Shown here piece by piece: positions 1 through 64,000 of a stretch of DNA of 64,000 nt. This DNA comes from Gammaproteobacteria bacterium (GTDB taxonomy: Bacteria > Pseudomonadota > Gammaproteobacteria > G965277405). Under the pieces are notes generated by a model. The model ran no database searches and was not told the origin of the DNA. It saw only the letters and a list, made by a program, of their open reading frames with translations. Positions within the stretch are counted from its first letter, which is position 1; every line of letters begins with the position of its first letter. A program made the position numbers and the translations under genes. The stretch lies in the NCBI GenBank assembly GCA_965277405.1, contig OZ255726.1:426280-490279 (forward strand), read 5' to 3'.

Positions 1-479
1 ACGCCAACAGGAGCGCGAGAGTTTGCAACTAGCACATCGGCTTGATACAGGCTTGTTTGTACTATTTTATCCAAACATTCAGCACTAAATTGTAGCCATT
101 CAACTGCATTTGCCACGCTGCGCTCCAGCGTTGTGCGCACCGGCTTACCTGTTTGTAATGATTCCAACAATGCAAACTCTTCTTGGTTGTCTTCAATCAA
201 ATTCGCCAATTCAAATAACACTTCTTTACGCGCAGCTACAGATAGCGCATTCCAGCCACTGCGTGCCACCGCATCACGCGCACAGCGCACGGCATAGTCG
301 ACATCAGCCGCGTCACACTCTGCAATTTGCACGAGGGTATGACCATCAATTGGGCTAATTGCCGCATACACTTTAGCTGATTTTGCTGGATGATATTTTG
401 CGCCAACAAAACACATACCGTTAAATTTTAGCTCATGGACATATGGCTTCCATGAATATTGGTTGGATGTAATACGCAT
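1..479 (-). CDS. Aldehyde dehydrogenase family protein, N-terminal part (gene runs off window start)
   Basis: Absent from ORF track because truncated by window edge; own minus-strand translation from ATG at 477-479 reads MRITSNQYSWKPYVHELKFNGMCFVGAKYH...LQTGKPVRTTLERSVANAVEWL...VANSRAPVG without stops, matching the conserved N-terminal region of NAD-dependent aldehyde dehydrogenases. Confidence 0.6.
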   Translation of the reverse strand, partial: MRITSNQYSWKPYVHELKFNGMCFVGAKYHPAKSAKVYAAISPIDGHTLVQIAECDAADVDYAVRCARDAVARSGWNALSVAARKEVLFELANLIEDNQEEFALLESLQTGKPVRTTLERSVANAVEWLQFSAECLDKIVQTSLYQADVLVANSRAPVG

Positions 480-523
480 ACGATTATTGGTAGAATGGTA
501 AATCAATTGGGCAACATTGTTAG

Positions 524-852
524 GGAAGCTCTGATTAACTCGCTGAGTGAGCGAGTTTGCCTGCAATTGCTGATGATTGCAAGGCGCAAACCGCTGAGCG
601 CATGCCCTAGCATATACGCCAAGGGATGCAACACAGCAAGCATAAACAACTGCCGCATACCAAAAGTATATATATGCAACAGAGGGATGGAAAAAAACGC
701 TGCGCTGCGTCGTTGTAGTACTTGGCAATACCCACAATACCCACAATACCCACAAGACCCAGCAGTGTTAGCTTGGCACTGCACTTAAGTTATCAGCAGC
801 GTTGTTGCGCCGTTGCGCCGTCTCGCCCATCATGGACTTAATCAGAAGTTGC
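524..852. mobile_element. MITE-like element (IS5-family derived), copy with 9-bp microsatellite (caataccca x3) inside
   Basis: Starts GGAAGCTCTGATTAACTC, ends GGACTTAATCAGAAG; shares internal sequence (GCATATACGCCAAGGGATGCAACACAGCAAG) with other copies; preceded by TTAG; right end abuts stop codon of the 853..1842 gene. Confidence 0.7.
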
Positions 853-1842
853 TTATATCGATAAATCGACAACAATACGACCATGTGCTTTGCCAGCCAT
901 CATCTGCTTGGCATACCGCATCAGTCCTCTAAGTCCAACAATATGTTGGATATTGGCATATTCGTCAACAAGCAAATCAGCCAATTGCTGCCAGACTGCA
1001 TGGCGCTTTGCGGTTGGATATTGCACAGAGTCGACTCCGTGCAACTTCACTCCGCGCAGGATAAATGGCATGACTGTTGCTGGCAACAAAAAATCTCCAG
1101 CAAGCCCAGCTGCTATAACTGTTGCTGAGTAGCGCATTTCGCTGAGGATTTGCGCCAACACTGCCCCACCAACCACATCAACCGCACCATCCCATTGTTG
1201 CGTATTCAACGGTGCAACTGTTTGTTGTTGCCATTGTTGCGTGGCAACAACAGTATGTGCCCCGAGGTCTTGCAGGTATTTTTCATGTGCTAAGATGCGT
1301 GTTGTTAACGCATGTACTTCGTAGCCCAGTTTACGCAACAATACAACCGCCACACTGCCGACACCACCAGTTGCGCCACTTACCAGCACTTTTCCTGAAA
1401 CAACACCAGCGTTACGCAGTGCTAGTACGCATAGCATCGCTGTGAGTCCCGCCGTACCAAGTGTCATGGCTTGTATTGCACTCATCCCTATTGGCAGTGG
1501 AACCAACCATTGCGATTGCGCCGATTGATATTCGCTATACCCGCCCCAGTAGCGCTCACCAATGCCCCAGCCGGTCAGAATAACAGCATCACCAACGCTA
1601 TACTTATCGCTTGAAGTTGCCACAACTGTGCCGACAGAGTCGATGCCTGGTACCATCGGCAAAGAGCGAATAATCTTGCCAGTACCAGTAAGCGCCATGG
1701 CGTCTTTATAGTTGAGACTCGAATGTGAAACTTTGATGAGCACGTCACCATCAGGCAAATCTGTTGGCGCAATGCGCTCTATAGCACCACTCATGCCTGC
1801 TGCATCTTGGCGCATGATAAATGCTTTAAACGTGTCTTCCAT
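853..1842 (-). CDS. yhdH: YhdH/AcuI-type NADPH quinone oxidoreductase (MDR superfamily; acrylyl-CoA reductase-like)
   Basis: ORF 853..1881; start moved to ATG at 1842 (MEDTFKAFIM...) with GGTGG upstream; motifs LTGWGIGE..WGGY, GTAGLTAM, VSGATGGVGS, VMPFILRGV typical of the YhdH family. Confidence 0.75.
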   Translation of the reverse strand: MEDTFKAFIMRQDAAGMSGAIERIAPTDLPDGDVLIKVSHSSLNYKDAMALTGTGKIIRSLPMVPGIDSVGTVVATSSDKYSVGDAVILTGWGIGERYWGGYSEYQSAQSQWLVPLPIGMSAIQAMTLGTAGLTAMLCVLALRNAGVVSGKVLVSGATGGVGSVAVVLLRKLGYEVHALTTRILAHEKYLQDLGAHTVVATQQWQQQTVAPLNTQQWDGAVDVVGGAVLAQILSEMRYSATVIAAGLAGDFLLPATVMPFILRGVKLHGVDSVQYPTAKRHAVWQQLADLLVDEYANIQHIVGLRGLMRYAKQMMAGKAHGRIVVDLSI

Positions 1843-1949
1843 AGTCCACCCCCCACAACTGTAAAGCAGGCATCGTACCATGCATCAAGGCGATGTTGCT
1901 GATGAAAGTTATCTGCTCAATTCCATGTGTGCGCTTGCTGAGCGATGCA

Positions 1950-2771
1950 TCAGACAATTTTGGTATAATGATCCAACAACAAAATAATAAATAATGCAAA
2001 TAAATAATATATTGAGACCCAAAATAAGCGGATGGCATGCTGTGGTTGGTGGTGGCGTACCAACTGCCATGTATAAAACCCGAACCACATATTGCACAAC
2101 GTAGAACCAAATAAATACAACAATCCAGACATGCCAGTCACATACGGCAACCACGTCGACATGATCATTAACAGCGTATACATGGCAATTTGCAAGCGGG
2201 TACACTCTTCACCAAACACGCTGATAAGCATCGGTATTTCCACCTTCGCGTATTCTTTTTTGCGATAAATTGCCAACGCCCAAAAATGGGGTGGCGTCCA
2301 CAAAAAAATAATAATCACCAACAACCACGCATACGGGTGTAACTGTCCTGTGACTGCGGTCCACCCGAGTAATGGCGGCATTGCCCCTGATAGTCCGCCG
2401 ATGACTATATTTTGGGCTGTTATTCGTTTCAAAAAACCAGTGTAAATAAGGGCATATCCTGCCCATGCCATCAAGGCAAGCCACGCTGTCAATGGGTTCA
2501 CCAATACATATAATACTGCAAAACCGAGCAGCACCAGCAAGGTTGCAAAGATTAGCACCCGCTGCGCTGGCAATTGCCCGCTAGGTATTGGTCGAGATTG
2601 AGTGCGGTGCATCCGCGCGTCAATATGCCGGTCGATCACATGATTAACCGCCGCACCACTTCCAGCACACAACGCAATACCAAGGTTTCCTAAAATAATA
2701 ACTTGCAGCGGTGGCAAACTATCAACAGCGAGCAGCATCCCTACCACCGCAGTAACAAGCATGAGCAGCAC
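1950..2771 (-). CDS. cyoE: Protoheme IX farnesyltransferase (heme O synthase)
   Basis: 273 aa multi-TM protein with UbiA-type prenyltransferase signature (NHVIDRHIDARMHRTQSRP); ORF-track start is GTG at 2771; true N-terminus probably lies upstream (see finding). Confidence 0.8.
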   Translation of the reverse strand: MLLMLVTAVVGMLLAVDSLPPLQVIILGNLGIALCAGSGAAVNHVIDRHIDARMHRTQSRPIPSGQLPAQRVLIFATLLVLLGFAVLYVLVNPLTAWLALMAWAGYALIYTGFLKRITAQNIVIGGLSGAMPPLLGWTAVTGQLHPYAWLLVIIIFLWTPPHFWALAIYRKKEYAKVEIPMLISVFGEECTRLQIAMYTLLMIMSTWLPYVTGMSGLLYLFGSTLCNMWFGFYTWQLVRHHQPQHAIRLFWVSIYYLFALFIILLLDHYTKIV

Positions 2772-2827
2772 GACCTGCGGCTTGCAGACAGTTATATACG
2801 CCGAGATTGAAATAAACGCTGCCTTGG

Positions 2828-4204
2828 CTATGCCGCTGCCAGCGCCGAATCAACTGCAGCTAAGACGATGTCTATATCTTCTTTGGTGCAAATAAAGGCA
2901 GGACTAAACAACAAAACATTATTGCCATGTGAAAAACTTCTATTTGCAGCACCGATCAGCACCCCCTGTGCCTGACACGCTGCCACAATGCCTTGCGTAA
3001 CACTATCAGCCACAGGTTGTTTGCTGTTACGATCGGCAACCAGCTCAGCCCCACAAAACAAACCCTTGCCACGAACATCGCCAACAATAGGGTGTTGCGC
3101 TTGTAGCTTTTGCAACCCAGCGAGGAGGTAGTCTCCCATTTGCTGGCAATTTTCCAACAGGTTATTTTGTACGATATATTCCATAGTGGCAAGCGCTGCG
3201 GCAGGGCCGCCTGTACAACCACCAAACGTAGAAATATCACGGAAATAACTAGTTGTGTCATCTGGATTTTGTTTGAATAAGTCGAACACGCGCTCGGTTG
3301 TTACCGTGCAGGAAATTGCTGCATACCCAGCAGCAACACCTTTTGCCATGGTAACGATGTCTGGTTTTACTCCATAATGTTGGTAGCCAAACCACTTACC
3401 TGTCCGACCAATGCCACAAACGACTTCATCAATGTGGAGTAAAATATTGTATTTCTCACAAATTTCTTGAACTATCTCCCAATACCCAGCGGCTGGCAAC
3501 AATACTCCACCACCTGCTGTAATTGGCTCTAGGCAGAGTCCGCCAATCGTATCTGGGTCTTCGCGCAAAATCACCGCTTCAATCGCGCGCGCAGCACGCA
3601 CCCCGTAATCAGTCACATCACCAAACTGTGAGCGGTATTCATAGCATTTTGGCACTTCTACAAAATCTGGGGTAAATGGACCATATTTATCACGGCGTTG
3701 TTCATGACCAGAAGCACTCAAGGCGGTAATAGTCGTGCCATGGTAGTCGCGGTCGCGGTATAAAATTTTGTTTTTCTTACCACCATATTGCTGCGCGGAT
3801 ATTTGGCGGACAATTTTGAACCCTTTCTCGTTTGCCTCTGAGCCAGAATTAGAATAATACACTCTGTTCATCCCAGGCATTTTATTTATCAGTGCTTGCG
3901 AAAACTGCGCTGCGGGCACGGTGCCTGCGGAGCCTGAGTAAAAGTTCATTTTTACAATTGCTGTATACAGCGCATCCGCAACAAATGTATTGCCATAGCC
4001 AAGATTGGCAGTCCACACACCACCTGAAGTAGCATCGACATATTCTTTGCCATCCGCATCCCACAACCTAATTCCTTTGCCTGCCACGATCACCATTGGG
4101 TCGACGGTTTCATATTTTATATGTTGGGTTAAATGATGCCAAACATGGGCTCGGTCATTTGCTACAACCGCTGATAAATCTACATTTTTTAATGAATGAG
4201 ACAT
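2828..4204 (-). CDS. Class III (omega) aminotransferase, PLP-dependent
   Basis: DEVVCGIGRTGKWFG motif and overall aminotransferase class III layout; start set to ATG at 4204 (MSHSLKN) preceded by AAGGAGGA Shine-Dalgarno rather than upstream TTG. Confidence 0.8.
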   Translation of the reverse strand: MSHSLKNVDLSAVVANDRAHVWHHLTQHIKYETVDPMVIVAGKGIRLWDADGKEYVDATSGGVWTANLGYGNTFVADALYTAIVKMNFYSGSAGTVPAAQFSQALINKMPGMNRVYYSNSGSEANEKGFKIVRQISAQQYGGKKNKILYRDRDYHGTTITALSASGHEQRRDKYGPFTPDFVEVPKCYEYRSQFGDVTDYGVRAARAIEAVILREDPDTIGGLCLEPITAGGGVLLPAAGYWEIVQEICEKYNILLHIDEVVCGIGRTGKWFGYQHYGVKPDIVTMAKGVAAGYAAISCTVTTERVFDLFKQNPDDTTSYFRDISTFGGCTGGPAAALATMEYIVQNNLLENCQQMGDYLLAGLQKLQAQHPIVGDVRGKGLFCGAELVADRNSKQPVADSVTQGIVAACQAQGVLIGAANRSFSHGNNVLLFSPAFICTKEDIDIVLAAVDSALAAA

Positions 4205-4494
4205 CAAATCCTCCTTTGTCAACAATATAAAAAATTACTTTAGCAAACCATATCCGCCAATATCGGTTAATACACTAGCTGCTAATAAAAAGCATGTTCT
4301 GGATATTAGAACTGCTCACCTTAAATTACTAGTATTTTTACTTTGTTTCATTGGCATGGTCTGAGGTATATCAGCTTAAGTTGATGTGCTTGCTTCACTA
4401 TACCTTGTGCAGGTCTGAGCATACTGTACAAAATTATCTACCGTCATTAGTGATGTTTTGCTATGCTTGATTTACATATTATTATAGGAATTTT

Positions 4495-5928
4495 ATGAAT
4501 AACACAGATGCTTTTTATATTGCTGGACACTGGAAAACATACGCAGACTTGCCACGGCGTGAGGTCACAAATCCAGCCAACAACAAGGTAATTGCCACCA
4601 TCCATATGGCAGATGCAGCTGTGGTTGACGCAGCGGTAGCTGCAGCAAAACTCGCATTCACCAGTTATTCACGAACCACAAAAGAATACCGACTTGGACT
4701 ATTAGATAAATTTCTCGACATTTACAACCGCCGCTACGATGAAATGGCGGGGTGTATCAGCCAAGAAATGGGTGCACCAATCGATGTAGCACATAAATAT
4801 CAAGCATGGGCTGGTGTCAAACACACCAAAGGATACATACAAGCCTATACCGAGCAACAACAACGTACGCTGTTAGCCAATGGCGATACCGTAGTGCGCG
4901 AGCCAATTGGGGTATGCGGGCTAATCACACCGTGGAATTGGCCGATCAACCAAATATCACTAAAAACAATAGCTGCATTGGCAACTGGCTGTACCTGTGT
5001 ACTCAAACCGTCAGAATACACACCACTGTCTGCGCAGTTATTCGCTGCAATAATCGACGAGGCTGGCTTCCCCGCTGGGACGTTTAACTTGATTCAAGGT
5101 GATGGCCCAAATGCTGGATCACGGCTATCAAAGCATCCTGATATTCGTATGATTTCTTTTACTGGATCAACCCGCGCAGGGATTGCAATCAGCAAAGATG
5201 CAGCAGACACGGTGAAACGAGTCACCCTCGAACTTGGCGGTAAATCACCGAGTATTGTGTTTGCCGATGCTGATCTTAACACCACCGTCCGCGCTACTAT
5301 TGGCGAGTTGTTGCTGAACTCTGGACAATCATGCGACGCCCCGACACGGCTATTGGTAGAGCGCGATGTCTACGATAGTGTGGTTGCTATTGCCAAAGAT
5401 GTTGTAGACAACCAAACAGTAGGTGACCCAAGCAGCCACGGTGACCATCTTGGACCACTCGTCAATGAAATCCAATTCGACCGAGTACAAACACTTATTC
5501 AAGCGGGGATTGATGAAGGAGCACGGGTGGTATCAGGAGGCACTGGCAAGCCAGAAAATGGTGAAGATGGCTATTATGTGCGCCCAACAATTTTTGCTGA
5601 CGTCCGCAACGATATGCGCATTGCCCAAGAAGAAATTTTCGGCCCAGTAGTGGTGGTCATTCCTTTTGATACTGAAGACGAAGCCATCCAAATTGCCAAC
5701 GACACGCCGTATGGGCTGGCCGCATACGTACAAACACAGGACCGCGACCGTGCCGAACGTGTTGCCGCACAATTGCAAGTTGGTGCAGTGCATATTAATA
5801 ATGCTGGGCTACAACCAGGCTCACCTTTTGGTGGATTCAAACAATCAGGTAATGGTCGTGAAGGCGGTATTTTTGGTATCGAAGATTATCAAGAAGTGAA
5901 AACTCTTCACTTTGGTGGTGGAATCTAA
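4495..5928 (+). CDS. NAD(P)-dependent aldehyde dehydrogenase
   Basis: 477 aa; LELGGKSP, FTGSTRAG, GQSCDAPTR (catalytic Cys region), EEIFGPV motifs. Confidence 0.85.
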   Translation: MNNTDAFYIAGHWKTYADLPRREVTNPANNKVIATIHMADAAVVDAAVAAAKLAFTSYSRTTKEYRLGLLDKFLDIYNRRYDEMAGCISQEMGAPIDVAHKYQAWAGVKHTKGYIQAYTEQQQRTLLANGDTVVREPIGVCGLITPWNWPINQISLKTIAALATGCTCVLKPSEYTPLSAQLFAAIIDEAGFPAGTFNLIQGDGPNAGSRLSKHPDIRMISFTGSTRAGIAISKDAADTVKRVTLELGGKSPSIVFADADLNTTVRATIGELLLNSGQSCDAPTRLLVERDVYDSVVAIAKDVVDNQTVGDPSSHGDHLGPLVNEIQFDRVQTLIQAGIDEGARVVSGGTGKPENGEDGYYVRPTIFADVRNDMRIAQEEIFGPVVVVIPFDTEDEAIQIANDTPYGLAAYVQTQDRDRAERVAAQLQVGAVHINNAGLQPGSPFGGFKQSGNGREGGIFGIEDYQEVKTLHFGGGI

Positions 5929-5946
5929 CCTCCTTAAAAAAACCTA

Positions 5947-6075
5947 TGGAAGCTCTGACTAACTCGCTGATTGCGCGAGTTAGCCTGCAATTGACAGGCG
6001 CATGCCGTAGCATATACGCCAAGGGATGCAACATAGTAAGCAATTGCCGCAAACCAAGAGTATATGCAACAGCGG
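5947..6075. mobile_element. MITE-like element, partial copy (one arm only)
   Basis: GGAAGCTCTGACTAACTCGCTGATTGCGCGAG...GCATATACGCCAAGGGATGCAACATAGTAAG matches left arm of the repeat family; no second terminus. Confidence 0.55.
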
Positions 6076-6091
6076 ACAGCAAACAACAGCG

Positions 6092-6832
6092 CTAGCGTGA
6101 ATCCATAATTTGTCGGTAAGCTCGAGCAATTTCAGCTGTTTTTTTGTTGGCTATTTCAATCATCTCTTCTGGTAGACCACGCGAGGTCAACTTATCTGGG
6201 TGGTTTTCTTTCATCAATACGCGATACTTTCTCTTTACTTCGTTTTTTGTTGCCTGCGGATGCAAATCGAGCACCTGATACGCTTCTGCTATAGTATTTT
6301 CACCAAGCCCCATGGAATGGCGCACCGCCTGCTCGACTGCATCCATAGTATGTTGTGCAATATTCAGTGCCTCACCAATTTTTTTGATAATCGCTTTTTC
6401 TGCACGATGCAACTTGCCATCGCCATACGCGCTATACAACAACATTTGCATCATCGTGGTTTTTAAGTGAGGGTGGGTTATGTATTCGCTTGCCTGTTGC
6501 AATAGCTTTTCAATATTAAAATCATCACGTTTGCCGATGTTAAAAAGCTTAATCGCCGCTTGCTGTTGTTGCTCGTTTAGGCGCATTTGCCGAAAAACTT
6601 CCCTGGCTATATTGATTTCATGTTGCGAAATAACACCATCAGCCTTGGCAATATGTCCCATCAGCGTAAAAACAGTGCTAAAAAAAACCGCCTGCGACTG
6701 CTCGGTGTGGGACATAGAGCTTTTCAGCCCTTTGTCAAATGAATGCCCAAATGCAGCGCCTAGCACCAAACCAAGCGGCCCACCCATGGCAAAGCCAAGG
6801 GCACCACCAACTATTTTTCCCCACCAGCTCAT
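6092..6832 (-). CDS. djlA: Co-chaperone DjlA (N-terminal TM, TerB-like middle, C-terminal J domain)
   Basis: C-terminal J-domain (YQVLDL...KRKYRVLMKENHPDKL); start set to ATG at 6832 (MSWWGKIVG), which overlaps the pdxH stop in an ATGA arrangement. Confidence 0.75.
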   Translation of the reverse strand: MSWWGKIVGGALGFAMGGPLGLVLGAAFGHSFDKGLKSSMSHTEQSQAVFFSTVFTLMGHIAKADGVISQHEINIAREVFRQMRLNEQQQQAAIKLFNIGKRDDFNIEKLLQQASEYITHPHLKTTMMQMLLYSAYGDGKLHRAEKAIIKKIGEALNIAQHTMDAVEQAVRHSMGLGENTIAEAYQVLDLHPQATKNEVKRKYRVLMKENHPDKLTSRGLPEEMIEIANKKTAEIARAYRQIMDSR

Positions 6833-7440
6833 GGGTATAACCTCACAATTTTCCACTTGTTGTGTTGTTGTGTAAACGTGACACGTTGATGCAAACGCCC
6901 TGCACTGCCTTGCCAAAATTCAAAATATTTTGGTTGTAAAACATATCCACCCCAATGCGCAGGGAGGGGTATCTCCTGTTTAGCGAATTGCTTCTTAATA
7001 CTTTTAATACGCTGTTCAAGCTCGGTAATACTTGCCAAGGGCTGACTTTGTTTGGATGCCCAAGCACCAACCTTGCTCAAATGGGGGCGACTTTGAAAGT
7101 AGGTATTTGACTCCTGTATATTCATCGTTTTAATCGTGCCTTCAATGCGAATCTGCCGTTCATTTTCAGCATCATATATCAGTGCAGCTACGTTGTTGTT
7201 TTTTTTAATTTCTTTACCTTTGCGGCTGTGATAATTAGTATAAAAATAAAATCCTTGCTTCCTATCGAAACCTTTTAACAATACTGTGCGCAATGATGGC
7301 GTACTTGTTGTTGAGACGGTAGCCAAAAAAACAGCATTGGGGTTTTTTACTTGTTGCATAGACAATTGATTAAACCAAGCTGCAAATGCATTCCAAGGAT
7401 CACTACCCAGCACTGCCACAAGGTCATTTAATTTAGTCAT
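6829..7440 (-). CDS. pdxH: Pyridoxine/pyridoxamine 5'-phosphate oxidase
   Basis: 203 aa; RTVLLKGFD, FYTNYHSRKG, WGGYVLQPKYFEFWQG..RLHQR motifs typical of PdxH. Confidence 0.85.
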   Translation of the reverse strand: MTKLNDLVAVLGSDPWNAFAAWFNQLSMQQVKNPNAVFLATVSTTSTPSLRTVLLKGFDRKQGFYFYTNYHSRKGKEIKKNNNVAALIYDAENERQIRIEGTIKTMNIQESNTYFQSRPHLSKVGAWASKQSQPLASITELEQRIKSIKKQFAKQEIPLPAHWGGYVLQPKYFEFWQGSAGRLHQRVTFTQQHNKWKIVRLYP

Positions 7441-7559
7441 ACGCGTATTGTAATACTGTTTCTAAGGAATAAAAGCAGCGTGAATTGTCTCTATTTCCTA
7501 GCTAACATGATACATTTTGTTAGATTTTATTTTATTGTTTTTACAGTAGTTTTCCGTTA

Positions 7560-8429
7560 ATGAGACGACTAAACGCCCACACAAGAATTAACTACCGCGA
7601 CCCTGGCGGATATCTGCTGCTGATTTTTTTTTCACTAATGTTAACGCTTGCTGACTATAGAACAACTTGGTTAGATTCCCCAAAACATATACTAGCCGCA
7701 ATAGCGACACCTTTTTATGATGGCGTTTTTTTTGTTGCTGCATTGTTTAATACCAGCGATAATTTTTTTTCTGACCATTTTGCATTGCGCGACGAACTTG
7801 AACAAGCACAATTAACAATTAGCGAGCTAGAAGTGCAACTATCATCAATAAAATCATTGCAGCAAGAAAACAATGAATTGCGAACGCTGATCAATGTAGA
7901 CTTGCGCAGCGAACAACAGCTCGTCATTGGTGAGTTAGTCAGCATCAATCAAGCTAATATTGCCAAGGAAGCTGTTATCAACCGTGGTACAAGTACTGGC
8001 ATCGCTGCAGGACATGCCATTATTAACGCGCAAGGGCTGCTTGGTCAAGTTGCCTCTATCAGCGCGGCATATAGCAAAATAATTTTGGTGAATGACATCC
8101 GTTTTGGCGTCCCTGTCGAAGTGCTTGGCAAAGGTATTCGCTTCAATCTTTTTGGCAAAGGCACGAATCTACTAGAAAGTGATGCTCTGAAGTATATGCG
8201 CGATATTGCCGTTGACGATTTATTAATAACCTCTGGTTTAGGCCATGTTTTTCCCCGCGGAATTGAAGTCGCCCTGGTAGTGCAAATACATACAAGCAGT
8301 GCAAGCAATGAAACCACAATACAAGCGCAACCTGTCGCAAAAGTCCATTCCAGCCCATATATTTATGCAGTGTTAGCCAAGCAAGTTGATGCCGAAATCA
8401 GCGCGCCTGGCGCTGATTCCTCACTGTGA
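7560..8429 (+). CDS. mreC: Rod shape-determining protein MreC
   Basis: 289 aa; N-terminal TM, coiled-coil (ELEQAQLTISELEVQL...ENNELR), then beta-rich domain with GLLGQV and FPRGIEVA motifs. Confidence 0.8.
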   Translation: MRRLNAHTRINYRDPGGYLLLIFFSLMLTLADYRTTWLDSPKHILAAIATPFYDGVFFVAALFNTSDNFFSDHFALRDELEQAQLTISELEVQLSSIKSLQQENNELRTLINVDLRSEQQLVIGELVSINQANIAKEAVINRGTSTGIAAGHAIINAQGLLGQVASISAAYSKIILVNDIRFGVPVEVLGKGIRFNLFGKGTNLLESDALKYMRDIAVDDLLITSGLGHVFPRGIEVALVVQIHTSSASNETTIQAQPVAKVHSSPYIYAVLAKQVDAEISAPGADSSL

Positions 8430-8890
8430 TGATGCGTCAGTTACTATATGGAATAATTGGGGTGGCAGCACTGTTTCTAGAGATTGTATATTGTCACTTT
8501 TTTTCTTCGTATCAAGTGCAAATTTTCTTTGTGGCGTTGCTATTGATGCATGACAATACCTGCCCAATTCATCCCATAGTAGTAGCCGCATTGTGCTTAT
8601 TATATGATTCGAGTAGGGTTGCGATATTAGGTAGTAGCTTACTTACTTGCAGCATTATTCTTTACATCACCACGGTATTGTATAATGCCAACTTATTGCA
8701 AAGATCGTTTGCGCAATTTAATGTGGTATTCTGCATAGTAATAGCGTTTATACTTGCCAATCAAAGCATAACTTTGGGGCTAGCGTCTATTGTCGATCAA
8801 CCGATAATCCCAATGCTTATTAACGCATCCATCAGCACGTTGCTATGGTATATATGCGCTAGCATTATGCGTATTGTAGCGCTATATTAA
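8426..8890 (+). CDS. mreD: Rod shape-determining protein MreD (putative)
   Basis: 154 aa polytopic hydrophobic protein, start overlaps mreC stop by 4 nt; identity rests on position and hydropathy. Confidence 0.55.
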   Translation: MMMRQLLYGIIGVAALFLEIVYCHFFSSYQVQIFFVALLLMHDNTCPIHPIVVAALCLLYDSSRVAILGSSLLTCSIILYITTVLYNANLLQRSFAQFNVVFCIVIAFILANQSITLGLASIVDQPIIPMLINASISTLLWYICASIMRIVALY

Positions 8891-9514
8891 CGCTGACAGT
8901 GTTGCGAAGAACTTCGCGATTTTATTGCTGTCTTTAACACCTTTTGCTGCCTCTACGCCGCTGCTAACATCGAGTGCGTAAGGCTGCGTTGTCACAATCG
9001 ATTCGGCAACAATATCTGCGTTAATCCCACCAGCAAGCACCAACAACTTGTTGCGATCAGGCGGAATAACAGACCAATTTGCCTGCCTGCCCGTGCCGCC
9101 ACGTTCGACTGGCGCGTAGGCATCAACGAGTAAAGCAGCCGCGCTTTGATATTGTTGCTCGGCAATATTCCAGTCATCTAGGTGATGCAGGCTGACGCCT
9201 TTAAAATAACGCATCTTGAACTGTTGGCAAAAATCTTCAGTTTCATCACCATGAAACTGCAATGTATCAATAGCGTGGCTTTGTATTGCTGCTTTGACTT
9301 GGGCAACACTTGGGTTCACGAAGACCCCGACTGTGCTTATAAATGGCGGTATATTCCGCGTAATAAGCGCTGCTTGCTGTGCTGGAATATAGCGTGCGCT
9401 TGATTCCCACAAAACATAGCCAATGGCATCAGCTCCATGGCTAACGGCCAACTGCGCATCTGCAAGCGAGGTTATCCCGCAGATTTTAACCTTTGGTAGT
9501 CGCCGCAGCTTCAC
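8882..9514 (-). CDS. trpF: Phosphoribosylanthranilate isomerase
   Basis: 210 aa; KVKICGIT, QFHGDE, LAGGIN motifs. Confidence 0.8.
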   Translation of the reverse strand: MKLRRLPKVKICGITSLADAQLAVSHGADAIGYVLWESSARYIPAQQAALITRNIPPFISTVGVFVNPSVAQVKAAIQSHAIDTLQFHGDETEDFCQQFKMRYFKGVSLHHLDDWNIAEQQYQSAAALLVDAYAPVERGGTGRQANWSVIPPDRNKLLVLAGGINADIVAESIVTTQPYALDVSSGVEAAKGVKDSNKIAKFFATLSALI

Positions 9515-10293
9515 GTACGAATACCGACACCGCGTTCAACTAGGAGCGTTGCTGTACAGAAAAATAGTATTGAAAACACAAACAAGATGGCAAAAGCAAA
9601 ATTCAAATCAACGTCAGTAATTCCTAAAAACCCATAGCGAAAACCGTTGACTAAATACAATATTGGGTTTGCGTATGATAGGTTGCGAAAAAACTCAGGG
9701 AGTAAATCGATTGAATAAAACACCCCACCCAGATACGTCAATGGTGTTAGTACAAATGTCGGTATGATTGACACATCATCAAATGTCCGGGCAAAAATCG
9801 CGTTAATTAACCCTGCCAGCGAAAACAACAACGAAGTCATCACGATAAACACGATTGTCACCACGACACTATGAATGTGGATGTTTGTAAAAAACAATGA
9901 AACGCCAGTCACTATTAACGCCACGCTCAGACCACGCAACATTCCACCAGTACAATAGCCAATAACTATGATATAGCTTGGGGTTGGAGATACCAGCAAC
10001 TCTTCGTGTGAACGCTGAAATTTTGCTCCAAAAAATGACGAGACGACATTCATATACGAGTTGGTGATTACTGCCAGCATAATCAACCCAGGGATAATAT
10101 ACTCGATATAAGTGACCCCAGCCATGCCACCAATTCGCGGCCCAATCAACTTACCAAAAATCAAAAAATACAACACCATCGTAATGGCTGGTGGCAGCAG
10201 TGTTTGCAGCCAAATACGGGTAATACGTTGAAATTCTTTACGACATATCGTAGCTAAGCTGCGCCAAGCTTGCTGGGTTCTTGTTGGGGTCAT
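9511..10293 (-). CDS. ABC-2 type transporter permease
   Basis: 260 aa, six predicted TM segments, overlaps upstream ATPase gene by 4 nt. Confidence 0.75.
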   Translation of the reverse strand: MTPTRTQQAWRSLATICRKEFQRITRIWLQTLLPPAITMVLYFLIFGKLIGPRIGGMAGVTYIEYIIPGLIMLAVITNSYMNVVSSFFGAKFQRSHEELLVSPTPSYIIVIGYCTGGMLRGLSVALIVTGVSLFFTNIHIHSVVVTIVFIVMTSLLFSLAGLINAIFARTFDDVSIIPTFVLTPLTYLGGVFYSIDLLPEFFRNLSYANPILYLVNGFRYGFLGITDVDLNFAFAILFVFSILFFCTATLLVERGVGIRT

Positions 10294-11204
10294 TGTATTG
10301 ATGTTAAATTAACAAACAATTCTTCAAGCTGCCCACTGGTTGGGGTAATGCTGGCAACTTGTATTTGATTTCTTGATAACTGGTAAAATAGCGTATTCAA
10401 CGAATAATCTCTTGATGTTGTTACATGGAGCGTTGTCTCATCAAGATAGCGAACTTGTACATTGCGCAATGCTGGAGCCTGTTGCATTTGGGTGATTGTA
10501 ACAATTTTATACGTTTGTCTATCAACCGTTGTTAACAACTTCTTCATCGAGGTATCCACAATAATTTCACCAGCTTTGATAATCGCGATATTGCGGCACA
10601 GCCGCTCCGCTTCTTCTAAATAATGTGTTGTCAAAATTATTGTTGTGCCTGATGCGTTTAATTCTTCCAAGAAATTCCACACTGAGCGTCGAATTTCTAC
10701 GTCCACGCCTGCAGTTGGTTCGTCAAGGATCAAAATTTTGGGTTGATGGACGAGCGCACGCGCAATCATCAAGCGGCGTTTCATCCCTCCGGATAACTCT
10801 CCTACTACATCGTTGCGTTTGTCCCAAAGTTCCAACTGTTGCAAATAATGTTTTGCATTTGCCTGCGCTTCTTGCAGCGTTAATCCATAATATCCACCTT
10901 GCTGCACAACAACTCTAGCCGTTTTTTCAAAAACATTCAGGTTAATTTCTTGCGGGACAAAGCCGATAAGGCGCTTCGCTGCCCATGGAGCAGCATGCAA
11001 ATCATGACCGAATACCTCGACACGCCCAGAGGTAATATTCACCAACGTGGCAACGATGCCAATTGTTGTCGACTTCCCTGCGCCATTTTTGCCAAGCAAT
11101 GCAAAAAAGTCACCTTCTTTAATTTCGAGGTTAATGCCTTTTAATGCATGGACACGGTTGTTATAGGTTTTGTGTAAGTCGTATAACCGCAACGCGTTAA
11201 TCAT
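10290..11204 (-). CDS. ABC transporter ATP-binding protein (ABC-2 partner)
   Basis: Walker A GKNGAGKST, signature LSGGMKRR, Walker B ILILDEP. Confidence 0.85.
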   Translation of the reverse strand: MINALRLYDLHKTYNNRVHALKGINLEIKEGDFFALLGKNGAGKSTTIGIVATLVNITSGRVEVFGHDLHAAPWAAKRLIGFVPQEINLNVFEKTARVVVQQGGYYGLTLQEAQANAKHYLQQLELWDKRNDVVGELSGGMKRRLMIARALVHQPKILILDEPTAGVDVEIRRSVWNFLEELNASGTTIILTTHYLEEAERLCRNIAIIKAGEIIVDTSMKKLLTTVDRQTYKIVTITQMQQAPALRNVQVRYLDETTLHVTTSRDYSLNTLFYQLSRNQIQVASITPTSGQLEELFVNLTSIQ

Positions 11205-11902
11205 GGATTTGCTTCCTTGTGTTGCGTATAAATATCTTGTATTTGCCGCATATACGCAGCGTGTTGCTGCATTTCTTGTTGATTCGGCTGAATGACCTGT
11301 AGCGTGCGTTGATTGTTAGGAATGCTGTCAAATTTATTATCCACAGTACTGCTACTTGGATTGAGCAGCAACTCCTGTTGTTCACCTGTCAACGCCAAAT
11401 ATACTTTCGCCAGCATCTGCGTATCAATAAGCGCACCGTGATGTTGGTCACGGAGGTTTACCATTCCTAGCTTTTTTACCACCGCGTCAAGATTAACAGC
11501 GCCTGTAAATTTTTGCTTCGCAAATATCATGGTATCGATGACACCATTGCAACACTTTTCGATCTGCTGGTATGATTCCCCCGCGTTATTTAATCGCTGT
11601 ATCTCGCTGTTGAGCATTGCCAAATCAAATGGCGCATTATGGGCGACAATATCAGCATCCTTAATGAACGTAAGAAATTCTTCGATTACATCAGCAAAGA
11701 TTGGTTTATTGTGTAGAAAATCATCACTAATACCATGGACATGAAATGACCCAGGGCTAACAGGCACAGCTGGCTTTACATAGGTATGCCAAAACTTCCC
11801 GGTGATTTTTCTATTCCAAATTTCTACCGCTGCTATTTCAATAACTTGTTCGGTTTTAGGATTCAGACCAGTCGTTTCAGTATCAAAACATACAAGACGC
11901 AT
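11201..11902 (-). CDS. dnaQ: DNA polymerase III epsilon subunit (3'-5' exonuclease)
   Basis: Exo motifs FDTETTGL, HNAPFD, HGALIDTQMLAKVY. Confidence 0.8.
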   Translation of the reverse strand: MRLVCFDTETTGLNPKTEQVIEIAAVEIWNRKITGKFWHTYVKPAVPVSPGSFHVHGISDDFLHNKPIFADVIEEFLTFIKDADIVAHNAPFDLAMLNSEIQRLNNAGESYQQIEKCCNGVIDTMIFAKQKFTGAVNLDAVVKKLGMVNLRDQHHGALIDTQMLAKVYLALTGEQQELLLNPSSSTVDNKFDSIPNNQRTLQVIQPNQQEMQQHAAYMRQIQDIYTQHKEANP

Positions 11903-11922
11903 TTAAGAACCTCAGAAGAAAC

Positions 11923-12948
11923 TTAGGACGGCCCAACCGACCGGCTGTAGGCAATGTAGTTTTCCATTGCCGCTTTTGCCGCACCGCTTGCCATGGTTTC
12001 GATTGCCAGCGCAACGCCATCTGCAATTGAAGCTGCGCGTCCTGCAACAAATAACGCTGCCCCAGCATTCAGTGCCAAAGTTGTACGTGCCGCCTGATGG
12101 GTCCCCATATAGCCGCCGTGAATCAAGCGTAATGATTCATCAGAATTAGCAACGCGAATAGCGCTGATTGCAAATTGCGGCAAGCCATATTCACGAGGAT
12201 CAATTACCATTGGGGTCGCCTTGCCATCTGCAATATACATGGCGTCAGTAGGCATATTGGAGCTTATCTCATCCATTCCATCTTGCGAGTGTACCACTAA
12301 TGCCCGATGAAACTTAAGGTCAATCAGTGCTTGCGCATATGGTTCCAGCCAATGTTTGCTAAACACGCCAAGCAAGGTGTTTTTTGCACCAACTGGATTC
12401 AGCAAGGGTCCAAGTAAATTAAATATCGTGCGGATTCCAAGCGCCTGGCGCATTTTCAAAAAATTTTTCATCATCGGGTGGTGATTTGGCGCAAAGAGGA
12501 AACCAAAACCGTTGCAGTCAATGCTGCGGGCAACATCAGCGTGACTCATTTGCATATTTACGCCAGCGTGGCGCAATAAGTCAGCAGCACCACTTGAACT
12601 CGATATTGCCCCAGCACCATGCTTTGCGACCTTGGCTCCTGCCGCGGCAGCGATAAATGCAGACCCGATAGAAACATTGAAGGTGCAGTTGCCATCGCCA
12701 CCAGTGCCAACAATGTCAAGCAGCTGCGCTGCAGGAATGTTTGGCAGTACTGCTTTTGCATGATGTCGCATATGCGTTGCTGCTGCATGCAATTCACTTG
12801 CTGTTTCGCCTTTGCAGCGCAGTGCCACAAGAAACCCTGCAGCTTGCATATCATTCCAAGTACCATCCAACATCGCTGCAAACGACGCGTCCACCTCTGC
12901 TGTGGCAAGATCATGCCCTTCAATGATTTTTTCAAGCGTGGATATCAT
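11923..12948 (-). CDS. trpD: Anthranilate phosphoribosyltransferase
   Basis: 341 aa; DIVGTGGDG, KHGAGAISSSSGAADLL motifs. Confidence 0.85.
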   Translation of the reverse strand: MISTLEKIIEGHDLATAEVDASFAAMLDGTWNDMQAAGFLVALRCKGETASELHAAATHMRHHAKAVLPNIPAAQLLDIVGTGGDGNCTFNVSIGSAFIAAAAGAKVAKHGAGAISSSSGAADLLRHAGVNMQMSHADVARSIDCNGFGFLFAPNHHPMMKNFLKMRQALGIRTIFNLLGPLLNPVGAKNTLLGVFSKHWLEPYAQALIDLKFHRALVVHSQDGMDEISSNMPTDAMYIADGKATPMVIDPREYGLPQFAISAIRVANSDESLRLIHGGYMGTHQAARTTLALNAGAALFVAGRAASIADGVALAIETMASGAAKAAMENYIAYSRSVGPS

Positions 12949-12952
12949 AGTT

Positions 12953-14254
12953 TTATTGCTGTTTGAGGATATTCAAACCCACCAAAAGATTAAATGCCTC
13001 TTGTACTTGATAGTCTTCTTTGAGCAAATCATTGATAGTTTTTTTCTGAGACGAAGTTGCTAAATTCGTCGCAGCTTGTTCGTCACTGACAGCGTTACCA
13101 TTATCCAAATGCCCCGCCAAATCAGCTTCTTTAAAAGTTAAGCCTTGGTGTATTTTTTCAATTTTTGCTAAATCGACTTGTATATCAGGTGTGATGCCTT
13201 TCGCTTGAATAGATATTCCATTGGGAGTGTAGTACAACGCTGTGGTTAATTTTATGGCAGCTTGTTGGGCAGGCAATGAAATGACAGACTGCACAGAGCC
13301 TTTGCCAAATGTTTGTGTCCCCATAATCACAGCACGTTTATGGTCAAGCAATGCTCCTGCTACAATCTCAGAAGCAGATGCACTCCCACCATTGACCAAG
13401 ACAACAAGCGGTATTCCATTTGTCAAATCATCACGTTGGCTATAAAAATCACGTTTTGAACTTGCAGTCCTTCCTTTGGTAAACACCACCATTTTATTTT
13501 TTTTAAGCATCGTGTCGCTGACTTTGATAGCCGCATCAAGTCTACCTCCTGGATTATTACGCAAATCCAAAACGAAGCCATTTAAATCACCAGCCTGGCG
13601 CAAGGCATTGATTGCATCTTGAAATTCATCATCAGTAGCAGCTTGAAAATTACTAATTCGAATGTAGCCGATGCTGCGGCCGAGTGCTTCGTAGCGCACA
13701 CTCTTCATTTTGATGATATCGCGAATGATTTTGAATTGCAGCGGTTGCGCCTCGCCTTCGCGAATAATAGTCAGCACAATTGGTGTTCCAGGTTTACCAC
13801 GCATCCGCTGTAGCGCTTGCTCTAATGTCATGCCTTGGACTTGATCTCCATCAAGCTCAACAATGAGATCATTTGACTGTATTCCCGCATGGAAGGCAGG
13901 CGTATCATCGATGGGTGATACCACCCGCACGACACCACTTTTATCCATAACAATATGAATCCCCAATCCACCAAACTGCCCTTGGGTGCGAATTTGCAAG
14001 TCATTGCTTTGCTGTTGATCCAAATATCCTGAGTGCGGGTCTAACCCACTTAGCATCCCACGAATCGCATGACCGAATAGTTGTTCATCAGTGACCTTGT
14101 CAACATAACTGGCGCGAATTGTTTCAAGAATCTCAACAAATTTACGCGTTTCTTCAATCGGCAGCTTATTGCTTCCTGCTGCAAACGTTGGTGAGCTTAA
14201 ACTCAAGAACAGCACGACACCTGCTGTAATACTTCGGTACGGTAATTTGTTCAT
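12953..14254 (-). CDS. S41 family C-terminal processing peptidase (Prc/CtpA-like)
   Basis: Signal peptide, PDZ region, S41 catalytic core (LVNGGSASASEIVAGAL...FGKGSVQ). Confidence 0.85.
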   Translation of the reverse strand: MNKLPYRSITAGVVLFLSLSSPTFAAGSNKLPIEETRKFVEILETIRASYVDKVTDEQLFGHAIRGMLSGLDPHSGYLDQQQSNDLQIRTQGQFGGLGIHIVMDKSGVVRVVSPIDDTPAFHAGIQSNDLIVELDGDQVQGMTLEQALQRMRGKPGTPIVLTIIREGEAQPLQFKIIRDIIKMKSVRYEALGRSIGYIRISNFQAATDDEFQDAINALRQAGDLNGFVLDLRNNPGGRLDAAIKVSDTMLKKNKMVVFTKGRTASSKRDFYSQRDDLTNGIPLVVLVNGGSASASEIVAGALLDHKRAVIMGTQTFGKGSVQSVISLPAQQAAIKLTTALYYTPNGISIQAKGITPDIQVDLAKIEKIHQGLTFKEADLAGHLDNGNAVSDEQAATNLATSSQKKTINDLLKEDYQVQEAFNLLVGLNILKQQ

Positions 14255-14372
14255 GGTGTAATAAATGGATTCATAATCAAGAAGAAAAAATCAACGCATT
14301 ATTATTGCTGTTCTTGCTTTACACGCGTTGCATCTTTCAATAGTGGAGGAATTATTCTAATGTTCAATGATC

Positions 14373-14855
14373 TTACTGCATAGGATGTTGCCAATCTATC
14401 ATCGTCAGCACGCCATTGCCAACTGAAGACGATAAAATCTGCACCCATTGCGCTGATAATTCATCATCAGTAACCTTAATCGTAATATCAAAGCTGGTTG
14501 CAGTAGCGTTTTCAATAGTCACGGCAACACTCGTATTAGCCACAACGCTGCTATTACATATTGCTTGCCAGAGTGTATTCGCATCGATACACCAGACCCC
14601 GTTCACTGCAACTTGCGTTTGAAATCTACGATGTATTGCATAGCGCATACTAGTGAAAATTTGCTCTATTTGCAGCCTGCGCGCAAAAATTGCTGCGGCC
14701 TGCTGTTCGTACTGCAACACTATCAATACTGTCGTCATCAACAATGCCTGCACCATCCCCAGCAGGATAACCGGCACAACAATAAACCCAGCTTGGCGTT
14801 GTCCTGCATGTGTAACTTTCATTGCGTTAGTATGATTGATGTTTTCATCAATCAT
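14373..14855 (-). CDS. Hypothetical protein with N-terminal membrane anchor
   Basis: 160 aa ORF with hydrophobic segment GFIVVPVILLGMVQALLMTTVLIVL; no family recognised by eye. Confidence 0.35.
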   Translation of the reverse strand: MIDENINHTNAMKVTHAGQRQAGFIVVPVILLGMVQALLMTTVLIVLQYEQQAAAIFARRLQIEQIFTSMRYAIHRRFQTQVAVNGVWCIDANTLWQAICNSSVVANTSVAVTIENATATSFDITIKVTDDELSAQWVQILSSSVGNGVLTMIDWQHPMQ

Positions 14856-14988
14856 CAGCAGTCCTCAGATTGCTTAGCAATCAATGCAAAGCGCATCTAT
14901 AAGCAAGCAAATTCGTTGAGTACAGCAAGTAGCGGTTACGCCATGATATGCATTAATCCAATTGTGATGACCGTTTGCAGATACATAG

Positions 14989-15272
14989 GGAAGCTCTGAT
15001 TAAGTCCATGATGGGCGAGACGGAGAAAAAACGCTGATGATAACTAGACGCAGTGGGCAGATAATACTGGTGGTATTATCAAGTACTGCAACGACGTTAG
15101 CGCAGCGTTTTTTCCCGTCCTTCTGTTGAATATACTTTGGGTTTGCTGCAGCGGTACTTGCTGTGTTGCATCCCTTGGCGTATATGCTACGGCATACGCC
15201 TGCGGAATGCGCCTTGCAATCATCAGCAATTGCAGGCAAACTCGCTCCATCAGCGAGTTAATCAGAGGTTCC
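14989..15272. mobile_element. MITE-like element (IS5-family derived), near-complete copy
   Basis: GGAAGCTCTGATTAAGTCC...GAGTTAATCAGAGGTTCC; reverse orientation relative to copy at 524. Confidence 0.7.
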
Positions 15273-15347
15273 ATCGTAGCTGTTATGTGCAAGACCGATA
15301 AAAACCAAGACCACACGAATGCGGCCTTAGTCAGGAGGATCGGTGTG

Positions 15348-16205
15348 CTATGCTGTTGCCATGGTGCGAATATTATTCATCGCCCGTTCTTCAATCTGAC
15401 GAACCCGCTCTGCAGAAATGTTATATTTGTCGGCCAAATCGTGCAGGGTTAGTTTTTCTTCATCAGTGCGCAACCACCGTTGCACAATAATATCACGGCT
15501 GCGGTCATCAAGTTGCGCGACTGCTGCATGCAGTTTTGTTTGCATGTGATTTTGCCAGTTGCTCTCTTCCATGTTTTGTGCAGGATCTTGAGATTGGTCT
15601 ATCAGATATACTTGCGCAGGGAAGTTAGTATCATCGTTATCATCTATCAATGGATCAACGGATGTATCGACTGATGTTAGCCGGTTTTCCATTTCGCGGA
15701 CGTCTTTTTCTGCAACACCCAAGTCGGATGCAATGCTGCTCACTTCGTCATTTGACAGCCAGCCCATGCCTTTTTTCTTACTGCGGAGGTTAAAGAATAA
15801 TTTTCGTTGTGCTTTGGTTGTGGCAATTTTCACCATCCGCCAGTTCTTTAGCACATATTCATGAATTTCAGCTTTGATCCAATGCACCGCAAACGAAACC
15901 AAACGCACGCCCATTGTTGGATTAAAACGTTTTACCGCTTTCATTAAACCAACATTACCTTCTTGCACTAAATCAGCCAGTGGCAGTCCATAACCGCCAT
16001 AGCTACGAGCAATATGCACGACAAAACGCAGGTGGGATAATATCAATTTGCGCGCAGAATCAACTGAATCGTTATGATAATAGTCATTGGCTATTTCTAG
16101 CTCTTGCTCTGGAGTTAAAATTTCAATATTACGAATTGTTTGCAAATACGCGTCAAATCCGCTAGCACTTACTGCTGGTAACGTGGTGGAATATGTGGTT
16201 GCCAT
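15348..16205 (-). CDS. rpoH: RNA polymerase sigma-32 (heat shock) factor
   Basis: 285 aa sigma-70 family with RpoH box QRKLFFNLR and region 2/4 motifs. Confidence 0.9.
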   Translation of the reverse strand: MATTYSTTLPAVSASGFDAYLQTIRNIEILTPEQELEIANDYYHNDSVDSARKLILSHLRFVVHIARSYGGYGLPLADLVQEGNVGLMKAVKRFNPTMGVRLVSFAVHWIKAEIHEYVLKNWRMVKIATTKAQRKLFFNLRSKKKGMGWLSNDEVSSIASDLGVAEKDVREMENRLTSVDTSVDPLIDDNDDTNFPAQVYLIDQSQDPAQNMEESNWQNHMQTKLHAAVAQLDDRSRDIIVQRWLRTDEEKLTLHDLADKYNISAERVRQIEERAMNNIRTMATA

Positions 16206-16369
16206 GTAAAACTCTCTGTCGTTGATGCTATAATTTATTTTTTTCAGTTGGTATGCCCGTACTGCAATCCAGCCTACACAATATACGTTTTGATATAAAT
16301 GATGAATTTGTTACAAGTTGTAAATGAATATTCATTATTTTTCAAGGGTAACACTATTTATCAGCCCTA

Positions 16370-16418
16370 GCGGACTCGCTGATTAAGTGGCTCCATCAGC
16401 GAGCTAGTCAGAGATTCC
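16370..16418. repeat. Palindromic mini-relic of MITE terminus in rpoH upstream region
   Basis: GGACTCGCTGATTAAGTGGCTCCATCAGCGAGCTAGTCAGAGATTCC followed by TTAG; resembles MITE end CTCCATCAGCGAGTTAATCAGAGCTTCC. Confidence 0.4.
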
Positions 16419-16478
16419 TTAGATATATAGTTTTTTTACAATTTTTTCAATAGTCCTGCATCGCATTTTAATAATTCA

Positions 16479-17066
16479 TCAATTGTTTGCTGTCGCAAGC
16501 CGTATAAAGTTTTCTAAAAGTGTATGCCCATGTTCAGAAAGAATTGATTCTGGATGAAACTGTACCCCATACATTGCCGCATCAATAACCCGCAACCCCA
16601 TAACTTCATCGCGGTTATTCTCCGCATCTAAACTCCACGCAGTGACGGCAATCGAGTCTGGGATATCTGTTACAACCAGCGAATGATACCTTCCCGCGAC
16701 AAATGGTGACGGAATATTTTCAAAGACATCACCGCCAAGATGTTCAATTGAAGATGCTTTACCGTGCATAATATGTTGTGCTTGGACTATCCGCGCGCCG
16801 TATGCTTGAGCAATAGCTTGCATTCCCAAGCAAACACCCAAAATGGGGATGCTGCTGCCAAGCTCGCGCACGACATCAAGGCAAATACCAGCATCATCTG
16901 GCCGGCCAGGCCCTGGAGAAATAACAATGCCTTGTGGTGCCATCTGCTGAATTTCAGTTATATTACACGCATCATTGCGCACTACCCGCGGTTCATGTCC
17001 AAGTTCTCCAAGATATTGCACAAGGTTGTAGGTAAAAGAGTCGTAGTTATCTATCATTAACAACAT
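16479..17066 (-). CDS. trpG: Anthranilate synthase component II / glutamine amidotransferase (TrpG/PabA type)
   Basis: 195 aa class I amidotransferase: GVCLGMQ catalytic Cys, FHPES. Confidence 0.8.
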   Translation of the reverse strand: MLLMIDNYDSFTYNLVQYLGELGHEPRVVRNDACNITEIQQMAPQGIVISPGPGRPDDAGICLDVVRELGSSIPILGVCLGMQAIAQAYGARIVQAQHIMHGKASSIEHLGGDVFENIPSPFVAGRYHSLVVTDIPDSIAVTAWSLDAENNRDEVMGLRVIDAAMYGVQFHPESILSEHGHTLLENFIRLATANN

Positions 17067-17142
17067 TATTATGAAACCTCTAACACAGCGAATTTGTTAC
17101 AAAATGGCGTGGGAATAACACAGCAACCGCGCTATCTCCTAA

Positions 17143-17423
17143 GGAACCTCTAATTAAGTCGCTGATGGAGCGAGTTTGATGGCAATTGCTGATGATTGCA
17201 AGGCGCATTCCGCAGGCGCATGCTGTAGCATATACGCCAAGGGATGCAACACAGCAAGTACCGCTACCATCAAACCCAAAGTATATTCAACAGAAGGACG
17301 GGAAAAACGCTGCGCTCACGTCGTTGCACTTGATAATACCACCAGTATTATCTGCGCACTGCGTCTAGTTATCATCAGCGTTTTTTCTCCGTCTCGCCCA
17401 TCATGGACTTAATCAGAGCTTCC
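17143..17423. mobile_element. MITE-like element (IS5-family derived), complete copy with CTAA flanks
   Basis: GGAACCTCTAATTAAGTC...GGACTTAATCAGAGCTTCC; CTAA at 17139-17142 and 17424-17427. Confidence 0.7.
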
Positions 17424-17427
17424 CTAA

Positions 17428-18636
17428 GGAAGCTCTGATTAAGTCCCAAACAACAGCAATATCAGCTACAAAGATATACAATGGTGAATCTATTTGAATA
17501 TTTGAATAAGCGGATAATCTTATGAAACAAACAACTTTTGCCAGTGCTGCATACGACCACAAGAAAGTAACAACAAAACGTGAAAAATTCTTGCAGTCGA
17601 TGGACAAATTAGCTCCATGGCAACGGTTGTTAGCGTTAATAGAACCGCATTATCCCAAGAAAGGGAATGGCCGCCCACCAATTAATATGCAGACCATGTT
17701 ACGCGTTTATTGTTTACAGCAATGGTACAACTTATCAGACCCAGGGGTAGAAGAAGCACTATATGACATGGAAAGCATGCGGCGTTTTGCCCATATAGAG
17801 CTGATAGACGATGCCATCCCTGATGAAACTACCATCTTGAACTTCCGCAGGATCATAGAAAAGCATCAACTCAGCGTCAAGATACTTGCTGTGGTGAATG
17901 AGTATTGTATGGAAAATAATATAACAATCTCACAAGGGTCGATGGTTGATGCCACGATCATCCATGCACCATCATCTACGAAGAATAAAGAGAAAGCCCG
18001 TGATCCTGAAATGCATCAAACAAGGAAAGGCAATCAGTGGTATTTTGGCATGAAGATTCATATAGGAACTGACGCTAATAGCAATATGATTCATAGCGCG
18101 ACAGTGACAGCCGCGAATGAAGCTGACATCAATGAACTCCCAAAATTGCTGCGTGAAACAGATAAGGTTATCTTTGCCGATGCAGGATATACGAGCGACA
18201 GTTATAAACGCGGCTCGCGTCATCTTGGGATAGATTGGCGTGTGAATGATAAACGCAAGCCAAAGCAGCAAATGAGCACCTCGCAGCGCAAACGCAATAG
18301 ACAGAACTCTAAGGTGCGCGCCCGGATTGAGCACTGTTTTCGGGTAATCAAATGTCAGTTTGGTTATAAGAAAGCTCGCTACAAAGGACTAGAAAAGAAC
18401 CGAGTACAAGTATTTTCTTTGCTTGCATTGACGAACTTATACATGCTTCGAGGACGACTAACAGGATAGAACCGCCAAAAATTCAAGAAAAACAGTAAAA
18501 AACAGTAAAAAACAGTAAAACAGCAACACGAAGATCAGCGAAATGATCAAATATTGACCATTGAAAATTATTGCTATTATTTTTTTGGAGTATATGCGAG
18601 TTATTGGAGTATATGAGCGTCTTAATCAGAGCTTCC
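17428..18636 (+). mobile_element. IS5-family insertion sequence (1209 bp) with perfect 16-bp TIRs and 4-bp CTAA flanks
   Basis: Left end GGAAGCTCTGATTAAG at 17428; right end CTTAATCAGAGCTTCC ending 18636; CTAA at 17424-17427 and 18637-18640; single transposase ORF inside. Confidence 0.8.
17522..18469 (+). CDS. IS5-family DDE transposase
   Basis: 315 aa; close resemblance to IS5 transposase (DPEMHQTRKGNQWYFGMKIHIGTD, FADAGY, VRARIEHCFRVIKCQFGYKKARYKGL). Confidence 0.9.
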   Translation: MKQTTFASAAYDHKKVTTKREKFLQSMDKLAPWQRLLALIEPHYPKKGNGRPPINMQTMLRVYCLQQWYNLSDPGVEEALYDMESMRRFAHIELIDDAIPDETTILNFRRIIEKHQLSVKILAVVNEYCMENNITISQGSMVDATIIHAPSSTKNKEKARDPEMHQTRKGNQWYFGMKIHIGTDANSNMIHSATVTAANEADINELPKLLRETDKVIFADAGYTSDSYKRGSRHLGIDWRVNDKRKPKQQMSTSQRKRNRQNSKVRARIEHCFRVIKCQFGYKKARYKGLEKNRVQVFSLLALTNLYMLRGRLTG

Positions 18637-18695
18637 CTAAGGAACCTCTAACACATAATACTTGGCTGCATGGTAGCCGTAATCTATCGAAACAT

Positions 18696-19226
18696 ATGAG
18701 TAAAACACAACAAAAACGCGATATGCACGCCGTACAAGAACTTGGTGAGCAACTTTTGCAATTGCCGCAGCATTGGCAATCATTACTTGATGCTAAGGCA
18801 ATTGATAGCGCACTTGTCAGCCATTTTACTGAATTTAATCACATCCATGCCAAAGAAGCCCGCCGCCGTCATCTCCAATTTATTGGCAAAATACTCCGCA
18901 AGTATGACACAGACCTCATTCTTAAAACGCTATCTCAACTCGATATCAAACAAAAACGGCAAGCGGTCGGTCAGCATGAACTCCAAGAGTTGTGTGTATT
19001 ACTGCTAGCAAGCAACAATGCAGGCTTTGTCGCAGCAACCACTAAGTTTCCAAACATACCGCGGCAAACGCTGCAGCAACTACTGCGGCAATCCCCAAAA
19101 TATAATACAGGTCTACAGCCATGGGCATCACAGGCAAATAAATATCATCGGAAGCTCTGGCAATTGCTTGTCGTTGAAAATCGCCACAGCGTAGCAGCCG
19201 ACGAGCCAGCACAACTCGATGGCTAA
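18696..19226 (+). CDS. yjgA: Ribosome-associated protein YjgA (DUF615)
   Basis: ORF-track start 18561 lies inside the IS; start placed at first ATG outside the IS (18696, MSKTQQKRD); ARRRHLQFIGKILR resembles YjgA core. Confidence 0.65.
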   Translation: MSKTQQKRDMHAVQELGEQLLQLPQHWQSLLDAKAIDSALVSHFTEFNHIHAKEARRRHLQFIGKILRKYDTDLILKTLSQLDIKQKRQAVGQHELQELCVLLLASNNAGFVAATTKFPNIPRQTLQQLLRQSPKYNTGLQPWASQANKYHRKLWQLLVVENRHSVAADEPAQLDG

Positions 19227-19299
19227 CCATCCAGCATCGATGCGAATCACTGCATGATGGCGTTCTCTGCAAATTTATTGCGAAGCTGCAGACCCTTAG

Positions 19300-19584
19300 G
19301 GAAGCTCTGATTAAGTCGCTGATGGAGCGAGGTTGCCTGCAATTGCTGATGATTGCAAGGCGCAAACCGCTAAGCGCATGCCGTAGCATATACGCCAAGG
19401 GATGCAACACAGCAAGTACCGCTTGTAGGCAAACCATCATATATTCAATAGAAGGACGGGAAAAAACGCTGCGCTAACGTCGTTGCAGCACTTGATAATA
19501 CCACCAGTATTATCAAGTGCTGCGCCTAGTTATCATCAGTGTTTTTTCTCCGTCTCGCCCATCATGGACTTAATCAGAGCTTCC
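19300..19584. mobile_element. MITE-like element (IS5-family derived), complete copy with TTAG target duplication
   Basis: GGAAGCTCTGATTAAGTCGCTGATGGAGCGAG...GGACTTAATCAGAGCTTCC flanked by TTAG at 19296-19299 and 19585-19588. Confidence 0.75.
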
Positions 19585-19612
19585 TTAGACAATAGCGTAT
19601 TCAAACTCGCGG

Positions 19613-20368
19613 TTATTTTGCGGCTATATCAATCAATTCAACTTCGAATTTCAACAGTGAGTTAGCAGGAATTGAATTAGTGCCGCTTTCACCATAGCCA
19701 AGCTCAGGCGCAATATAAAAAGTAAATATGTCGCCAACACTCATCAACAACAAGCCTTCTTGCCATCCTTTAATAACGCCATTCAATGGAAACTGTGACG
19801 GCTCGTTGCGGTTACGTGAGCTGTCAAACTCAGTGCCATCAAGCAACGTCCCAACATAATGTACGGTTACAATACTATCATGCGTAGGTTCATTGGTGGC
19901 ATCACTTTTTTTGTCGATAATATATTGCAGACCAGAGTCTGTAGTTATTACACCAGCTTTCTTGCCATTTTCTGCAAGAAATGCACGCGCTGCTGCAAGA
20001 TTTTTTTCCGAATCAGCGGTTGTATTAGCTTGCTGTTGCTGCGCTTGCTCTTCTGTTCTCTTTTTTTCCATATAGATACGAACAGTCGTCTCTAATTCTG
20101 CAAGTGGTACAACTGGCTCTTTATTTTCTGTGGCGGAGGTTGCTCCTTGTAAAAAAACATCTTTGTCAATTTCTTTAAAGAAATCTATTACCTGCTTAGT
20201 TTGTAAATAACCAATGGCATAGCTCATTTGTTCTGAAGCTGACAATGCCGGGTAATCAATGGTTGTTTCTTTTGCTATAGATTGCTCTGTTGTTGCTTGC
20301 GATGCGGTATCACTACCATTACAAGCAGCAAGAAAGAGCGTAAATACTGTTAGCAATTTGCGATTCAT
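19613..20368 (-). CDS. FKBP-type peptidyl-prolyl cis-trans isomerase, Mip/FkpA-like lipoprotein
   Basis: Lipobox LFLAAC; C-terminal FKBP domain (VTVHYVGTLLDGTEFDSS..GWQEGLLLM..PELGYG). Confidence 0.8.
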   Translation of the reverse strand: MNRKLLTVFTLFLAACNGSDTASQATTEQSIAKETTIDYPALSASEQMSYAIGYLQTKQVIDFFKEIDKDVFLQGATSATENKEPVVPLAELETTVRIYMEKKRTEEQAQQQQANTTADSEKNLAAARAFLAENGKKAGVITTDSGLQYIIDKKSDATNEPTHDSIVTVHYVGTLLDGTEFDSSRNRNEPSQFPLNGVIKGWQEGLLLMSVGDIFTFYIAPELGYGESGTNSIPANSLLKFEVELIDIAAK

Positions 20369-20497
20369 AATGTATCCTTAATTGTGTTGTTAATATTCAA
20401 ATACACATACCATGCTATGTAGGTTGTTGCATTTAGTAAAATGTATTCCTGACTGCGTTGTTAATATGCAAAATACGCATATATCTAGATTGTTACA

Positions 20498-21448
20498 TTA
20501 AGTAATGCGAGTTACTTGTTTTTGTAACATTGTTTCAACAATAGCCCTCCTACTGCCCAGCGGAAAATAATCCAACTCCACCAATGCTGCATCAATATGC
20601 TGTTGCGCATATACTCTGCACTGGTCAAACACCTGCTGGGATGTAAACAATGCTGTACACGTTACCAATGCATCAGGTTGCTGCAAACTATCTTGCAACA
20701 GTCGTTGCTGCTGCGGTGTTCCTTGATGGTAGCCAATCAACCATGGCAAGGTTTTTTTTCCTTCGCGCAAGTCCTGTCCTGCTGTTTTTCCAGTATCAGT
20801 ATCTGGCAAATAGTCGAGCAAATCATCGACGATTTGAAAAGCCATGCCTAGATGATATCCTAGCTGTTCGGCATGCTTAAAAATACTGGCTGGAGCATTT
20901 GCAACTGCCACTGCACTATAACATGTAGCTTGAAACAACCGCGCAGTTTTTTTATGAATAATCGACCAATACTTATCCATGCTCGGCGTTTGCTCTTGCA
21001 TATGCAACAATTGGTCGATCTCTCCCTCGGTGATTACATTGGTGCAGTCAGCAACATAGCGCACTAATTGCAAATTATTTGTTTGTGTCAACATTTGTAC
21101 AGCGCGTGAATATAAAAAATCACCAGCCAATACCGTATGTGCATTGCCCCAGACAATATGTGCGCATGGCTTGCCGCGACGAATCTGTGCATCATCAATG
21201 ATGTCATCATGAACTAACGTGGCGATATGAATACATTCAATAACACTGGCAATCCGCAGCAACTCTTCAACATCGCCATCAAGAGATAGCCCTAATGCCA
21301 ATGCAACTTGCGCCCTGGTATGTTTACCACCAGCATTATGCAAATATGCGCTAAATGCATTCACTTCATCCAGCTCAGAGTAAATACGCCCTGCAAACTC
21401 ATTGACAAACCGCGCATACGCCGCAGCAAATACCGCTGTATCAGTCAT
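20498..21448 (-). CDS. ispB: Polyprenyl (octaprenyl) diphosphate synthase
   Basis: Two aspartate-rich motifs LVHDDIIDD and FQIVDDLLD. Confidence 0.8.
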   Translation of the reverse strand: MTDTAVFAAAYARFVNEFAGRIYSELDEVNAFSAYLHNAGGKHTRAQVALALGLSLDGDVEELLRIASVIECIHIATLVHDDIIDDAQIRRGKPCAHIVWGNAHTVLAGDFLYSRAVQMLTQTNNLQLVRYVADCTNVITEGEIDQLLHMQEQTPSMDKYWSIIHKKTARLFQATCYSAVAVANAPASIFKHAEQLGYHLGMAFQIVDDLLDYLPDTDTGKTAGQDLREGKKTLPWLIGYHQGTPQQQRLLQDSLQQPDALVTCTALFTSQQVFDQCRVYAQQHIDAALVELDYFPLGSRRAIVETMLQKQVTRIT

Positions 21449-21453
21449 CGTCT

Positions 21454-22260
21454 TTATTGTGTTAATAATTGCTCAACCATGTCGTCCATAACATACAGTT
21501 TTGTTGCTGTACAGCCAACAATATGCGTTGCTGCCAACAACGCGCCGCGAGCAAATACTGAGCGCGTCATCACCCGATGGGTTAATTCTAAACGTTCACC
21601 CTCTTGAGCAAACATCACCGTATGCTCACCAATAATATCTGCTGCCCGAATCGAAGAAAACCCAATCTGACCAGCCATACGCTGCTTGCGAACGCTATGG
21701 CGGTCGAATACAGCAACATCATCGAACGCAATATCACGGGCCTGTGCAACGACGTGACCTAAATCAAGCGCAACGCCTGATGGCGCATCTATCTTTTGCT
21801 TATGGTGTGCCTCAATGATTTCAATATCCGCCGCGGCTAATGCGCGTGACGCCTGCCTTACTAAGCTACGCAATACATGAATTCCCACACTGGTATTCGT
21901 CGCATACAGCACAGGAATCTGTAAACTGACCTGCTGCATATATAATTCAGTTGCAACATCAAGCCCCGTAGTGCACATTACTAAAGGGGTGCTGTGCTCG
22001 ACACATTGGTCGATGATTGCCCTGGTAGCACTCGCCAAAGAAAAATCGATAACGACATCACTTGTATGTAGCGTAGCGCTCATGATAATTGGATTCGTTA
22101 TTTGCGGTTCAAGAGATTGCACCGGCTGTTGAAAAAACGCAGACTCCTTGCGCACCAGCGCGCAGCTGAGTTGATACTCACGAGGATTGGCAGCAATGAT
22201 ACGCAACAACTCGCGTCCCATCCGTCCAGAAGCACCTGCTACAGCAATCTGTAATGTCAT
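21454..22260 (-). CDS. dapB: 4-hydroxy-tetrahydrodipicolinate reductase
   Basis: Start set at ATG 22260 (MTLQIAVAGASGRMG, NAD-binding); EAHHKQKIDAPSG motif. Confidence 0.8.
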   Translation of the reverse strand: MTLQIAVAGASGRMGRELLRIIAANPREYQLSCALVRKESAFFQQPVQSLEPQITNPIIMSATLHTSDVVIDFSLASATRAIIDQCVEHSTPLVMCTTGLDVATELYMQQVSLQIPVLYATNTSVGIHVLRSLVRQASRALAAADIEIIEAHHKQKIDAPSGVALDLGHVVAQARDIAFDDVAVFDRHSVRKQRMAGQIGFSSIRAADIIGEHTVMFAQEGERLELTHRVMTRSVFARGALLAATHIVGCTATKLYVMDDMVEQLLTQ

Positions 22261-22322
22261 ACTTAAATCTACAAAGTTCAAAGACCATAGCATATATATA
22301 ACAACTTATACAATACTCCGAA

Positions 22323-23624
22323 ATGTTACCTTTATTTTCTACCACCGCTGCAAATTTTGCAGAGCAACTCAGCAAACGCCTAGATCGATTGAGTGCTGAC
22401 GACACAAAACTGCGCGCCACTGTTGGCACAATTATTGAAGATGTCCGCAGCCGCGGCGATGCAGCGTTACTCGAATACACCAAGCAATTCGACCATGTTG
22501 GTGCAATGGAAATTGACAAATTACACATTGGAGCAGCAGCCATTCACAACGCCTTGCTGTCAATTGATAACGCAACACGAGAACATTTAGAATTTGCAGC
22601 AGACAATATTCGCCGCTACCACCAACAACAAGTCCGCGCAGATTGGCATTATACAGACGCACTCGGCAACACACTCGGGCAAAGAATCACGCCAATTGAT
22701 GCCGTTGGTATTTACGCACCAGGCGGCACAGCATGCTATCCATCGTCAGTATTGATGAATGCAATCCCCGCAAAACTTGCAGGTGTTGACAGGATTGTCC
22801 TCGTCAGCCCCACCCCAAATGACGTCGTCAACCCTATATTACTCGCAGCTGCTGCAGTTGCCGGCATCGATGAAATGTGGCGTATTGGTGGCGCGCAAGC
22901 AATTGCTGCATTAGCGTATGGCACCAACAGCATCCAAGCGATTGATAAAATAACAGGGCCTGGCAACCAATACGTCAGCGAAGCCAAGCGCCAAGTATTT
23001 GGCAAGGTTGGCATCGATATGATTGCAGGTCCTTCTGAATTGTTAATAATCAGCGATGAGCACATTGACCCGGTCACGGTCGCAGCTGACTTATGCGCGC
23101 AAGCCGAACACGACACCAACGCGCAATCTATCTTGCTCTCAACCAGCCCAACCCATTGCCAAGCGGTGATCCATGCCATTGAAAACTTGCTCAAACTGCA
23201 AAGTTTTGGCAATCGTGATAAAATTATTCGTACCTCACTGCAAAACCGCGGCGCTGCAATTAGCTGCAAACACATCGATGAAGTAATCGAACTTGCTAAC
23301 TATATCGCTCCTGAACATTTGCAAATTATGGTTAACAACAGCAACGAAATTCTGCCGAAAATCAAACATGCAGGCGCAATATTTATTGGCAACAGCTGTG
23401 AAGTGCTCGGTGACTACTGCGCTGGTAGCAACCATGTGTTGCCCACCAACGGCAGCGCACGGTTCTTTTCTGGGCTGAGTGTTGACGACTTTACCAAAAA
23501 AACTGCCATCATCGACTGTTCGCTCAGTGGTGCAGCGACACTGGCCTATACTGCGCACAAACTAGCACAGCTTGAAGGACTACCAGCGCATGCCTTTGCC
23601 GCAGCACAACGTATGTCCCCATAA
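22323..23624 (+). CDS. hisD: Histidinol dehydrogenase
   Basis: 433 aa; GPGNQYV, IDMIAGPSE, AEHDTNAQS motifs. Confidence 0.9.
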   Translation: MLPLFSTTAANFAEQLSKRLDRLSADDTKLRATVGTIIEDVRSRGDAALLEYTKQFDHVGAMEIDKLHIGAAAIHNALLSIDNATREHLEFAADNIRRYHQQQVRADWHYTDALGNTLGQRITPIDAVGIYAPGGTACYPSSVLMNAIPAKLAGVDRIVLVSPTPNDVVNPILLAAAAVAGIDEMWRIGGAQAIAALAYGTNSIQAIDKITGPGNQYVSEAKRQVFGKVGIDMIAGPSELLIISDEHIDPVTVAADLCAQAEHDTNAQSILLSTSPTHCQAVIHAIENLLKLQSFGNRDKIIRTSLQNRGAAISCKHIDEVIELANYIAPEHLQIMVNNSNEILPKIKHAGAIFIGNSCEVLGDYCAGSNHVLPTNGSARFFSGLSVDDFTKKTAIIDCSLSGAATLAYTAHKLAQLEGLPAHAFAAAQRMSP

Positions 23625-23916
23625 GGAAGCTCTGATTAACTCGCTGATGGAGCGAGTTTGATGGCAATTGCAGATGATTGCAAGGCGCAAACCGCTGAGT
23701 GCATGCCGTAGCATATACGCCAAGGGATGTAACACAGCAAGTACCGCTGCCGCAAACCCAAAGTATATGTCAACTCAACGACGGGAAAAACGCTGCGCTA
23801 ACGTCGTTGCAGCACTTGGCAATACCCCCAGACCCACCAGTGTTAGCTGCGCGCTGCGCTTAAATTTCATCAGCGTTTCTTCTCCGTCTCGCCCGTCATG
23901 GACTTAATCAGAGACT
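23625..23916. mobile_element. MITE-like element, copy beginning immediately after hisD stop codon
   Basis: hisD TAA at 23622-23624 directly followed by GGAAGCTCTGATTAACTC; distal end degenerate (GGACTTAATCAGAGAC). Confidence 0.7.
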
Positions 23917-24050
23917 GTAAATGCTACGGAGGTGTGTTCACACATCAGCTAACTAACAAGCTGGTACTGTATTAGTTACTAAACAAAGGAGTACAGCAGG
24001 AACAACCCACATTATTGTGCCAAAACAACGTTTCATAGTCGAGAAGTTAC

Positions 24051-24090
24051 GATTCACAGGGTGCTTGTCGACAAGCACCCTGTGAATCGC
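24051..24090. repeat. 40-bp perfect palindrome centred on GTCGAC
   Basis: CGATTCACAGGGTGCTTGTCGACAAGCACCCTGTGAATCG read directly from sequence; sits at 5' edge of IS481-like remnant. Confidence 0.8.
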
Positions 24091-24103
24091 GTAGCCAACT
24101 ATT

Positions 24104-24960
24104 TTGCCATTTCGCTACTATTCGCTACTAACTGTTTACAAGTGGCGCAGACGCTATACATCAGGTGGAACATCTGCACTGTATAATCTTTCTAGCAGGC
24201 CAATTTCAAGCCCAGCTAAGCTCGCTGAGACCTTGGCTCAACGCATCCAAAAACTCTATTTAGAGTCACAAATGAATGCACGGAGCATTGCCAGGTATTT
24301 GCAATTGGCATACTCCACTGTCACCAAAATTTTGAGGCGGTTGTCCCTGACAAAAAAGACCTTAACAAGAGAAAAAGCGCAGCGATATGAGCACGATCAC
24401 CCCGGCGACATGCTGCATCTGGACATCAACAAACTGCAACGTTTTACTCCACCTGGGCATAAATTTGGCGCTCCTGCAACAGCAAATACAGCCCAAGGTA
24501 TTGAGTGCGTCGATGTTGGTATTGATGACCATAGTCGATGGGCGGTTGTGGCGGTGCTTCCTGATGAGAAAAAGGCAACGACGCAGGGGTTTATTCACCG
24601 ATCATTCGAGCATTTTTCATCATTGGGAATAGCGGTGCAACGGCTGATAACAGCCAACGCACCTGCATATTGATCCAAAGTTCGTAAATCGATATCTTGA
24701 TGCTTGTCAAATCAACCAGGTTTTTGCCAAACCATACAGGCCGCAGACCAACGGAAAAGCAGCAAGGTTTATACAAACGATTGCCAAGGAATGGGCATTT
24801 TCGCAGCCATAGCAAACAAGTGATGAGCGCAACAAAACTCTTTCAAAATACCTTAACCACTATAACCTCAGGAACCTCAGGCGCACACATTCCGCTTTAG
24901 GGAATCTACCACCAGCTGCTAGAATTGTTGGTTTTTGTAAACAACGTGTGTAGTTTTGAC
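24104..24960 (+). pseudogene. IS481-family transposase remnant (N-terminally truncated, frameshift and in-frame stop)
   Basis: ORF 24104..24673 carries HTH and start of DDE core (RYEHDHPGDMLHLDINKL...IDDHSRWAVVAVLPDEKKATT); continuation found by own translation in two other frames (KPYRPQTNGKAARFIQTIAKEWAF stop; ...YLNHYNLRNLRRTHSALGNLPP) ending near 24960. Confidence 0.6.
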
Positions 24961-25400
24961 ACTTATACCTGCATACCTTGCTTGGGTGATTCATGTACGG
25001 ATTAACATTATTGGTTTGTGGCTCACATACGCGAACATCGCGGCAAGCTCTAATTATTGTATATCCACAATTACTGCATAGCCAAAAATTGCGCCTGTTC
25101 AATGGCGTCACATCTGCGCATAGCAAGCATCATGTCATGCGCTGCGATTAAATTGCCCAACACATGTATTGTATTTGATGGCTGTAATAATTTGTTAATC
25201 GGTGAATTTTGATTTCATCATGCAAATTCTCCTGTTCAGATTGTAACAATCTGCTGCTGGTAACCCATGCTAATTTTAAGGGGGATTACAAGTCGACAAA
25301 AACAAATAATACTGTAATATCGCTGGCTTTATTTATGACATACAACTCACTATGAAGTGGGTTGAAGTAAGTGAATACAATTTTAACGGAGGAAAATTAT

Positions 25401-26429
25401 ATGAAACTTAAATTTATTACTAAAACTATTCTTATTGGAGCGACAGTTGCTGTGGTTGCTTTAGCTGCAATCAATGCAAGCGCTGCTGATAATCGTAGCT
25501 ACATCCTAGCAACTGCTTCTACTGGTGGTACCTACTACCCAGTTGGCGTCGCCATCGCCACCTTGAGCAAAATAAAACTAGAACCAAAATTTGGACTCTC
25601 TTTATCTGCGATCAGTTCAGCAGGGTCTGGTGAGAATATCAAACTACTTGTAGAAAACCAAGCTCAATTCGCCATCCTCCAAGGTCTATATGGTGCTTGG
25701 GCATGGAATGGCGAAGGACCATTTAAAAGTTCAGGTCGACAAACTGAATTACGCTCAGTTTCTATGTTGTGGCAAAACGTTGAGCACTTTACCCTTAAAT
25801 CAGCCTTAGCAACAACAGGCACTATTGCTGATTTAAAAGATTTGGAAGACAGCAACAATATGTTTTCAATTGGTAAAAAGAATTCAGGAACAGAAGGCTC
25901 TGGCCGCCAACTACTATCTGGCTTAAACATTAACCCAGATAAATTTAACCTTGCCTACATGGGCTACGGTGCTAGCGCTGATGCTATCCAAAACAACAAT
26001 ATTGTGGGGATGAATACGCCAGCAGGTGCTCCTGTCAGCGCGATAACTCGCCTATTTGCTGCGATGGGGAATACAGTAACAGTGCTGGATTTCACTGATC
26101 AGCAAATGAAAGATGCTAATGGCAGCTACAATTTGTGGACTCGCTATGTGATTCCAGCCAACACCTACCCAGGTCAAACAAAAGACATCAATACAATATC
26201 ACAGCCTAATGTCCTAGTGACGCGTGCAGACCTTGCTGATGATGACATCTATCAGCTAACCAGGGCTATTTATGAAAACTTGGCATACTTAAGCGCTATT
26301 CATAAAGCGACAGCGGTTATGTCTATTGACAAAGCCATTGCTGGTCTTCCTATGCCGTTGCACCCGGGTGCAGTTCGCTACTATCGTGAGCAAGGAATTA
26401 AAATTCCAGCTAGTTTAATTGCCAACTAA
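25401..26429 (+). CDS. TRAP transporter solute receptor, TAXI family
   Basis: Start at ATG 25401 (MKLKFITK) after GGAGGA; signal peptide; TGGTYYPVGVAIA motif typical of TAXI receptors. Confidence 0.8.
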   Translation: MKLKFITKTILIGATVAVVALAAINASAADNRSYILATASTGGTYYPVGVAIATLSKIKLEPKFGLSLSAISSAGSGENIKLLVENQAQFAILQGLYGAWAWNGEGPFKSSGRQTELRSVSMLWQNVEHFTLKSALATTGTIADLKDLEDSNNMFSIGKKNSGTEGSGRQLLSGLNINPDKFNLAYMGYGASADAIQNNNIVGMNTPAGAPVSAITRLFAAMGNTVTVLDFTDQQMKDANGSYNLWTRYVIPANTYPGQTKDINTISQPNVLVTRADLADDDIYQLTRAIYENLAYLSAIHKATAVMSIDKAIAGLPMPLHPGAVRYYREQGIKIPASLIAN

Positions 26430-26539
26430 CGAAATAATTATCGACTTAAAACAACAATTACCTGCATATAATAACTGCTGCATAGGTTGCGGCACTTATT
26501 AACTACTCTGCTAGATAGTATACAAGGTAGCTGTTCCAC

Positions 26540-28681
26540 ATGACCGCTTTTGCGCAAACTGCAACGTCTTTAGACGCCGAGATCAATCAAGACGATTTGA
26601 CCGGCAAACACAGATCTTCTCCTTGGTTAAATCGTGTGGTTTTTATTATTGCGGTTTCGCTTGCGGTCGCTCATATATACATCAACACCTTAGGAACCCT
26701 TCCTGAACTTTGGGTTTCTGCGTTCCATTTTGCTGGATTCGGTGCTTTGTGCGCGCTGATGATTCCAGCCACACCAAAATGGCGCGACAGTAAAATAGCC
26801 TTAATCTGTGATTCCTTGGTGGTGATCGCACTCATTAGTATGGTGCTGTATATTATTTTTTTTGAAGACGCGCTGTATGCCCGCGGGGTGATTTTTAATA
26901 CAGGCGATTGGATCGTTTCTGCTGTTGCTGTTTTACTCGCGCTCGAATTCGTGCGGCGTACCAGCGGCTGGTTTATTCCACTTTTAATTATCGTTGCGCT
27001 GACGTACGTTGTGCTCTGGGGAAAATGGATCGACGGCGCATTCTCTTTTGCAGGGTTAAGCGTTGAAACCCTTTTATACCGCAGCTTTTTTGGTAGCGAC
27101 GGGATGTTCGGCCCAATCTCACGAATTTCATGGAGTTTCGTCTTCATGTTTATTCTATTCGGTGCATTTTTAGTTAAATCTGGTGCTGGAGAATTTATCA
27201 TTGCGCTGTCTCGTTCGCTTGCCAGCAAAATGATTGGCGGGCCGGGGTTTGTAGCGGTGCTAGGTTCAGGGCTAATGGGTTCCGTATCAGGTTCTGCTGT
27301 TGCCAATACCGTATCTACTGGAGTTATTACCATTCCGTTGATGCGTAAGGCTGGCTTTCCAGCCCGTTTTGCCGCAGGTATTGAAGCAGCCGCGTCAACT
27401 GGTGGGCAATTAATGCCTCCCGTGATGGGAGCTGGTGCATTTATTATGTCCTCTTATACCCAAGTATCTTATGTCACCATTATCAGTGTTGCCACCATTC
27501 CCGCTGTATTGTATTTTCTGTCTGTCGGCTTTTTTGTCCGAGTTGAAGCAAAACGCAGCAAAATAATTGCTAGCGACGACGATGACGTCAATATTTCTCG
27601 AGTTTTTAAAGAAGGTTGGCACCACATTGTTGCCTTTGTTGTTTTGGTTACTTTACTCATTAAAGGCTTCACTCCAACCTATGCAGCAGGGATAAGTATC
27701 CTCGCGGTAATCGCTGCATCTTGGCTTGCCAAAGGGCATAGAATGGGAGTGGCAGCTATTCTTGATGCCATGGCTCAAGGAGCTAAGAACATGTCGACGA
27801 CAGCCGTGCTGTTAGTCGGCATAGGTTTGGTTGTCAACGTCATCAGCACCACAGGTATAGGCAATACCTTTTCGTTGCTGATTAGCGACTGGGCTGGGGG
27901 CAGCCTCTTCTTCACTATTGTGTTAGTGGCTATTGCCTCGCTTATTTTAGGGATGGGACTACCCGTCACCGCCTCTTATATCGTATTAGCCACCTTATCA
28001 GCTCCTGCTTTATTCAACCTCATCGCTACAAGTCAATTACTAGAAATGATAGCATCTGGCACGTTACCGCAAGCAGCACATGCGGTATTTATGCTGGTAG
28101 ACCCTGCTGCTATCACCGCATTAGCTCAGAGCATGCCGATGGAACAAGCAACAGCTTTACTCGCGCAAGTACCTAGTGACTTTATAGGTATGCTGATAGA
28201 TCAAGCATTAGGTACGCAAACCATCGCTATGATTCTAGTAACTGCGCACATGATTATATTTTGGTTGTCGCAAGACAGTAACGTTACTCCACCAGTTTGC
28301 TTAACCGCCTTTGCTGCTGCTGCCATCGCCAAAACCCCACCAATGAGAACAGGATTAACAGCTTGGAAATTAGCAAAGGGGCTGTATATCGTCCCACTAC
28401 TAATGGCGTATACCCCTTTAATTGGTGGTGACGCCGCAACACTGTTGCGCCTCACCTTTTTTTTGATCTTTGGGATGTATGCTTTAGTTGCAGCAATGGA
28501 AGGTTATTTAGAAGACAAACTGACCATTGCTTCACGCGTATTGGTGCTTATCGCCGCAGCCATGATGCTGTGGCCAGAGCTAGAACTTTGGATTCAATGC
28601 ATTGGACTAGCGATATTCTTGACCTTATTCATTATCGGCTACAAGAAATATCCAAAAACGATGCAAGTTATAGCAACCTAG
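26540..28681 (+). CDS. TRAP transporter fused permease (TAXI-associated)
   Basis: 713 aa polytopic membrane protein immediately downstream of TAXI receptor. Confidence 0.8.
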   Translation: MTAFAQTATSLDAEINQDDLTGKHRSSPWLNRVVFIIAVSLAVAHIYINTLGTLPELWVSAFHFAGFGALCALMIPATPKWRDSKIALICDSLVVIALISMVLYIIFFEDALYARGVIFNTGDWIVSAVAVLLALEFVRRTSGWFIPLLIIVALTYVVLWGKWIDGAFSFAGLSVETLLYRSFFGSDGMFGPISRISWSFVFMFILFGAFLVKSGAGEFIIALSRSLASKMIGGPGFVAVLGSGLMGSVSGSAVANTVSTGVITIPLMRKAGFPARFAAGIEAAASTGGQLMPPVMGAGAFIMSSYTQVSYVTIISVATIPAVLYFLSVGFFVRVEAKRSKIIASDDDDVNISRVFKEGWHHIVAFVVLVTLLIKGFTPTYAAGISILAVIAASWLAKGHRMGVAAILDAMAQGAKNMSTTAVLLVGIGLVVNVISTTGIGNTFSLLISDWAGGSLFFTIVLVAIASLILGMGLPVTASYIVLATLSAPALFNLIATSQLLEMIASGTLPQAAHAVFMLVDPAAITALAQSMPMEQATALLAQVPSDFIGMLIDQALGTQTIAMILVTAHMIIFWLSQDSNVTPPVCLTAFAAAAIAKTPPMRTGLTAWKLAKGLYIVPLLMAYTPLIGGDAATLLRLTFFLIFGMYALVAAMEGYLEDKLTIASRVLVLIAAAMMLWPELELWIQCIGLAIFLTLFIIGYKKYPKTMQVIAT

Positions 28682-28905
28682 TTTTCGCATACAATCCTTG
28701 GTAACATAGACCGCGGCTTGCAATTGTTTTGCAATCGTTTTGCAATCGTTAGTGCGGCACATTATGTTTTGCGGCGAGTAAGCGCAGCTGTCGCTATCCT
28801 TGTCGCTATCCTTGAGGAGGAACAATATTGCATACAAAAAAACCTTGGCGTTTTTCTGTAAGTAGCTATAATAGCTACCTTAACTTTAATTTCATAGGTA
28901 TGAAC

Positions 28906-29193
28906 ATGAAGACTATCTCATCAAGAGATGCCCAAAACGCATTCGGTCACTTTCTGGATACAGTACAGCGTGAGCCAGTAATCGTGACTAAAAGGAACCG
29001 CCCTGTTGGAGTTATGTTGTCTATGGAAAACCTGCCAGCAATCTTTGAGCTTGCTGATAGTTTGAGAGAGACCATCAAAGCTGGTGTAAAGTCTGGGCTG
29101 GCAGATGCCAAAGCTGGCAAAGGCACAGCGCTTACCGCTGATTACATTGCTGATTTAAAGCAGGAGTTGCAAGCGAGAATAAATACCAGATAA
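28906..29193 (+). CDS. Type II antitoxin, Phd/YefM-like N-terminus with ParD-like C-terminal tail
   Basis: MKTISSRDAQNAFGHFLDTVQREPVIVTKRNRPVGVMLSMENL; start chosen at ATG 28906 (AGGT 6 nt upstream); alternative TTG at 28828 behind GAGGAGG noted. Confidence 0.75.
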   Translation: MKTISSRDAQNAFGHFLDTVQREPVIVTKRNRPVGVMLSMENLPAIFELADSLRETIKAGVKSGLADAKAGKGTALTADYIADLKQELQARINTR

Positions 29194-29202
29194 AAAGAAC
29201 GA

Positions 29203-29520
29203 ATGCAGCATTATCGTATCCAAATTATGCCTACTGCCAGCAAAGGGTTACTTGAAATTGGTGAGTATATTGCTGTGGATAACCCTGTCAGGGCGGTAAC
29301 GTTTGTTGTCGAAATAACCAATTCACTGCAAAAAACTCTATCGTTGTTTCCTCTTTCAGGAAAAGTTGCCGCAGACTTGGAAATGGATGAAGAAATTAGA
29401 ATATTGCCTCACGGTAATTACATTAGCTATTATCGTGTTGTAGCGCACAAACAGCTGGTAGAAGTCTTGTATGTGTTTAATGCCAGTCGTGATATTCAAG
29501 CGCTTATGACACAACTATAG
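29203..29520 (+). CDS. Type II toxin, RelE/ParE family
   Basis: 105 aa; typical RelE/ParE size and pattern (YRIQI...EEIRILPHGNYISYYRVVAHKQLVEVLYVFNASRD), 9 nt downstream of antitoxin. Confidence 0.8.
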   Translation: MQHYRIQIMPTASKGLLEIGEYIAVDNPVRAVTFVVEITNSLQKTLSLFPLSGKVAADLEMDEEIRILPHGNYISYYRVVAHKQLVEVLYVFNASRDIQALMTQL

Positions 29521-29814
29521 GCATAATCCCTTAAAATTAGCATGAGTTAAAAGCACAATATTGTTACAATCTGCATAGAAGAATTTGCATAAAAATCAAA
29601 ATTCACGGATTCACAAATTATTATAATACTCAAACTACATGCAGAGGGAGTGTCAGTTGCTGATCTGTCGATAACACGGCATAAGGCAATACGGTATATA
29701 AATAGCGTTCAAAATATGCTGGTTGGGATATTTCGTTCTTACAGGAGTTACAGGAACTGCGAGCTGAAAATTGACAACACAACAGATGTATGCTGAAAAG
29801 TTCTTGATTGCTGC

Positions 29815-29888
29815 AATACGGCATGCGCCTTGCAATCATCAGCAATTGCAGGCAAACTCGCTCCATCAGCGAGTTAATCAGAGCTTCC
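29815..29888. mobile_element. MITE-like element, terminal fragment
   Basis: GCGCCTTGCAATCATCAGCAATTGCAGGCAAACTCGCTCCATCAGCGAGTTAATCAGAGCTTCC, about 70 bp downstream of hsdR 3' end. Confidence 0.55.
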
Positions 29889-29960
29889 ATAGCTTAATTT
29901 TAAACAAATATACAATAATCACCCCGCACTTTTATGGTTGAGTTAATTTTTAAGCAATTC

Positions 29961-32816
29961 CTAGCCACCCATTCCATTGATAAAAGTCTCTACAAAATTT
30001 ACTGTTTTATTTAAAATCCTATCTCCAACAGCTTTACGGTTTAAAATATTAGGCTTAACACCTTCTATTAAATCTAATAAGTCATCACGTAATGGCTCTC
30101 TTTCTGCATACAGATAATCTTCAATGAGCTTTTGTGTTTTTTCTGATGATAAATTTTCTTCTTTTACAAATACTGCAAATGCCTTTTGCTGTTCTTCTGC
30201 CCAGAATTTATCAAACTCTTGTGGTATAGTTGCAGAATCTGCTATCGCAGGTAAATTATCTTCTATAAACTTTTCTATCAACTCTCTTTTACTTCTTAAA
30301 TTAGCTTCTCCAGTTAATAAATCTACAACCTCTTTACGCTTTGCTTCTCGTTCTGATTTTTTAACATCTTTTAAAGTTGCCAATAGTTTTAAAATATATG
30401 TAACATTAATTTCGTCTCTATGAATCAATTCTAATTCAAAATCTACATCATCGAGTATAGACACTTTTTCTTTGGCAGTATCGAGTTTTGTCTTTTGCCA
30501 TAAATCCAGATACTTGCTGCTGTAATCGTTAAACAACTGCTCTTGCATTGCCAAATTTTCCCAATTGAAATCAGCAAAAGTTGTCATTACGTTTTTTATA
30601 CGCATCAGCTCTCTAAAAGCTCGGATAAATTCTAATTCGTCTGCTTCACTCAGCAAATCATCAACACTATTTACAGTTGGTGCTATTTTTAATAAGTTTA
30701 CAAACGCCTCATTGAATTTTTGCGTATATTCTTCTTGCGGCTTCATTATAACAACATCTATAGCTTCTTTGTTACCAAAGAGTGTTATCGCTTGATCTGT
30801 CGCTTTTTTAAGATTGCGAAACACTACGATATTACCTTGAGATTTCTGCTCGTTGACAATTCTATTTGTCCGTGAGTACGCTTGTATTAAACCGTGATAT
30901 TTTAAATTTTTATCTACGTATAAGGTGTTTAATGACGGACTGTCGAAACCTGTTAAGAACATATTTACCACTAATAAAATATCTATTTTTTGCTCTTTTA
31001 CTTTCTTCGATATATCGTTGTAATAATTATAAAATGATTGGCTATCTTTTGTTGAAAAATTAGAGCCAAACATTTCGTTATAATGCCCTATATAACTGGC
31101 TAACTTATCTCTTTTATGTATATTTAAACCGTATAAGGCTGGCGATTCTGCTACTACCGATACCTCTTCTGGAATATATCCGTTGGCATCTGCATCTTCT
31201 TCGTTGGCTACATAACTAAATATGGTTGCTATTGTTAGATTGTGTGTGCCTTCTTCTTTTTTACGCTGTAGAATATCATAATAATTTACCAACATATCTG
31301 TACCACCGACACAAAACATTGCTGTAAATTCTCTGTTATGCGTTTTGCGGTTGTGATTTGCAATAATATAATCTACTATCTTTTCTAAGCGCTTTGATGA
31401 TTCCATTAACTCTTTACGGTCTATGTCCTCTACTTCAATATCTATTGCTGTAGCAGATTTTTTTTGTTGGTATTTGCCGACATATTCTACTGCAAATTTT
31501 AGTACGTTTTCATCTTGTATAGCATCTGTAATAACGTATTTATGCAAGCAGTTGCCAAACAATTCTTTAGTAGTGCGTTTGCCTAATTCGTTTTTAACTG
31601 CATTGTCTGCAAATATTGGCGTTCCTGTAAAACCAAACATTTGGTAATTGTTAAAAAATTCTTTGATACGCCTATGTGTTTCCCCAAATTGACTGCGATG
31701 GCACTCATCAAAAATAAAGACAATACGCTCATCTTTTAGTTGTTCCATTTTAGCTAAATAGCTCTTGTTACTAATAGCTGTATTTAGCTTTTGAATGGTG
31801 GTTACAATAATTTTGGTGTCATCACTAAATTGTTTTACCAATGCTTTGGTATTGTCTGTACCATCTATACTACCCTTAGAGAAACTATTAAATTCTCTGG
31901 TAGTTTGGTAATCTAAATCTTTTCTATCAACCACAAATGCCACTTTTTGAATCTCTGGCATTTTCATAATAATTTGACTTGCCTTAAATGATGTTAGCGT
32001 TTTTCCTGAGCCTGTGGTATGCCATATATAACCGTTGTGTGTACTATTATTTACCTTGTCAATAATGCTTTCTACTGCATAGTATTGATACGGTCTAAGC
32101 ACCATTAATATTTTATGGGTTTCGTTTAACACAATGTACTTACATATCATTTTAGAGATATGACAAGGTTCTAAAAACTCATTTGCAAACCCATTGAGAA
32201 TATTAGTTACACGCTTGTTTTCTTTATTTGTCCAATAGAATGTCTGCTTAAAAGATTGACGCTTATTGTTTGCATAGTATTTGGTATTTACACCGTTGCT
32301 AATTACAAATATCTGTACATATTGAAACAAAGCCGATTTGGCTGCGAACGAATGGCTTTGATAACGGTTTATTTGCTTAAAAGCTTCTTTTATTTCCAAG
32401 CCTCTACGTTTTAATTCTATTTGCACTAGGGGTAGGCCATTTACTAATAAGCTAAGGTCGTAACGGTTTTTATAACTCCCCTCTATAGTTACTTGACTAG
32501 TAACTTGATATTGATTTTGACACCAATGCTCGGTATTTAGAAACTCAAAATATAAGTTATCGCCATTATCTCTGACAATATGTTGTTTTTCTCTCAGGGT
32601 TTTAGCTTTTTCAAATACAGAGCCTTTAGTTAGTATATTGAGTACACGGTCAAATTCTTTAGCAGTAAACATAATATTGTTATTATGTTTTTCTAACTGT
32701 GTTTTTAGGTTCGCTAATAAGGAGGCTTCATTGGGGATACTTACTTTGGTATAACCAATGTTTGTCAACTGTTGTATTAACTGTTTTTCTAATATTTGTT
32801 CTGTTTGTGTATTCAT
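29961..32816 (-). CDS. hsdR: Type I restriction enzyme R subunit
   Basis: 951 aa; helicase motifs (HTTGSGKT, FIFDECHRSQFG) and overall HsdR layout; last gene of RM operon. Confidence 0.9.
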   Translation of the reverse strand: MNTQTEQILEKQLIQQLTNIGYTKVSIPNEASLLANLKTQLEKHNNNIMFTAKEFDRVLNILTKGSVFEKAKTLREKQHIVRDNGDNLYFEFLNTEHWCQNQYQVTSQVTIEGSYKNRYDLSLLVNGLPLVQIELKRRGLEIKEAFKQINRYQSHSFAAKSALFQYVQIFVISNGVNTKYYANNKRQSFKQTFYWTNKENKRVTNILNGFANEFLEPCHISKMICKYIVLNETHKILMVLRPYQYYAVESIIDKVNNSTHNGYIWHTTGSGKTLTSFKASQIIMKMPEIQKVAFVVDRKDLDYQTTREFNSFSKGSIDGTDNTKALVKQFSDDTKIIVTTIQKLNTAISNKSYLAKMEQLKDERIVFIFDECHRSQFGETHRRIKEFFNNYQMFGFTGTPIFADNAVKNELGKRTTKELFGNCLHKYVITDAIQDENVLKFAVEYVGKYQQKKSATAIDIEVEDIDRKELMESSKRLEKIVDYIIANHNRKTHNREFTAMFCVGGTDMLVNYYDILQRKKEEGTHNLTIATIFSYVANEEDADANGYIPEEVSVVAESPALYGLNIHKRDKLASYIGHYNEMFGSNFSTKDSQSFYNYYNDISKKVKEQKIDILLVVNMFLTGFDSPSLNTLYVDKNLKYHGLIQAYSRTNRIVNEQKSQGNIVVFRNLKKATDQAITLFGNKEAIDVVIMKPQEEYTQKFNEAFVNLLKIAPTVNSVDDLLSEADELEFIRAFRELMRIKNVMTTFADFNWENLAMQEQLFNDYSSKYLDLWQKTKLDTAKEKVSILDDVDFELELIHRDEINVTYILKLLATLKDVKKSEREAKRKEVVDLLTGEANLRSKRELIEKFIEDNLPAIADSATIPQEFDKFWAEEQQKAFAVFVKEENLSSEKTQKLIEDYLYAEREPLRDDLLDLIEGVKPNILNRKAVGDRILNKTVNFVETFINGMGG

Positions 32817-32860
32817 TTGTTCTATTAAAATATGCCTAAGGAAAGATATCCTCTATTATT

Positions 32861-33765
32861 TTAATTTTCTGACCATAATGGATTTAATTCCCAATTATTT
32901 AGAAAACCTAATTTATATATAGGAACGTTTGGATTATTTCTAATAAGTTCAATAATTTTATCTTTGATATGAAGATCAGGAGCAACTTCGTTTGAAAGAT
33001 AAACTAATGTTGAAATAATTAAAAAAGGTTTCTTTTTTTGCACTTCAGTTATTGGTGAATTTAACCAATCATACATTGGGTTTATAATGTTATCAGTTGG
33101 TCTAATAGCCATACTTCTGCTCCAAAGTCTTGAATGGTGAGCAATAATATTTCTTACATAAACTATCGCCCCTAACCAACTTGAAAGTTCACTATGAAGG
33201 TGTAATCCCATTTCTTTCGCTATTTGCGTCTTTTCTGGAAGCTGGTGTTTAATGTTTTTGTATAATTTAGAAAGACTACCCATTGAGACAACCTCTAAAG
33301 TCTTCCAAGACTCAGCATCAATCTTAGGATACTTTCTTTTATGGTCTCTTATAAAAATTTCACTACTTCTATTAAATTCCTTATTCATGATTGCAACAGA
33401 AGATAAGTGATGGTTTGTATTTGTAAAAAATGAAACGTTTAAATGCCATAAAGCATCATATCGTAAAGACATATGATAAATCATTTTTGTTCTTAATGCT
33501 ATTTCTATTCTTTCTATAGCATCAAATAAGATTAGTTTTAAATGCCTATCAAAATTATAGCGCTCAATTACAGTTTCAAAATAAGTGTTTGGGTGAAATT
33601 TATGTTGTACAAAATCACATTGCATATCCCACCAATAGCTTTTAATCGATAATAACTTATTGTGGATAAAAAATGAGTTGCAGAAACCTCATCTTTAAAC
33701 AGCATATCTCTGTCCTTGAGTTGCTGTAATTGTTGTGCTATGCTAAGCGTTGGTTTAGAAGTCAT
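32861..33765 (-). pseudogene. Abi_2 (AbiD/AbiF-like) abortive-infection gene, interrupted by a 1-nt frameshift
   Basis: ORFs 33568..33765 and 32861..33625 overlap in different frames; N-terminal part ends ISYYRLKA, second part resumes YWWDMQ; shift maps to A4 tract (plus-strand T4 at 33640-33643). Confidence 0.65.
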
Positions 33766-33893
33766 AGCTTAAATAAAATGACCCGAGTGCAGTTCTTATG
33801 GTATGCAACTCGGGTTCTGTTACTACAAAGCTACAAACTTTATACCAATTTTGACGACTTTCTACCAATTTTTACGAATTTTTAACATTTTCA

Positions 33894-35414
33894 CTATACC
33901 AACATCTGTTGTAATAAGCCTTTTTTATAGAATTTTGTATGTTCTATTTTTTTATTGGTCAATTCTATTTTTTTATCTATTGATGATAGGAAATTGGCGA
34001 TTTTTTGTTGTTCTCTGGGTAGTGGAACATTAAGATTCAAAGAAGCAAGTTGTTTATTATATAAATGAACAACAGAATTGCCTTGTGCTAATTTAGCTAT
34101 ATCCATTTTTTTACTGTTATTCAATAAATAAGATAGGAATACACCATTTAGTTTAGATTTAATTATGTTCAAATCTCCTCCTAAAATCACACCCTTTTTC
34201 AAAACACAAGAAGCTGTGGCAATATCTAACCGTGTTTCACCTGAAGAAGGTATAATAACATCATTTTCTTCACTTAATACAGAGTCCCTTAAAGGAACAT
34301 TTGTTTTATAAATTATTGAATTAATTACTTCATTGTATGTCGTGTAAAGTTCTCCATAACGAATACATTCATTTACACCATCACTGACAATATCACTTTT
34401 TGAAACTCCTTTACCTTTTAAAAATTTCGCAATATTTCCCAACTTCTTCTCCTCCCATTCCCCTTCAAACTCATTCCCATTATCATCTTTAAACCTCAAC
34501 TCTTGTTTAAAGATTTTTTGCATTACCCCTTTTTTGTATTGCTCTAAAAGAGTTTTCTTTTTTTCTAAGGTTTTGACACGGTTATCTATGGCTGTTAGGA
34601 AATTGGCGATTTTTTGTTGTTCTTTTTTTTCGTTTGGAAAATAAACTTCCATTTGCCTTAGGTTGGTATTATATAGTCTTTTAATAATTCCACCATCAGA
34701 TGTTTGCCATCTTAGAGTTGAATAACAATAAAATAGAAAAGTATTTAGTATTTGTTGTTCATTATTTTCAAGCCAAACAATATTTGAATCCTGATAATAT
34801 GCATCCGAACCATCATATACTACTAATCTTCCAATAGTTCCAGATGCAGAAATAAGTATATCACCAATATTTGGAAACGAATACAGACTCTTATACTTTT
34901 TATATAAATCAATTGGAATATATGAATCAGAATCACTGCCAAATGTTCCAATTTTGTAAAAAGGGACAGAGTTATTTGACTCAGTCGTTGTTTGCTCTTT
35001 AAAAATCCTTTTACACATCAAAGGTCTTCCAATATTTCCTAATTTCTTCTCCTCCCATTCCCCTTTAAACTCAGGAAACCGCAATCGAGGAATATTCTTC
35101 TTTAAGGATATAGGAAAAGGAATTTTACACGTATTTATAATTTGTTTAAATGAGGTTGAAACCTCATTAATATCTATAATATCTACCTTGTACGGCAGCA
35201 AAGAATCATCTAAATCATCTCTTAAACTCGCCAATATCATTGGTGAAATAATAGTACTATGTTCCAAAGCAATATCCAAATCAGAATTGTATTTGGTTTG
35301 GTTTTTTGCCCTAGAGCCAAACACCCATACTTTACAATCTGTAGTAAGATGTTTTTGTAGAATATCTCTTATAATATAAAATTCCTTTGGGCTAATATCA
35401 AAATTAATCTTCAT
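33894..35414 (-). CDS. hsdS: Type I RM specificity subunit HsdS with in-frame N-terminal nucleotidyltransferase (MNT/HI0073-like) domain
   Basis: First ~105 aa: VWVFGSRAKNQTKYNSDLDIAL...YKVDIIDI (pol-beta NTase GSx10DxD); remainder two-TRD HsdS with duplicated EGEWEEKKLGNI and EQQKIANFL(T/S)(A/S)ID coiled-coil spacers; no stop or obvious internal start between modules. Confidence 0.8.
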   Translation of the reverse strand: MKINFDISPKEFYIIRDILQKHLTTDCKVWVFGSRAKNQTKYNSDLDIALEHSTIISPMILASLRDDLDDSLLPYKVDIIDINEVSTSFKQIINTCKIPFPISLKKNIPRLRFPEFKGEWEEKKLGNIGRPLMCKRIFKEQTTTESNNSVPFYKIGTFGSDSDSYIPIDLYKKYKSLYSFPNIGDILISASGTIGRLVVYDGSDAYYQDSNIVWLENNEQQILNTFLFYCYSTLRWQTSDGGIIKRLYNTNLRQMEVYFPNEKKEQQKIANFLTAIDNRVKTLEKKKTLLEQYKKGVMQKIFKQELRFKDDNGNEFEGEWEEKKLGNIAKFLKGKGVSKSDIVSDGVNECIRYGELYTTYNEVINSIIYKTNVPLRDSVLSEENDVIIPSSGETRLDIATASCVLKKGVILGGDLNIIKSKLNGVFLSYLLNNSKKMDIAKLAQGNSVVHLYNKQLASLNLNVPLPREQQKIANFLSSIDKKIELTNKKIEHTKFYKKGLLQQMLV

Positions 35415-35835
35415 AAAAAGTTTTTAGCTTTTGTAAAAAATATTCAGCCTCTGATAAAAAAGCAGGAATTTCTGCCACAATATCTATCGCAATATTTTCG
35501 TTATAACTATTAGAAGTTGTGTTGCTATTTTGCCTGTACACAGCCCATACATCCCAACTATGGAGTAAAATCCCTTTACTAAACCCCTCTCTTATAAGTT
35601 TTTGAAAAGAATATTCTTTAATTTCACTTGGGGTTTCTGGAATATTAGCAAGGTGTCTTCTCAGCATTTTGGTAGTTAATTCATAAGAATACTCAAAACG
35701 CTTAATACAAGCATCTCTAATATATTCACTATAACTATTTTTATTGCTGTGAAAATAAGATAACGCTTTTTTAAAACTTTCTAAAGCGTTTTCTAAGGAA
35801 CTTATATCTAATTTTTCATTAAAATTATTATTCAT
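35404..35835 (-). CDS. HI0074-type nucleotidyltransferase substrate-binding protein (HEPN-clan four-helix bundle)
   Basis: 143 aa; CIKRFEYSYELTTKMLRRHL resembles conserved core of NTase_sub_bind family; stop overlaps NTase-HsdS start by 11 nt; sits 4 nt after hsdM stop. Confidence 0.65.
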   Translation of the reverse strand: MNNNFNEKLDISSLENALESFKKALSYFHSNKNSYSEYIRDACIKRFEYSYELTTKMLRRHLANIPETPSEIKEYSFQKLIREGFSKGILLHSWDVWAVYRQNSNTTSNSYNENIAIDIVAEIPAFLSEAEYFLQKLKTFYED

Positions 35836-35838
35836 ATT

Positions 35839-37494
35839 CTAAAATGGTGTCTCAATACCTAATTCTTTACAAAAAGAAGCAATAATATCGTCTGTTTTCT
35901 TTAAATTTAAATCTAATATTTGTATTTCTTTAGCAACTACCTTAATATTTACTTGCTCTTCTTCTGCAGAAGTATCGACATAACGAGGTATATTAAGGTT
36001 GTAATCGTTCTCAGCTATTTCATCTAAGGAGGCTGTATAGCTGTATTTGTCTTCAATTTTACGCCCCCTATATGTAGTTATTAATTTATCTATATGAGCT
36101 TGTCTTAAAACATTTTGGGTTTTTACCTTTTCAAAATGTTTGCTCGCATCAATAAATAAAATATTTTTAGGGTTTTCTCTACATTTTTTAAATACCAAAA
36201 TACAAGTAGGGATGCCTGTACCATAAAATATATTGGCAGGTAAACCAATAACAGCATCTAAATAATTTTTTTCTTCAATTAAATATTTACGGATATGAGC
36301 TTCGGCACCACCTCTAAATAACGCCCCATGTGGCAATACTAATGCCATACTGCCGTTATCGTCTAAATGATATACCATATGCTGTACAAAAGCAAAATCT
36401 GCCTTATTCCTCGGTGCTAATTTACCGTATTGGCTAAACCTATCGTCACTCATAAAGAGTTGGCTAGCACTCCACTTTGCAGAAAATGGCGGATTGGCTA
36501 CAATAGCCTCAAAACGCAGGTCTATATGTTGTGGGTGTTCTAAGGTATCTTCTTGCTTAATATCAAATTTGCGATAATGTAAATCGTGTAATATCATATT
36601 CATACGTGCTAAGTTGTAGGTAGTACGGTTGAGTTCTTGGCCGTAAAAGTTGTTTACGTTATTATCTACTTCTTTGGCTACACGTAATAGTAATGAACCG
36701 CTGCCACAACTTGGGTCATATACCGATTTTAGTTTTTTTTTTCCTGTGGTTACCAATTTAGCCAATACCATGCTTACCTGTTGCGGTGTATAAAATTCGC
36801 CTGCTTTTTTACCTGCTCCACTGGCAAATTTGCCAATTAGATATTCATAGGCATCGCCCAATACATCTGATTCGGTTTGTTCTAATTTAAAATCAATTTT
36901 ACTTAAATGTGCGAGTACTTTAGCAATAATTTCATTACGCGCCGCTGGTGTTTTACCTAATTTGGTGGAGTTTAAATCCATATCCTCAAAGAGGTTGTCA
37001 AAATCTTCTTCACTATCCGTACCCATTGTACTGTTTTGGACGTTGATGAGGATTTTTTGTAAATCTTCTAGTATAAAATTATGCTTGGTATGGTAGGTTG
37101 CTGTCGTGTCTTTTGTTATATTATTACTTTCTTTAATACCTTCATTGTGATTGCCGCGTTTTGCGACAGCAGAAAATAATTCTGACGGTTTTAAGAAGTA
37201 TCCTAATCCCCCCCCTACTAAAGAGTTTTCGCTTATTGCTTTGATATATTTTTTTCCTGTTTCTGTATTTTCGTCTATAGCGGCAAACAAAAATGTATCG
37301 CCTCCTTCTTTAATAATTTTATTAGCATATATTTCCATTTTTTCGGATAAGTATTTATAGAAAATAAAGCCTAATATATAATCACGAAACTCATCTGCAT
37401 TCATTTTACCCCTAAGGGTATTGGCAATATTCCAAAGTTGTTGTTCTAATTGTTTTTTATAGTCTTCTGACATTGTGGGTCTCAATTGTTGCAA
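35839..37494 (-). CDS. hsdM: Type I RM N6-adenine DNA methyltransferase subunit
   Basis: 551 aa; catalytic NPPF motif (IVANPPFSAKW), AdoMet-binding region DPSCGSGSLL. Confidence 0.9.
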   Translation of the reverse strand: MQQLRPTMSEDYKKQLEQQLWNIANTLRGKMNADEFRDYILGFIFYKYLSEKMEIYANKIIKEGGDTFLFAAIDENTETGKKYIKAISENSLVGGGLGYFLKPSELFSAVAKRGNHNEGIKESNNITKDTTATYHTKHNFILEDLQKILINVQNSTMGTDSEEDFDNLFEDMDLNSTKLGKTPAARNEIIAKVLAHLSKIDFKLEQTESDVLGDAYEYLIGKFASGAGKKAGEFYTPQQVSMVLAKLVTTGKKKLKSVYDPSCGSGSLLLRVAKEVDNNVNNFYGQELNRTTYNLARMNMILHDLHYRKFDIKQEDTLEHPQHIDLRFEAIVANPPFSAKWSASQLFMSDDRFSQYGKLAPRNKADFAFVQHMVYHLDDNGSMALVLPHGALFRGGAEAHIRKYLIEEKNYLDAVIGLPANIFYGTGIPTCILVFKKCRENPKNILFIDASKHFEKVKTQNVLRQAHIDKLITTYRGRKIEDKYSYTASLDEIAENDYNLNIPRYVDTSAEEEQVNIKVVAKEIQILDLNLKKTDDIIASFCKELGIETPF

Positions 37495-37580
37495 TCATCA
37501 AAATATAAATCTTTAGGGTCAGTAGTTACGAACATATTATTTTGATTGATATGCCTTATCGGCTGTAACCATGCTCTTAA

Positions 37581-37869
37581 GGAAGCTCTGATGAAGCCCA
37601 TGATGGGCGAGACGGAGAAAAAACGCTGCTGATAACTAGCCGCAGTGCGCAGATAATACTGGTGGTCTTGTGGGTGCTGCCAAGTGCTGCAACGACGTTA
37701 GCGTAGTGTTTTTTCCCGTCCTGCTGTTGAATATACTTTGGGTTTGCGGCAGCGGTACTTGTGCTGTGCTGCATCCCTTGGCGTATATGCTACGGCATGC
37801 GGTTTGCGCCTTGCAATCATCAGTAATTGCCAGCAAACTCGCTCCATCAGCGAGTTAATCAGAGCTTCC
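37581..37869. mobile_element. MITE-like element, complete copy immediately upstream of the RM operon
   Basis: GGAAGCTCTGATGAAGCCC...GAGTTAATCAGAGCTTCC; followed by another TIR-like stub GGAATCTCTG. Confidence 0.7.
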
Positions 37870-37953
37870 CATGAGGAATCTCTGCGTAAAACCGTGCTTA
37901 GAATTTGATTGCAGCATAAACTTGAATGGCTGCTATACAACATGTTGTTGCTG

Positions 37954-39660
37954 TTATTCTGCATAGTTGTTATGTTGAGTAGCTTCATCCGCGGCTTCTG
38001 CTAATTCCATTTGGGTAATAATCGTTTCAGCGTCATCAATAATATCCTGAATACTCTGTTGTTCTTGTGGTGATGCGCCGGCAATTAAGCTGTCGGTAAT
38101 AAGTTGATTCACCCGTTGTTTGCGCAGTATTAAAATATCATGCAACGATTGGGCGATAAGGATGCGGCGGTCTGGATAGTTGCTCGTTAATGCTTGAATA
38201 ATTGTATCAGCGCAGCGTGGCAGCAATAATACCAAGTGCTGTGCTACATCTTCTGGTTGCAGTCGATTATTTTCAAACGCTGTATATATAAATTCTGCAG
38301 CATGTTCTGGGCTGAATGAAATGGCTTGGGCGAGCAGTTTTATCTCTGGGTCTAATATATCAGTGAGCTGGTATTCATATGCAGGGTTTAACGGTGTTAT
38401 TTGATGCGTAGCAACTTGGGTGATCATTTGCACGCTTGTTTCCTTGTATAAGCGCTTGCGGTTGAAGATGCTTTGCCAAAACACATACACAGAGTAGATA
38501 ACATGGACTACTGCTATCGACATATACAACGCAGCATTGCCCAAAATCTCCATTAAGAAGCCGCCAATCTGCTGCCCTAACACGCTAAAAATTCCGTATA
38601 ACAGCATCATTTTGCTCATGATTGGCAAAATATCTTCATTTTTAATGCGCTCAAACATATGCGCATATGCAAGGGGATACATGCACGCTGCCATGCCGCT
38701 TGCCAAGACGAAGCTCGCTATTAACAACCAATCTGGATACATGAACGGTTGTGATAGTACAATCGATACATTGGCAAGAGCACCGACGGCAGAAACTATA
38801 ATTGCCAATGCCTGCTTATTGATGGTATCCGCTAGCCAGCCAACAGGAAATTGAAATATCATTGAGCCGATATAAAAACTCGCTAACACAATGGTAATGA
38901 CGAAAAATGGATGGGTGGCGACAATGCTATTTGCATACACTGGGGTTAAGCTGATTGTTGATAAAGTAACAAGCCCGGCACACATCATCCCAACTACACT
39001 CACTGAAGAAATCGACCACAATTGTTTGATTGGAATTTTCTTTGTGTCCTCAGAAAATGACGGAACAGGGCGATTTGTTAAACCAAGAGGAATCAGTGAA
39101 ACGCAAAAACATATAGCAATTAAGCCAAATAACCTAGGGTCATCGGCGTTGGTAATGTGCAAAATAAACGGCGCGATAATCCCGCCTAAGCCATACGAGA
39201 TTTGATATGTTGAAAAAATCCTGCCACGGGTAGTGCTGGTGCTTAACCCCGTCAACCAACTTTCCATAATGATAAAATTTGTAGTAATCGCATAGCCAAA
39301 CAATAGGCGCATCAATGCTACAAACCAAACAGAATCAACATAGCCGTGCGTAATAGCCAGCACACTGATAACCGCAGACATTACTGAAAATGCGCGTATA
39401 TGACCAACGCGGGTAATCAGCCTTGAACCAAAAATACAAGAGAGAATAGTTCCAATAGAATAACAGGACATTGCCAGGCCAATCAAGCCAGTTGATACTC
39501 CGTTATTCTCTAATCTAATCGGCAGGGTTATAAATAGCAGCGCGTGACCAATGACACCAATCAGTGTTGCAGACAATATAGAATTTGTCCGTCCAAGCAA
39601 TTGCAACATCCACATAACAACACTCTGTGAGTACTTAAGAAACTTCAGTTTAATATACAA
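37954..39660 (-). CDS. MFS transporter (YcaD-like) with long hydrophilic C-terminal extension
   Basis: 12 predicted TM segments in first ~400 aa, then ~170 aa charged tail; true start possibly an internal Met (MWMLQLLG). Confidence 0.7.
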   Translation of the reverse strand: MYIKLKFLKYSQSVVMWMLQLLGRTNSILSATLIGVIGHALLFITLPIRLENNGVSTGLIGLAMSCYSIGTILSCIFGSRLITRVGHIRAFSVMSAVISVLAITHGYVDSVWFVALMRLLFGYAITTNFIIMESWLTGLSTSTTRGRIFSTYQISYGLGGIIAPFILHITNADDPRLFGLIAICFCVSLIPLGLTNRPVPSFSEDTKKIPIKQLWSISSVSVVGMMCAGLVTLSTISLTPVYANSIVATHPFFVITIVLASFYIGSMIFQFPVGWLADTINKQALAIIVSAVGALANVSIVLSQPFMYPDWLLIASFVLASGMAACMYPLAYAHMFERIKNEDILPIMSKMMLLYGIFSVLGQQIGGFLMEILGNAALYMSIAVVHVIYSVYVFWQSIFNRKRLYKETSVQMITQVATHQITPLNPAYEYQLTDILDPEIKLLAQAISFSPEHAAEFIYTAFENNRLQPEDVAQHLVLLLPRCADTIIQALTSNYPDRRILIAQSLHDILILRKQRVNQLITDSLIAGASPQEQQSIQDIIDDAETIITQMELAEAADEATQHNNYAE

Positions 39661-39664
39661 CGAT

Positions 39665-39803
39665 TTGCGGCAATTGCGGTACTTCTGTGTAGCATCCTTT
39701 GGCGTATATGCTACGCCATGTGCTTAGCGGTTTGAGCCTGGCAATCATCAGCAATCGCAACAAGCTCACTCCAAATCGACTAAATTAAAGGTTCCTTAAA
39801 ATA
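39665..39803. mobile_element. MITE-like element, degenerate partial copy
   Basis: GCATCCTTTGGCGTATATGCTACG...GGCAATCATCAGCAATCGC resembles MITE core with substitutions. Confidence 0.4.
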
Positions 39804-40275
39804 ATAACGTCTGGTTTACAGGTGGCTGAGTAAGTTGATGCGTTGTTAGGCTGATTGCCGCGACGCGGTCTAATGCCTTGTTCCAAGTTTCATACCTTGC
39901 TGCAACAGATACTTGTATGGCTTGTTGAATAAGGGAGAAACCGTATTTTTGTGGGCTGCGAATGCGCGAAGAACTTGCTCGCAGCAATACATACAACCAT
40001 GATGCTTCTACGCGGTTGTGATCGATTTCAAGACCGAGTTTACGGCATTCGTTTTTAAGGATAGCTGAATCTTCAATGTGAAAAAACTGATGATAGGTAT
40101 CGACAAGCTGTGCGTCGATGCGCTCGATGATGACAGTACGCTCTTCTTCGCTATAGCGTATCCACAGGCTTACTTCAAAATGAAAACGTTTGCAGCCGCG
40201 ACAGACGTTATCACCATACACAGTGCTGCAAGCACCAATGCATGGGTTGGTATATATTTTTGGAGCAGTCAACAT
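39796..40275 (-). CDS. Hypothetical protein with DUF1289-like Cys motif at N-terminus
   Basis: NPCIGACSTVYGDNVCRGCKRFHFEVSLW matches Cx3Cx...CxGCxR...W pattern of DUF1289; rest unassigned. Confidence 0.4.
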   Translation of the reverse strand: MLTAPKIYTNPCIGACSTVYGDNVCRGCKRFHFEVSLWIRYSEEERTVIIERIDAQLVDTYHQFFHIEDSAILKNECRKLGLEIDHNRVEASWLYVLLRASSSRIRSPQKYGFSLIQQAIQVSVAARYETWNKALDRVAAISLTTHQLTQPPVNQTLLF

Positions 40276-40373
40276 TGCAGCCGCGGTTCAAAAAGTGATG
40301 AAGGCTTTGCATAGTAACCCTAACAAAATTGCTACGCTATCTGAAATGAGCATCTTCTAAGATAAATACACAG

Positions 40374-40669
40374 GGAATCTCTGATTAACTCCATGATGGA
40401 TAAGACGGAGCAACAACGCTGACGATAACTGTGTTGTGCGCAGGTCACACTGGTGGGTCTTGTGGGTATTAGCAAGTGCTGCAACGACGTTAGTACCGCT
40501 TTTTTTCCGTATTAAGTTCAATAAACTTGTGGTTTGCGGCATTGCTTACGCTTGCTGTATTGCATCCGTTGGCGGATATGCTACGGCAGGCGCTTATGCG
40601 GTTTGCGCCTTGCAAATCATCAGCAATTGCCCGCAAACCCGTGGTATCAGCGAGTTAAGCTGCTGTTCC
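40374..40669. mobile_element. MITE-like element, diverged complete copy
   Basis: GGAATCTCTGATTAACTCC...GAGTTAAGCTGCTGTTCC with recognisable internal core. Confidence 0.55.
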
Positions 40670-40744
40670 ATAAAACCAATGGGTGATACTGGCTGGCGTA
40701 TATTGCAATTATTGGTTTTGGATGGGGCTTGTAACCCAAATGAA

Positions 40745-41206
40745 TTAGCGTTTTGAATATTGTGGGCGTTTGCGAGCCTTGTGCAGACCGACTTTTTTTC
40801 GTTCAACTTGTCGAGAATCTCGGGTAACGAAGCCTGCTTTGCGTAGCTCAGGTTTGAGTTCATCGTTATAATCCATGAGTGCTCGAGTAATCGCCAATCG
40901 CGTTGCACCAGCTTGACCAGAAATACCGCCACCACTCACTGTGACCTTCACGTTAAATTGGTTGACTTTATCAACAAGTTCAAGTGGCTGAAGCAATATC
41001 ATGCGTGCTGTTTCACGTCCAAAATATACTTCCACAAGGCGCTTGTTGATGGTGATCTTGCCATTGCCTGCTGTTAAATAAGCACGTGCTATAGATGTTT
41101 TACGCCGACCAGTGCCGAGAAATGTAGTCTTCTCTGCTTGTTGTGTTCGTGCTGCAGTAAGAGTTTGTTGATTGGTAGTAGTCGGTTTTTCAGTAGGCAT
41201 AATCAT
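40745..41206 (-). CDS. rpsI: 30S ribosomal protein S9
   Basis: [14 protein letters not shown]...[10 protein letters not shown]...[11 protein letters not shown]; N-terminal extension may reflect a downstream true start. Confidence 0.85.
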
Positions 41207-41640
41207 TAACGAACGAGTTCAATAGGTTTTGGCTGTTGTGCGCCATGAGGGTGTTGACTTCCTGCATATATCTTCAGCTTTAACAGCATCGCTCGTCCTA
41301 ACGGACCTCGCGGTAACATGCCTTTTACAGCATTTCTTAAGATGCGGTCAGGGTGGGTTGCGCGGAGTTTTTCAAGGGTTTGCTGGCGGATTCCTCCAGG
41401 ATAGCCGGTGTGTCTGTAATAAATTTTATTTTTTTCTTTATTACCAGTAACTGCAATTTTTTCGGCATTGATAACAACCATTGCGTCACCAGTATCCATG
41501 TGTGGGGTGAACTCTGGTTTATGTTTGCCGCGCAGCCTTAACGCTATTTGGCTGGCTAAGCGTCCGAGGATTTTGTTTTCTGCATCGACAAGATACCAGT
41601 CGTGGTGGATGTCTTTTGCCTTAATACTGTATGTTTTCAT
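41206..41640 (-). CDS. rplM: 50S ribosomal protein L13
   Basis: 144 aa; [23 protein letters not shown] typical of L13. Confidence 0.9.
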
Positions 41641-41724
41641 TGTATTTGATGTAAAAAATGGTGGGATTGTAGTTGCGCATTTGGCATTGCCAAGTAAAAA
41701 ATGTCAAGAATCATGTGTTTGTTA

Positions 41725-42381
41725 TTATAAACGAATGCCTTTCATATATTGCCGCTCTTCACGGCTGCAGCTCTTAATAAATGCATCGCGTAAAAACATG
41801 CGTTTCATATACTCAACAACTGGGCGCGCAAGTGTGTTTTGTAGCTCAATATCCATGATGCCCAAACGCCATAGCAAAGGTGTAACGTAGCAATCTAAAA
41901 TACCAAACTGGGTGTTCATGAAGAAATCATGTTCTTTGAAAACTGGCGCGGTTGCTAGAATATTATCATGGAGCTGCTTGCGTAATTCTCTAATATTCTT
42001 GTTTTTAGCATCTGCCTGATCTGCTGCTAGAATAGTTTCCATTGGCTTCACCCATTCTCGTTTGATTCGCAACAGTGCCAGCCGTGTTTGCGCGCGAATA
42101 GTGGGAAATACAGAGTATAACGGTGGATGCGGAAAACGTTCTTCGAGGTAATCAATAATAATTTCGCTATCGTACAACACTAGGTCGCGATCTATCAACA
42201 TCGGCAATGAGTTGTATGGGTTATTATCGCGGATGATTGCAGGAACGTTGTTGGGGTCGCAGTCGTTTATTTCAAAATTTACATCTTTCTCATGACAAAC
42301 AATCCTAACTTGGTGACTGCGAAAATTACGTGGGTCTGTAAAAAGGCGGATTGTAGTATTGTTGGTACCAGGCGATGACAT
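41725..42381 (-). CDS. sspA: Stringent starvation protein A (GST-like)
   Basis: SHQVRIV..., LEERFPHPPL, PLLWRL motifs. Confidence 0.75.
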   Translation of the reverse strand: MSSPGTNNTTIRLFTDPRNFRSHQVRIVCHEKDVNFEINDCDPNNVPAIIRDNNPYNSLPMLIDRDLVLYDSEIIIDYLEERFPHPPLYSVFPTIRAQTRLALLRIKREWVKPMETILAADQADAKNKNIRELRKQLHDNILATAPVFKEHDFFMNTQFGILDCYVTPLLWRLGIMDIELQNTLARPVVEYMKRMFLRDAFIKSCSREERQYMKGIRL

Positions 42382-42389
42382 AGCGATAG

Positions 42390-42950
42390 TTAGGTTGTGG
42401 ATATACGGGCTTGTTGTACTATAAAAGCAGACACAATAAATTTATAGACGGGCAGGAAAAGAGCGACCATAACTACTTTTACTGCAAAATCACCAATAGC
42501 TAATGACAGCCATGGATGTTGTGTTCCCCAAAATGCAATTGAGAAAAAGAATATGGTGTCGATAGATGCGCCAAAGAACGAAGAGACTGACGGTGGAATC
42601 CACCAGAGTTGTGCACTACAGCGTTTTAATAAATAGGAGAAGACGCTAATGTCGAGCAACTGTCCCATGATGAATGCAGTTGCTGAAGCAATGGCGATTT
42701 GCACGGGAGCAAAAAATAGTGAGAATACGATACCCACCACAACGCCCACATACATTATTTTCCGCGCAATATTGCCCCCAAATAACCGTGTTGTGCAATC
42801 GGTAATGACGAACACAATGGGATAGGTAAACGCCCCCCAAGTCAACCAATCATTAATAACAAATTGGACTAATATATTGGCAAGAGTAACCGCTGATGCC
42901 ATGAGCAGTGCGAGAATGGCAACGTATTTGAACGAAGGTGTTGTAAGCAT
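42390..42950 (-). CDS. Queuosine precursor transporter (YhhQ/DUF165 family), putative
   Basis: 186 aa polytopic membrane protein; family assignment from memory of YhhQ-like pattern, moderate. Confidence 0.55.
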   Translation of the reverse strand: MLTTPSFKYVAILALLMASAVTLANILVQFVINDWLTWGAFTYPIVFVITDCTTRLFGGNIARKIMYVGVVVGIVFSLFFAPVQIAIASATAFIMGQLLDISVFSYLLKRCSAQLWWIPPSVSSFFGASIDTIFFFSIAFWGTQHPWLSLAIGDFAVKVVMVALFLPVYKFIVSAFIVQQARISTT

Positions 42951-43020
42951 TAAACTAGTAATATAGGAAGTAAATAAATGTACTAACGCAAGTCATCGCA
43001 GCAAAGTAAGAACATGCCGT

Positions 43021-43097
43021 TGGGGTGGATGATGGGACTTGAACCCACGACAACCGGAATCACAATCCGGGGCTCTACCAGCTGAGCTACACCCACC
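43021..43097 (-). tRNA. tRNA-His: tRNA-His (anticodon GTG) with encoded G-1 and CCA
   Basis: Minus-strand sequence GGTGGGTGTAGCTCAGCTGGTAGAGCCCCGGATTGTGATTCCGGTTGTCGTGGGTTCAAGTCCCATCATCCACCCCA folds as cloverleaf; anticodon loop TTGTGAT; G-1:C73 pair typical of tRNA-His. Confidence 0.85.
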
Positions 43098-43151
43098 ACA
43101 ACGGCGCGTGAGTATACGAATTAGGCTTAGATTGTCAAAAAAATACAACGG

Positions 43152-45980
43152 TTGTTCATGATGGTTTTTAAAGAAACAAAAACACTTCCTTTGCAAGCAA
43201 GCACAAAACAGCAACAACGCATACAAATATTTATTGCCGCGCTTGGTGATTTTGCAGGAAATATTCTAGAAAAATATGGACAGCGTGTTGTGTATAGTAG
43301 CGATAATTCAATATACCAGCAAATCCCAACAATTATCATCCAGCCGCAGAACATTGCTGCGCTAGTTCGGGTGCTGGCGTTACGCGCTACCAAAGCCTTT
43401 TGCTCAATCCCTTTTACCGTTCGTGGCGGTGGCACTGGTACCAACGGGCAGTCGCTGACCCGATTCATAGTGATTGATACGTCATTGCTGCAGCACATTC
43501 ATCCTGTCGATATTGCGAATAAAAACCTGTGGGTTGAAGCTGGTGTTATCCATAGCCTGCTACAAGAACGATTGCGGGTTGACGGCTTGACATTCCCGCC
43601 TGAGCTATCTACTTCGACCCGCGCCACGATTGGAGGAATGATAGCTACTAATGCAAGTGGCAAGGGAAGTTGCGTGTTTGGCAGGACTGCAGACTATATT
43701 TGCGCGCTCGATGTCGTACTTACTGATGGGAGTCGTGTTGTCATACCAAGCCGCGCATCTACCACTGAGCTTGCAGAACTCCACCCAATGCTCGGTGAGT
43801 TTGCGCAATTAGTCACAGAAAAAGGGCACCCGGCAATAGCAGAATTTTTAAGCAAGACAGCACATTTACCGCGCGCCCCAGCTGGATATCAATTAGCCAA
43901 TGTTGCGTATAACAACGGCGATATTAACTGTGTCCAGCTTTGGTGTGGTAGCGAAGGTAGCTTGGGCGTTGTTGTTGCTGCGCAAATACGCGTCATAACA
44001 GCACATATCCACCGTGCAGTCATTGTCACAGAGCATGCGGCATTTAGCCAAGCTCTGGATTGTGCACAACCGCTGGCACGCTTTAAGGCGGCTGCAATTG
44101 AGACATTAGACCAACGAGTGATTGGACTAGCGCATTCAACACAGCAGTGGATTGATGTCGCGCAGGTATTTGCCTTGAATATGGATACCCCATCCGCGAT
44201 CAATATCATCGAATGTAGCGGTAATGATATTGGACTGGTGCAGCGACAAATTGCAGCAATTCAGCAATGGGCAAGCGACAACGCCATTGCGCATGCGGTA
44301 AGTTGGCGCGCTGCAGATATTGCGGCAATCTGGGACTTGCGCGCCAATAGCGTAGGATTATTAGCCAAAATGCCATCCCGTGCCAAACCTGTTGCCTTTA
44401 TAGAAGACACGGCAGTTGCTCCTGAGCATTTATCCGCATATGTTGCTGAACTCACCAAATTACTTGATAATCTCGGCGTTGCATACGGCATGTTTGGCCA
44501 TGTTGATGCAGGCTGCTTGCATGTGCGTCCTGCGCTTGATACCAGTCTTGCAGCAGATCGACAGCTAGTCGTTACTATTACTGATGCAGTCATTGCCTTG
44601 TTAAAAAAATATAATGGTGTGCTGTGGGGCGAACACGGCAAAGGGTATCGATCAGCATATGCACCTGAATATTTTGGTGATGCGTTGCAAGGGTTTATGA
44701 ACGCGAGTAAACAATGTTTTGATCCGTTTAATATCTGTAATCCAGGAAAAATTGCTCACCCAACTGGTGGAGATTTAGTGGCGATTGACGCTGTGCCAAT
44801 GCACGGCGAGTCTTTTGCTGCTGTTAGCGACAATGTGCGCAACATGTATCAACAAGCATTTGCATGTAATGGCAATGCTGCGTGTTTGAATCAATCCACC
44901 ACGCAATTGATGTGCCCATCGTATCAAATCACCCAAGATCGCGTGCAAAGCCCCAAAGGTCGCGCAGTATTACTCCGGCAATGGTTAGTTGAGCGGGTAA
45001 CTGGTGATCAAAATAATTTGGAGGCAGAGTTATATATCTCATTAGCAAGTTGTTTAGGGTGTCAAGGATGTACGACAGGCTGCCCAGTTGAGGTCGATAT
45101 TCCAAAATTGAAGTCACTGTTTTTGCAAGAATACTATCAAAAACATCGCATGCCGTTGCGCGAGTGGTGCATATCTTGCATTGAAGAATGTTCGATAATT
45201 GGTGGAAAAGTGCCTGCAATCAGCAATATCCTGATGCGATTTTCCGCGTTGCTGGGGATGCACCATTTACCGCGTTGGCGACCGCCACAATCCATGCATA
45301 ACCATAACATTACCCAACCTAGCTGTGTCGTGGCAGCGGATCCATATACATGGGCGTATGATGGAGGCGTTATTGATAGCCTGTTTGCGTTGCTAGCATC
45401 AATCGGCGAAAACCCGCAGCTGTTGCCAGTGCTGCCCTGGGGTAAAGCCGCCGCAACAGTTGGAGCAATGAACAAAGCCGCAGCACAACGCGCTGCAGTC
45501 GCAGACCTAGTTAGCCAGCAAAATGTGCCAGTGATTGTGCTTGAAAGCGCCGTTAGCCTGACAACAGGCAACGATACTATCCACAATGCAGTCACTCCAG
45601 TAGCAGATTTCCTAGCGCAGCGCTTAGCAAAGTTGCCTCAGTCAGCTCTCCGTGGTGTTGTCGTGCAGCTCTGCCCGCATTGTAGTGAACAAGCTCTGTT
45701 TACCCAGTTACCGAAACAATGGCAGCTGGTGTTTGAGCACTGTGGTGCGGCAGTGAGTATAGTTACAGCAGGTTGCTGTGGCATGGCTGGCGCGTTTGGG
45801 CACCGCAAAGAGTATTTAAAGATGAGCGCGGATATTTTTAAACGCAATTGGCAGCCATCACTTGATACAAATGCAATCATTCTGGCAACAGGCTTTTCAT
45901 GCAGGAGTCAATTGCATAAAAATAATGTTTCTTCTGTGCATCCTGTAGAGTTGCTAGCAAAGACGCTACATGGCAAGTAA
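43152..45980 (+). CDS. FAD-binding and Fe-S-binding oxidoreductase (YdiJ-like, D-2-hydroxyacid dehydrogenase type)
   Basis: 942 aa; N-terminal FAD_binding_4-like region (GGGTGTNGQS), central Cys clusters (CLGCQGCTTGCP), C-terminal CCG-type Cys motifs. Confidence 0.75.
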   Translation: MFMMVFKETKTLPLQASTKQQQRIQIFIAALGDFAGNILEKYGQRVVYSSDNSIYQQIPTIIIQPQNIAALVRVLALRATKAFCSIPFTVRGGGTGTNGQSLTRFIVIDTSLLQHIHPVDIANKNLWVEAGVIHSLLQERLRVDGLTFPPELSTSTRATIGGMIATNASGKGSCVFGRTADYICALDVVLTDGSRVVIPSRASTTELAELHPMLGEFAQLVTEKGHPAIAEFLSKTAHLPRAPAGYQLANVAYNNGDINCVQLWCGSEGSLGVVVAAQIRVITAHIHRAVIVTEHAAFSQALDCAQPLARFKAAAIETLDQRVIGLAHSTQQWIDVAQVFALNMDTPSAINIIECSGNDIGLVQRQIAAIQQWASDNAIAHAVSWRAADIAAIWDLRANSVGLLAKMPSRAKPVAFIEDTAVAPEHLSAYVAELTKLLDNLGVAYGMFGHVDAGCLHVRPALDTSLAADRQLVVTITDAVIALLKKYNGVLWGEHGKGYRSAYAPEYFGDALQGFMNASKQCFDPFNICNPGKIAHPTGGDLVAIDAVPMHGESFAAVSDNVRNMYQQAFACNGNAACLNQSTTQLMCPSYQITQDRVQSPKGRAVLLRQWLVERVTGDQNNLEAELYISLASCLGCQGCTTGCPVEVDIPKLKSLFLQEYYQKHRMPLREWCISCIEECSIIGGKVPAISNILMRFSALLGMHHLPRWRPPQSMHNHNITQPSCVVAADPYTWAYDGGVIDSLFALLASIGENPQLLPVLPWGKAAATVGAMNKAAAQRAAVADLVSQQNVPVIVLESAVSLTTGNDTIHNAVTPVADFLAQRLAKLPQSALRGVVVQLCPHCSEQALFTQLPKQWQLVFEHCGAAVSIVTAGCCGMAGAFGHRKEYLKMSADIFKRNWQPSLDTNAIILATGFSCRSQLHKNNVSSVHPVELLAKTLHGK

Positions 45981-46138
45981 GTCATGGCATCTGCCGATGG
46001 ATGCTCGCACCCATGCATAGCAGTGGCATTCCCATGCATAGCAGTGGCATTCAATGTGCAAAGTGAGATGGCAGACTGCAGAGTCGCTTCATCAGCAGGA
46101 TTGATCGCACCAATATATGTGCCAAAGCTTAATTGTTG

Positions 46139-46693
46139 TTAACCCCACGTAAATACCCGTGACGGTGTCACTGCATAGTCAAGACGAATATCCCATGGGC
46201 TTGGAGTAAACGTTGTGGAGTATTGACAGTCAAAGGCAATCGCGCAAAGTAATGGTCGCCGACTGCTAGCAAATGTTGTGTCATAATACCCGCCACCCAT
46301 GCCAAGGCGGTATCCTTGGGTGTTAAAACCCACGAGCGGGGTGAACACCCAGTCAAGCTGTGCTGGTTTAATAGCGGGATTGTTGGCGGTGCACTGAGGT
46401 TGGCGAATGCCAAACGGGCCTGTATCAAGTATTGAATGTTGGCTGTAGGAGACAAACGCGAGGTGACGGTCGTTGTTGACTACAGGTGCGTAAGTTTGGA
46501 TTGCCCGTTGCCAGAGGTGATCGATAATTGTTGTAGTATCGATTTCCTCACCAAATGAAAGGTAGACACCAACATGCAGCGGTTGGTGATCATCGATGAG
46601 TTGCAACACCGATCTGCATACTTGCACTGTATCGCTGCGACGTTGTGGGGTGGGGATTGCTTGACGTTGGCTGCGAATTGTCTTGCGCAACAT
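46139..46693 (-). CDS. ygfA: 5-formyltetrahydrofolate cyclo-ligase
   Basis: GMGGGYYD motif; start set to ATG 46693 (MLRKTIRS) so that CDS does not overlap the upstream 6S RNA candidate. Confidence 0.75.
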   Translation of the reverse strand: MLRKTIRSQRQAIPTPQRRSDTVQVCRSVLQLIDDHQPLHVGVYLSFGEEIDTTTIIDHLWQRAIQTYAPVVNNDRHLAFVSYSQHSILDTGPFGIRQPQCTANNPAIKPAQLDWVFTPLVGFNTQGYRLGMGGGYYDTTFASSRRPLLCAIAFDCQYSTTFTPSPWDIRLDYAVTPSRVFTWG

Positions 46694-46699
46694 GTTTAT

Positions 46700-46900
46700 A
46701 GCGGGGGATGGTGTGCCCACGTTACCGTCTCACAGTTGTTTCCTTGAACCGCGGCTCAAGGGTATGGCAACCAAGTGGTATGTTGGGATCGTAAGACGTA
46801 GTCACGATACACGCCCATACCGGAGAGTTACCATAATAGTTTTCTCATTGGCTCAGAAACATACTTTAATAACGAATAACCCAGGCACGCAATCAGTATA
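46700..46900 (-). ncRNA. ssrS: 6S RNA (SsrS) candidate; boundaries approximate
   Basis: Immediately upstream of and co-oriented with ygfA, the conserved position of ssrS in gammaproteobacteria; contains GUUUCUGAG near 5' region and hallmark hairpin CCCUUGAGCC-GC-GGUUCAAGG. Confidence 0.45.
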
Positions 46901-46908
46901 GAGCGTTG

Positions 46909-47598
46909 CTATTGGATAGGTGGTTTTTTTTCAGACGAAGGGCATAATTCGCCGATAATGCATGCTTGGCAATTTGGCGTTCTAGCTTTGCAAGTGTAAC
47001 GGCCATGGAGAATCAGCCAGTGGTGGGCATGTATTAAATATTGTGGTGGAATATTCGCTAATAATCCAAGTTCTACAGCCAAAGGTGTCTGCCCAGGTGC
47101 AATGTTCAGTCGGTTTGCCACACGGAAAATATGGGTGTCGACCGCCATCGTTGCTTGACCAAAATAGGTGTTGAGAATTACATTTGCTGTTTTGCGACCG
47201 ACACCTGGCAGCGTTTCGAGTGCAGCACGAGTATCTGGCACCTGTTGATTATATTGTTCGATCAATATTGCGCACGTTGCGATTATATTTTTGGCTTTGT
47301 TGTTGAATAAGCCAATTGTTTTAATATGCTGCTTGATAGCATTGATACCTAATTCATACATTGCCTTGGGAGTATTCGCCGCTGCAAATAGTCCCTTTGA
47401 TGCTTTATTGACGCTAATGTCTGTCGCTTGTGCACTCAGCAACACCGCAATTAATAGCTCAAAGACACTGGTATATTCAAGCTCGGTGGTCGGATGAGGG
47501 TTCGCCGCTTGAAAACGAGAAAAAATAGTCTCGATGTGTGCATTAATAACAATGCGTGGTTTGCGTTTCATGCGTGTTGCATTTGTCTTCGAAGTCAT
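46909..47598 (-). CDS. nth: Endonuclease III
   Basis: HhH-GPD core (LPGVGRKTANVIL), C-terminal 4Fe-4S motif CKARTPNCQACIIGELC. Confidence 0.85.
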   Translation of the reverse strand: MTSKTNATRMKRKPRIVINAHIETIFSRFQAANPHPTTELEYTSVFELLIAVLLSAQATDISVNKASKGLFAAANTPKAMYELGINAIKQHIKTIGLFNNKAKNIIATCAILIEQYNQQVPDTRAALETLPGVGRKTANVILNTYFGQATMAVDTHIFRVANRLNIAPGQTPLAVELGLLANIPPQYLIHAHHWLILHGRYTCKARTPNCQACIIGELCPSSEKKPPIQ

Positions 47599-47648
47599 AA
47601 TAATGCCACATCAAAATGTACTTATTTTTTTACCCAACGGAGTGCCGC

Positions 47649-48227
47649 ATGGCCCGAATAACTGCCGACGATTGTTTGGCGAAAATTCCTAACAGATACG
47701 ACTTGGTTTTGGCAGCAACCAAACGCGCCCATCAACTCGCTCAAGGAATCAAAGACCCTTTGATTCATAATAGTACCAATAAACCTGCAGTATTGGCATT
47801 ACGTGAAATAGCAGCAGGGCTAATAACCGAAGAATCTCTGCTAGGCATCGAAGCAGAGTTGAATAACCAACCAATCGAATTAGATGAAGACGCAATGGTG
47901 CGAAAATTTGCAGAACACGACCGTGCCCAAGAAGAAGAACGAGTACGGCAAGAAGAAATGCAACGAGAAATGATTGCCCGTCAAGGTCGGCGTGCTGAGC
48001 AAGACCGTCAAAATGAGCGGCTTGCAGCAGAACAAGATGCCGCCAATCAAGTTGAGGAAAATACCGCAAATGAAGATGAGGAAGATGCAGTAACCGATGA
48101 CGAGTCAGCAGCAACATTGTCTGCTGACGCATTGCTTGATGCTGAAGTAGCTGAGCAATTCACCACCGAATTTGAAGAAAGCGATGACTTATCCAGCGGT
48201 GATTTTGAAGAAAGTGAAAAAGAGTAA
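47649..48227 (+). CDS. rpoZ: RNA polymerase omega subunit with long acidic C-terminal extension
   Basis: Start at ATG 47649 ([30 protein letters not shown]) after GGAG; about 90 aa omega core followed by about 100 aa Glu/Asp/Gln-rich tail. Confidence 0.75.
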
Positions 48228-48245
48228 CCTGACATACCATCCACT

Positions 48246-48380
48246 ATGAAACGAACATACCAACCCAGTAATATCAAACGACACAGGACGCACGGTTTTC
48301 GTGCTCGTATGGCAACAAAAGCAGGTCGCGCAGTGCTTTCACGCCGCCGCGCCAAAGGCCGCCATAGACTTACTGTATAA
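48246..48380 (+). CDS. rpmH: 50S ribosomal protein L34
   Basis: Own translation: [44 protein letters not shown] (44 aa); below ORF-track size cutoff. Confidence 0.9.
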
Positions 48381-48740
48381 TTGCGTATTACCGCACTGAG
48401 CTCTGGCAAACAAATTTCGCTTGTCATCGCCCAACACACCTTCAAATGTCATCATGCGAATTTTGTCACGTTTGTGCGCACCAGTGATCAGCAACTATGT
48501 CGGTATGTCGCGATTATTGCCAATCGAAATATAAAAAACGCCGTGCTCCGCAACTACACAAAACGCATCATAAGAAATGCGCTACGCAGCTTTGATTGTG
48601 GTGTGCAATGCGACGTCGTGATTATTGCTAAACGTGCTGCCAAGCAAGCCAATAAGGTGCAGCTGCGTGCAGCGATACAAAGCACTATGCGGCGTGTGCA
48701 AAAAAAACACACAGCTAGCAACCTCTGCTTAAATCCATGA
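48381..48740 (+). CDS. rnpA: Ribonuclease P protein component
   Basis: 119 aa basic protein directly downstream of rpmH in conserved rpmH-rnpA-yidD-yidC order; start codon uncertain (TTG at 48381). Confidence 0.75.
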   Translation: MRITALSSGKQISLVIAQHTFKCHHANFVTFVRTSDQQLCRYVAIIANRNIKNAVLRNYTKRIIRNALRSFDCGVQCDVVIIAKRAAKQANKVQLRAAIQSTMRRVQKKHTASNLCLNP

Positions 48741-48776
48741 TACAGCGAGTTAACCAGAGGTTCCTCTACTCATAAC

Positions 48777-49031
48777 ATGCAAATGATACGCAAAACAGCT
48801 ATAAAAATAGCAGTTGGAATTATTCGAAGCTACCAACTGTGTCTTTCTCCATTACTACCAATGAGTTGTCGATACCTGCCGACGTGCTCTGAATATGCCA
48901 TTGAAGCAATGCAACAACATGGTGTTGTATTCGGCAGTATTTTAACAATACAGCGTATTTGTAGCTGTCACCCATTTGGTGGACACGGCTATGACCCTGT
49001 GCCGCGCACAAAAAAAGTAACAAAACAATAA
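48777..49031 (+). CDS. yidD: Membrane protein insertion efficiency factor YidD
   Basis: YQLCLSPLLP..CRYLPTCSEYAIEA...HPFGGHGYDPVP. Confidence 0.85.
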   Translation: MQMIRKTAIKIAVGIIRSYQLCLSPLLPMSCRYLPTCSEYAIEAMQQHGVVFGSILTIQRICSCHPFGGHGYDPVPRTKKVTKQ

Positions 49032-49040
49032 GGAACGAGA

Positions 49041-50639
49041 ATGAATATCCGCAAAGCAGCTAAATACCTTCGTTATAGTTTATATGTGGGGGTGGCGGTA
49101 TTGTTGTACATGTGCTTCTTGCAGTGGGGGCATATGTTCTCCGTAATTCCAGACACAAATCAAAGTTCTGATGCAACAGCTGTGCAAATCCCAGGCGCAA
49201 TACAGCCACAAGAGATACCGAGAAATCATGTCGTATTACGCAATGACGTGCTCGATCTCGAAATAGACTTATACGGCGGCGATATAGTGAGCAGTAAGTT
49301 ATTGGCGTATGCAGTTAGCAAAGTTGATGCCACTCCAGTATCGTTATTGGAAGACTCTGACACCAAAAAATACATCGCTCAAAGTGGCTTAATTAGTAAT
49401 GTATCAGGCATCAACACCACCAAATTAAACTACACAACAACACAAAATACGAGGATCCTTGCCGACGGTGAGGATACGGTTTCTCTCACATTAACCAGTA
49501 TAGTCAATGATGTGGTGTTTACCAAAGTGTATAGTTTACAAAGAGGGAGTAATGCGATTGATGTTGCGCATTCGCTACAAAATAATAGCATGGCAACGAT
49601 CAGCACGCGGCTATATGGACAGATTATTAACGATGGCAAAGTCCCTGAATTTGACAATGGGCTGCAAATAAAACCATTTGACGGCATCGCCACAACAACC
49701 GCAGCAACAAGTTATCTCAAGAAAAAATTTGCTGACTTAGCAGAAGAACCGCTCGATGTTCGCGTCAAAGGCGGATGGATAGCAGTGTTGCAGCATTATT
49801 TTGTTTCTGCTTGGATTCCTGATCCAAACCAAGAATATCGCTATCAAAGCAATCTACGCAAAGACGGGTTGTATGTGCTCGGTTTTGTTGGTGATTCCCA
49901 AGAAGTGCTACCAAACGCAACGCTGACGTTGTTGAGCAAATTATACACTGGACCAAAACTTGCCAAAGTACTAGAAGCCCTTGCCCCCAACCTCGACTTG
50001 GTTATTGATTTTGGCTGGCTGTGGTTTATTTCTAAATACTTAGTGTTATTCCTCAATTATATTCAAGGAATTATACCTAACTGGGGAATTGCGATCATTG
50101 CGCTGACATTCTGTGTGAAGTTGGTGTTCTTCCCATTATCGCAAGCAGGGTACCGCTCCATGGCAAATATGCGCAAATTCACCCCAGAGATTCAGCGGTT
50201 GCGTGAAACATATGGTCATGATAAACAAAAATTATCACAAGAAACTATGGCATTGTATAAACGGGAGCGCATCAATCCAGTTGGAGGTTGTCTGCCAATT
50301 CTCGTGCAAATGCCTGTATTCATCGCCTTATATTGGGCACTTGTCGAAAGTGTCGAGCTGCGGCACGCACCATTTTTTCTGTGGGTGCAAGATTTATCCG
50401 CGCTTGACCCATACTTTGTCTTACCATTGCTGATGGGCGCCTCCATGTATGTCCAGCAAATGCTCAACCCAACACCACCGGACCCATTACAAGCAAAAAT
50501 ATTTCGTTGGATGCCAGTGGCGTTTACCGTGATGTTTCTCTGGTTCCCATCTGGCTTAGTGTTGTATTGGCTTACCAATAATGTCCTATCAATTATCCAG
50601 CAATATATTATTACCAAGCGGATTGCAACCGCCAAATAA
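49041..50639 (+). CDS. yidC: Membrane protein insertase YidC
   Basis: 532 aa; N-terminal TM, large periplasmic domain, C-terminal 5-TM core (QMPVFIALYWAL, WFPSGLVLYWLTNN). Confidence 0.9.
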   Translation: MNIRKAAKYLRYSLYVGVAVLLYMCFLQWGHMFSVIPDTNQSSDATAVQIPGAIQPQEIPRNHVVLRNDVLDLEIDLYGGDIVSSKLLAYAVSKVDATPVSLLEDSDTKKYIAQSGLISNVSGINTTKLNYTTTQNTRILADGEDTVSLTLTSIVNDVVFTKVYSLQRGSNAIDVAHSLQNNSMATISTRLYGQIINDGKVPEFDNGLQIKPFDGIATTTAATSYLKKKFADLAEEPLDVRVKGGWIAVLQHYFVSAWIPDPNQEYRYQSNLRKDGLYVLGFVGDSQEVLPNATLTLLSKLYTGPKLAKVLEALAPNLDLVIDFGWLWFISKYLVLFLNYIQGIIPNWGIAIIALTFCVKLVFFPLSQAGYRSMANMRKFTPEIQRLRETYGHDKQKLSQETMALYKRERINPVGGCLPILVQMPVFIALYWALVESVELRHAPFFLWVQDLSALDPYFVLPLLMGASMYVQQMLNPTPPDPLQAKIFRWMPVAFTVMFLWFPSGLVLYWLTNNVLSIIQQYIITKRIATAK

Positions 50640-50698
50640 CCACCAACAATGCGTTCAACGGACTGTTGCCAGCCATAGACCTGTAAGATTGTATTGCC

Positions 50699-52039
50699 AT
50701 GGACGACACAATTGTTGCTATTGCCACCGCACCAGGTCATGCAGGCGTGGCAGTTATCCGCATGTCTGGCAAAGCATCACTTAATGTAGCAAGCATAATT
50801 TGCAACGCCTGGCATGGCACACAGCCAACACCCAGACTGGCGTACTCCACACGGTTTGTGACAGGTGATGAGACAATAGACAGCGGGCTGGCACTGTATT
50901 TTGCCGCTCCAGCTAGTTTTACTGGAGAAGATGTTGTCGAGTTGCATTGTCATGGCAGCCCAGTGGTCTTGCAGCAACTGCTGCAATTAGCGTGTACCTT
51001 TAGCGATGTCCGCATGGCAGCAGCTGGTGAATTTAGCCAACGCGCCTTTGCCAATGGCAAGCTAGATCTTGCCCAAGCAGAGGCGATTGCCGACCTTATC
51101 AATGCAGGCTCCATTGCTCAAGTGCGTGCGGCGCAACGTTCGTTACAAGGCGAGTTTTCGCAACAAATCAACGCATTGCTGGAACGGATAATATCGTTAC
51201 GGGGACTAACAGAAGTAACCATAGATTTTAGCGATCAAGACCATGGTGGTGAGCTTGGTGCCGTGCAGCAGCATATTCAAGCATTGGATACTGCTGTTGC
51301 CGAACTACTGGAGCGCGCCCAAGCAGGTGTCGCGTTGAGTAGTACTAGAGAAATTGCCATTGTCGGCGCACCAAATACTGGCAAATCAAGCCTACTCAAT
51401 GCCTTATTGGAATGCGATAGGGCGATCGTTTCTGCCATAGCAGGAGCAACAAGAGACAGCATCAGCGAAGACTGTTATATTGCTGGACAGCGTTTTCGTA
51501 TTACCGATACTGCTGGAATTCGTGATACAACTGACCCGCTTGAACAACAAGGAGTCGCCCGCAGTCAACAACTTGTAACCGCAGCTGATGTTATTTTATT
51601 GGTGTATGACGGCGAGCAGACAGACGTCTACAATGCCTTAACGCACCACGACGATATCAGCGCACGCGTACTTGCGGTGCGCAATAAAATAGACCAAATC
51701 ACCCCGCCGTATCAGCAACACCCTGCTGGATTGCCAACATTGCATATTAGCGTGCATAGCGGCGTAGGAATGGACGCTCTGCAGCGGGCAATCAGCGATA
51801 GGCTATACAGCGATGTTGACACAACAACGTGCAGTGCTCGAGCGCGACACGTCACCGCGTTACAGCACACCAAAACCGCGGTAGCAGCAGCGCTGCGCGC
51901 CGCACAGCAGCAGCATGGACTGGAAATTATCGCCGTAGAGTTGCGTAGCGCTCAAGACCATCTGAGTGAAATCACCGGCAGGTTTGCCAATGAAGACCTG
52001 CTGGATTCTATTTTCTCGTCGTTTTGTTTAGGAAAATAG
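50699..52039 (+). CDS. mnmE: tRNA modification GTPase MnmE
   Basis: 446 aa; G-domain GAPNTGKSSLLNAL, DTAGIR; C-terminal CLGK. Confidence 0.9.
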   Translation: MDDTIVAIATAPGHAGVAVIRMSGKASLNVASIICNAWHGTQPTPRLAYSTRFVTGDETIDSGLALYFAAPASFTGEDVVELHCHGSPVVLQQLLQLACTFSDVRMAAAGEFSQRAFANGKLDLAQAEAIADLINAGSIAQVRAAQRSLQGEFSQQINALLERIISLRGLTEVTIDFSDQDHGGELGAVQQHIQALDTAVAELLERAQAGVALSSTREIAIVGAPNTGKSSLLNALLECDRAIVSAIAGATRDSISEDCYIAGQRFRITDTAGIRDTTDPLEQQGVARSQQLVTAADVILLVYDGEQTDVYNALTHHDDISARVLAVRNKIDQITPPYQQHPAGLPTLHISVHSGVGMDALQRAISDRLYSDVDTTTCSARARHVTALQHTKTAVAAALRAAQQQHGLEIIAVELRSAQDHLSEITGRFANEDLLDSIFSSFCLGK

Positions 52040-52393
52040 TCGCAATAGCGGTGGGCAAATATGCAACGCATGTTTGGGTATAGCAAAGTCCGCTAGCGGC
52101 GACTTAAGCAGAGCTTCCTTAGGGAAGAAAAACAAAAAGTCAACTTCTTAGTCTGTTGTTTTTGAACATCAATGCGTCGAGAAACTTAACAGTAGGAATT
52201 ATTCAGAGCTGCCATAGTATTCAAGCAACAATACTTAAAAGTGAATAAAAAGTTACAACAATAATTTTTATTCACCGCTGGAATGTTGTAGACTGTGGAT
52301 GGAGGATTACGAACGGTCTCTGATTAAATCATAGCAGCGCTGCTATCGTCAACTTGATCAGTGGTATTGAAAACACACTAAAGGAGGAAAACC

Positions 52394-54130
52394 ATGCAAC
52401 CATGGTCTAAAATAAAAGTCGCACTTGCGCTAGCAGCAGTTGTTGCTACCAGTCCAGTATGCGCCGACGGTGACGCTGCTAAAAGATGGATTGATGCAGA
52501 GTTTCAGCCGTCAACGTTGAATAAAGCCGAACAAATGGAAGAAATGGCTTGGTTTGTAGCTGCGGGAAAACCATATGTCGGCATGGAAATCAATGTGCTT
52601 TCAGAAACGATTCCAACCCACTCTTATGAAAGTAAAGTGTTGGCAAAAGCATTTGCCGAAATTACTGGTATTAAGGTTAATCATCAATTGCTTGGTGAAG
52701 GTGAAGTTGTCCAAGCTGTGCAAACACAAATGCAGACACAACGTAATTTGTATGATGCGTATGTGAATGACTCTGATTTAATCGGCACGCACTCACGCTT
52801 GCAGTTAGCGCGCAACTTGAGTGATTGGATGAAACATGAGGGAAAAGACGTCACAAATCCAAAACTTGATTTAGACGATTTCATGGGGATTTCGTTTACA
52901 ACTGGTGCTGATGGTGATTTATACCAACTGCCAGACCAACAATTTGTCAATCTGTATTGGTTCCGTAAAGACTGGTTTGACAACCCTAAATACCAAGCGG
53001 ATTTTAAAAAACGCTATGGCTATGAACTCGGGGTTCCGATCAATTGGTCTGCATACGAAGATATAGCAGAATTTTTTACTGTATACGTAAAAAACATTGA
53101 TGGTGTGCGGGTATACGGCCATATGGATTATGGTAAACGAGCTCCTGACCTCGGTTGGCGGATGACGGATGCTTGGCTGTCGATGGCTGGTGCTGGTTCT
53201 AAAGGTTTGCCAAATGGTATTCCAATCGATGAATGGGGTATCCGCATGGAGGCAGGAACGTGTAACCCAGTTGGCGCGAGTGTTACCCGTGGTGGTGCAA
53301 CCAATGGTGCAGCTGCTGTGTATGCAATCCGCAAATGGGATGAATGGTTACGCGCGTACGCGCCCCCTAGCGCTGCAAGCTATGACTTTTATCAATCGTT
53401 GCCTGCATTGAGTCAAGGAAATGTCGCCCAACAAATTTTTTGGTACTCAGCCTTCACTGCCGATATGGTGAAACCAAAATCAGCAGGGAATAACACTGTT
53501 GATGACAATGGCACCCCATTATGGCGGATGGCGCCAAGCCCGCATGGACCGTATTGGGAAACAGGGCAGAAACTCGGATATCAAGATGCAGGTTCGTGGA
53601 CTATCATGAAGTCGACACCGCTGAAGCGTGCGCAAGCTGCATGGTTATACGCGCAATTTGTCGTCTCCAAAACAGTTGATGTGAAAAAAAGCCACGTGGG
53701 TTTGACATTTATCCGCGATTCAACGGTGCGGGATCAATCATTCACTGATCGTGCGCCAAAGCTTGGAGGATTGATTGAGTTCTATCGTTCACCTGACCGT
53801 GTGATGTGGAGTCCGACTGGTGTTAATGTTCCAGATTATCCAAAATTAGCTCAAATTTGGTGGCAGCAAATTGGCGATGTAAATTCAGGTGCATTTAGCC
53901 CACAACAAGCAATGGACCGTTTGGCAGAAGAAATGGATACCACTATGGCGCGTATGGAAGTTGCTGATAAAGCGGCAAACGTTTACGGCGGTTGTGGTCC
54001 ACGCTTAAATCCTAAAAAATCAGCTGCTGACTGGGTGGGCAAAGGTGGTGCAAAACCAAAACTTGCGAATGAAAAACCACAAGGTGAAACTATCGCATAT
54101 GAAGAACTGATACAACGCTGGCAGCAATAA
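52394..54130 (+). CDS. ABC transporter periplasmic substrate-binding protein (large, carbohydrate/polyol type)
   Basis: 578 aa with signal peptide; first gene of 5-gene ABC importer operon followed by DUF2160-like gene. Confidence 0.7.
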   Translation: MQPWSKIKVALALAAVVATSPVCADGDAAKRWIDAEFQPSTLNKAEQMEEMAWFVAAGKPYVGMEINVLSETIPTHSYESKVLAKAFAEITGIKVNHQLLGEGEVVQAVQTQMQTQRNLYDAYVNDSDLIGTHSRLQLARNLSDWMKHEGKDVTNPKLDLDDFMGISFTTGADGDLYQLPDQQFVNLYWFRKDWFDNPKYQADFKKRYGYELGVPINWSAYEDIAEFFTVYVKNIDGVRVYGHMDYGKRAPDLGWRMTDAWLSMAGAGSKGLPNGIPIDEWGIRMEAGTCNPVGASVTRGGATNGAAAVYAIRKWDEWLRAYAPPSAASYDFYQSLPALSQGNVAQQIFWYSAFTADMVKPKSAGNNTVDDNGTPLWRMAPSPHGPYWETGQKLGYQDAGSWTIMKSTPLKRAQAAWLYAQFVVSKTVDVKKSHVGLTFIRDSTVRDQSFTDRAPKLGGLIEFYRSPDRVMWSPTGVNVPDYPKLAQIWWQQIGDVNSGAFSPQQAMDRLAEEMDTTMARMEVADKAANVYGGCGPRLNPKKSAADWVGKGGAKPKLANEKPQGETIAYEELIQRWQQ

Positions 54131-54261
54131 CACTGTATCCACGCGCGTACGCGCGCGTGGACTGTGTTTGCTGGAGACTCAAAATCGTGCTATCAAGCCG
54201 TTGACGCGTAATGTTATACGCGATTGTCGGTGTTAATTTTGCTGCTACTTGATGTATTATA

Positions 54262-55326
54262 ATGCTCGAACTACACCAAATATCTAAAACTGTTGGATTG
54301 CAGCCGCATATCTATCCAACCAGCATCACTTTTGCCCGCGATGGTCTGAACATTCTGTTAGGCCCAACCAATGCTGGTAAGACAACCTTGATGAAAATTA
54401 TTGCCGGGCTTGATTCAATAAGCACAGGGAGAATTACCTTCGATGGCAAAACCATCCATACCCTGACTCCGCAACAACGCAACGTTAGCTTTGTCCATCA
54501 GCTTTTTATTAATTACCCGCATTTAACAACGTTTGAAAACATTGCCTCGCCATTGCGCGTGCAAAAATTGAGTTATGACGAAGTTTTTGACGCAGTCACT
54601 GCAGCTGCAAAAGTACTCCAAATAGACCATTTACTCGATAAATATCCGCACACACTGTCAGGCGGTCAGCAACAACGCGTGGCGTTGGCGCGTGCGGTAA
54701 TTAAAAAAAGTGACATCGTATTACTCGATGAACCATTAGCAAATCTCGACTACAAATTGCGTGAAGAATTGCGCGAACAGTTACCAACTATTTTTGCCAG
54801 TAGAGGGGCGGTGGTAATTTATGCAACCTCTGACCCGAACGAAGCGTTGATTTTACAAGGTAGGACTGCGGCGATATACGACGGGCGCGCCATTCAGTTT
54901 GGGGCAACATCGTCTGTATACCATCGTCCAAATAATTTAGCAGCTGCGCAGGTATTTTCTGATCCGCCCCTGAACACCCACCGAGTTGTCAAAAAAAACC
55001 AGACGATGCATTTTAATGAGAAAGTTTCATGGCAGCTCCAAGGTGACGAACTAGCGCTGCCAGATGGTGAATATACCCTAGGCATTCGCGCGCATGACGT
55101 GTATACCGAGCAGACGATGCCGCGGATGTTTGCGCTAGATGGCACGGTGATGGTGAGTGAAATAAGCGGTTCTGCAAGCACCGCGCGCATCGATATTGCT
55201 GATTCATTCTGGGTGACGCAGTCATCTGGTGTGCACGAGTACCCGCTGGGTGAGTCAAAAACATTCTATGCGGATTTACAGAAGTGCTATTATTTTAACG
55301 CAGACGGAAGCATCGGTCATGGCTAA
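54262..55326 (+). CDS. ABC transporter ATP-binding protein (first of two)
   Basis: Walker A GPTNAGKTT, signature LSGGQQQRVALAR, Walker B VLLDEP. Confidence 0.85.
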   Translation: MLELHQISKTVGLQPHIYPTSITFARDGLNILLGPTNAGKTTLMKIIAGLDSISTGRITFDGKTIHTLTPQQRNVSFVHQLFINYPHLTTFENIASPLRVQKLSYDEVFDAVTAAAKVLQIDHLLDKYPHTLSGGQQQRVALARAVIKKSDIVLLDEPLANLDYKLREELREQLPTIFASRGAVVIYATSDPNEALILQGRTAAIYDGRAIQFGATSSVYHRPNNLAAAQVFSDPPLNTHRVVKKNQTMHFNEKVSWQLQGDELALPDGEYTLGIRAHDVYTEQTMPRMFALDGTVMVSEISGSASTARIDIADSFWVTQSSGVHEYPLGESKTFYADLQKCYYFNADGSIGHG

Positions 55327-56389
55327 TATTTCGTTACAAAATATCCGCCATAGCTACATAGATAATCCACAGCAGGATAGTGACTATGCATTGCGCAACA
55401 TTGATATTGAATGGCAGGACGGTGGGGCATATGCATTGCTCGGACCATCTGGATGCGGCAAATCGACTGTATTAAATCTAATTTCAGGGTTAATTCAACC
55501 AAGCAACGGCAAGATTTTATTTAACGGTGAGGACGTAACCAATACAACACCAGAACTGCGGAACATTGCCCAAGTATTTCAGTTCCCTGTTATTTACGAC
55601 ACCATGACGGTTGCTGAAAATTTAGCTTTTCCGTTAAAAAATCAAGGTCTCTCAAAAGCGCATATTGATGATCGGGTGGCATTGATTGCGCAGCTACTCG
55701 ACATTGAGGATATTCTATTAAATACAGCAAATAATGTATCTGCAGATAACAAACAGAAAATTTCTATGGGGCGCGGTTTGGTGCGTAAAGATGTCAATGT
55801 AATCATGTTTGATGAACCGCTTACAGTGATTGACCCGCATAAAAAATGGCAGTTGCGCTCGAAGCTGAAAGAACTCCATAAAAAAGTAAATATCACGATG
55901 ATTTACGTCACCCATGACCAGACAGAAGCATTGACATTTGCTGAGCAAGTCGTGGTAATGCAAACTGGTAAAATTATCCAGCAAGGCAGTCCTGATGAGT
56001 TATTCGAACAACCAAAACACACGTTTGTTGGGCATTTTATTGGCTCACCAGGCATGAATTTTTTGCGTTGTCACGTGCGCCAAGGCAGCGCATTCCTGAA
56101 TGGTTTTCCCATTGATATAGCACCTGTCGAGCAGGGTATTCGCGATGGCGAATATCAACTCGGCATCCGCCCAGAGTTTGTGCAGGTTGTCGCCAATGGC
56201 ATACCTGCACGGGTTGTCAAATCAGTCGATATGGGGCGATACACCTTGGTTACAGCAATGATTGCTGAGCAAACCATCCACGCGGTGATTGCCGCTGGGG
56301 TTGCAATTACTGCAACCGCTATTCAGCTAGCATTTGATGTTGAGAAAACCTTCATTTATAAAGACGACTGGATGGTGGCAACACAATGA
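55319..56389 (+). CDS. ABC transporter ATP-binding protein (second of two)
   Basis: Start at ATG 55319 (MANISLQNIRH) overlapping upstream stop; Walker A GPSGCGKST, Walker B IMFDEP. Confidence 0.85.
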   Translation: MANISLQNIRHSYIDNPQQDSDYALRNIDIEWQDGGAYALLGPSGCGKSTVLNLISGLIQPSNGKILFNGEDVTNTTPELRNIAQVFQFPVIYDTMTVAENLAFPLKNQGLSKAHIDDRVALIAQLLDIEDILLNTANNVSADNKQKISMGRGLVRKDVNVIMFDEPLTVIDPHKKWQLRSKLKELHKKVNITMIYVTHDQTEALTFAEQVVVMQTGKIIQQGSPDELFEQPKHTFVGHFIGSPGMNFLRCHVRQGSAFLNGFPIDIAPVEQGIRDGEYQLGIRPEFVQVVANGIPARVVKSVDMGRYTLVTAMIAEQTIHAVIAAGVAITATAIQLAFDVEKTFIYKDDWMVATQ

Positions 56390-57240
56390 AAGCAATCAAC
56401 CATACAGCGTGGTGGTTGGTTACCCCAGTCGTAGTCCTTGTTGCGTTTAACGCGTTAATTCCGCTGATGACAGTTGTGAATTACTCGTTGCAAGAAACAT
56501 TTGGCAACAACGTGTTCTTTTGGCAGGGCTCTGATTGGTTTGAGCAAATTCTTCATTCACAACGCTTTCATGCTGCACTCGGGCGTCAGTTTTTATTTAC
56601 CGGGTTAATTTTGGCTATAGAGGTGCCGCTTGGTGTGGCGATTGCATTGTCGATGCCGCGCTCAGGGTGGGGTGTTTCAGTATGCTTGGTACTGATGGCG
56701 TTGCCGTTATTGATTCCTTGGAATGTTGTCGGGGCTATGTGGAATATTTTTACTCTACCAGATATTGGGCTATTGGGGTATACCCTGAACTCAATAGGGA
56801 TTAACTATAACATGACCCAAAGTGTATTCGCCGCTTGGGCAACGTTGATTATCATGGACGTCTGGCATTGGACTTCATTGGTAGTGCTGTTGACGTATGC
56901 GGGGTTGGTATCGATTCCAGAAGTATATTACCAGGCAGCAAAAATAGATGGCGCGAGCAGTTGGGCGGTATTTAGCTATATTCAATTGCCAAAAGTCAAG
57001 CATGTGTTGGTTATTGCGGTGCTGCTGCGTTTTATGGATTCGTTCATGATTTATACCGAACCATTTGTGCTAACTGGTGGTGGACCTGGAAATTCAACAA
57101 CATTACTTTCAATAGATTTAGTAAAAATAGCGCTTGGTCAGTTTGACCTTGGACCAGCGGCGGCGATGTCGCTAGTATATTTCTTGATCACACTCCTTGT
57201 ATCGTGGGTATTTTATACTGTAATGACTAAAAATGATTAA
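56386..57240 (+). CDS. ABC transporter permease (MalF/UgpA-like)
   Basis: 284 aa polytopic membrane protein, overlaps ATPase stop by 4 nt. Confidence 0.8.
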   Translation: MKAINHTAWWLVTPVVVLVAFNALIPLMTVVNYSLQETFGNNVFFWQGSDWFEQILHSQRFHAALGRQFLFTGLILAIEVPLGVAIALSMPRSGWGVSVCLVLMALPLLIPWNVVGAMWNIFTLPDIGLLGYTLNSIGINYNMTQSVFAAWATLIIMDVWHWTSLVVLLTYAGLVSIPEVYYQAAKIDGASSWAVFSYIQLPKVKHVLVIAVLLRFMDSFMIYTEPFVLTGGGPGNSTTLLSIDLVKIALGQFDLGPAAAMSLVYFLITLLVSWVFYTVMTKND

Positions 57241-57261
57241 ATTCTTTTCAATTCCAACAGC

Positions 57262-58068
57262 ATGATACGGATGCGTAAACGGCAGTTAGTTACTATTTGT
57301 TACATCGTGTTTTTGCTGTTGCCAATCTATTGGTTGATTGCGATGAGTTTTAAATCGACTAATGAGATTTTAGGCGGATTTTCATTGTTTCCACAAGAAT
57401 GGACTCTAGCCAACTACAAGGTTATTTTCACAGATCCGACATGGTATGTTGGCTATTTTAACTCTATGAGTTATGTGGCTATCAACACGGTCATATCTGT
57501 GAGCGTTGCATTACCCGCAGCGTATGCGTTTTCGCGGTATCAATTCCTTGGTGATAAGCATTTATTCTTTTGGTTGTTGACCAACAGAATGGCGCCACCG
57601 GCGGTGTTTGCACTGCCGTTTTTTCAATTGTATTCATCGGTTGGATTATTTGACACCCACTTAGCTGTAGCGCTCGCGCATTGCTTGTTTAACATCCCTT
57701 TAGCAGTGTGGATTTTGGAGGGGTTTATGTCTTCCGTTCCCAAAGAACTCGATGAAATTGCCTACGTAGATGGGTATTCATTCCCGCGGTTTTTCTTTAA
57801 AATATTGTTGCCAAATGTCAAAGCAGGGGTTGGGGTTACAGCATTTTTTTGTTTTATGTTTTCGTGGGTAGAACTACTACTTGCCAAAACATTGACATCA
57901 GTCGACGCCAAGCCAATCGCAGCTATTATGACCAAAACAGCCTCTAGTGCTGGCTATGAACTTGGATTGTTGGCCGCAGCTGGCTGCTTAACTCTTATCC
58001 CAGGAGTAATTGTGATTTATTTTGTGCGGAATTATATCGCCCGTGGTTTTGCATTAGGAAGGGTGTAA
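57262..58068 (+). CDS. ABC transporter permease (MalG/UgpE-like)
   Basis: 268 aa polytopic membrane protein with permease-type cytoplasmic loop. Confidence 0.8.
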   Translation: MIRMRKRQLVTICYIVFLLLPIYWLIAMSFKSTNEILGGFSLFPQEWTLANYKVIFTDPTWYVGYFNSMSYVAINTVISVSVALPAAYAFSRYQFLGDKHLFFWLLTNRMAPPAVFALPFFQLYSSVGLFDTHLAVALAHCLFNIPLAVWILEGFMSSVPKELDEIAYVDGYSFPRFFFKILLPNVKAGVGVTAFFCFMFSWVELLLAKTLTSVDAKPIAAIMTKTASSAGYELGLLAAAGCLTLIPGVIVIYFVRNYIARGFALGRV

Positions 58069-58346
58069 TGTTGACATGGATGGCATGGACGTGGCCAGCA
58101 GCGTTGTTTTTTATATTCATCGGACTAGGTATCGTTATCATTGGTGTTAGCCATGTACTGTGGCCGAGTACAGGACCACGCAAAGGCGTGTTTTTTATCA
58201 AGACAACCCGCGGCGATAGATTGTTTATTTCGTTGTTAGGCGGGTGTTGTATTATGCTCGGGTGGCTCGGCTGGTACGGTACGCCGCTGTGGGGAGGGTT
58301 GCTAATTGCAGTCGCGTGGCTGGTATTCGTATTTGTTAAGGTCTGA
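58068..58346 (+). CDS. Small integral membrane protein (DUF2160-like) associated with the ABC operon
   Basis: 92 aa, three hydrophobic segments, start overlaps permease stop. Confidence 0.5.
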   Translation: MLTWMAWTWPAALFFIFIGLGIVIIGVSHVLWPSTGPRKGVFFIKTTRGDRLFISLLGGCCIMLGWLGWYGTPLWGGLLIAVAWLVFVFVKV

Positions 58347-58381
58347 CTGCATCCAGTATTTTGTTCCCTGCCACAAAATTC

Positions 58382-58948
58382 TCAAGGTGAATTGCTAGAC
58401 TTCCATTTAATGCTGCACCCTATCGATGGAATTTGCGGCTGTGGTGGCGGCTTACCTGCTAACAGCGCATCGACTGCACCGCGGATGTCTGTACCGCTAA
58501 CTTTGACTCCATTCCCTGGGCGCGAGCCATCAAACTGACCACGGTAGAACAGTGTATGCTGCGCATCGAAAACAAAAAAATCTGGGGTGCACGCGGCTGA
58601 ATATGCTTTGGCAACGCTTTGTTGTTCATCAAACAAGTACTGATACACCAGTTGGTGCTCGTTGACTTCATCGATCATTTTTTCTGGGCTATCGGCTGGG
58701 TAGTTGGCAACATCGTTGGAGTTTATCCCAATGACGACCACTCCTTTTTGCTGCACATCAGCAGCAAATATGTTGATTTCACTACGCAGGTGTTTGACAA
58801 ACGGGCAGTGATTGCTCAAAAACATCACCACTAACGGACTGCCGCTATGCTCAATGAGGCTGACCTGCTTGCCAGAATGAGGGTTTGGTAACACAAAATT
58901 AGCTGCACGGCTGTGCAGCGCAACCATTGTCGACTCAACTGCTGCCAT
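58382..58948 (-). CDS. Thioredoxin-fold protein (redoxin-like)
   Basis: 188 aa; VVMFLSNHCPFVKHL resembles thioredoxin-fold active-site region; family not resolved by eye. Confidence 0.5.
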   Translation of the reverse strand: MAAVESTMVALHSRAANFVLPNPHSGKQVSLIEHSGSPLVVMFLSNHCPFVKHLRSEINIFAADVQQKGVVVIGINSNDVANYPADSPEKMIDEVNEHQLVYQYLFDEQQSVAKAYSAACTPDFFVFDAQHTLFYRGQFDGSRPGNGVKVSGTDIRGAVDALLAGKPPPQPQIPSIGCSIKWKSSNSP

Positions 58949-59025
58949 GATGACCTCCGCGTGTTATAGTATCCGCAGCGGAAAACCATGGGTTTTTACC
59001 TAACTCTGCGGATGTCATTTAAAAT

Positions 59026-60378
59026 ATGCAGTGTACAACTTACCGAGCAACTATGGCTGCAAATTCGCTGGAAAACTGTCCCATTCACCGCTCAATAACT
59101 GATTGGTTTGGAGCATATCCAAGCCAACAACCGCTGCTAGTTGCTGTATCTGGCGGGATAGACTCGATGGTGCTGCTCGATGCTTTGCTACACCAAGCAA
59201 ATGTAAAAATCCAAGCGCTGCACTTTCACCACGGCAATGTATTCTCAAATAGCAATGACGCGATGCGTGCTTGCTGTGTGGCGCAATGTGCCCAGCGCGG
59301 CATTGAATGTAGTGTGGTCGATTTGGATGTTACCACGCTAGGCAGCAAAGAAACTGCCGCCAGAAACGCACGCCGTCAGGCGCTTGCAACCTTGCTTGCA
59401 GCACAGCAATACGCGCTGTTGGCGCACCACAGCGACGACCAACTAGAAACATTGTTGTTGCGGCTCGGCCGCGGCACTGGAACCTTTGGAATGCAGGGCA
59501 TACAGCCACGCAGTGCGATTGGTCGCGGTTGGATTGGCAGACCACTATTAGCAGTGACGAAGCAACACATCCACCAGTATGCAAGGGAACACGGCATCGA
59601 ACACTATGAAGACCCCAGCAACGCCGATGATGGTTTCGACCGTAATTATATACGCAAGCATATTGGACAACCTTTGCTGCAACGTTGGCCCAAGAGCAAC
59701 CTAGCCGCACAGCAATGTGCCGCGCAAACACAGCAGTGGTTTGCCATCATCGATACCGTGATTGATAAGATGATGATGCCAGGCGCAGCCGCGATTAGCA
59801 GTGCTGCACTCGCGGCGTTTAGCAAAGTACAACAAGGGATGCTGTTGGCACAATGGTTTGCTAATACTGTTGCCCAGCAAGGGTTGTACCATCATATTCA
59901 GCGGCAGCAACGCCACAGCATGATGGCAAGATATTCGAGCGTAGGCAGTGGTTTTAAAGAGCTATATGCATGGGATAATTGGCGACTATATCGCTATCAA
60001 GCTGCCGTGTATTGTGTTGTGTTGCCAGAGGTGCAACCAATCGAACATGGCAGGCATCGCCAGCAATTGGGGTGGGGAACCTTGCAAGTATCCACCAGCG
60101 CGTGGCAAATAATTACTGACTCTAATTATAGCATTCGCTATCGACAACACGGCGACTGCTGGGCGGATTCGCGTAAGCCAATCAACAAGAGGATGCAACA
60201 ACATGTATTGCCGTGGATGCGCGCAGGCTGGCCAATTATCTGTAATCATCACCATGTCGTAGCAATTATTGGGCTGCCGACCAAGCTGCAATCAAACACT
60301 CTACACCTAAGCAACAAACTTGAGAAAGTGCTTGCTGATATCAGCTGGGACACCAATACTAACATTGCCAATGCCTAA
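59026..60378 (+). CDS. tilS: tRNA(Ile)-lysidine synthetase
   Basis: PP-loop SGGIDSMVLL; 450 aa. Confidence 0.85.
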   Translation: MQCTTYRATMAANSLENCPIHRSITDWFGAYPSQQPLLVAVSGGIDSMVLLDALLHQANVKIQALHFHHGNVFSNSNDAMRACCVAQCAQRGIECSVVDLDVTTLGSKETAARNARRQALATLLAAQQYALLAHHSDDQLETLLLRLGRGTGTFGMQGIQPRSAIGRGWIGRPLLAVTKQHIHQYAREHGIEHYEDPSNADDGFDRNYIRKHIGQPLLQRWPKSNLAAQQCAAQTQQWFAIIDTVIDKMMMPGAAAISSAALAAFSKVQQGMLLAQWFANTVAQQGLYHHIQRQQRHSMMARYSSVGSGFKELYAWDNWRLYRYQAAVYCVVLPEVQPIEHGRHRQQLGWGTLQVSTSAWQIITDSNYSIRYRQHGDCWADSRKPINKRMQQHVLPWMRAGWPIICNHHHVVAIIGLPTKLQSNTLHLSNKLEKVLADISWDTNTNIANA

Positions 60379-60434
60379 GGAAGCTCTGATTAAGTCCATG
60401 ACGGGCGAGACGGAGAAAAAACGCTGATGATAAC
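60379..60434. mobile_element. MITE-like element, 56-bp terminal fragment between tilS stop and next gene start
   Basis: tilS TAA at 60376-60378 directly followed by GGAAGCTCTGATTAAGTCCATGACGGGCGAGACGGAGAAAAAACGCTGATGATAAC. Confidence 0.55.
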
Positions 60435-60437
60435 GCT

Positions 60438-61388
60438 ATGATTTTAGTAACTGGTGCAACTGGATTTGTTGGTACAGCACTCATACAAACGCTGATACAG
60501 CTTGAATACGGGCAGTTGAAGGCGGCAGTGCGCCAACATTGCCCCACGTTGCCTGCAACTGTGACACAAATAGCTGTTGCAGATATTGGCGCAGCAACCA
60601 ACTGGTCGGCAGCATTAACAAACGTTGATGTGGTTATCCATGTAGCCGGTCGAGCGCATCTTGTGCATGACCCAGCAACGAATCCTCTTGATGAGTTTTT
60701 GCGTGTTAATACAGATGCAACCACCCATCTTGCTCAGCAAGCTGCGCTACGAAACATCACTAGATTTATATTTGTTAGCTCTGCAAAAGTGAATGGTGAA
60801 AATTCAAAGTTCGACCAACCATTTAGGCACGATGATAAATTTACTCCTGTGGACCCATATGCCTATTCAAAGTATAAAGCCGAGCATGAATTGCTGCAAC
60901 TTGCACAAGAAACTCCTATGGAAGTAGTGATTATTCGCCCGCCTTTGGTATACGGACCAAACGCGTTAGGAAACTTTGCAACACTAGTATCAGTAGTAAA
61001 TAAAGGAATACCGTTGCCATTGGGTGCAATCCACAATAAACGATCACTCATTGCTCTTGACAACTTAGTAAGTTTTATCATTCATTGTATTGACCACACC
61101 AAAGCCACCAATCAAGTGTTTATGGTGGCTGACGGTGAAGACGTTTCGACAACTGAGTTATTAAAAAAAGTGGCAAAAGCATTTAATCGCAGCATATATT
61201 TGCTGCCTATCCCCGTCGCTGTGATGCGATTGTTTGCCAAGGTTATCGGCAAGCAAGACGCAGGCAATCGCTTATTCGGTTCATTTCAAGTCGACAGCGA
61301 TAGGGCAACTGTGCTCTTGGATTGGCAGCCAGTAATCACCATGGATAAGCAGCTAAAAAAACTTGCTGATGCCAGCAGCCAGACATAA
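60438..61388 (+). CDS. NAD-dependent epimerase/dehydratase (SDR family)
   Basis: N-terminal Rossmann motif ILVTGATGFVGTAL; YxxxK region (YAYSKYKAEHEL). Confidence 0.85.
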   Translation: MILVTGATGFVGTALIQTLIQLEYGQLKAAVRQHCPTLPATVTQIAVADIGAATNWSAALTNVDVVIHVAGRAHLVHDPATNPLDEFLRVNTDATTHLAQQAALRNITRFIFVSSAKVNGENSKFDQPFRHDDKFTPVDPYAYSKYKAEHELLQLAQETPMEVVIIRPPLVYGPNALGNFATLVSVVNKGIPLPLGAIHNKRSLIALDNLVSFIIHCIDHTKATNQVFMVADGEDVSTTELLKKVAKAFNRSIYLLPIPVAVMRLFAKVIGKQDAGNRLFGSFQVDSDRATVLLDWQPVITMDKQLKKLADASSQT

Positions 61389-61783
61389 TCGCTGCATCAA
61401 GACAACCAGAGCTTAACTCCGTATGGCTGTAAGTGGCACAATACGCTCATACAACAACCCATCCACTTGGCGATAATGGCGGTTTTTTATAAACAGCAAT
61501 ATGATTGCATGTTTTGTGGAAAGTGCTTGTTGTCAGTGCACCATCTGGATGAAGTAACCTAGAATGATGTGCTGACCAATTTGGCGAATTGGATTAAAAC
61601 TTACAGCGTCCGTATCATTGATACATGATAATCAAATGTGCATCATGTATACAACGCATCTTGTTATAGTAAAGTTGTGTTTACGTAAAAGATTATGAAT
61701 AATTAAATACGCAAACTAGATGTAGCTACGGCGAGATACACTCCTTTACCTCACTCTATTAACGACTAAATAAGAGGATCATT

Positions 61784-62701
61784 ATGGTAATGATTACACA
61801 AAAATATCCATCTATGCAGGCATTCCTGTTCACGACAATATTTAGCATATGCACGGCTTTAGCAAGTTGCTCGACTATCACGCAATCCACGCAATCGCAG
61901 CAGTCACTCAACATTAAAGAAAAAGCTATCGCTGTGCTCGATAGCCTAACCACGACCGATAGATCAGCGCTGCAATATATTGATGACGATAAATATATCC
62001 AGCACAACCCGAATGTTGCCACAGGAAAACAAGGCTTAATTGATTTTTTAAATGCAATACCCCAGCATCCCAAACAAGAAACAAGCGATATAGTGCGTGT
62101 GTATGTGGATGGTAGCTACGTTTTTGCACATTCTAAATCAGATCAGCTTGGTGTAGTAGCGTTTGATATTTTTCGCTTTGAAAAAGGAAAAATTGTTGAA
62201 CACTGGGACAATATTCAGCCACTCCAATCGGTCGATAACCCTAGCGGTCATACCCAAACAGATGGTGCAACTACAATTTCAGAGACTGGGCTGACCAAAA
62301 AAAACAAAGCGTTAGTGCATGACTTGATACAAGAGGTATTTATTCAAGGGAAAATATACAGAATCACTCGCTATCTCAGCAAGCGACAACTCATTCAACA
62401 TAGCCCGAACATTAAAGATGGTATTGCTGGTCTTGCAAAGTTTTTGAATACCATAAAAACACGAGAAATAGGCTTGCAATACAAGAAATTTCATGCTGTG
62501 TTGGGTGAGCAAAATTTTGTACTTGCAGTCCTTGAAGGAACGTTGTACCAAACCCCAACAGCTTTTTATAATCTGTTTCGTGTTCAAAAAGGAAAAATCG
62601 TCGAGCACTGGAGCACGTTACAAGCGATTCCTCCAATACATCAACAAAAGAACACTAATGGTCTATTTGGTTTTCCGTCTTCGGCTATGTCTATTCAATA
62701 A
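61784..62701 (+). CDS. Putative lipoprotein with two tandem NTF2/SnoaL-like domains
   Basis: Lipobox ALASCS; internal duplication evident (FRFEKGKIVEHWDNIQPL versus FRVQKGKIVEHWSTLQAIPP). Confidence 0.5.
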   Translation: MVMITQKYPSMQAFLFTTIFSICTALASCSTITQSTQSQQSLNIKEKAIAVLDSLTTTDRSALQYIDDDKYIQHNPNVATGKQGLIDFLNAIPQHPKQETSDIVRVYVDGSYVFAHSKSDQLGVVAFDIFRFEKGKIVEHWDNIQPLQSVDNPSGHTQTDGATTISETGLTKKNKALVHDLIQEVFIQGKIYRITRYLSKRQLIQHSPNIKDGIAGLAKFLNTIKTREIGLQYKKFHAVLGEQNFVLAVLEGTLYQTPTAFYNLFRVQKGKIVEHWSTLQAIPPIHQQKNTNGLFGFPSSAMSIQ

Positions 62702-62800
62702 GCCACTTTTAGCTAAAAGCGGCTACATACCATATGTTGCGTGTTTGCCACATGGAGTTGTTACACCACGACATTATTTTTTATATTTTGAACGGATAAT

Positions 62801-63559
62801 ATGGCTGATATACGTACATATATAGAACTCACTGTGTGCGCAGCTGCACAACTCACAGCAAACATGCGAAGGATAACATTGCATGGTACAGAGCTTGCCG
62901 ATTTTCCAAACAATACAGTTGGGGCATATTGCAAGTTGGTCTTTTATCCCAACGGGACTCACCAACCAGTGCTGCGTACCTACACAATCGCACAATTTCG
63001 CCGCCAGCAATGCGAAATAGACATTGATTTTATGCTGCATGCCCATACAAATTCTACCTGCACAGGAATTGCTGCCCCTTGGTCGATGCAGGCAAGTGTT
63101 GGCGATACTATTTCGATTTCTAGGCCTAGGTCAGCAACGTTTATTCATATGGCAGCAGATTGGTTTTTGCTTGCCGCAGATATGACAGCACTGCCTGCAT
63201 TAACGGCAAATATATCGCGATTACCAACACATGCCACAGGCAATATTGTGATAGAAATATTATCTGCGCAAGATAAACAGCAATTAGTTATACCTGATAA
63301 TATCAACTTAAACTGGGTTGTGAACCCGCATCCAGGATCAAATAAATCCCCGTTGTACCATGCAATTCAACAGCTGCAATGGCGGCATGGACAACCCGCT
63401 ATCTGGGTAGCATGTGAGTTTTCGACAATGAGAAAAATTCGCCAATTCCTCAAACAACAACAAAACATCAACAAGCAATGTGTATATATTTCAAGTTATT
63501 GGAAGCAAGGGCTAGCTGAAGAGGAACATAAAGTAATCAAACGCGCAGATGCACGCTAG
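62801..63559 (+). CDS. Siderophore-interacting protein (ViuB/YqjH-like FAD-binding reductase)
   Basis: 252 aa; RTYTIAQF motif and overall size/pattern of siderophore-interacting family. Confidence 0.65.
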   Translation: MADIRTYIELTVCAAAQLTANMRRITLHGTELADFPNNTVGAYCKLVFYPNGTHQPVLRTYTIAQFRRQQCEIDIDFMLHAHTNSTCTGIAAPWSMQASVGDTISISRPRSATFIHMAADWFLLAADMTALPALTANISRLPTHATGNIVIEILSAQDKQQLVIPDNINLNWVVNPHPGSNKSPLYHAIQQLQWRHGQPAIWVACEFSTMRKIRQFLKQQQNINKQCVYISSYWKQGLAEEEHKVIKRADAR

Positions 63560-63567
63560 ATAATGCG

Positions 63568-64000
63568 TCATTTAGCAAATTCTGACGGCTGCAAGGCAAC
63601 AGCGGGGTAGTCGCTAAACTTAATAGTGGTTGTGGTTATACTAACATCGTCTTTCTCTAGTACATTCTCACCAAATGCATAGCGGATTGACATGTTACCT
63701 TGACGAAACTGCTTAGTATACGCTGCAATGTTGCTTTCTGTGGTCTCAACTTGACGCTGGTAATGACTCGGCTTTATACAACTTTTACCTAATATTTTAT
63801 GCGTTTGTTCAGGAGATAACAGCACTGCGGTTGCGTTGTTGCCCCCGAAACCTTTGGCATTAATCAATGATGCCAAAAACGCGTTTTGCAGGTGTTGTTG
63901 ATGTTGTAGTACAAACTCAAGATTGCTAGAGTGGACATCTTCCGCCAGCTTTGGTGTGCTGGTAATTCCTGGTAAGACATTGCCTTCCCAAATACCCAGC
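63568..64000 (-). CDS. Beta-ketoacyl synthase family protein, C-terminal part (gene runs off window end), with ~80 aa C-terminal extension
   Basis: Own translation upstream of ORF-track start continues without stop to window edge (LGIWEGNVLPGITSTPKLAEDVHSSNLEFVLQHQ...); KGFGGNNATAVLL is the conserved C-terminal KS motif. Confidence 0.55.
   Translation of the reverse strand, partial: LGIWEGNVLPGITSTPKLAEDVHSSNLEFVLQHQQHLQNAFLASLINAKGFGGNNATAVLLSPEQTHKILGKSCIKPSHYQRQVETTESNIAAYTKQFRQGNMSIRYAFGENVLEKDDVSITTTTIKFSDYPAVALQPSEFAK

Follow-up and report, generated by a model that had tools for sequence, protein, structure and literature searches.

A HepT/MntA-type gene pair in a type I restriction-modification operon with its nucleotidyltransferase fused to HsdS

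The stretch of DNA analyzed here (the window, 64 kb) carries a type I (EcoR124-like) restriction-modification (R-M) operon with a gene pair of the HI0074/HI0073 type, and the nucleotidyltransferase (NTase) of this pair is not a free small protein but the N-terminal domain of a 506-residue HsdS. Comparison across genomes indicates that this fusion is a widespread, conserved architecture in bacteria and archaea that is under selection. [quoted passage not shown]

The genes of the operon lie on the minus strand in the order hsdM, hepT-like gene, 506-residue open reading frame (ORF), split AbiD/Abi_2 gene and hsdR (Table 1). The start of hepT follows the TAG stop codon of hsdM after a gap of 3 nt, and the hepT stop overlaps the ATG of the fusion gene by 11 nt (ATGAAGATTAA), an overlap already reported in the initial annotation; the two genes of the pair are adjacent, co-oriented and translationally coupled. 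The fused gene is the only hsdS of the operon, encoded together with hsdM and hsdR, and hepT is positioned between hsdM and hsdS of a type I (IC-like) operon.

Table 1. Positions of the operon genes, domains and flanking repeats in the window.
Feature	Position (nt)	Strand	Evidence
hsdM, type I R-M methyltransferase subunit, 551 aa	35839..37494	-	TIGR00497 hsdM 4.8e-132; N6_Mtase 7e-112, HsdM_N
hepT-like gene: HI0074 / NTase_sub_bind HEPN protein, 143 aa	35404..35835	-	PF08780, TIGR01987
Degenerate Y-loop motif of HepT, codons 104-111	35503..35526	-	Alignments
506-aa ORF, NTase::HsdS	33894..35414	-	ORF list, profiles
MntA/HI0073-type minimal nucleotidyltransferase domain, aa 1-100 of 506-aa ORF	35115..35414	-	Profiles, PDB match, AF2
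Linker, aa 101-118 of 506-aa ORF	35061..35114	-	Low pLDDT, unfused homologues, conservation
HsdS proper: TRD1, central coiled-coil helix, TRD2, C-terminal helix	33894..35060	-	Methylase_S, PADLOC, AF2
Abi_2/AbiD (HEPN-family), split into 65-aa + 254-aa ORFs	32861..33765	-	PF07751 4.7e-44; PADLOC AbiD 4.7e-49
hsdR, type I restriction subunit, 951 aa, EcoR124_C-type C-terminal domain	29961..32816	-	TIGR00348 6.4e-144; EcoR124_C 1.8e-64
73-nt direct repeat, copy 1, edge of low-GC island	29816..29888	+	Repeat family D1
73-nt direct repeat, copy 2, opposite island edge	37797..37869	+	Repeat family D1

The initial annotation had placed a HI0074/HI0073-type pair between hsdM and hsdR, with the NTase in-frame with a complete two-TRD HsdS, and had suggested profile searches as a check. 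The ORF coordinates and these searches support both claims, each protein matching the expected families (PF08780/TIGR01987 for the first; Polbeta/NTP_transf_2 and Methylase_S for the second). The 143-residue protein matched PF08780 NTase_sub_bind (1.8e-25) and TIGR01987 HI0074 (2.9e-19, 69.3 bits against a cutoff of 55.8) and, among solved structures, HI0074 (PDB 1JOG, 8e-14) and a Legionella pneumophila HEPN protein (8XDJ, 4e-6). HEPN is its only domain, and Pfam gave no further match.

In the 506-residue protein, residues 15-93 matched Polbeta (1.9e-9) and NTP_transf_2 (1.4e-4), and the domain matched HI0073 (PDB 1NO5, 2.5e-12); the match to NF047752 MntA (1.4e-11) scored 44 bits, which is under the equivalog cutoff of 60. 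The catalytic residues are G33-S34-x10-D45-x-D47 and D78, and the GSx10DxD motif and third aspartate are invariant in every aligned fusion. Downstream are two Methylase_S stretches (5.4e-37), and the full-length Specificity_I model of PADLOC spans residues 105-506 (2.4e-93). The AF2 model has an NTase fold at residues 8-100, which is without the C-terminal α4 helix, as in the L. pneumophila MNT, and long helices at 263-302 and 466-505, while pLDDT falls below 50 at residues 103-112 of the linker. In this model the NTase is a separate domain held by a flexible linker, which suggests that the tethered arrangement would be structurally feasible. The linker is the counterpart of the canonical HsdS N-terminal tail (..NIPRLRFPEFKGEW) and is conserved among fusions, and the start of unfused HsdS homologues falls exactly there (M..N[IV]PxLRFPEF). 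An internal repeat (repeat family D3) is also present at the start of each TRD.

In the window sequence the NTase and HsdS modules are joined without an intervening stop codon or frameshift. The prediction that the ORF would also lack a plausible internal start held up: the sole in-frame methionine near the junction, M133, sits inside TRD1, and the position at which unfused homologues start is a leucine in the window, leading us to reject both as starts for a free HsdS.

A search for homologous fusions and their neighborhoods, likewise suggested in the initial annotation, found NTase::HsdS in 64 of 80 loci from species-representative genomes, a census whose ranking favors fusions slightly because the query contained the HsdS N-terminal tail. 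A hepT gene is directly upstream in 62 of the 64, mostly overlapping the fusion by 3-25 nt, and the R(x4-6)HxY motif is intact in all but one of these 62 hepT genes. Within 8 kb, hsdM was found in 63 and hsdR in 45 of the fusion loci, and in nearly all of them the fused gene is the sole hsdS. No locus near-identical to the window was present in the species-representative scan, the best being 54%, and exact-sequence look-ups of contigs with the proteins of the window gave no match. At the protein level, NTase and Methylase_S were combined in at least 93 of the best 150 cluster representatives at 50% identity, and nine diverged fusions have the N-terminal domain and linker in common and differ in their TRDs. 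The fusion occurs in Proteobacteria, Campylobacterota, Bacteroidota, Chloroflexota, Spirochaetia, Acidobacteriota and Nitrosopumilaceae archaea, and the isolate genomes that carry it include those of Marinobacterium ramblicola and Marinomonas arctica.

Five loci (L009, L013, L017, L018, and L034) have a second hepT' beside an NTase'::HsdR fusion. Tethering to HsdR is an independent, second tethering, and the NTase domains of these HsdR fusions form a separate clade. Tethering is not obligatory, as one locus (L047) has the unfused order hsdM-hepT-mntA-hsdS. In the plasmid collection no fusion was found, just two stand-alone HI0073/HI0074 pairs.

We propose the following for a tethered type VII system. 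The overlapping genes would have HepT, a HEPN RNase, made just before MntA::HsdS. The tethered MntA domain would bind the HepT oligomer and AMPylate the tyrosine of its R-x4-H-x-Y loop, and HepT would therefore be silent on the R-M complex, and only for as long as that complex exists. Loss of an R-M subunit, proteolysis or phage inhibition would then remove the neutralizing activity and free the RNase, which might act as a second line of defense or as a penalty for loss of the operon. In this scheme, control of the toxin would, through tethering, depend on whether the R-M complex is present and intact. We propose AMPylation, toxicity and binding to the R-M complex by analogy with stand-alone homologues, and the trigger is our conjecture. 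More tentatively, and with doubt outweighing confidence, we suggest that type I R-M systems with MntA covalently tethered to HsdS or, independently, to HsdR form a widespread "guarded" class in bacteria and archaea, in which HepT is parked on the complex and set free when a phage inhibits the R-M subunits or the cell degrades them; such a class would be the counterpart of PrrC-EcoprrI in a modular form that works through an enzyme.

The operon of the window lies in an island with a GC content of ~30-33% between two 73-nt direct repeat copies that are 92% identical, compared to 43-45% in the flanks. (The 73-nt repeat is itself a member of a dispersed intergenic repeat family.) One metagenome has cassettes of ~95% identity in at least four of its contigs (L002, L004, L085, and the window), where they occupy unrelated sites on the chromosome. 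Decay is evident within this lineage: AbiD of the window is broken by a 1-nt deletion near position 33640 relative to an intact 293-residue copy in L004, and in L004, a sister genome that is 98% identical, the hsdS part is degraded and a 136-residue NTase ORF survives. That the N-terminal NTase outlasts truncation of hsdS weakens the idea that the fusion guards hsdS against mutation. The R-M system of the window probably still works, because hsdM, NTase::hsdS and hsdR are intact.

These mobile-like features would also suit an addiction module, in which HepT/MntA serves the R-M cassette as a mobile island and loss of the operon removes the labile, tethered antitoxin and poisons the cell. Post-segregational killing is known to be weak in type I R-M systems, and on this account they would gain a post-segregational hold that they otherwise miss. 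The low-GC island between direct repeats and the similar cassettes at unrelated sites agree with it, as does the reported rapid degradation of isolated MNT domains (PMC13000451). Nevertheless, we think it rather unlikely: AMPylated HepT would need to be de-modified or to outlive the antitoxin, and any addiction evidently failed to stop decay in this lineage. It invokes the same molecular machinery as a tethered TA system that responds to the state of the R-M complex, and as the machinery is identical, the two are inseparable by sequence alone.

The canonical Rx4-6H motif had been said to be missing from the 143-residue protein, and the alignments agree: the window HepT reads S104-N-T-T-S-N109-S-Y111 in place of RNITSHTY in HI0074. 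The family form of the loop is R-N-x-T-S-H-x-Y, and of the R, H, and Y of the R-x4-6-H-x-Y motif the window HepT keeps only Tyr111, which corresponds to the AMP acceptor in homologues. The HepT of a 92%-identical relative has RNKTSHSY, and the available sequences form a series from RNKTSH (L002, L085, and P0297/8) through SNKTSH (P0300) to SNTTSN (the window and L004), the codon changes in the window relative to L002 being AGA>AGC, AAA>ACA, and CAT>AAT. Three of the 11 amino-acid differences in HepT fall within the six loop codons (binomial P ~0.009); dN/dS is 0.60 for hepT vs. 0.18 for hsdR, a difference that is only suggestive as it rests on 15 substitutions. From these comparisons, loss of the motif is judged to be recent and lineage-specific and not a property of the family. 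The HepT of the window looks partly disarmed, and its HepT/AbiD module, with a loop that has no Arg, Lys, or His and a frameshifted AbiD, looks partly decayed.

The disarming of HepT is unproven, because in the L. pneumophila HEPN protein, which belongs to the same Pfam family and is the closest characterized homologue, the R98A and H103A mutants retain both RNase activity and toxicity, and these are lost in Q44A and E47A, which alter the Mg2+ site that is its active site (PMC11586414); the equivalent glutamate, E48, is kept in the window. It is conceivable, though we would not favor it, that the window HepT is not disarmed but is a Mg2+-dependent RNase independent of the loop Arg and His, and that the substitutions only retune its regulation by the NTase. 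E48 is invariant, Tyr111 is kept, the hepT ORF is full length and the motif is identical in two genomes, all of which fit such an enzyme; at the position of Q44, the window and relatives whose motif is intact alike have K45. Against this, all but one of the 62 R-M-tethered loci that have hepT retain R and H, which must then matter for something, and the clustering of three changes in six codons, the stepwise series, the AbiD frameshift and the decay of the sister hsdS point to relaxed selection on accessory toxins.

A further possibility, to which we assign little probability, is that there is no TA pair and that HI0074 is the substrate-binding subunit of a two-part NTase mounted on HsdS (and HsdR), which would regulate restriction, or extend it, by nucleotidylating some other target such as a phage protein, DNA ends or an R-M subunit. 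The family name agrees with this, as does the original structural-genomics proposal, in which HI0074 was reportedly considered just such a subunit of a two-part nucleotidyltransferase. The invariance of the NTase catalytic residues is compatible with it too, and HEPN domains fused to MNTs are described as often being non-catalytic substrate-binding modules (PMC3710099). However, members of the same Pfam families have been shown to act as toxin and antitoxin, the NMP being accepted by the HEPN tyrosine (PMC11586414 and PMC7641770), and the tethered family conserves the RxnHxY loop, acceptor tyrosine included.

That the fusion is an artefact, either a stop or frameshift missed in assembly or local pseudogene read-through, can be rejected: although the related contigs come from indel-prone long-read metagenomes, AbiD in the window has a 1-nt indel and L037 is full of frameshifts, at least 64 species loci and dozens of protein clusters from independent assemblies, including those of isolates, share the in-frame junction.

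HEPN/MNT pairs are held to be among the most abundant TA families, and HEPN genes have long been proposed as a backup to R-M; to our knowledge, PrrC is almost the sole worked example of a HEPN protein in that role. An antitoxin physically within HsdS or HsdR offers a concrete and testable link between the state of the R-M complex and release of a toxin. Many natural variants are available for comparison (S fusions, R fusions, unfused pairs and disarmed copies), and cultured hosts such as M. ramblicola and M. arctica carry some of them. For annotation, the finding matters because NTase::HsdS proteins are at present named just "restriction endonuclease subunit S." The fusion had been suspected to be undescribed, and our full-text literature search, which cannot prove absence, found no description of MNT::HsdS or MNT::HsdR, there being none in PMC3632139, PMC12839542, PMC4621449, PMC13000451 or the searched passages of PMC3710099; several of the hits concerned unrelated matters (MntABC transporters, E. 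coli strain genotypes, heptose).

The closest known systems are the type VII HepT/MntA pairs of the HI0074/HI0073 class, such as L. pneumophila HEPN-MNT (PDB 8XDJ/8XEH, PMC11586414) and Shewanella oneidensis SO_3166/SO_3165 (PMC7641770). They share with the tethered pair both Pfam families (PF08780 and Polbeta/NTP_transf_2 with GSx10DxD), the order of overlapping genes with hepT first, and the RX4HXY loop with its acceptor tyrosine, although the loop of the window is without R, K, and H. The Legionella MNT, which docks via α2 and the α2-β3 loop, binds the HEPN tetramer and AMPylates Y105 (PMC11586414), is likewise a short form without α4. The differences are that the antitoxin there is a free protein of ~100 residues and here is the N-terminal domain of HsdS or, in some operons, of HsdR, and that the tethered pair always sits inside a type I R-M operon.

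PrrC-EcoprrI (and RloC) likewise has a gene for a HEPN-superfamily RNase among EcoR124/type IC R-M genes, and as PrrC is a latent anticodon nuclease held in check by the type IC complex, silencing of HepT through R-M association is plausible by analogy; the concept of a HEPN RNase as a second line of defense behind R-M is reviewed in PMC3710099. Release of HepT when the complex is disturbed, as put forward in the initial annotation, would extend this analogy. PrrC belongs to a different HEPN family, however, and has an N-terminal ABC-ATPase regulatory domain that the 143-residue HepT lacks, and it binds R-M directly, whereas here the link would be a covalently fused modifying enzyme. PMC3710099 (Anantharaman et al., 2013) also lists 16 clades of HEPN genes embedded in R-M operons, Abi_2/AbiD among them, a theme that the window shares through its own AbiD, and describes fusions of HEPN domains with R-M nucleases, helicases, and ATPases; its searched passages make no mention of HsdS or HsdR carrying an MNT partner. 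The fused MNT-HEPN protein FhepTA (PMC13000451) and other sensors built as antitoxin fusions, such as CapRel, resemble the present case in having the antitoxin as a regulatory domain of a larger polypeptide, but the MNT of FhepTA is joined to its own toxin, and here it is joined to a subunit of a different defense system, with the toxin encoded separately.

The window's cassette lies on the minus strand, with the gene order hsdM, 143-aa ORF, 506-aa ORF, Abi_2 ORFs and hsdR. In the window sequence the 143-aa ORF starts 3 nt after the hsdM stop, and its last 11 nt, stop codon included, are shared with the ATG end of the 506-aa ORF (ATGAAGATTAA), an overlap that the initial annotation had recorded. 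The HEPN/nucleotidyltransferase (NTase) pair proposed to lie between hsdM and hsdR was borne out by the ORF list and by profile searches, in which the 143-aa protein (hereafter HepT) matched the NTase_sub_bind/HI0074 family (PF08780, 1.8e-25; TIGR01987, exceeding its cutoff), its best solved relatives being HI0074 (1JOG, 8e-14), TTHA0048 and the Legionella pneumophila HEPN protein (8XDJ, 4e-6). Residues 15-93 of the 506-aa protein are Polbeta/NTP_transf_2/MntA-like and are followed by two Methylase_S stretches, with residues 105-506 aligned by PADLOC full-length type I specificity models. The nearest solved structure to its NTase domain is HI0073 (1NO5, 2.5e-12), the L. pneumophila MNT being second, and the domain retains G33-S34-x10-D45-x-D47 and D78. 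These matches, and the layout of an AlphaFold2 model (mean pLDDT 73), place NTase and HsdS in a single ORF (NTase::HsdS); the original observation was correct in full and its structural interpretation is supported. Because unfused HsdS homologues have their N-terminal start (M..N[IV]PxLRFPEFxGEW) exactly at the linker, the fusion looks like simple read-through from mntA into a neighbouring hsdS.

Features of the window cassette, of the 506-aa protein and of related loci carrying a second tethered pair
Feature	Location	Strand	Basis or remark
hsdM	35839-37494	minus	ORF list
hepT-like 143-aa ORF	35404-35835	minus	ORF list; NTase_sub_bind/HI0074 profiles
506-aa ORF, NTase + HsdS	33894-35414	minus	ORF list; profile searches
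Abi_2 gene as two ORFs	33568-33765 + 32861-33625	minus	ORF list
hsdR	29961-32816	minus	ORF list
73-nt direct repeat, one island edge	29816-29888		92% identical to other copy
73-nt direct repeat, other island edge	37797-37869		92% identical to other copy
alpha/beta NTase domain	aa 8-100		AlphaFold2 model
linker, low confidence	aa 103-112		AlphaFold2 model
TRD1	between linker and helix 263-302		AlphaFold2 model
long helix	aa 263-302		AlphaFold2 model
TRD2	between helices 263-302 and 466-505		AlphaFold2 model
terminal helix	aa 466-505		AlphaFold2 model
second hepT (HI0074-type) + NTase::HsdR	L009:10246-13784
second hepT + NTase::HsdR	L013:8781-12492
second hepT + NTase::HsdR	L017:10520-13732
second hepT + NTase::HsdR	L018:9511-13766
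second hepT + NTase::HsdR	L034:9727-14053

The fusion is genuine, and it is both conserved and frequent. A whole-ORF protein search returned eight other proteins with 100% query coverage and identical architecture, in which the NTase domain and linker are conserved and the TRDs wholly different, as expected of shuffled specificity domains. With the first 125 aa as query, HMMER found 375 cluster representatives at E<=1e-10; among the best 150 of these, 65 match the window HsdS part (phmmer) and 28 further long proteins carry Methylase_S (Pfam) of a second HsdS family. A one-genome-per-species scan detected relatives of the NTase domain in 163 genomes, and analysis of the best 80 loci (86 NTase-domain ORFs) found the NTase fused to HsdS in 64. 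The ranking is slightly biased towards fusions, since the query extended into the start of the HsdS tail; the absolute numbers stand. An HI0074-family gene lies directly upstream in 62 of these 64 loci, mostly overlapping by 3-25 nt, and has an intact R(x4-6)HxY motif in 61 of the 62. Within 8 kb, hsdM is present in 63/64 and hsdR in 45/64, and nearly all 64 have no other hsdS beside the fused gene. The hosts are Gamma-, Alpha- and Betaproteobacteria, Campylobacterota, Bdellovibrionota, Bacteroidota, Spirochaetia, Nitrospinota, Chloroflexota/Dehalococcoidia, Acidobacteriota, Latescibacterota and archaeal Nitrosopumilaceae, and include two isolates, Marinobacterium ramblicola and Marinomonas arctica. 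As a truly unfused order, hsdM-hepT-mntA-hsdS, exists in locus L047, the embedded pair is probably older than the fusion, which on the evidence of an NJ tree probably arose more than once. In a Methylococcales genome (L003:6579-9416), hepT and NTase::hsdS adjoin both an SNF2/SWIM pair and a transposase of the Y1 (IS200) type; neither hsdM nor hsdR was called in the vicinity, and the module may have been orphaned or relocated. Two genes of the GmrSD family (type IV restriction; L001:10849-14065) come immediately after an hsdR-hepT-NTase::hsdS-hsdM operon, a defence-island context.

In loci L009, L013, L017, L018 and L034, hepT-NTase::hsdS is followed in the same operon by a second hepT and an HsdR of 1045-1301 aa, the first ~110 aa of which are Polbeta/NTP_transf_2, succeeded by HSDR_N, SWI2_SNF2, T1R_D3 and EcoR124_C. 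These HsdR-borne NTase domains form a separate clade (NJ tree), and HsdS and HsdR have each gained the antitoxin domain of its own HEPN partner, the latter as an independent second tethering. That two different R-M subunits each acquired this domain argues that tethering was selected, not accidental.

The Rx4-6H motif reported missing from the window HepT is indeed absent from the aligned loop, S-N-T-T-S-N-S-Y-N-E vs. R-N-x-T-S-H-x-Y-D-E in the family. The loop reads RNKTSHSY in the related cassettes L002 (HepT 92% identical to the window's) and L085, SNKTSHSY in the relative P0300, and SNTTSNSY in both the window and the 99%-identical HepT of the sister genome locus L004; as aligned, this is a stepwise series of apparent decay, with R gone first, and K and H afterwards. 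Each change is a single base (AGA>AGC, AAA>ACA, CAT>AAT), and the six codons concerned hold 3 of the 11 amino-acid differences between window and L002 HepT (binomial P about 0.009). The acceptor Tyr111 is retained. In the nearest characterised relative, the L. pneumophila HEPN, the active site is a Mg2+ site at Q44/E47, loop Y105 is the AMP acceptor, and R98A and H103A keep RNase activity and toxicity, the loop polar residues being suggested by the authors to aid nucleotidyl transfer (PMC11586414). The window HepT has E48 at the E47 position and, like intact-motif relatives, K at the Q44 position. The loss of R and H shows loss of a strongly conserved function; because the Legionella mutants stay active, it is not by itself proof of a dead RNase. 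Such loss is rare among tethered or related HepT genes and is not confined to the window, since variants occur at L006:7607-8017 (RDATSYGY, H>Y) and L079:7576-7989 (CNITSHAY, R>C).

Several features point to the cassette being horizontally acquired and decaying. From about 29.9 to 37.5 kb GC content is 30-33%, down from 43-45% in the flanks, and the bracketing 73-nt repeats suggest an insertion or recombination site; they belong to a dispersed intergenic family also found at 39664-39759 and 40534-40669. A PhdYeFM-antitoxin/ParE-toxin pair (28828-29520, plus strand), also in L004, lies directly beside hsdR, outside the low-GC island. Across L002, L004 and L085, all from one metagenome sample (ENA ERZ26859072), the hsdM-hepT-NTase and hsdR cassettes are about 95-98% identical to window 29941-37474. 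The L002 and L085 cassettes share about 95% nucleotide identity with the window's and have different TRDs at unrelated chromosomal sites (gldB/gldC-type flanks in L002; an SNF2 helicase and 2-oxoacid dehydrogenase adjoining L085), which indicates recent horizontal spread and TRD shuffling within one community. L004 is the syntenic locus of a genome that shares about 98% identity with the window. In its stretch 8001-9640 the NTase ORF stops at 136 aa with the NTase domain itself perfectly preserved, and hsdS is badly degraded (indels throughout the TRD1 region, TRD2 replaced); AbiD is intact and the HepT loop has the same dead-looking form. The window is the reverse: its hsdS is intact, and compared with the L004 copy its AbiD has lost 1 nt near 33640, which splits the gene. 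This AbiD may be a true pseudogene, or the indel may come from sequencing; the sister genomes are therefore losing different accessory parts. The window Abi_2/AbiD (32861-33765, minus), between hsdS and hsdR, keeps an RNIIAH (Rx4H) motif. We regard HepT and AbiD, the window's accessory toxins, as partly disarmed and its R-M core as probably functional; this copy is a degenerate example of its class.

The interest lies in the class that it reveals, including the NTase::HsdR variant. Type VII HepT/MntA and type I HsdS are known families whose joining is widespread and appears undescribed, the fusion proteins being publicly annotated as plain 'restriction endonuclease subunit S'. Anantharaman et al. 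(2013), in the searchable text, linked 16 HEPN clades to R-M operons, proposed the PrrC analogy and reported fusions of HEPN domains with R-M nucleases, helicases and ATPases (PMC3710099); that text has no mention of MNT fused to HsdS or HsdR, nor do Makarova et al. (2013), the 2026 BREX survey, the S. oneidensis papers or the 2026 fused MNT-HEPN paper (PMC13000451). The initial annotation did not recognise the fusion as described, and our full-text literature search found no description of either form, a mention in further papers being possible.

Stand-alone MntA AMPylates the HepT loop tyrosine and so blocks RNase toxicity (PMC7641770; PMC11586414). In the tethered systems, HepT would be made just ahead of NTase::HsdS from the coupled genes, then captured and modified by the NTase on HsdS (or HsdR), and its silencing would thereby keep pace with how abundant and how intact the R-M complex is. 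By analogy, the leading option is that HepT may serve as a PrrC-like back-up RNase, freed on inhibition or degradation of that complex. The chief alternative is that the coupling serves addiction to the cassette. As the antitoxin is N-terminal and survives hsdS truncation, as in L004, the fusion gives hsdS no protection against point decay. Capture of HepT by a tethered NTase has a structural parallel in Legionella, where one short MNT without alpha4 uses alpha2 and the alpha2-beta3 loop to bind a HEPN tetramer (PMC11586414), a mode that leaves the MNT C-terminus free and fits C-terminal continuation into HsdS.
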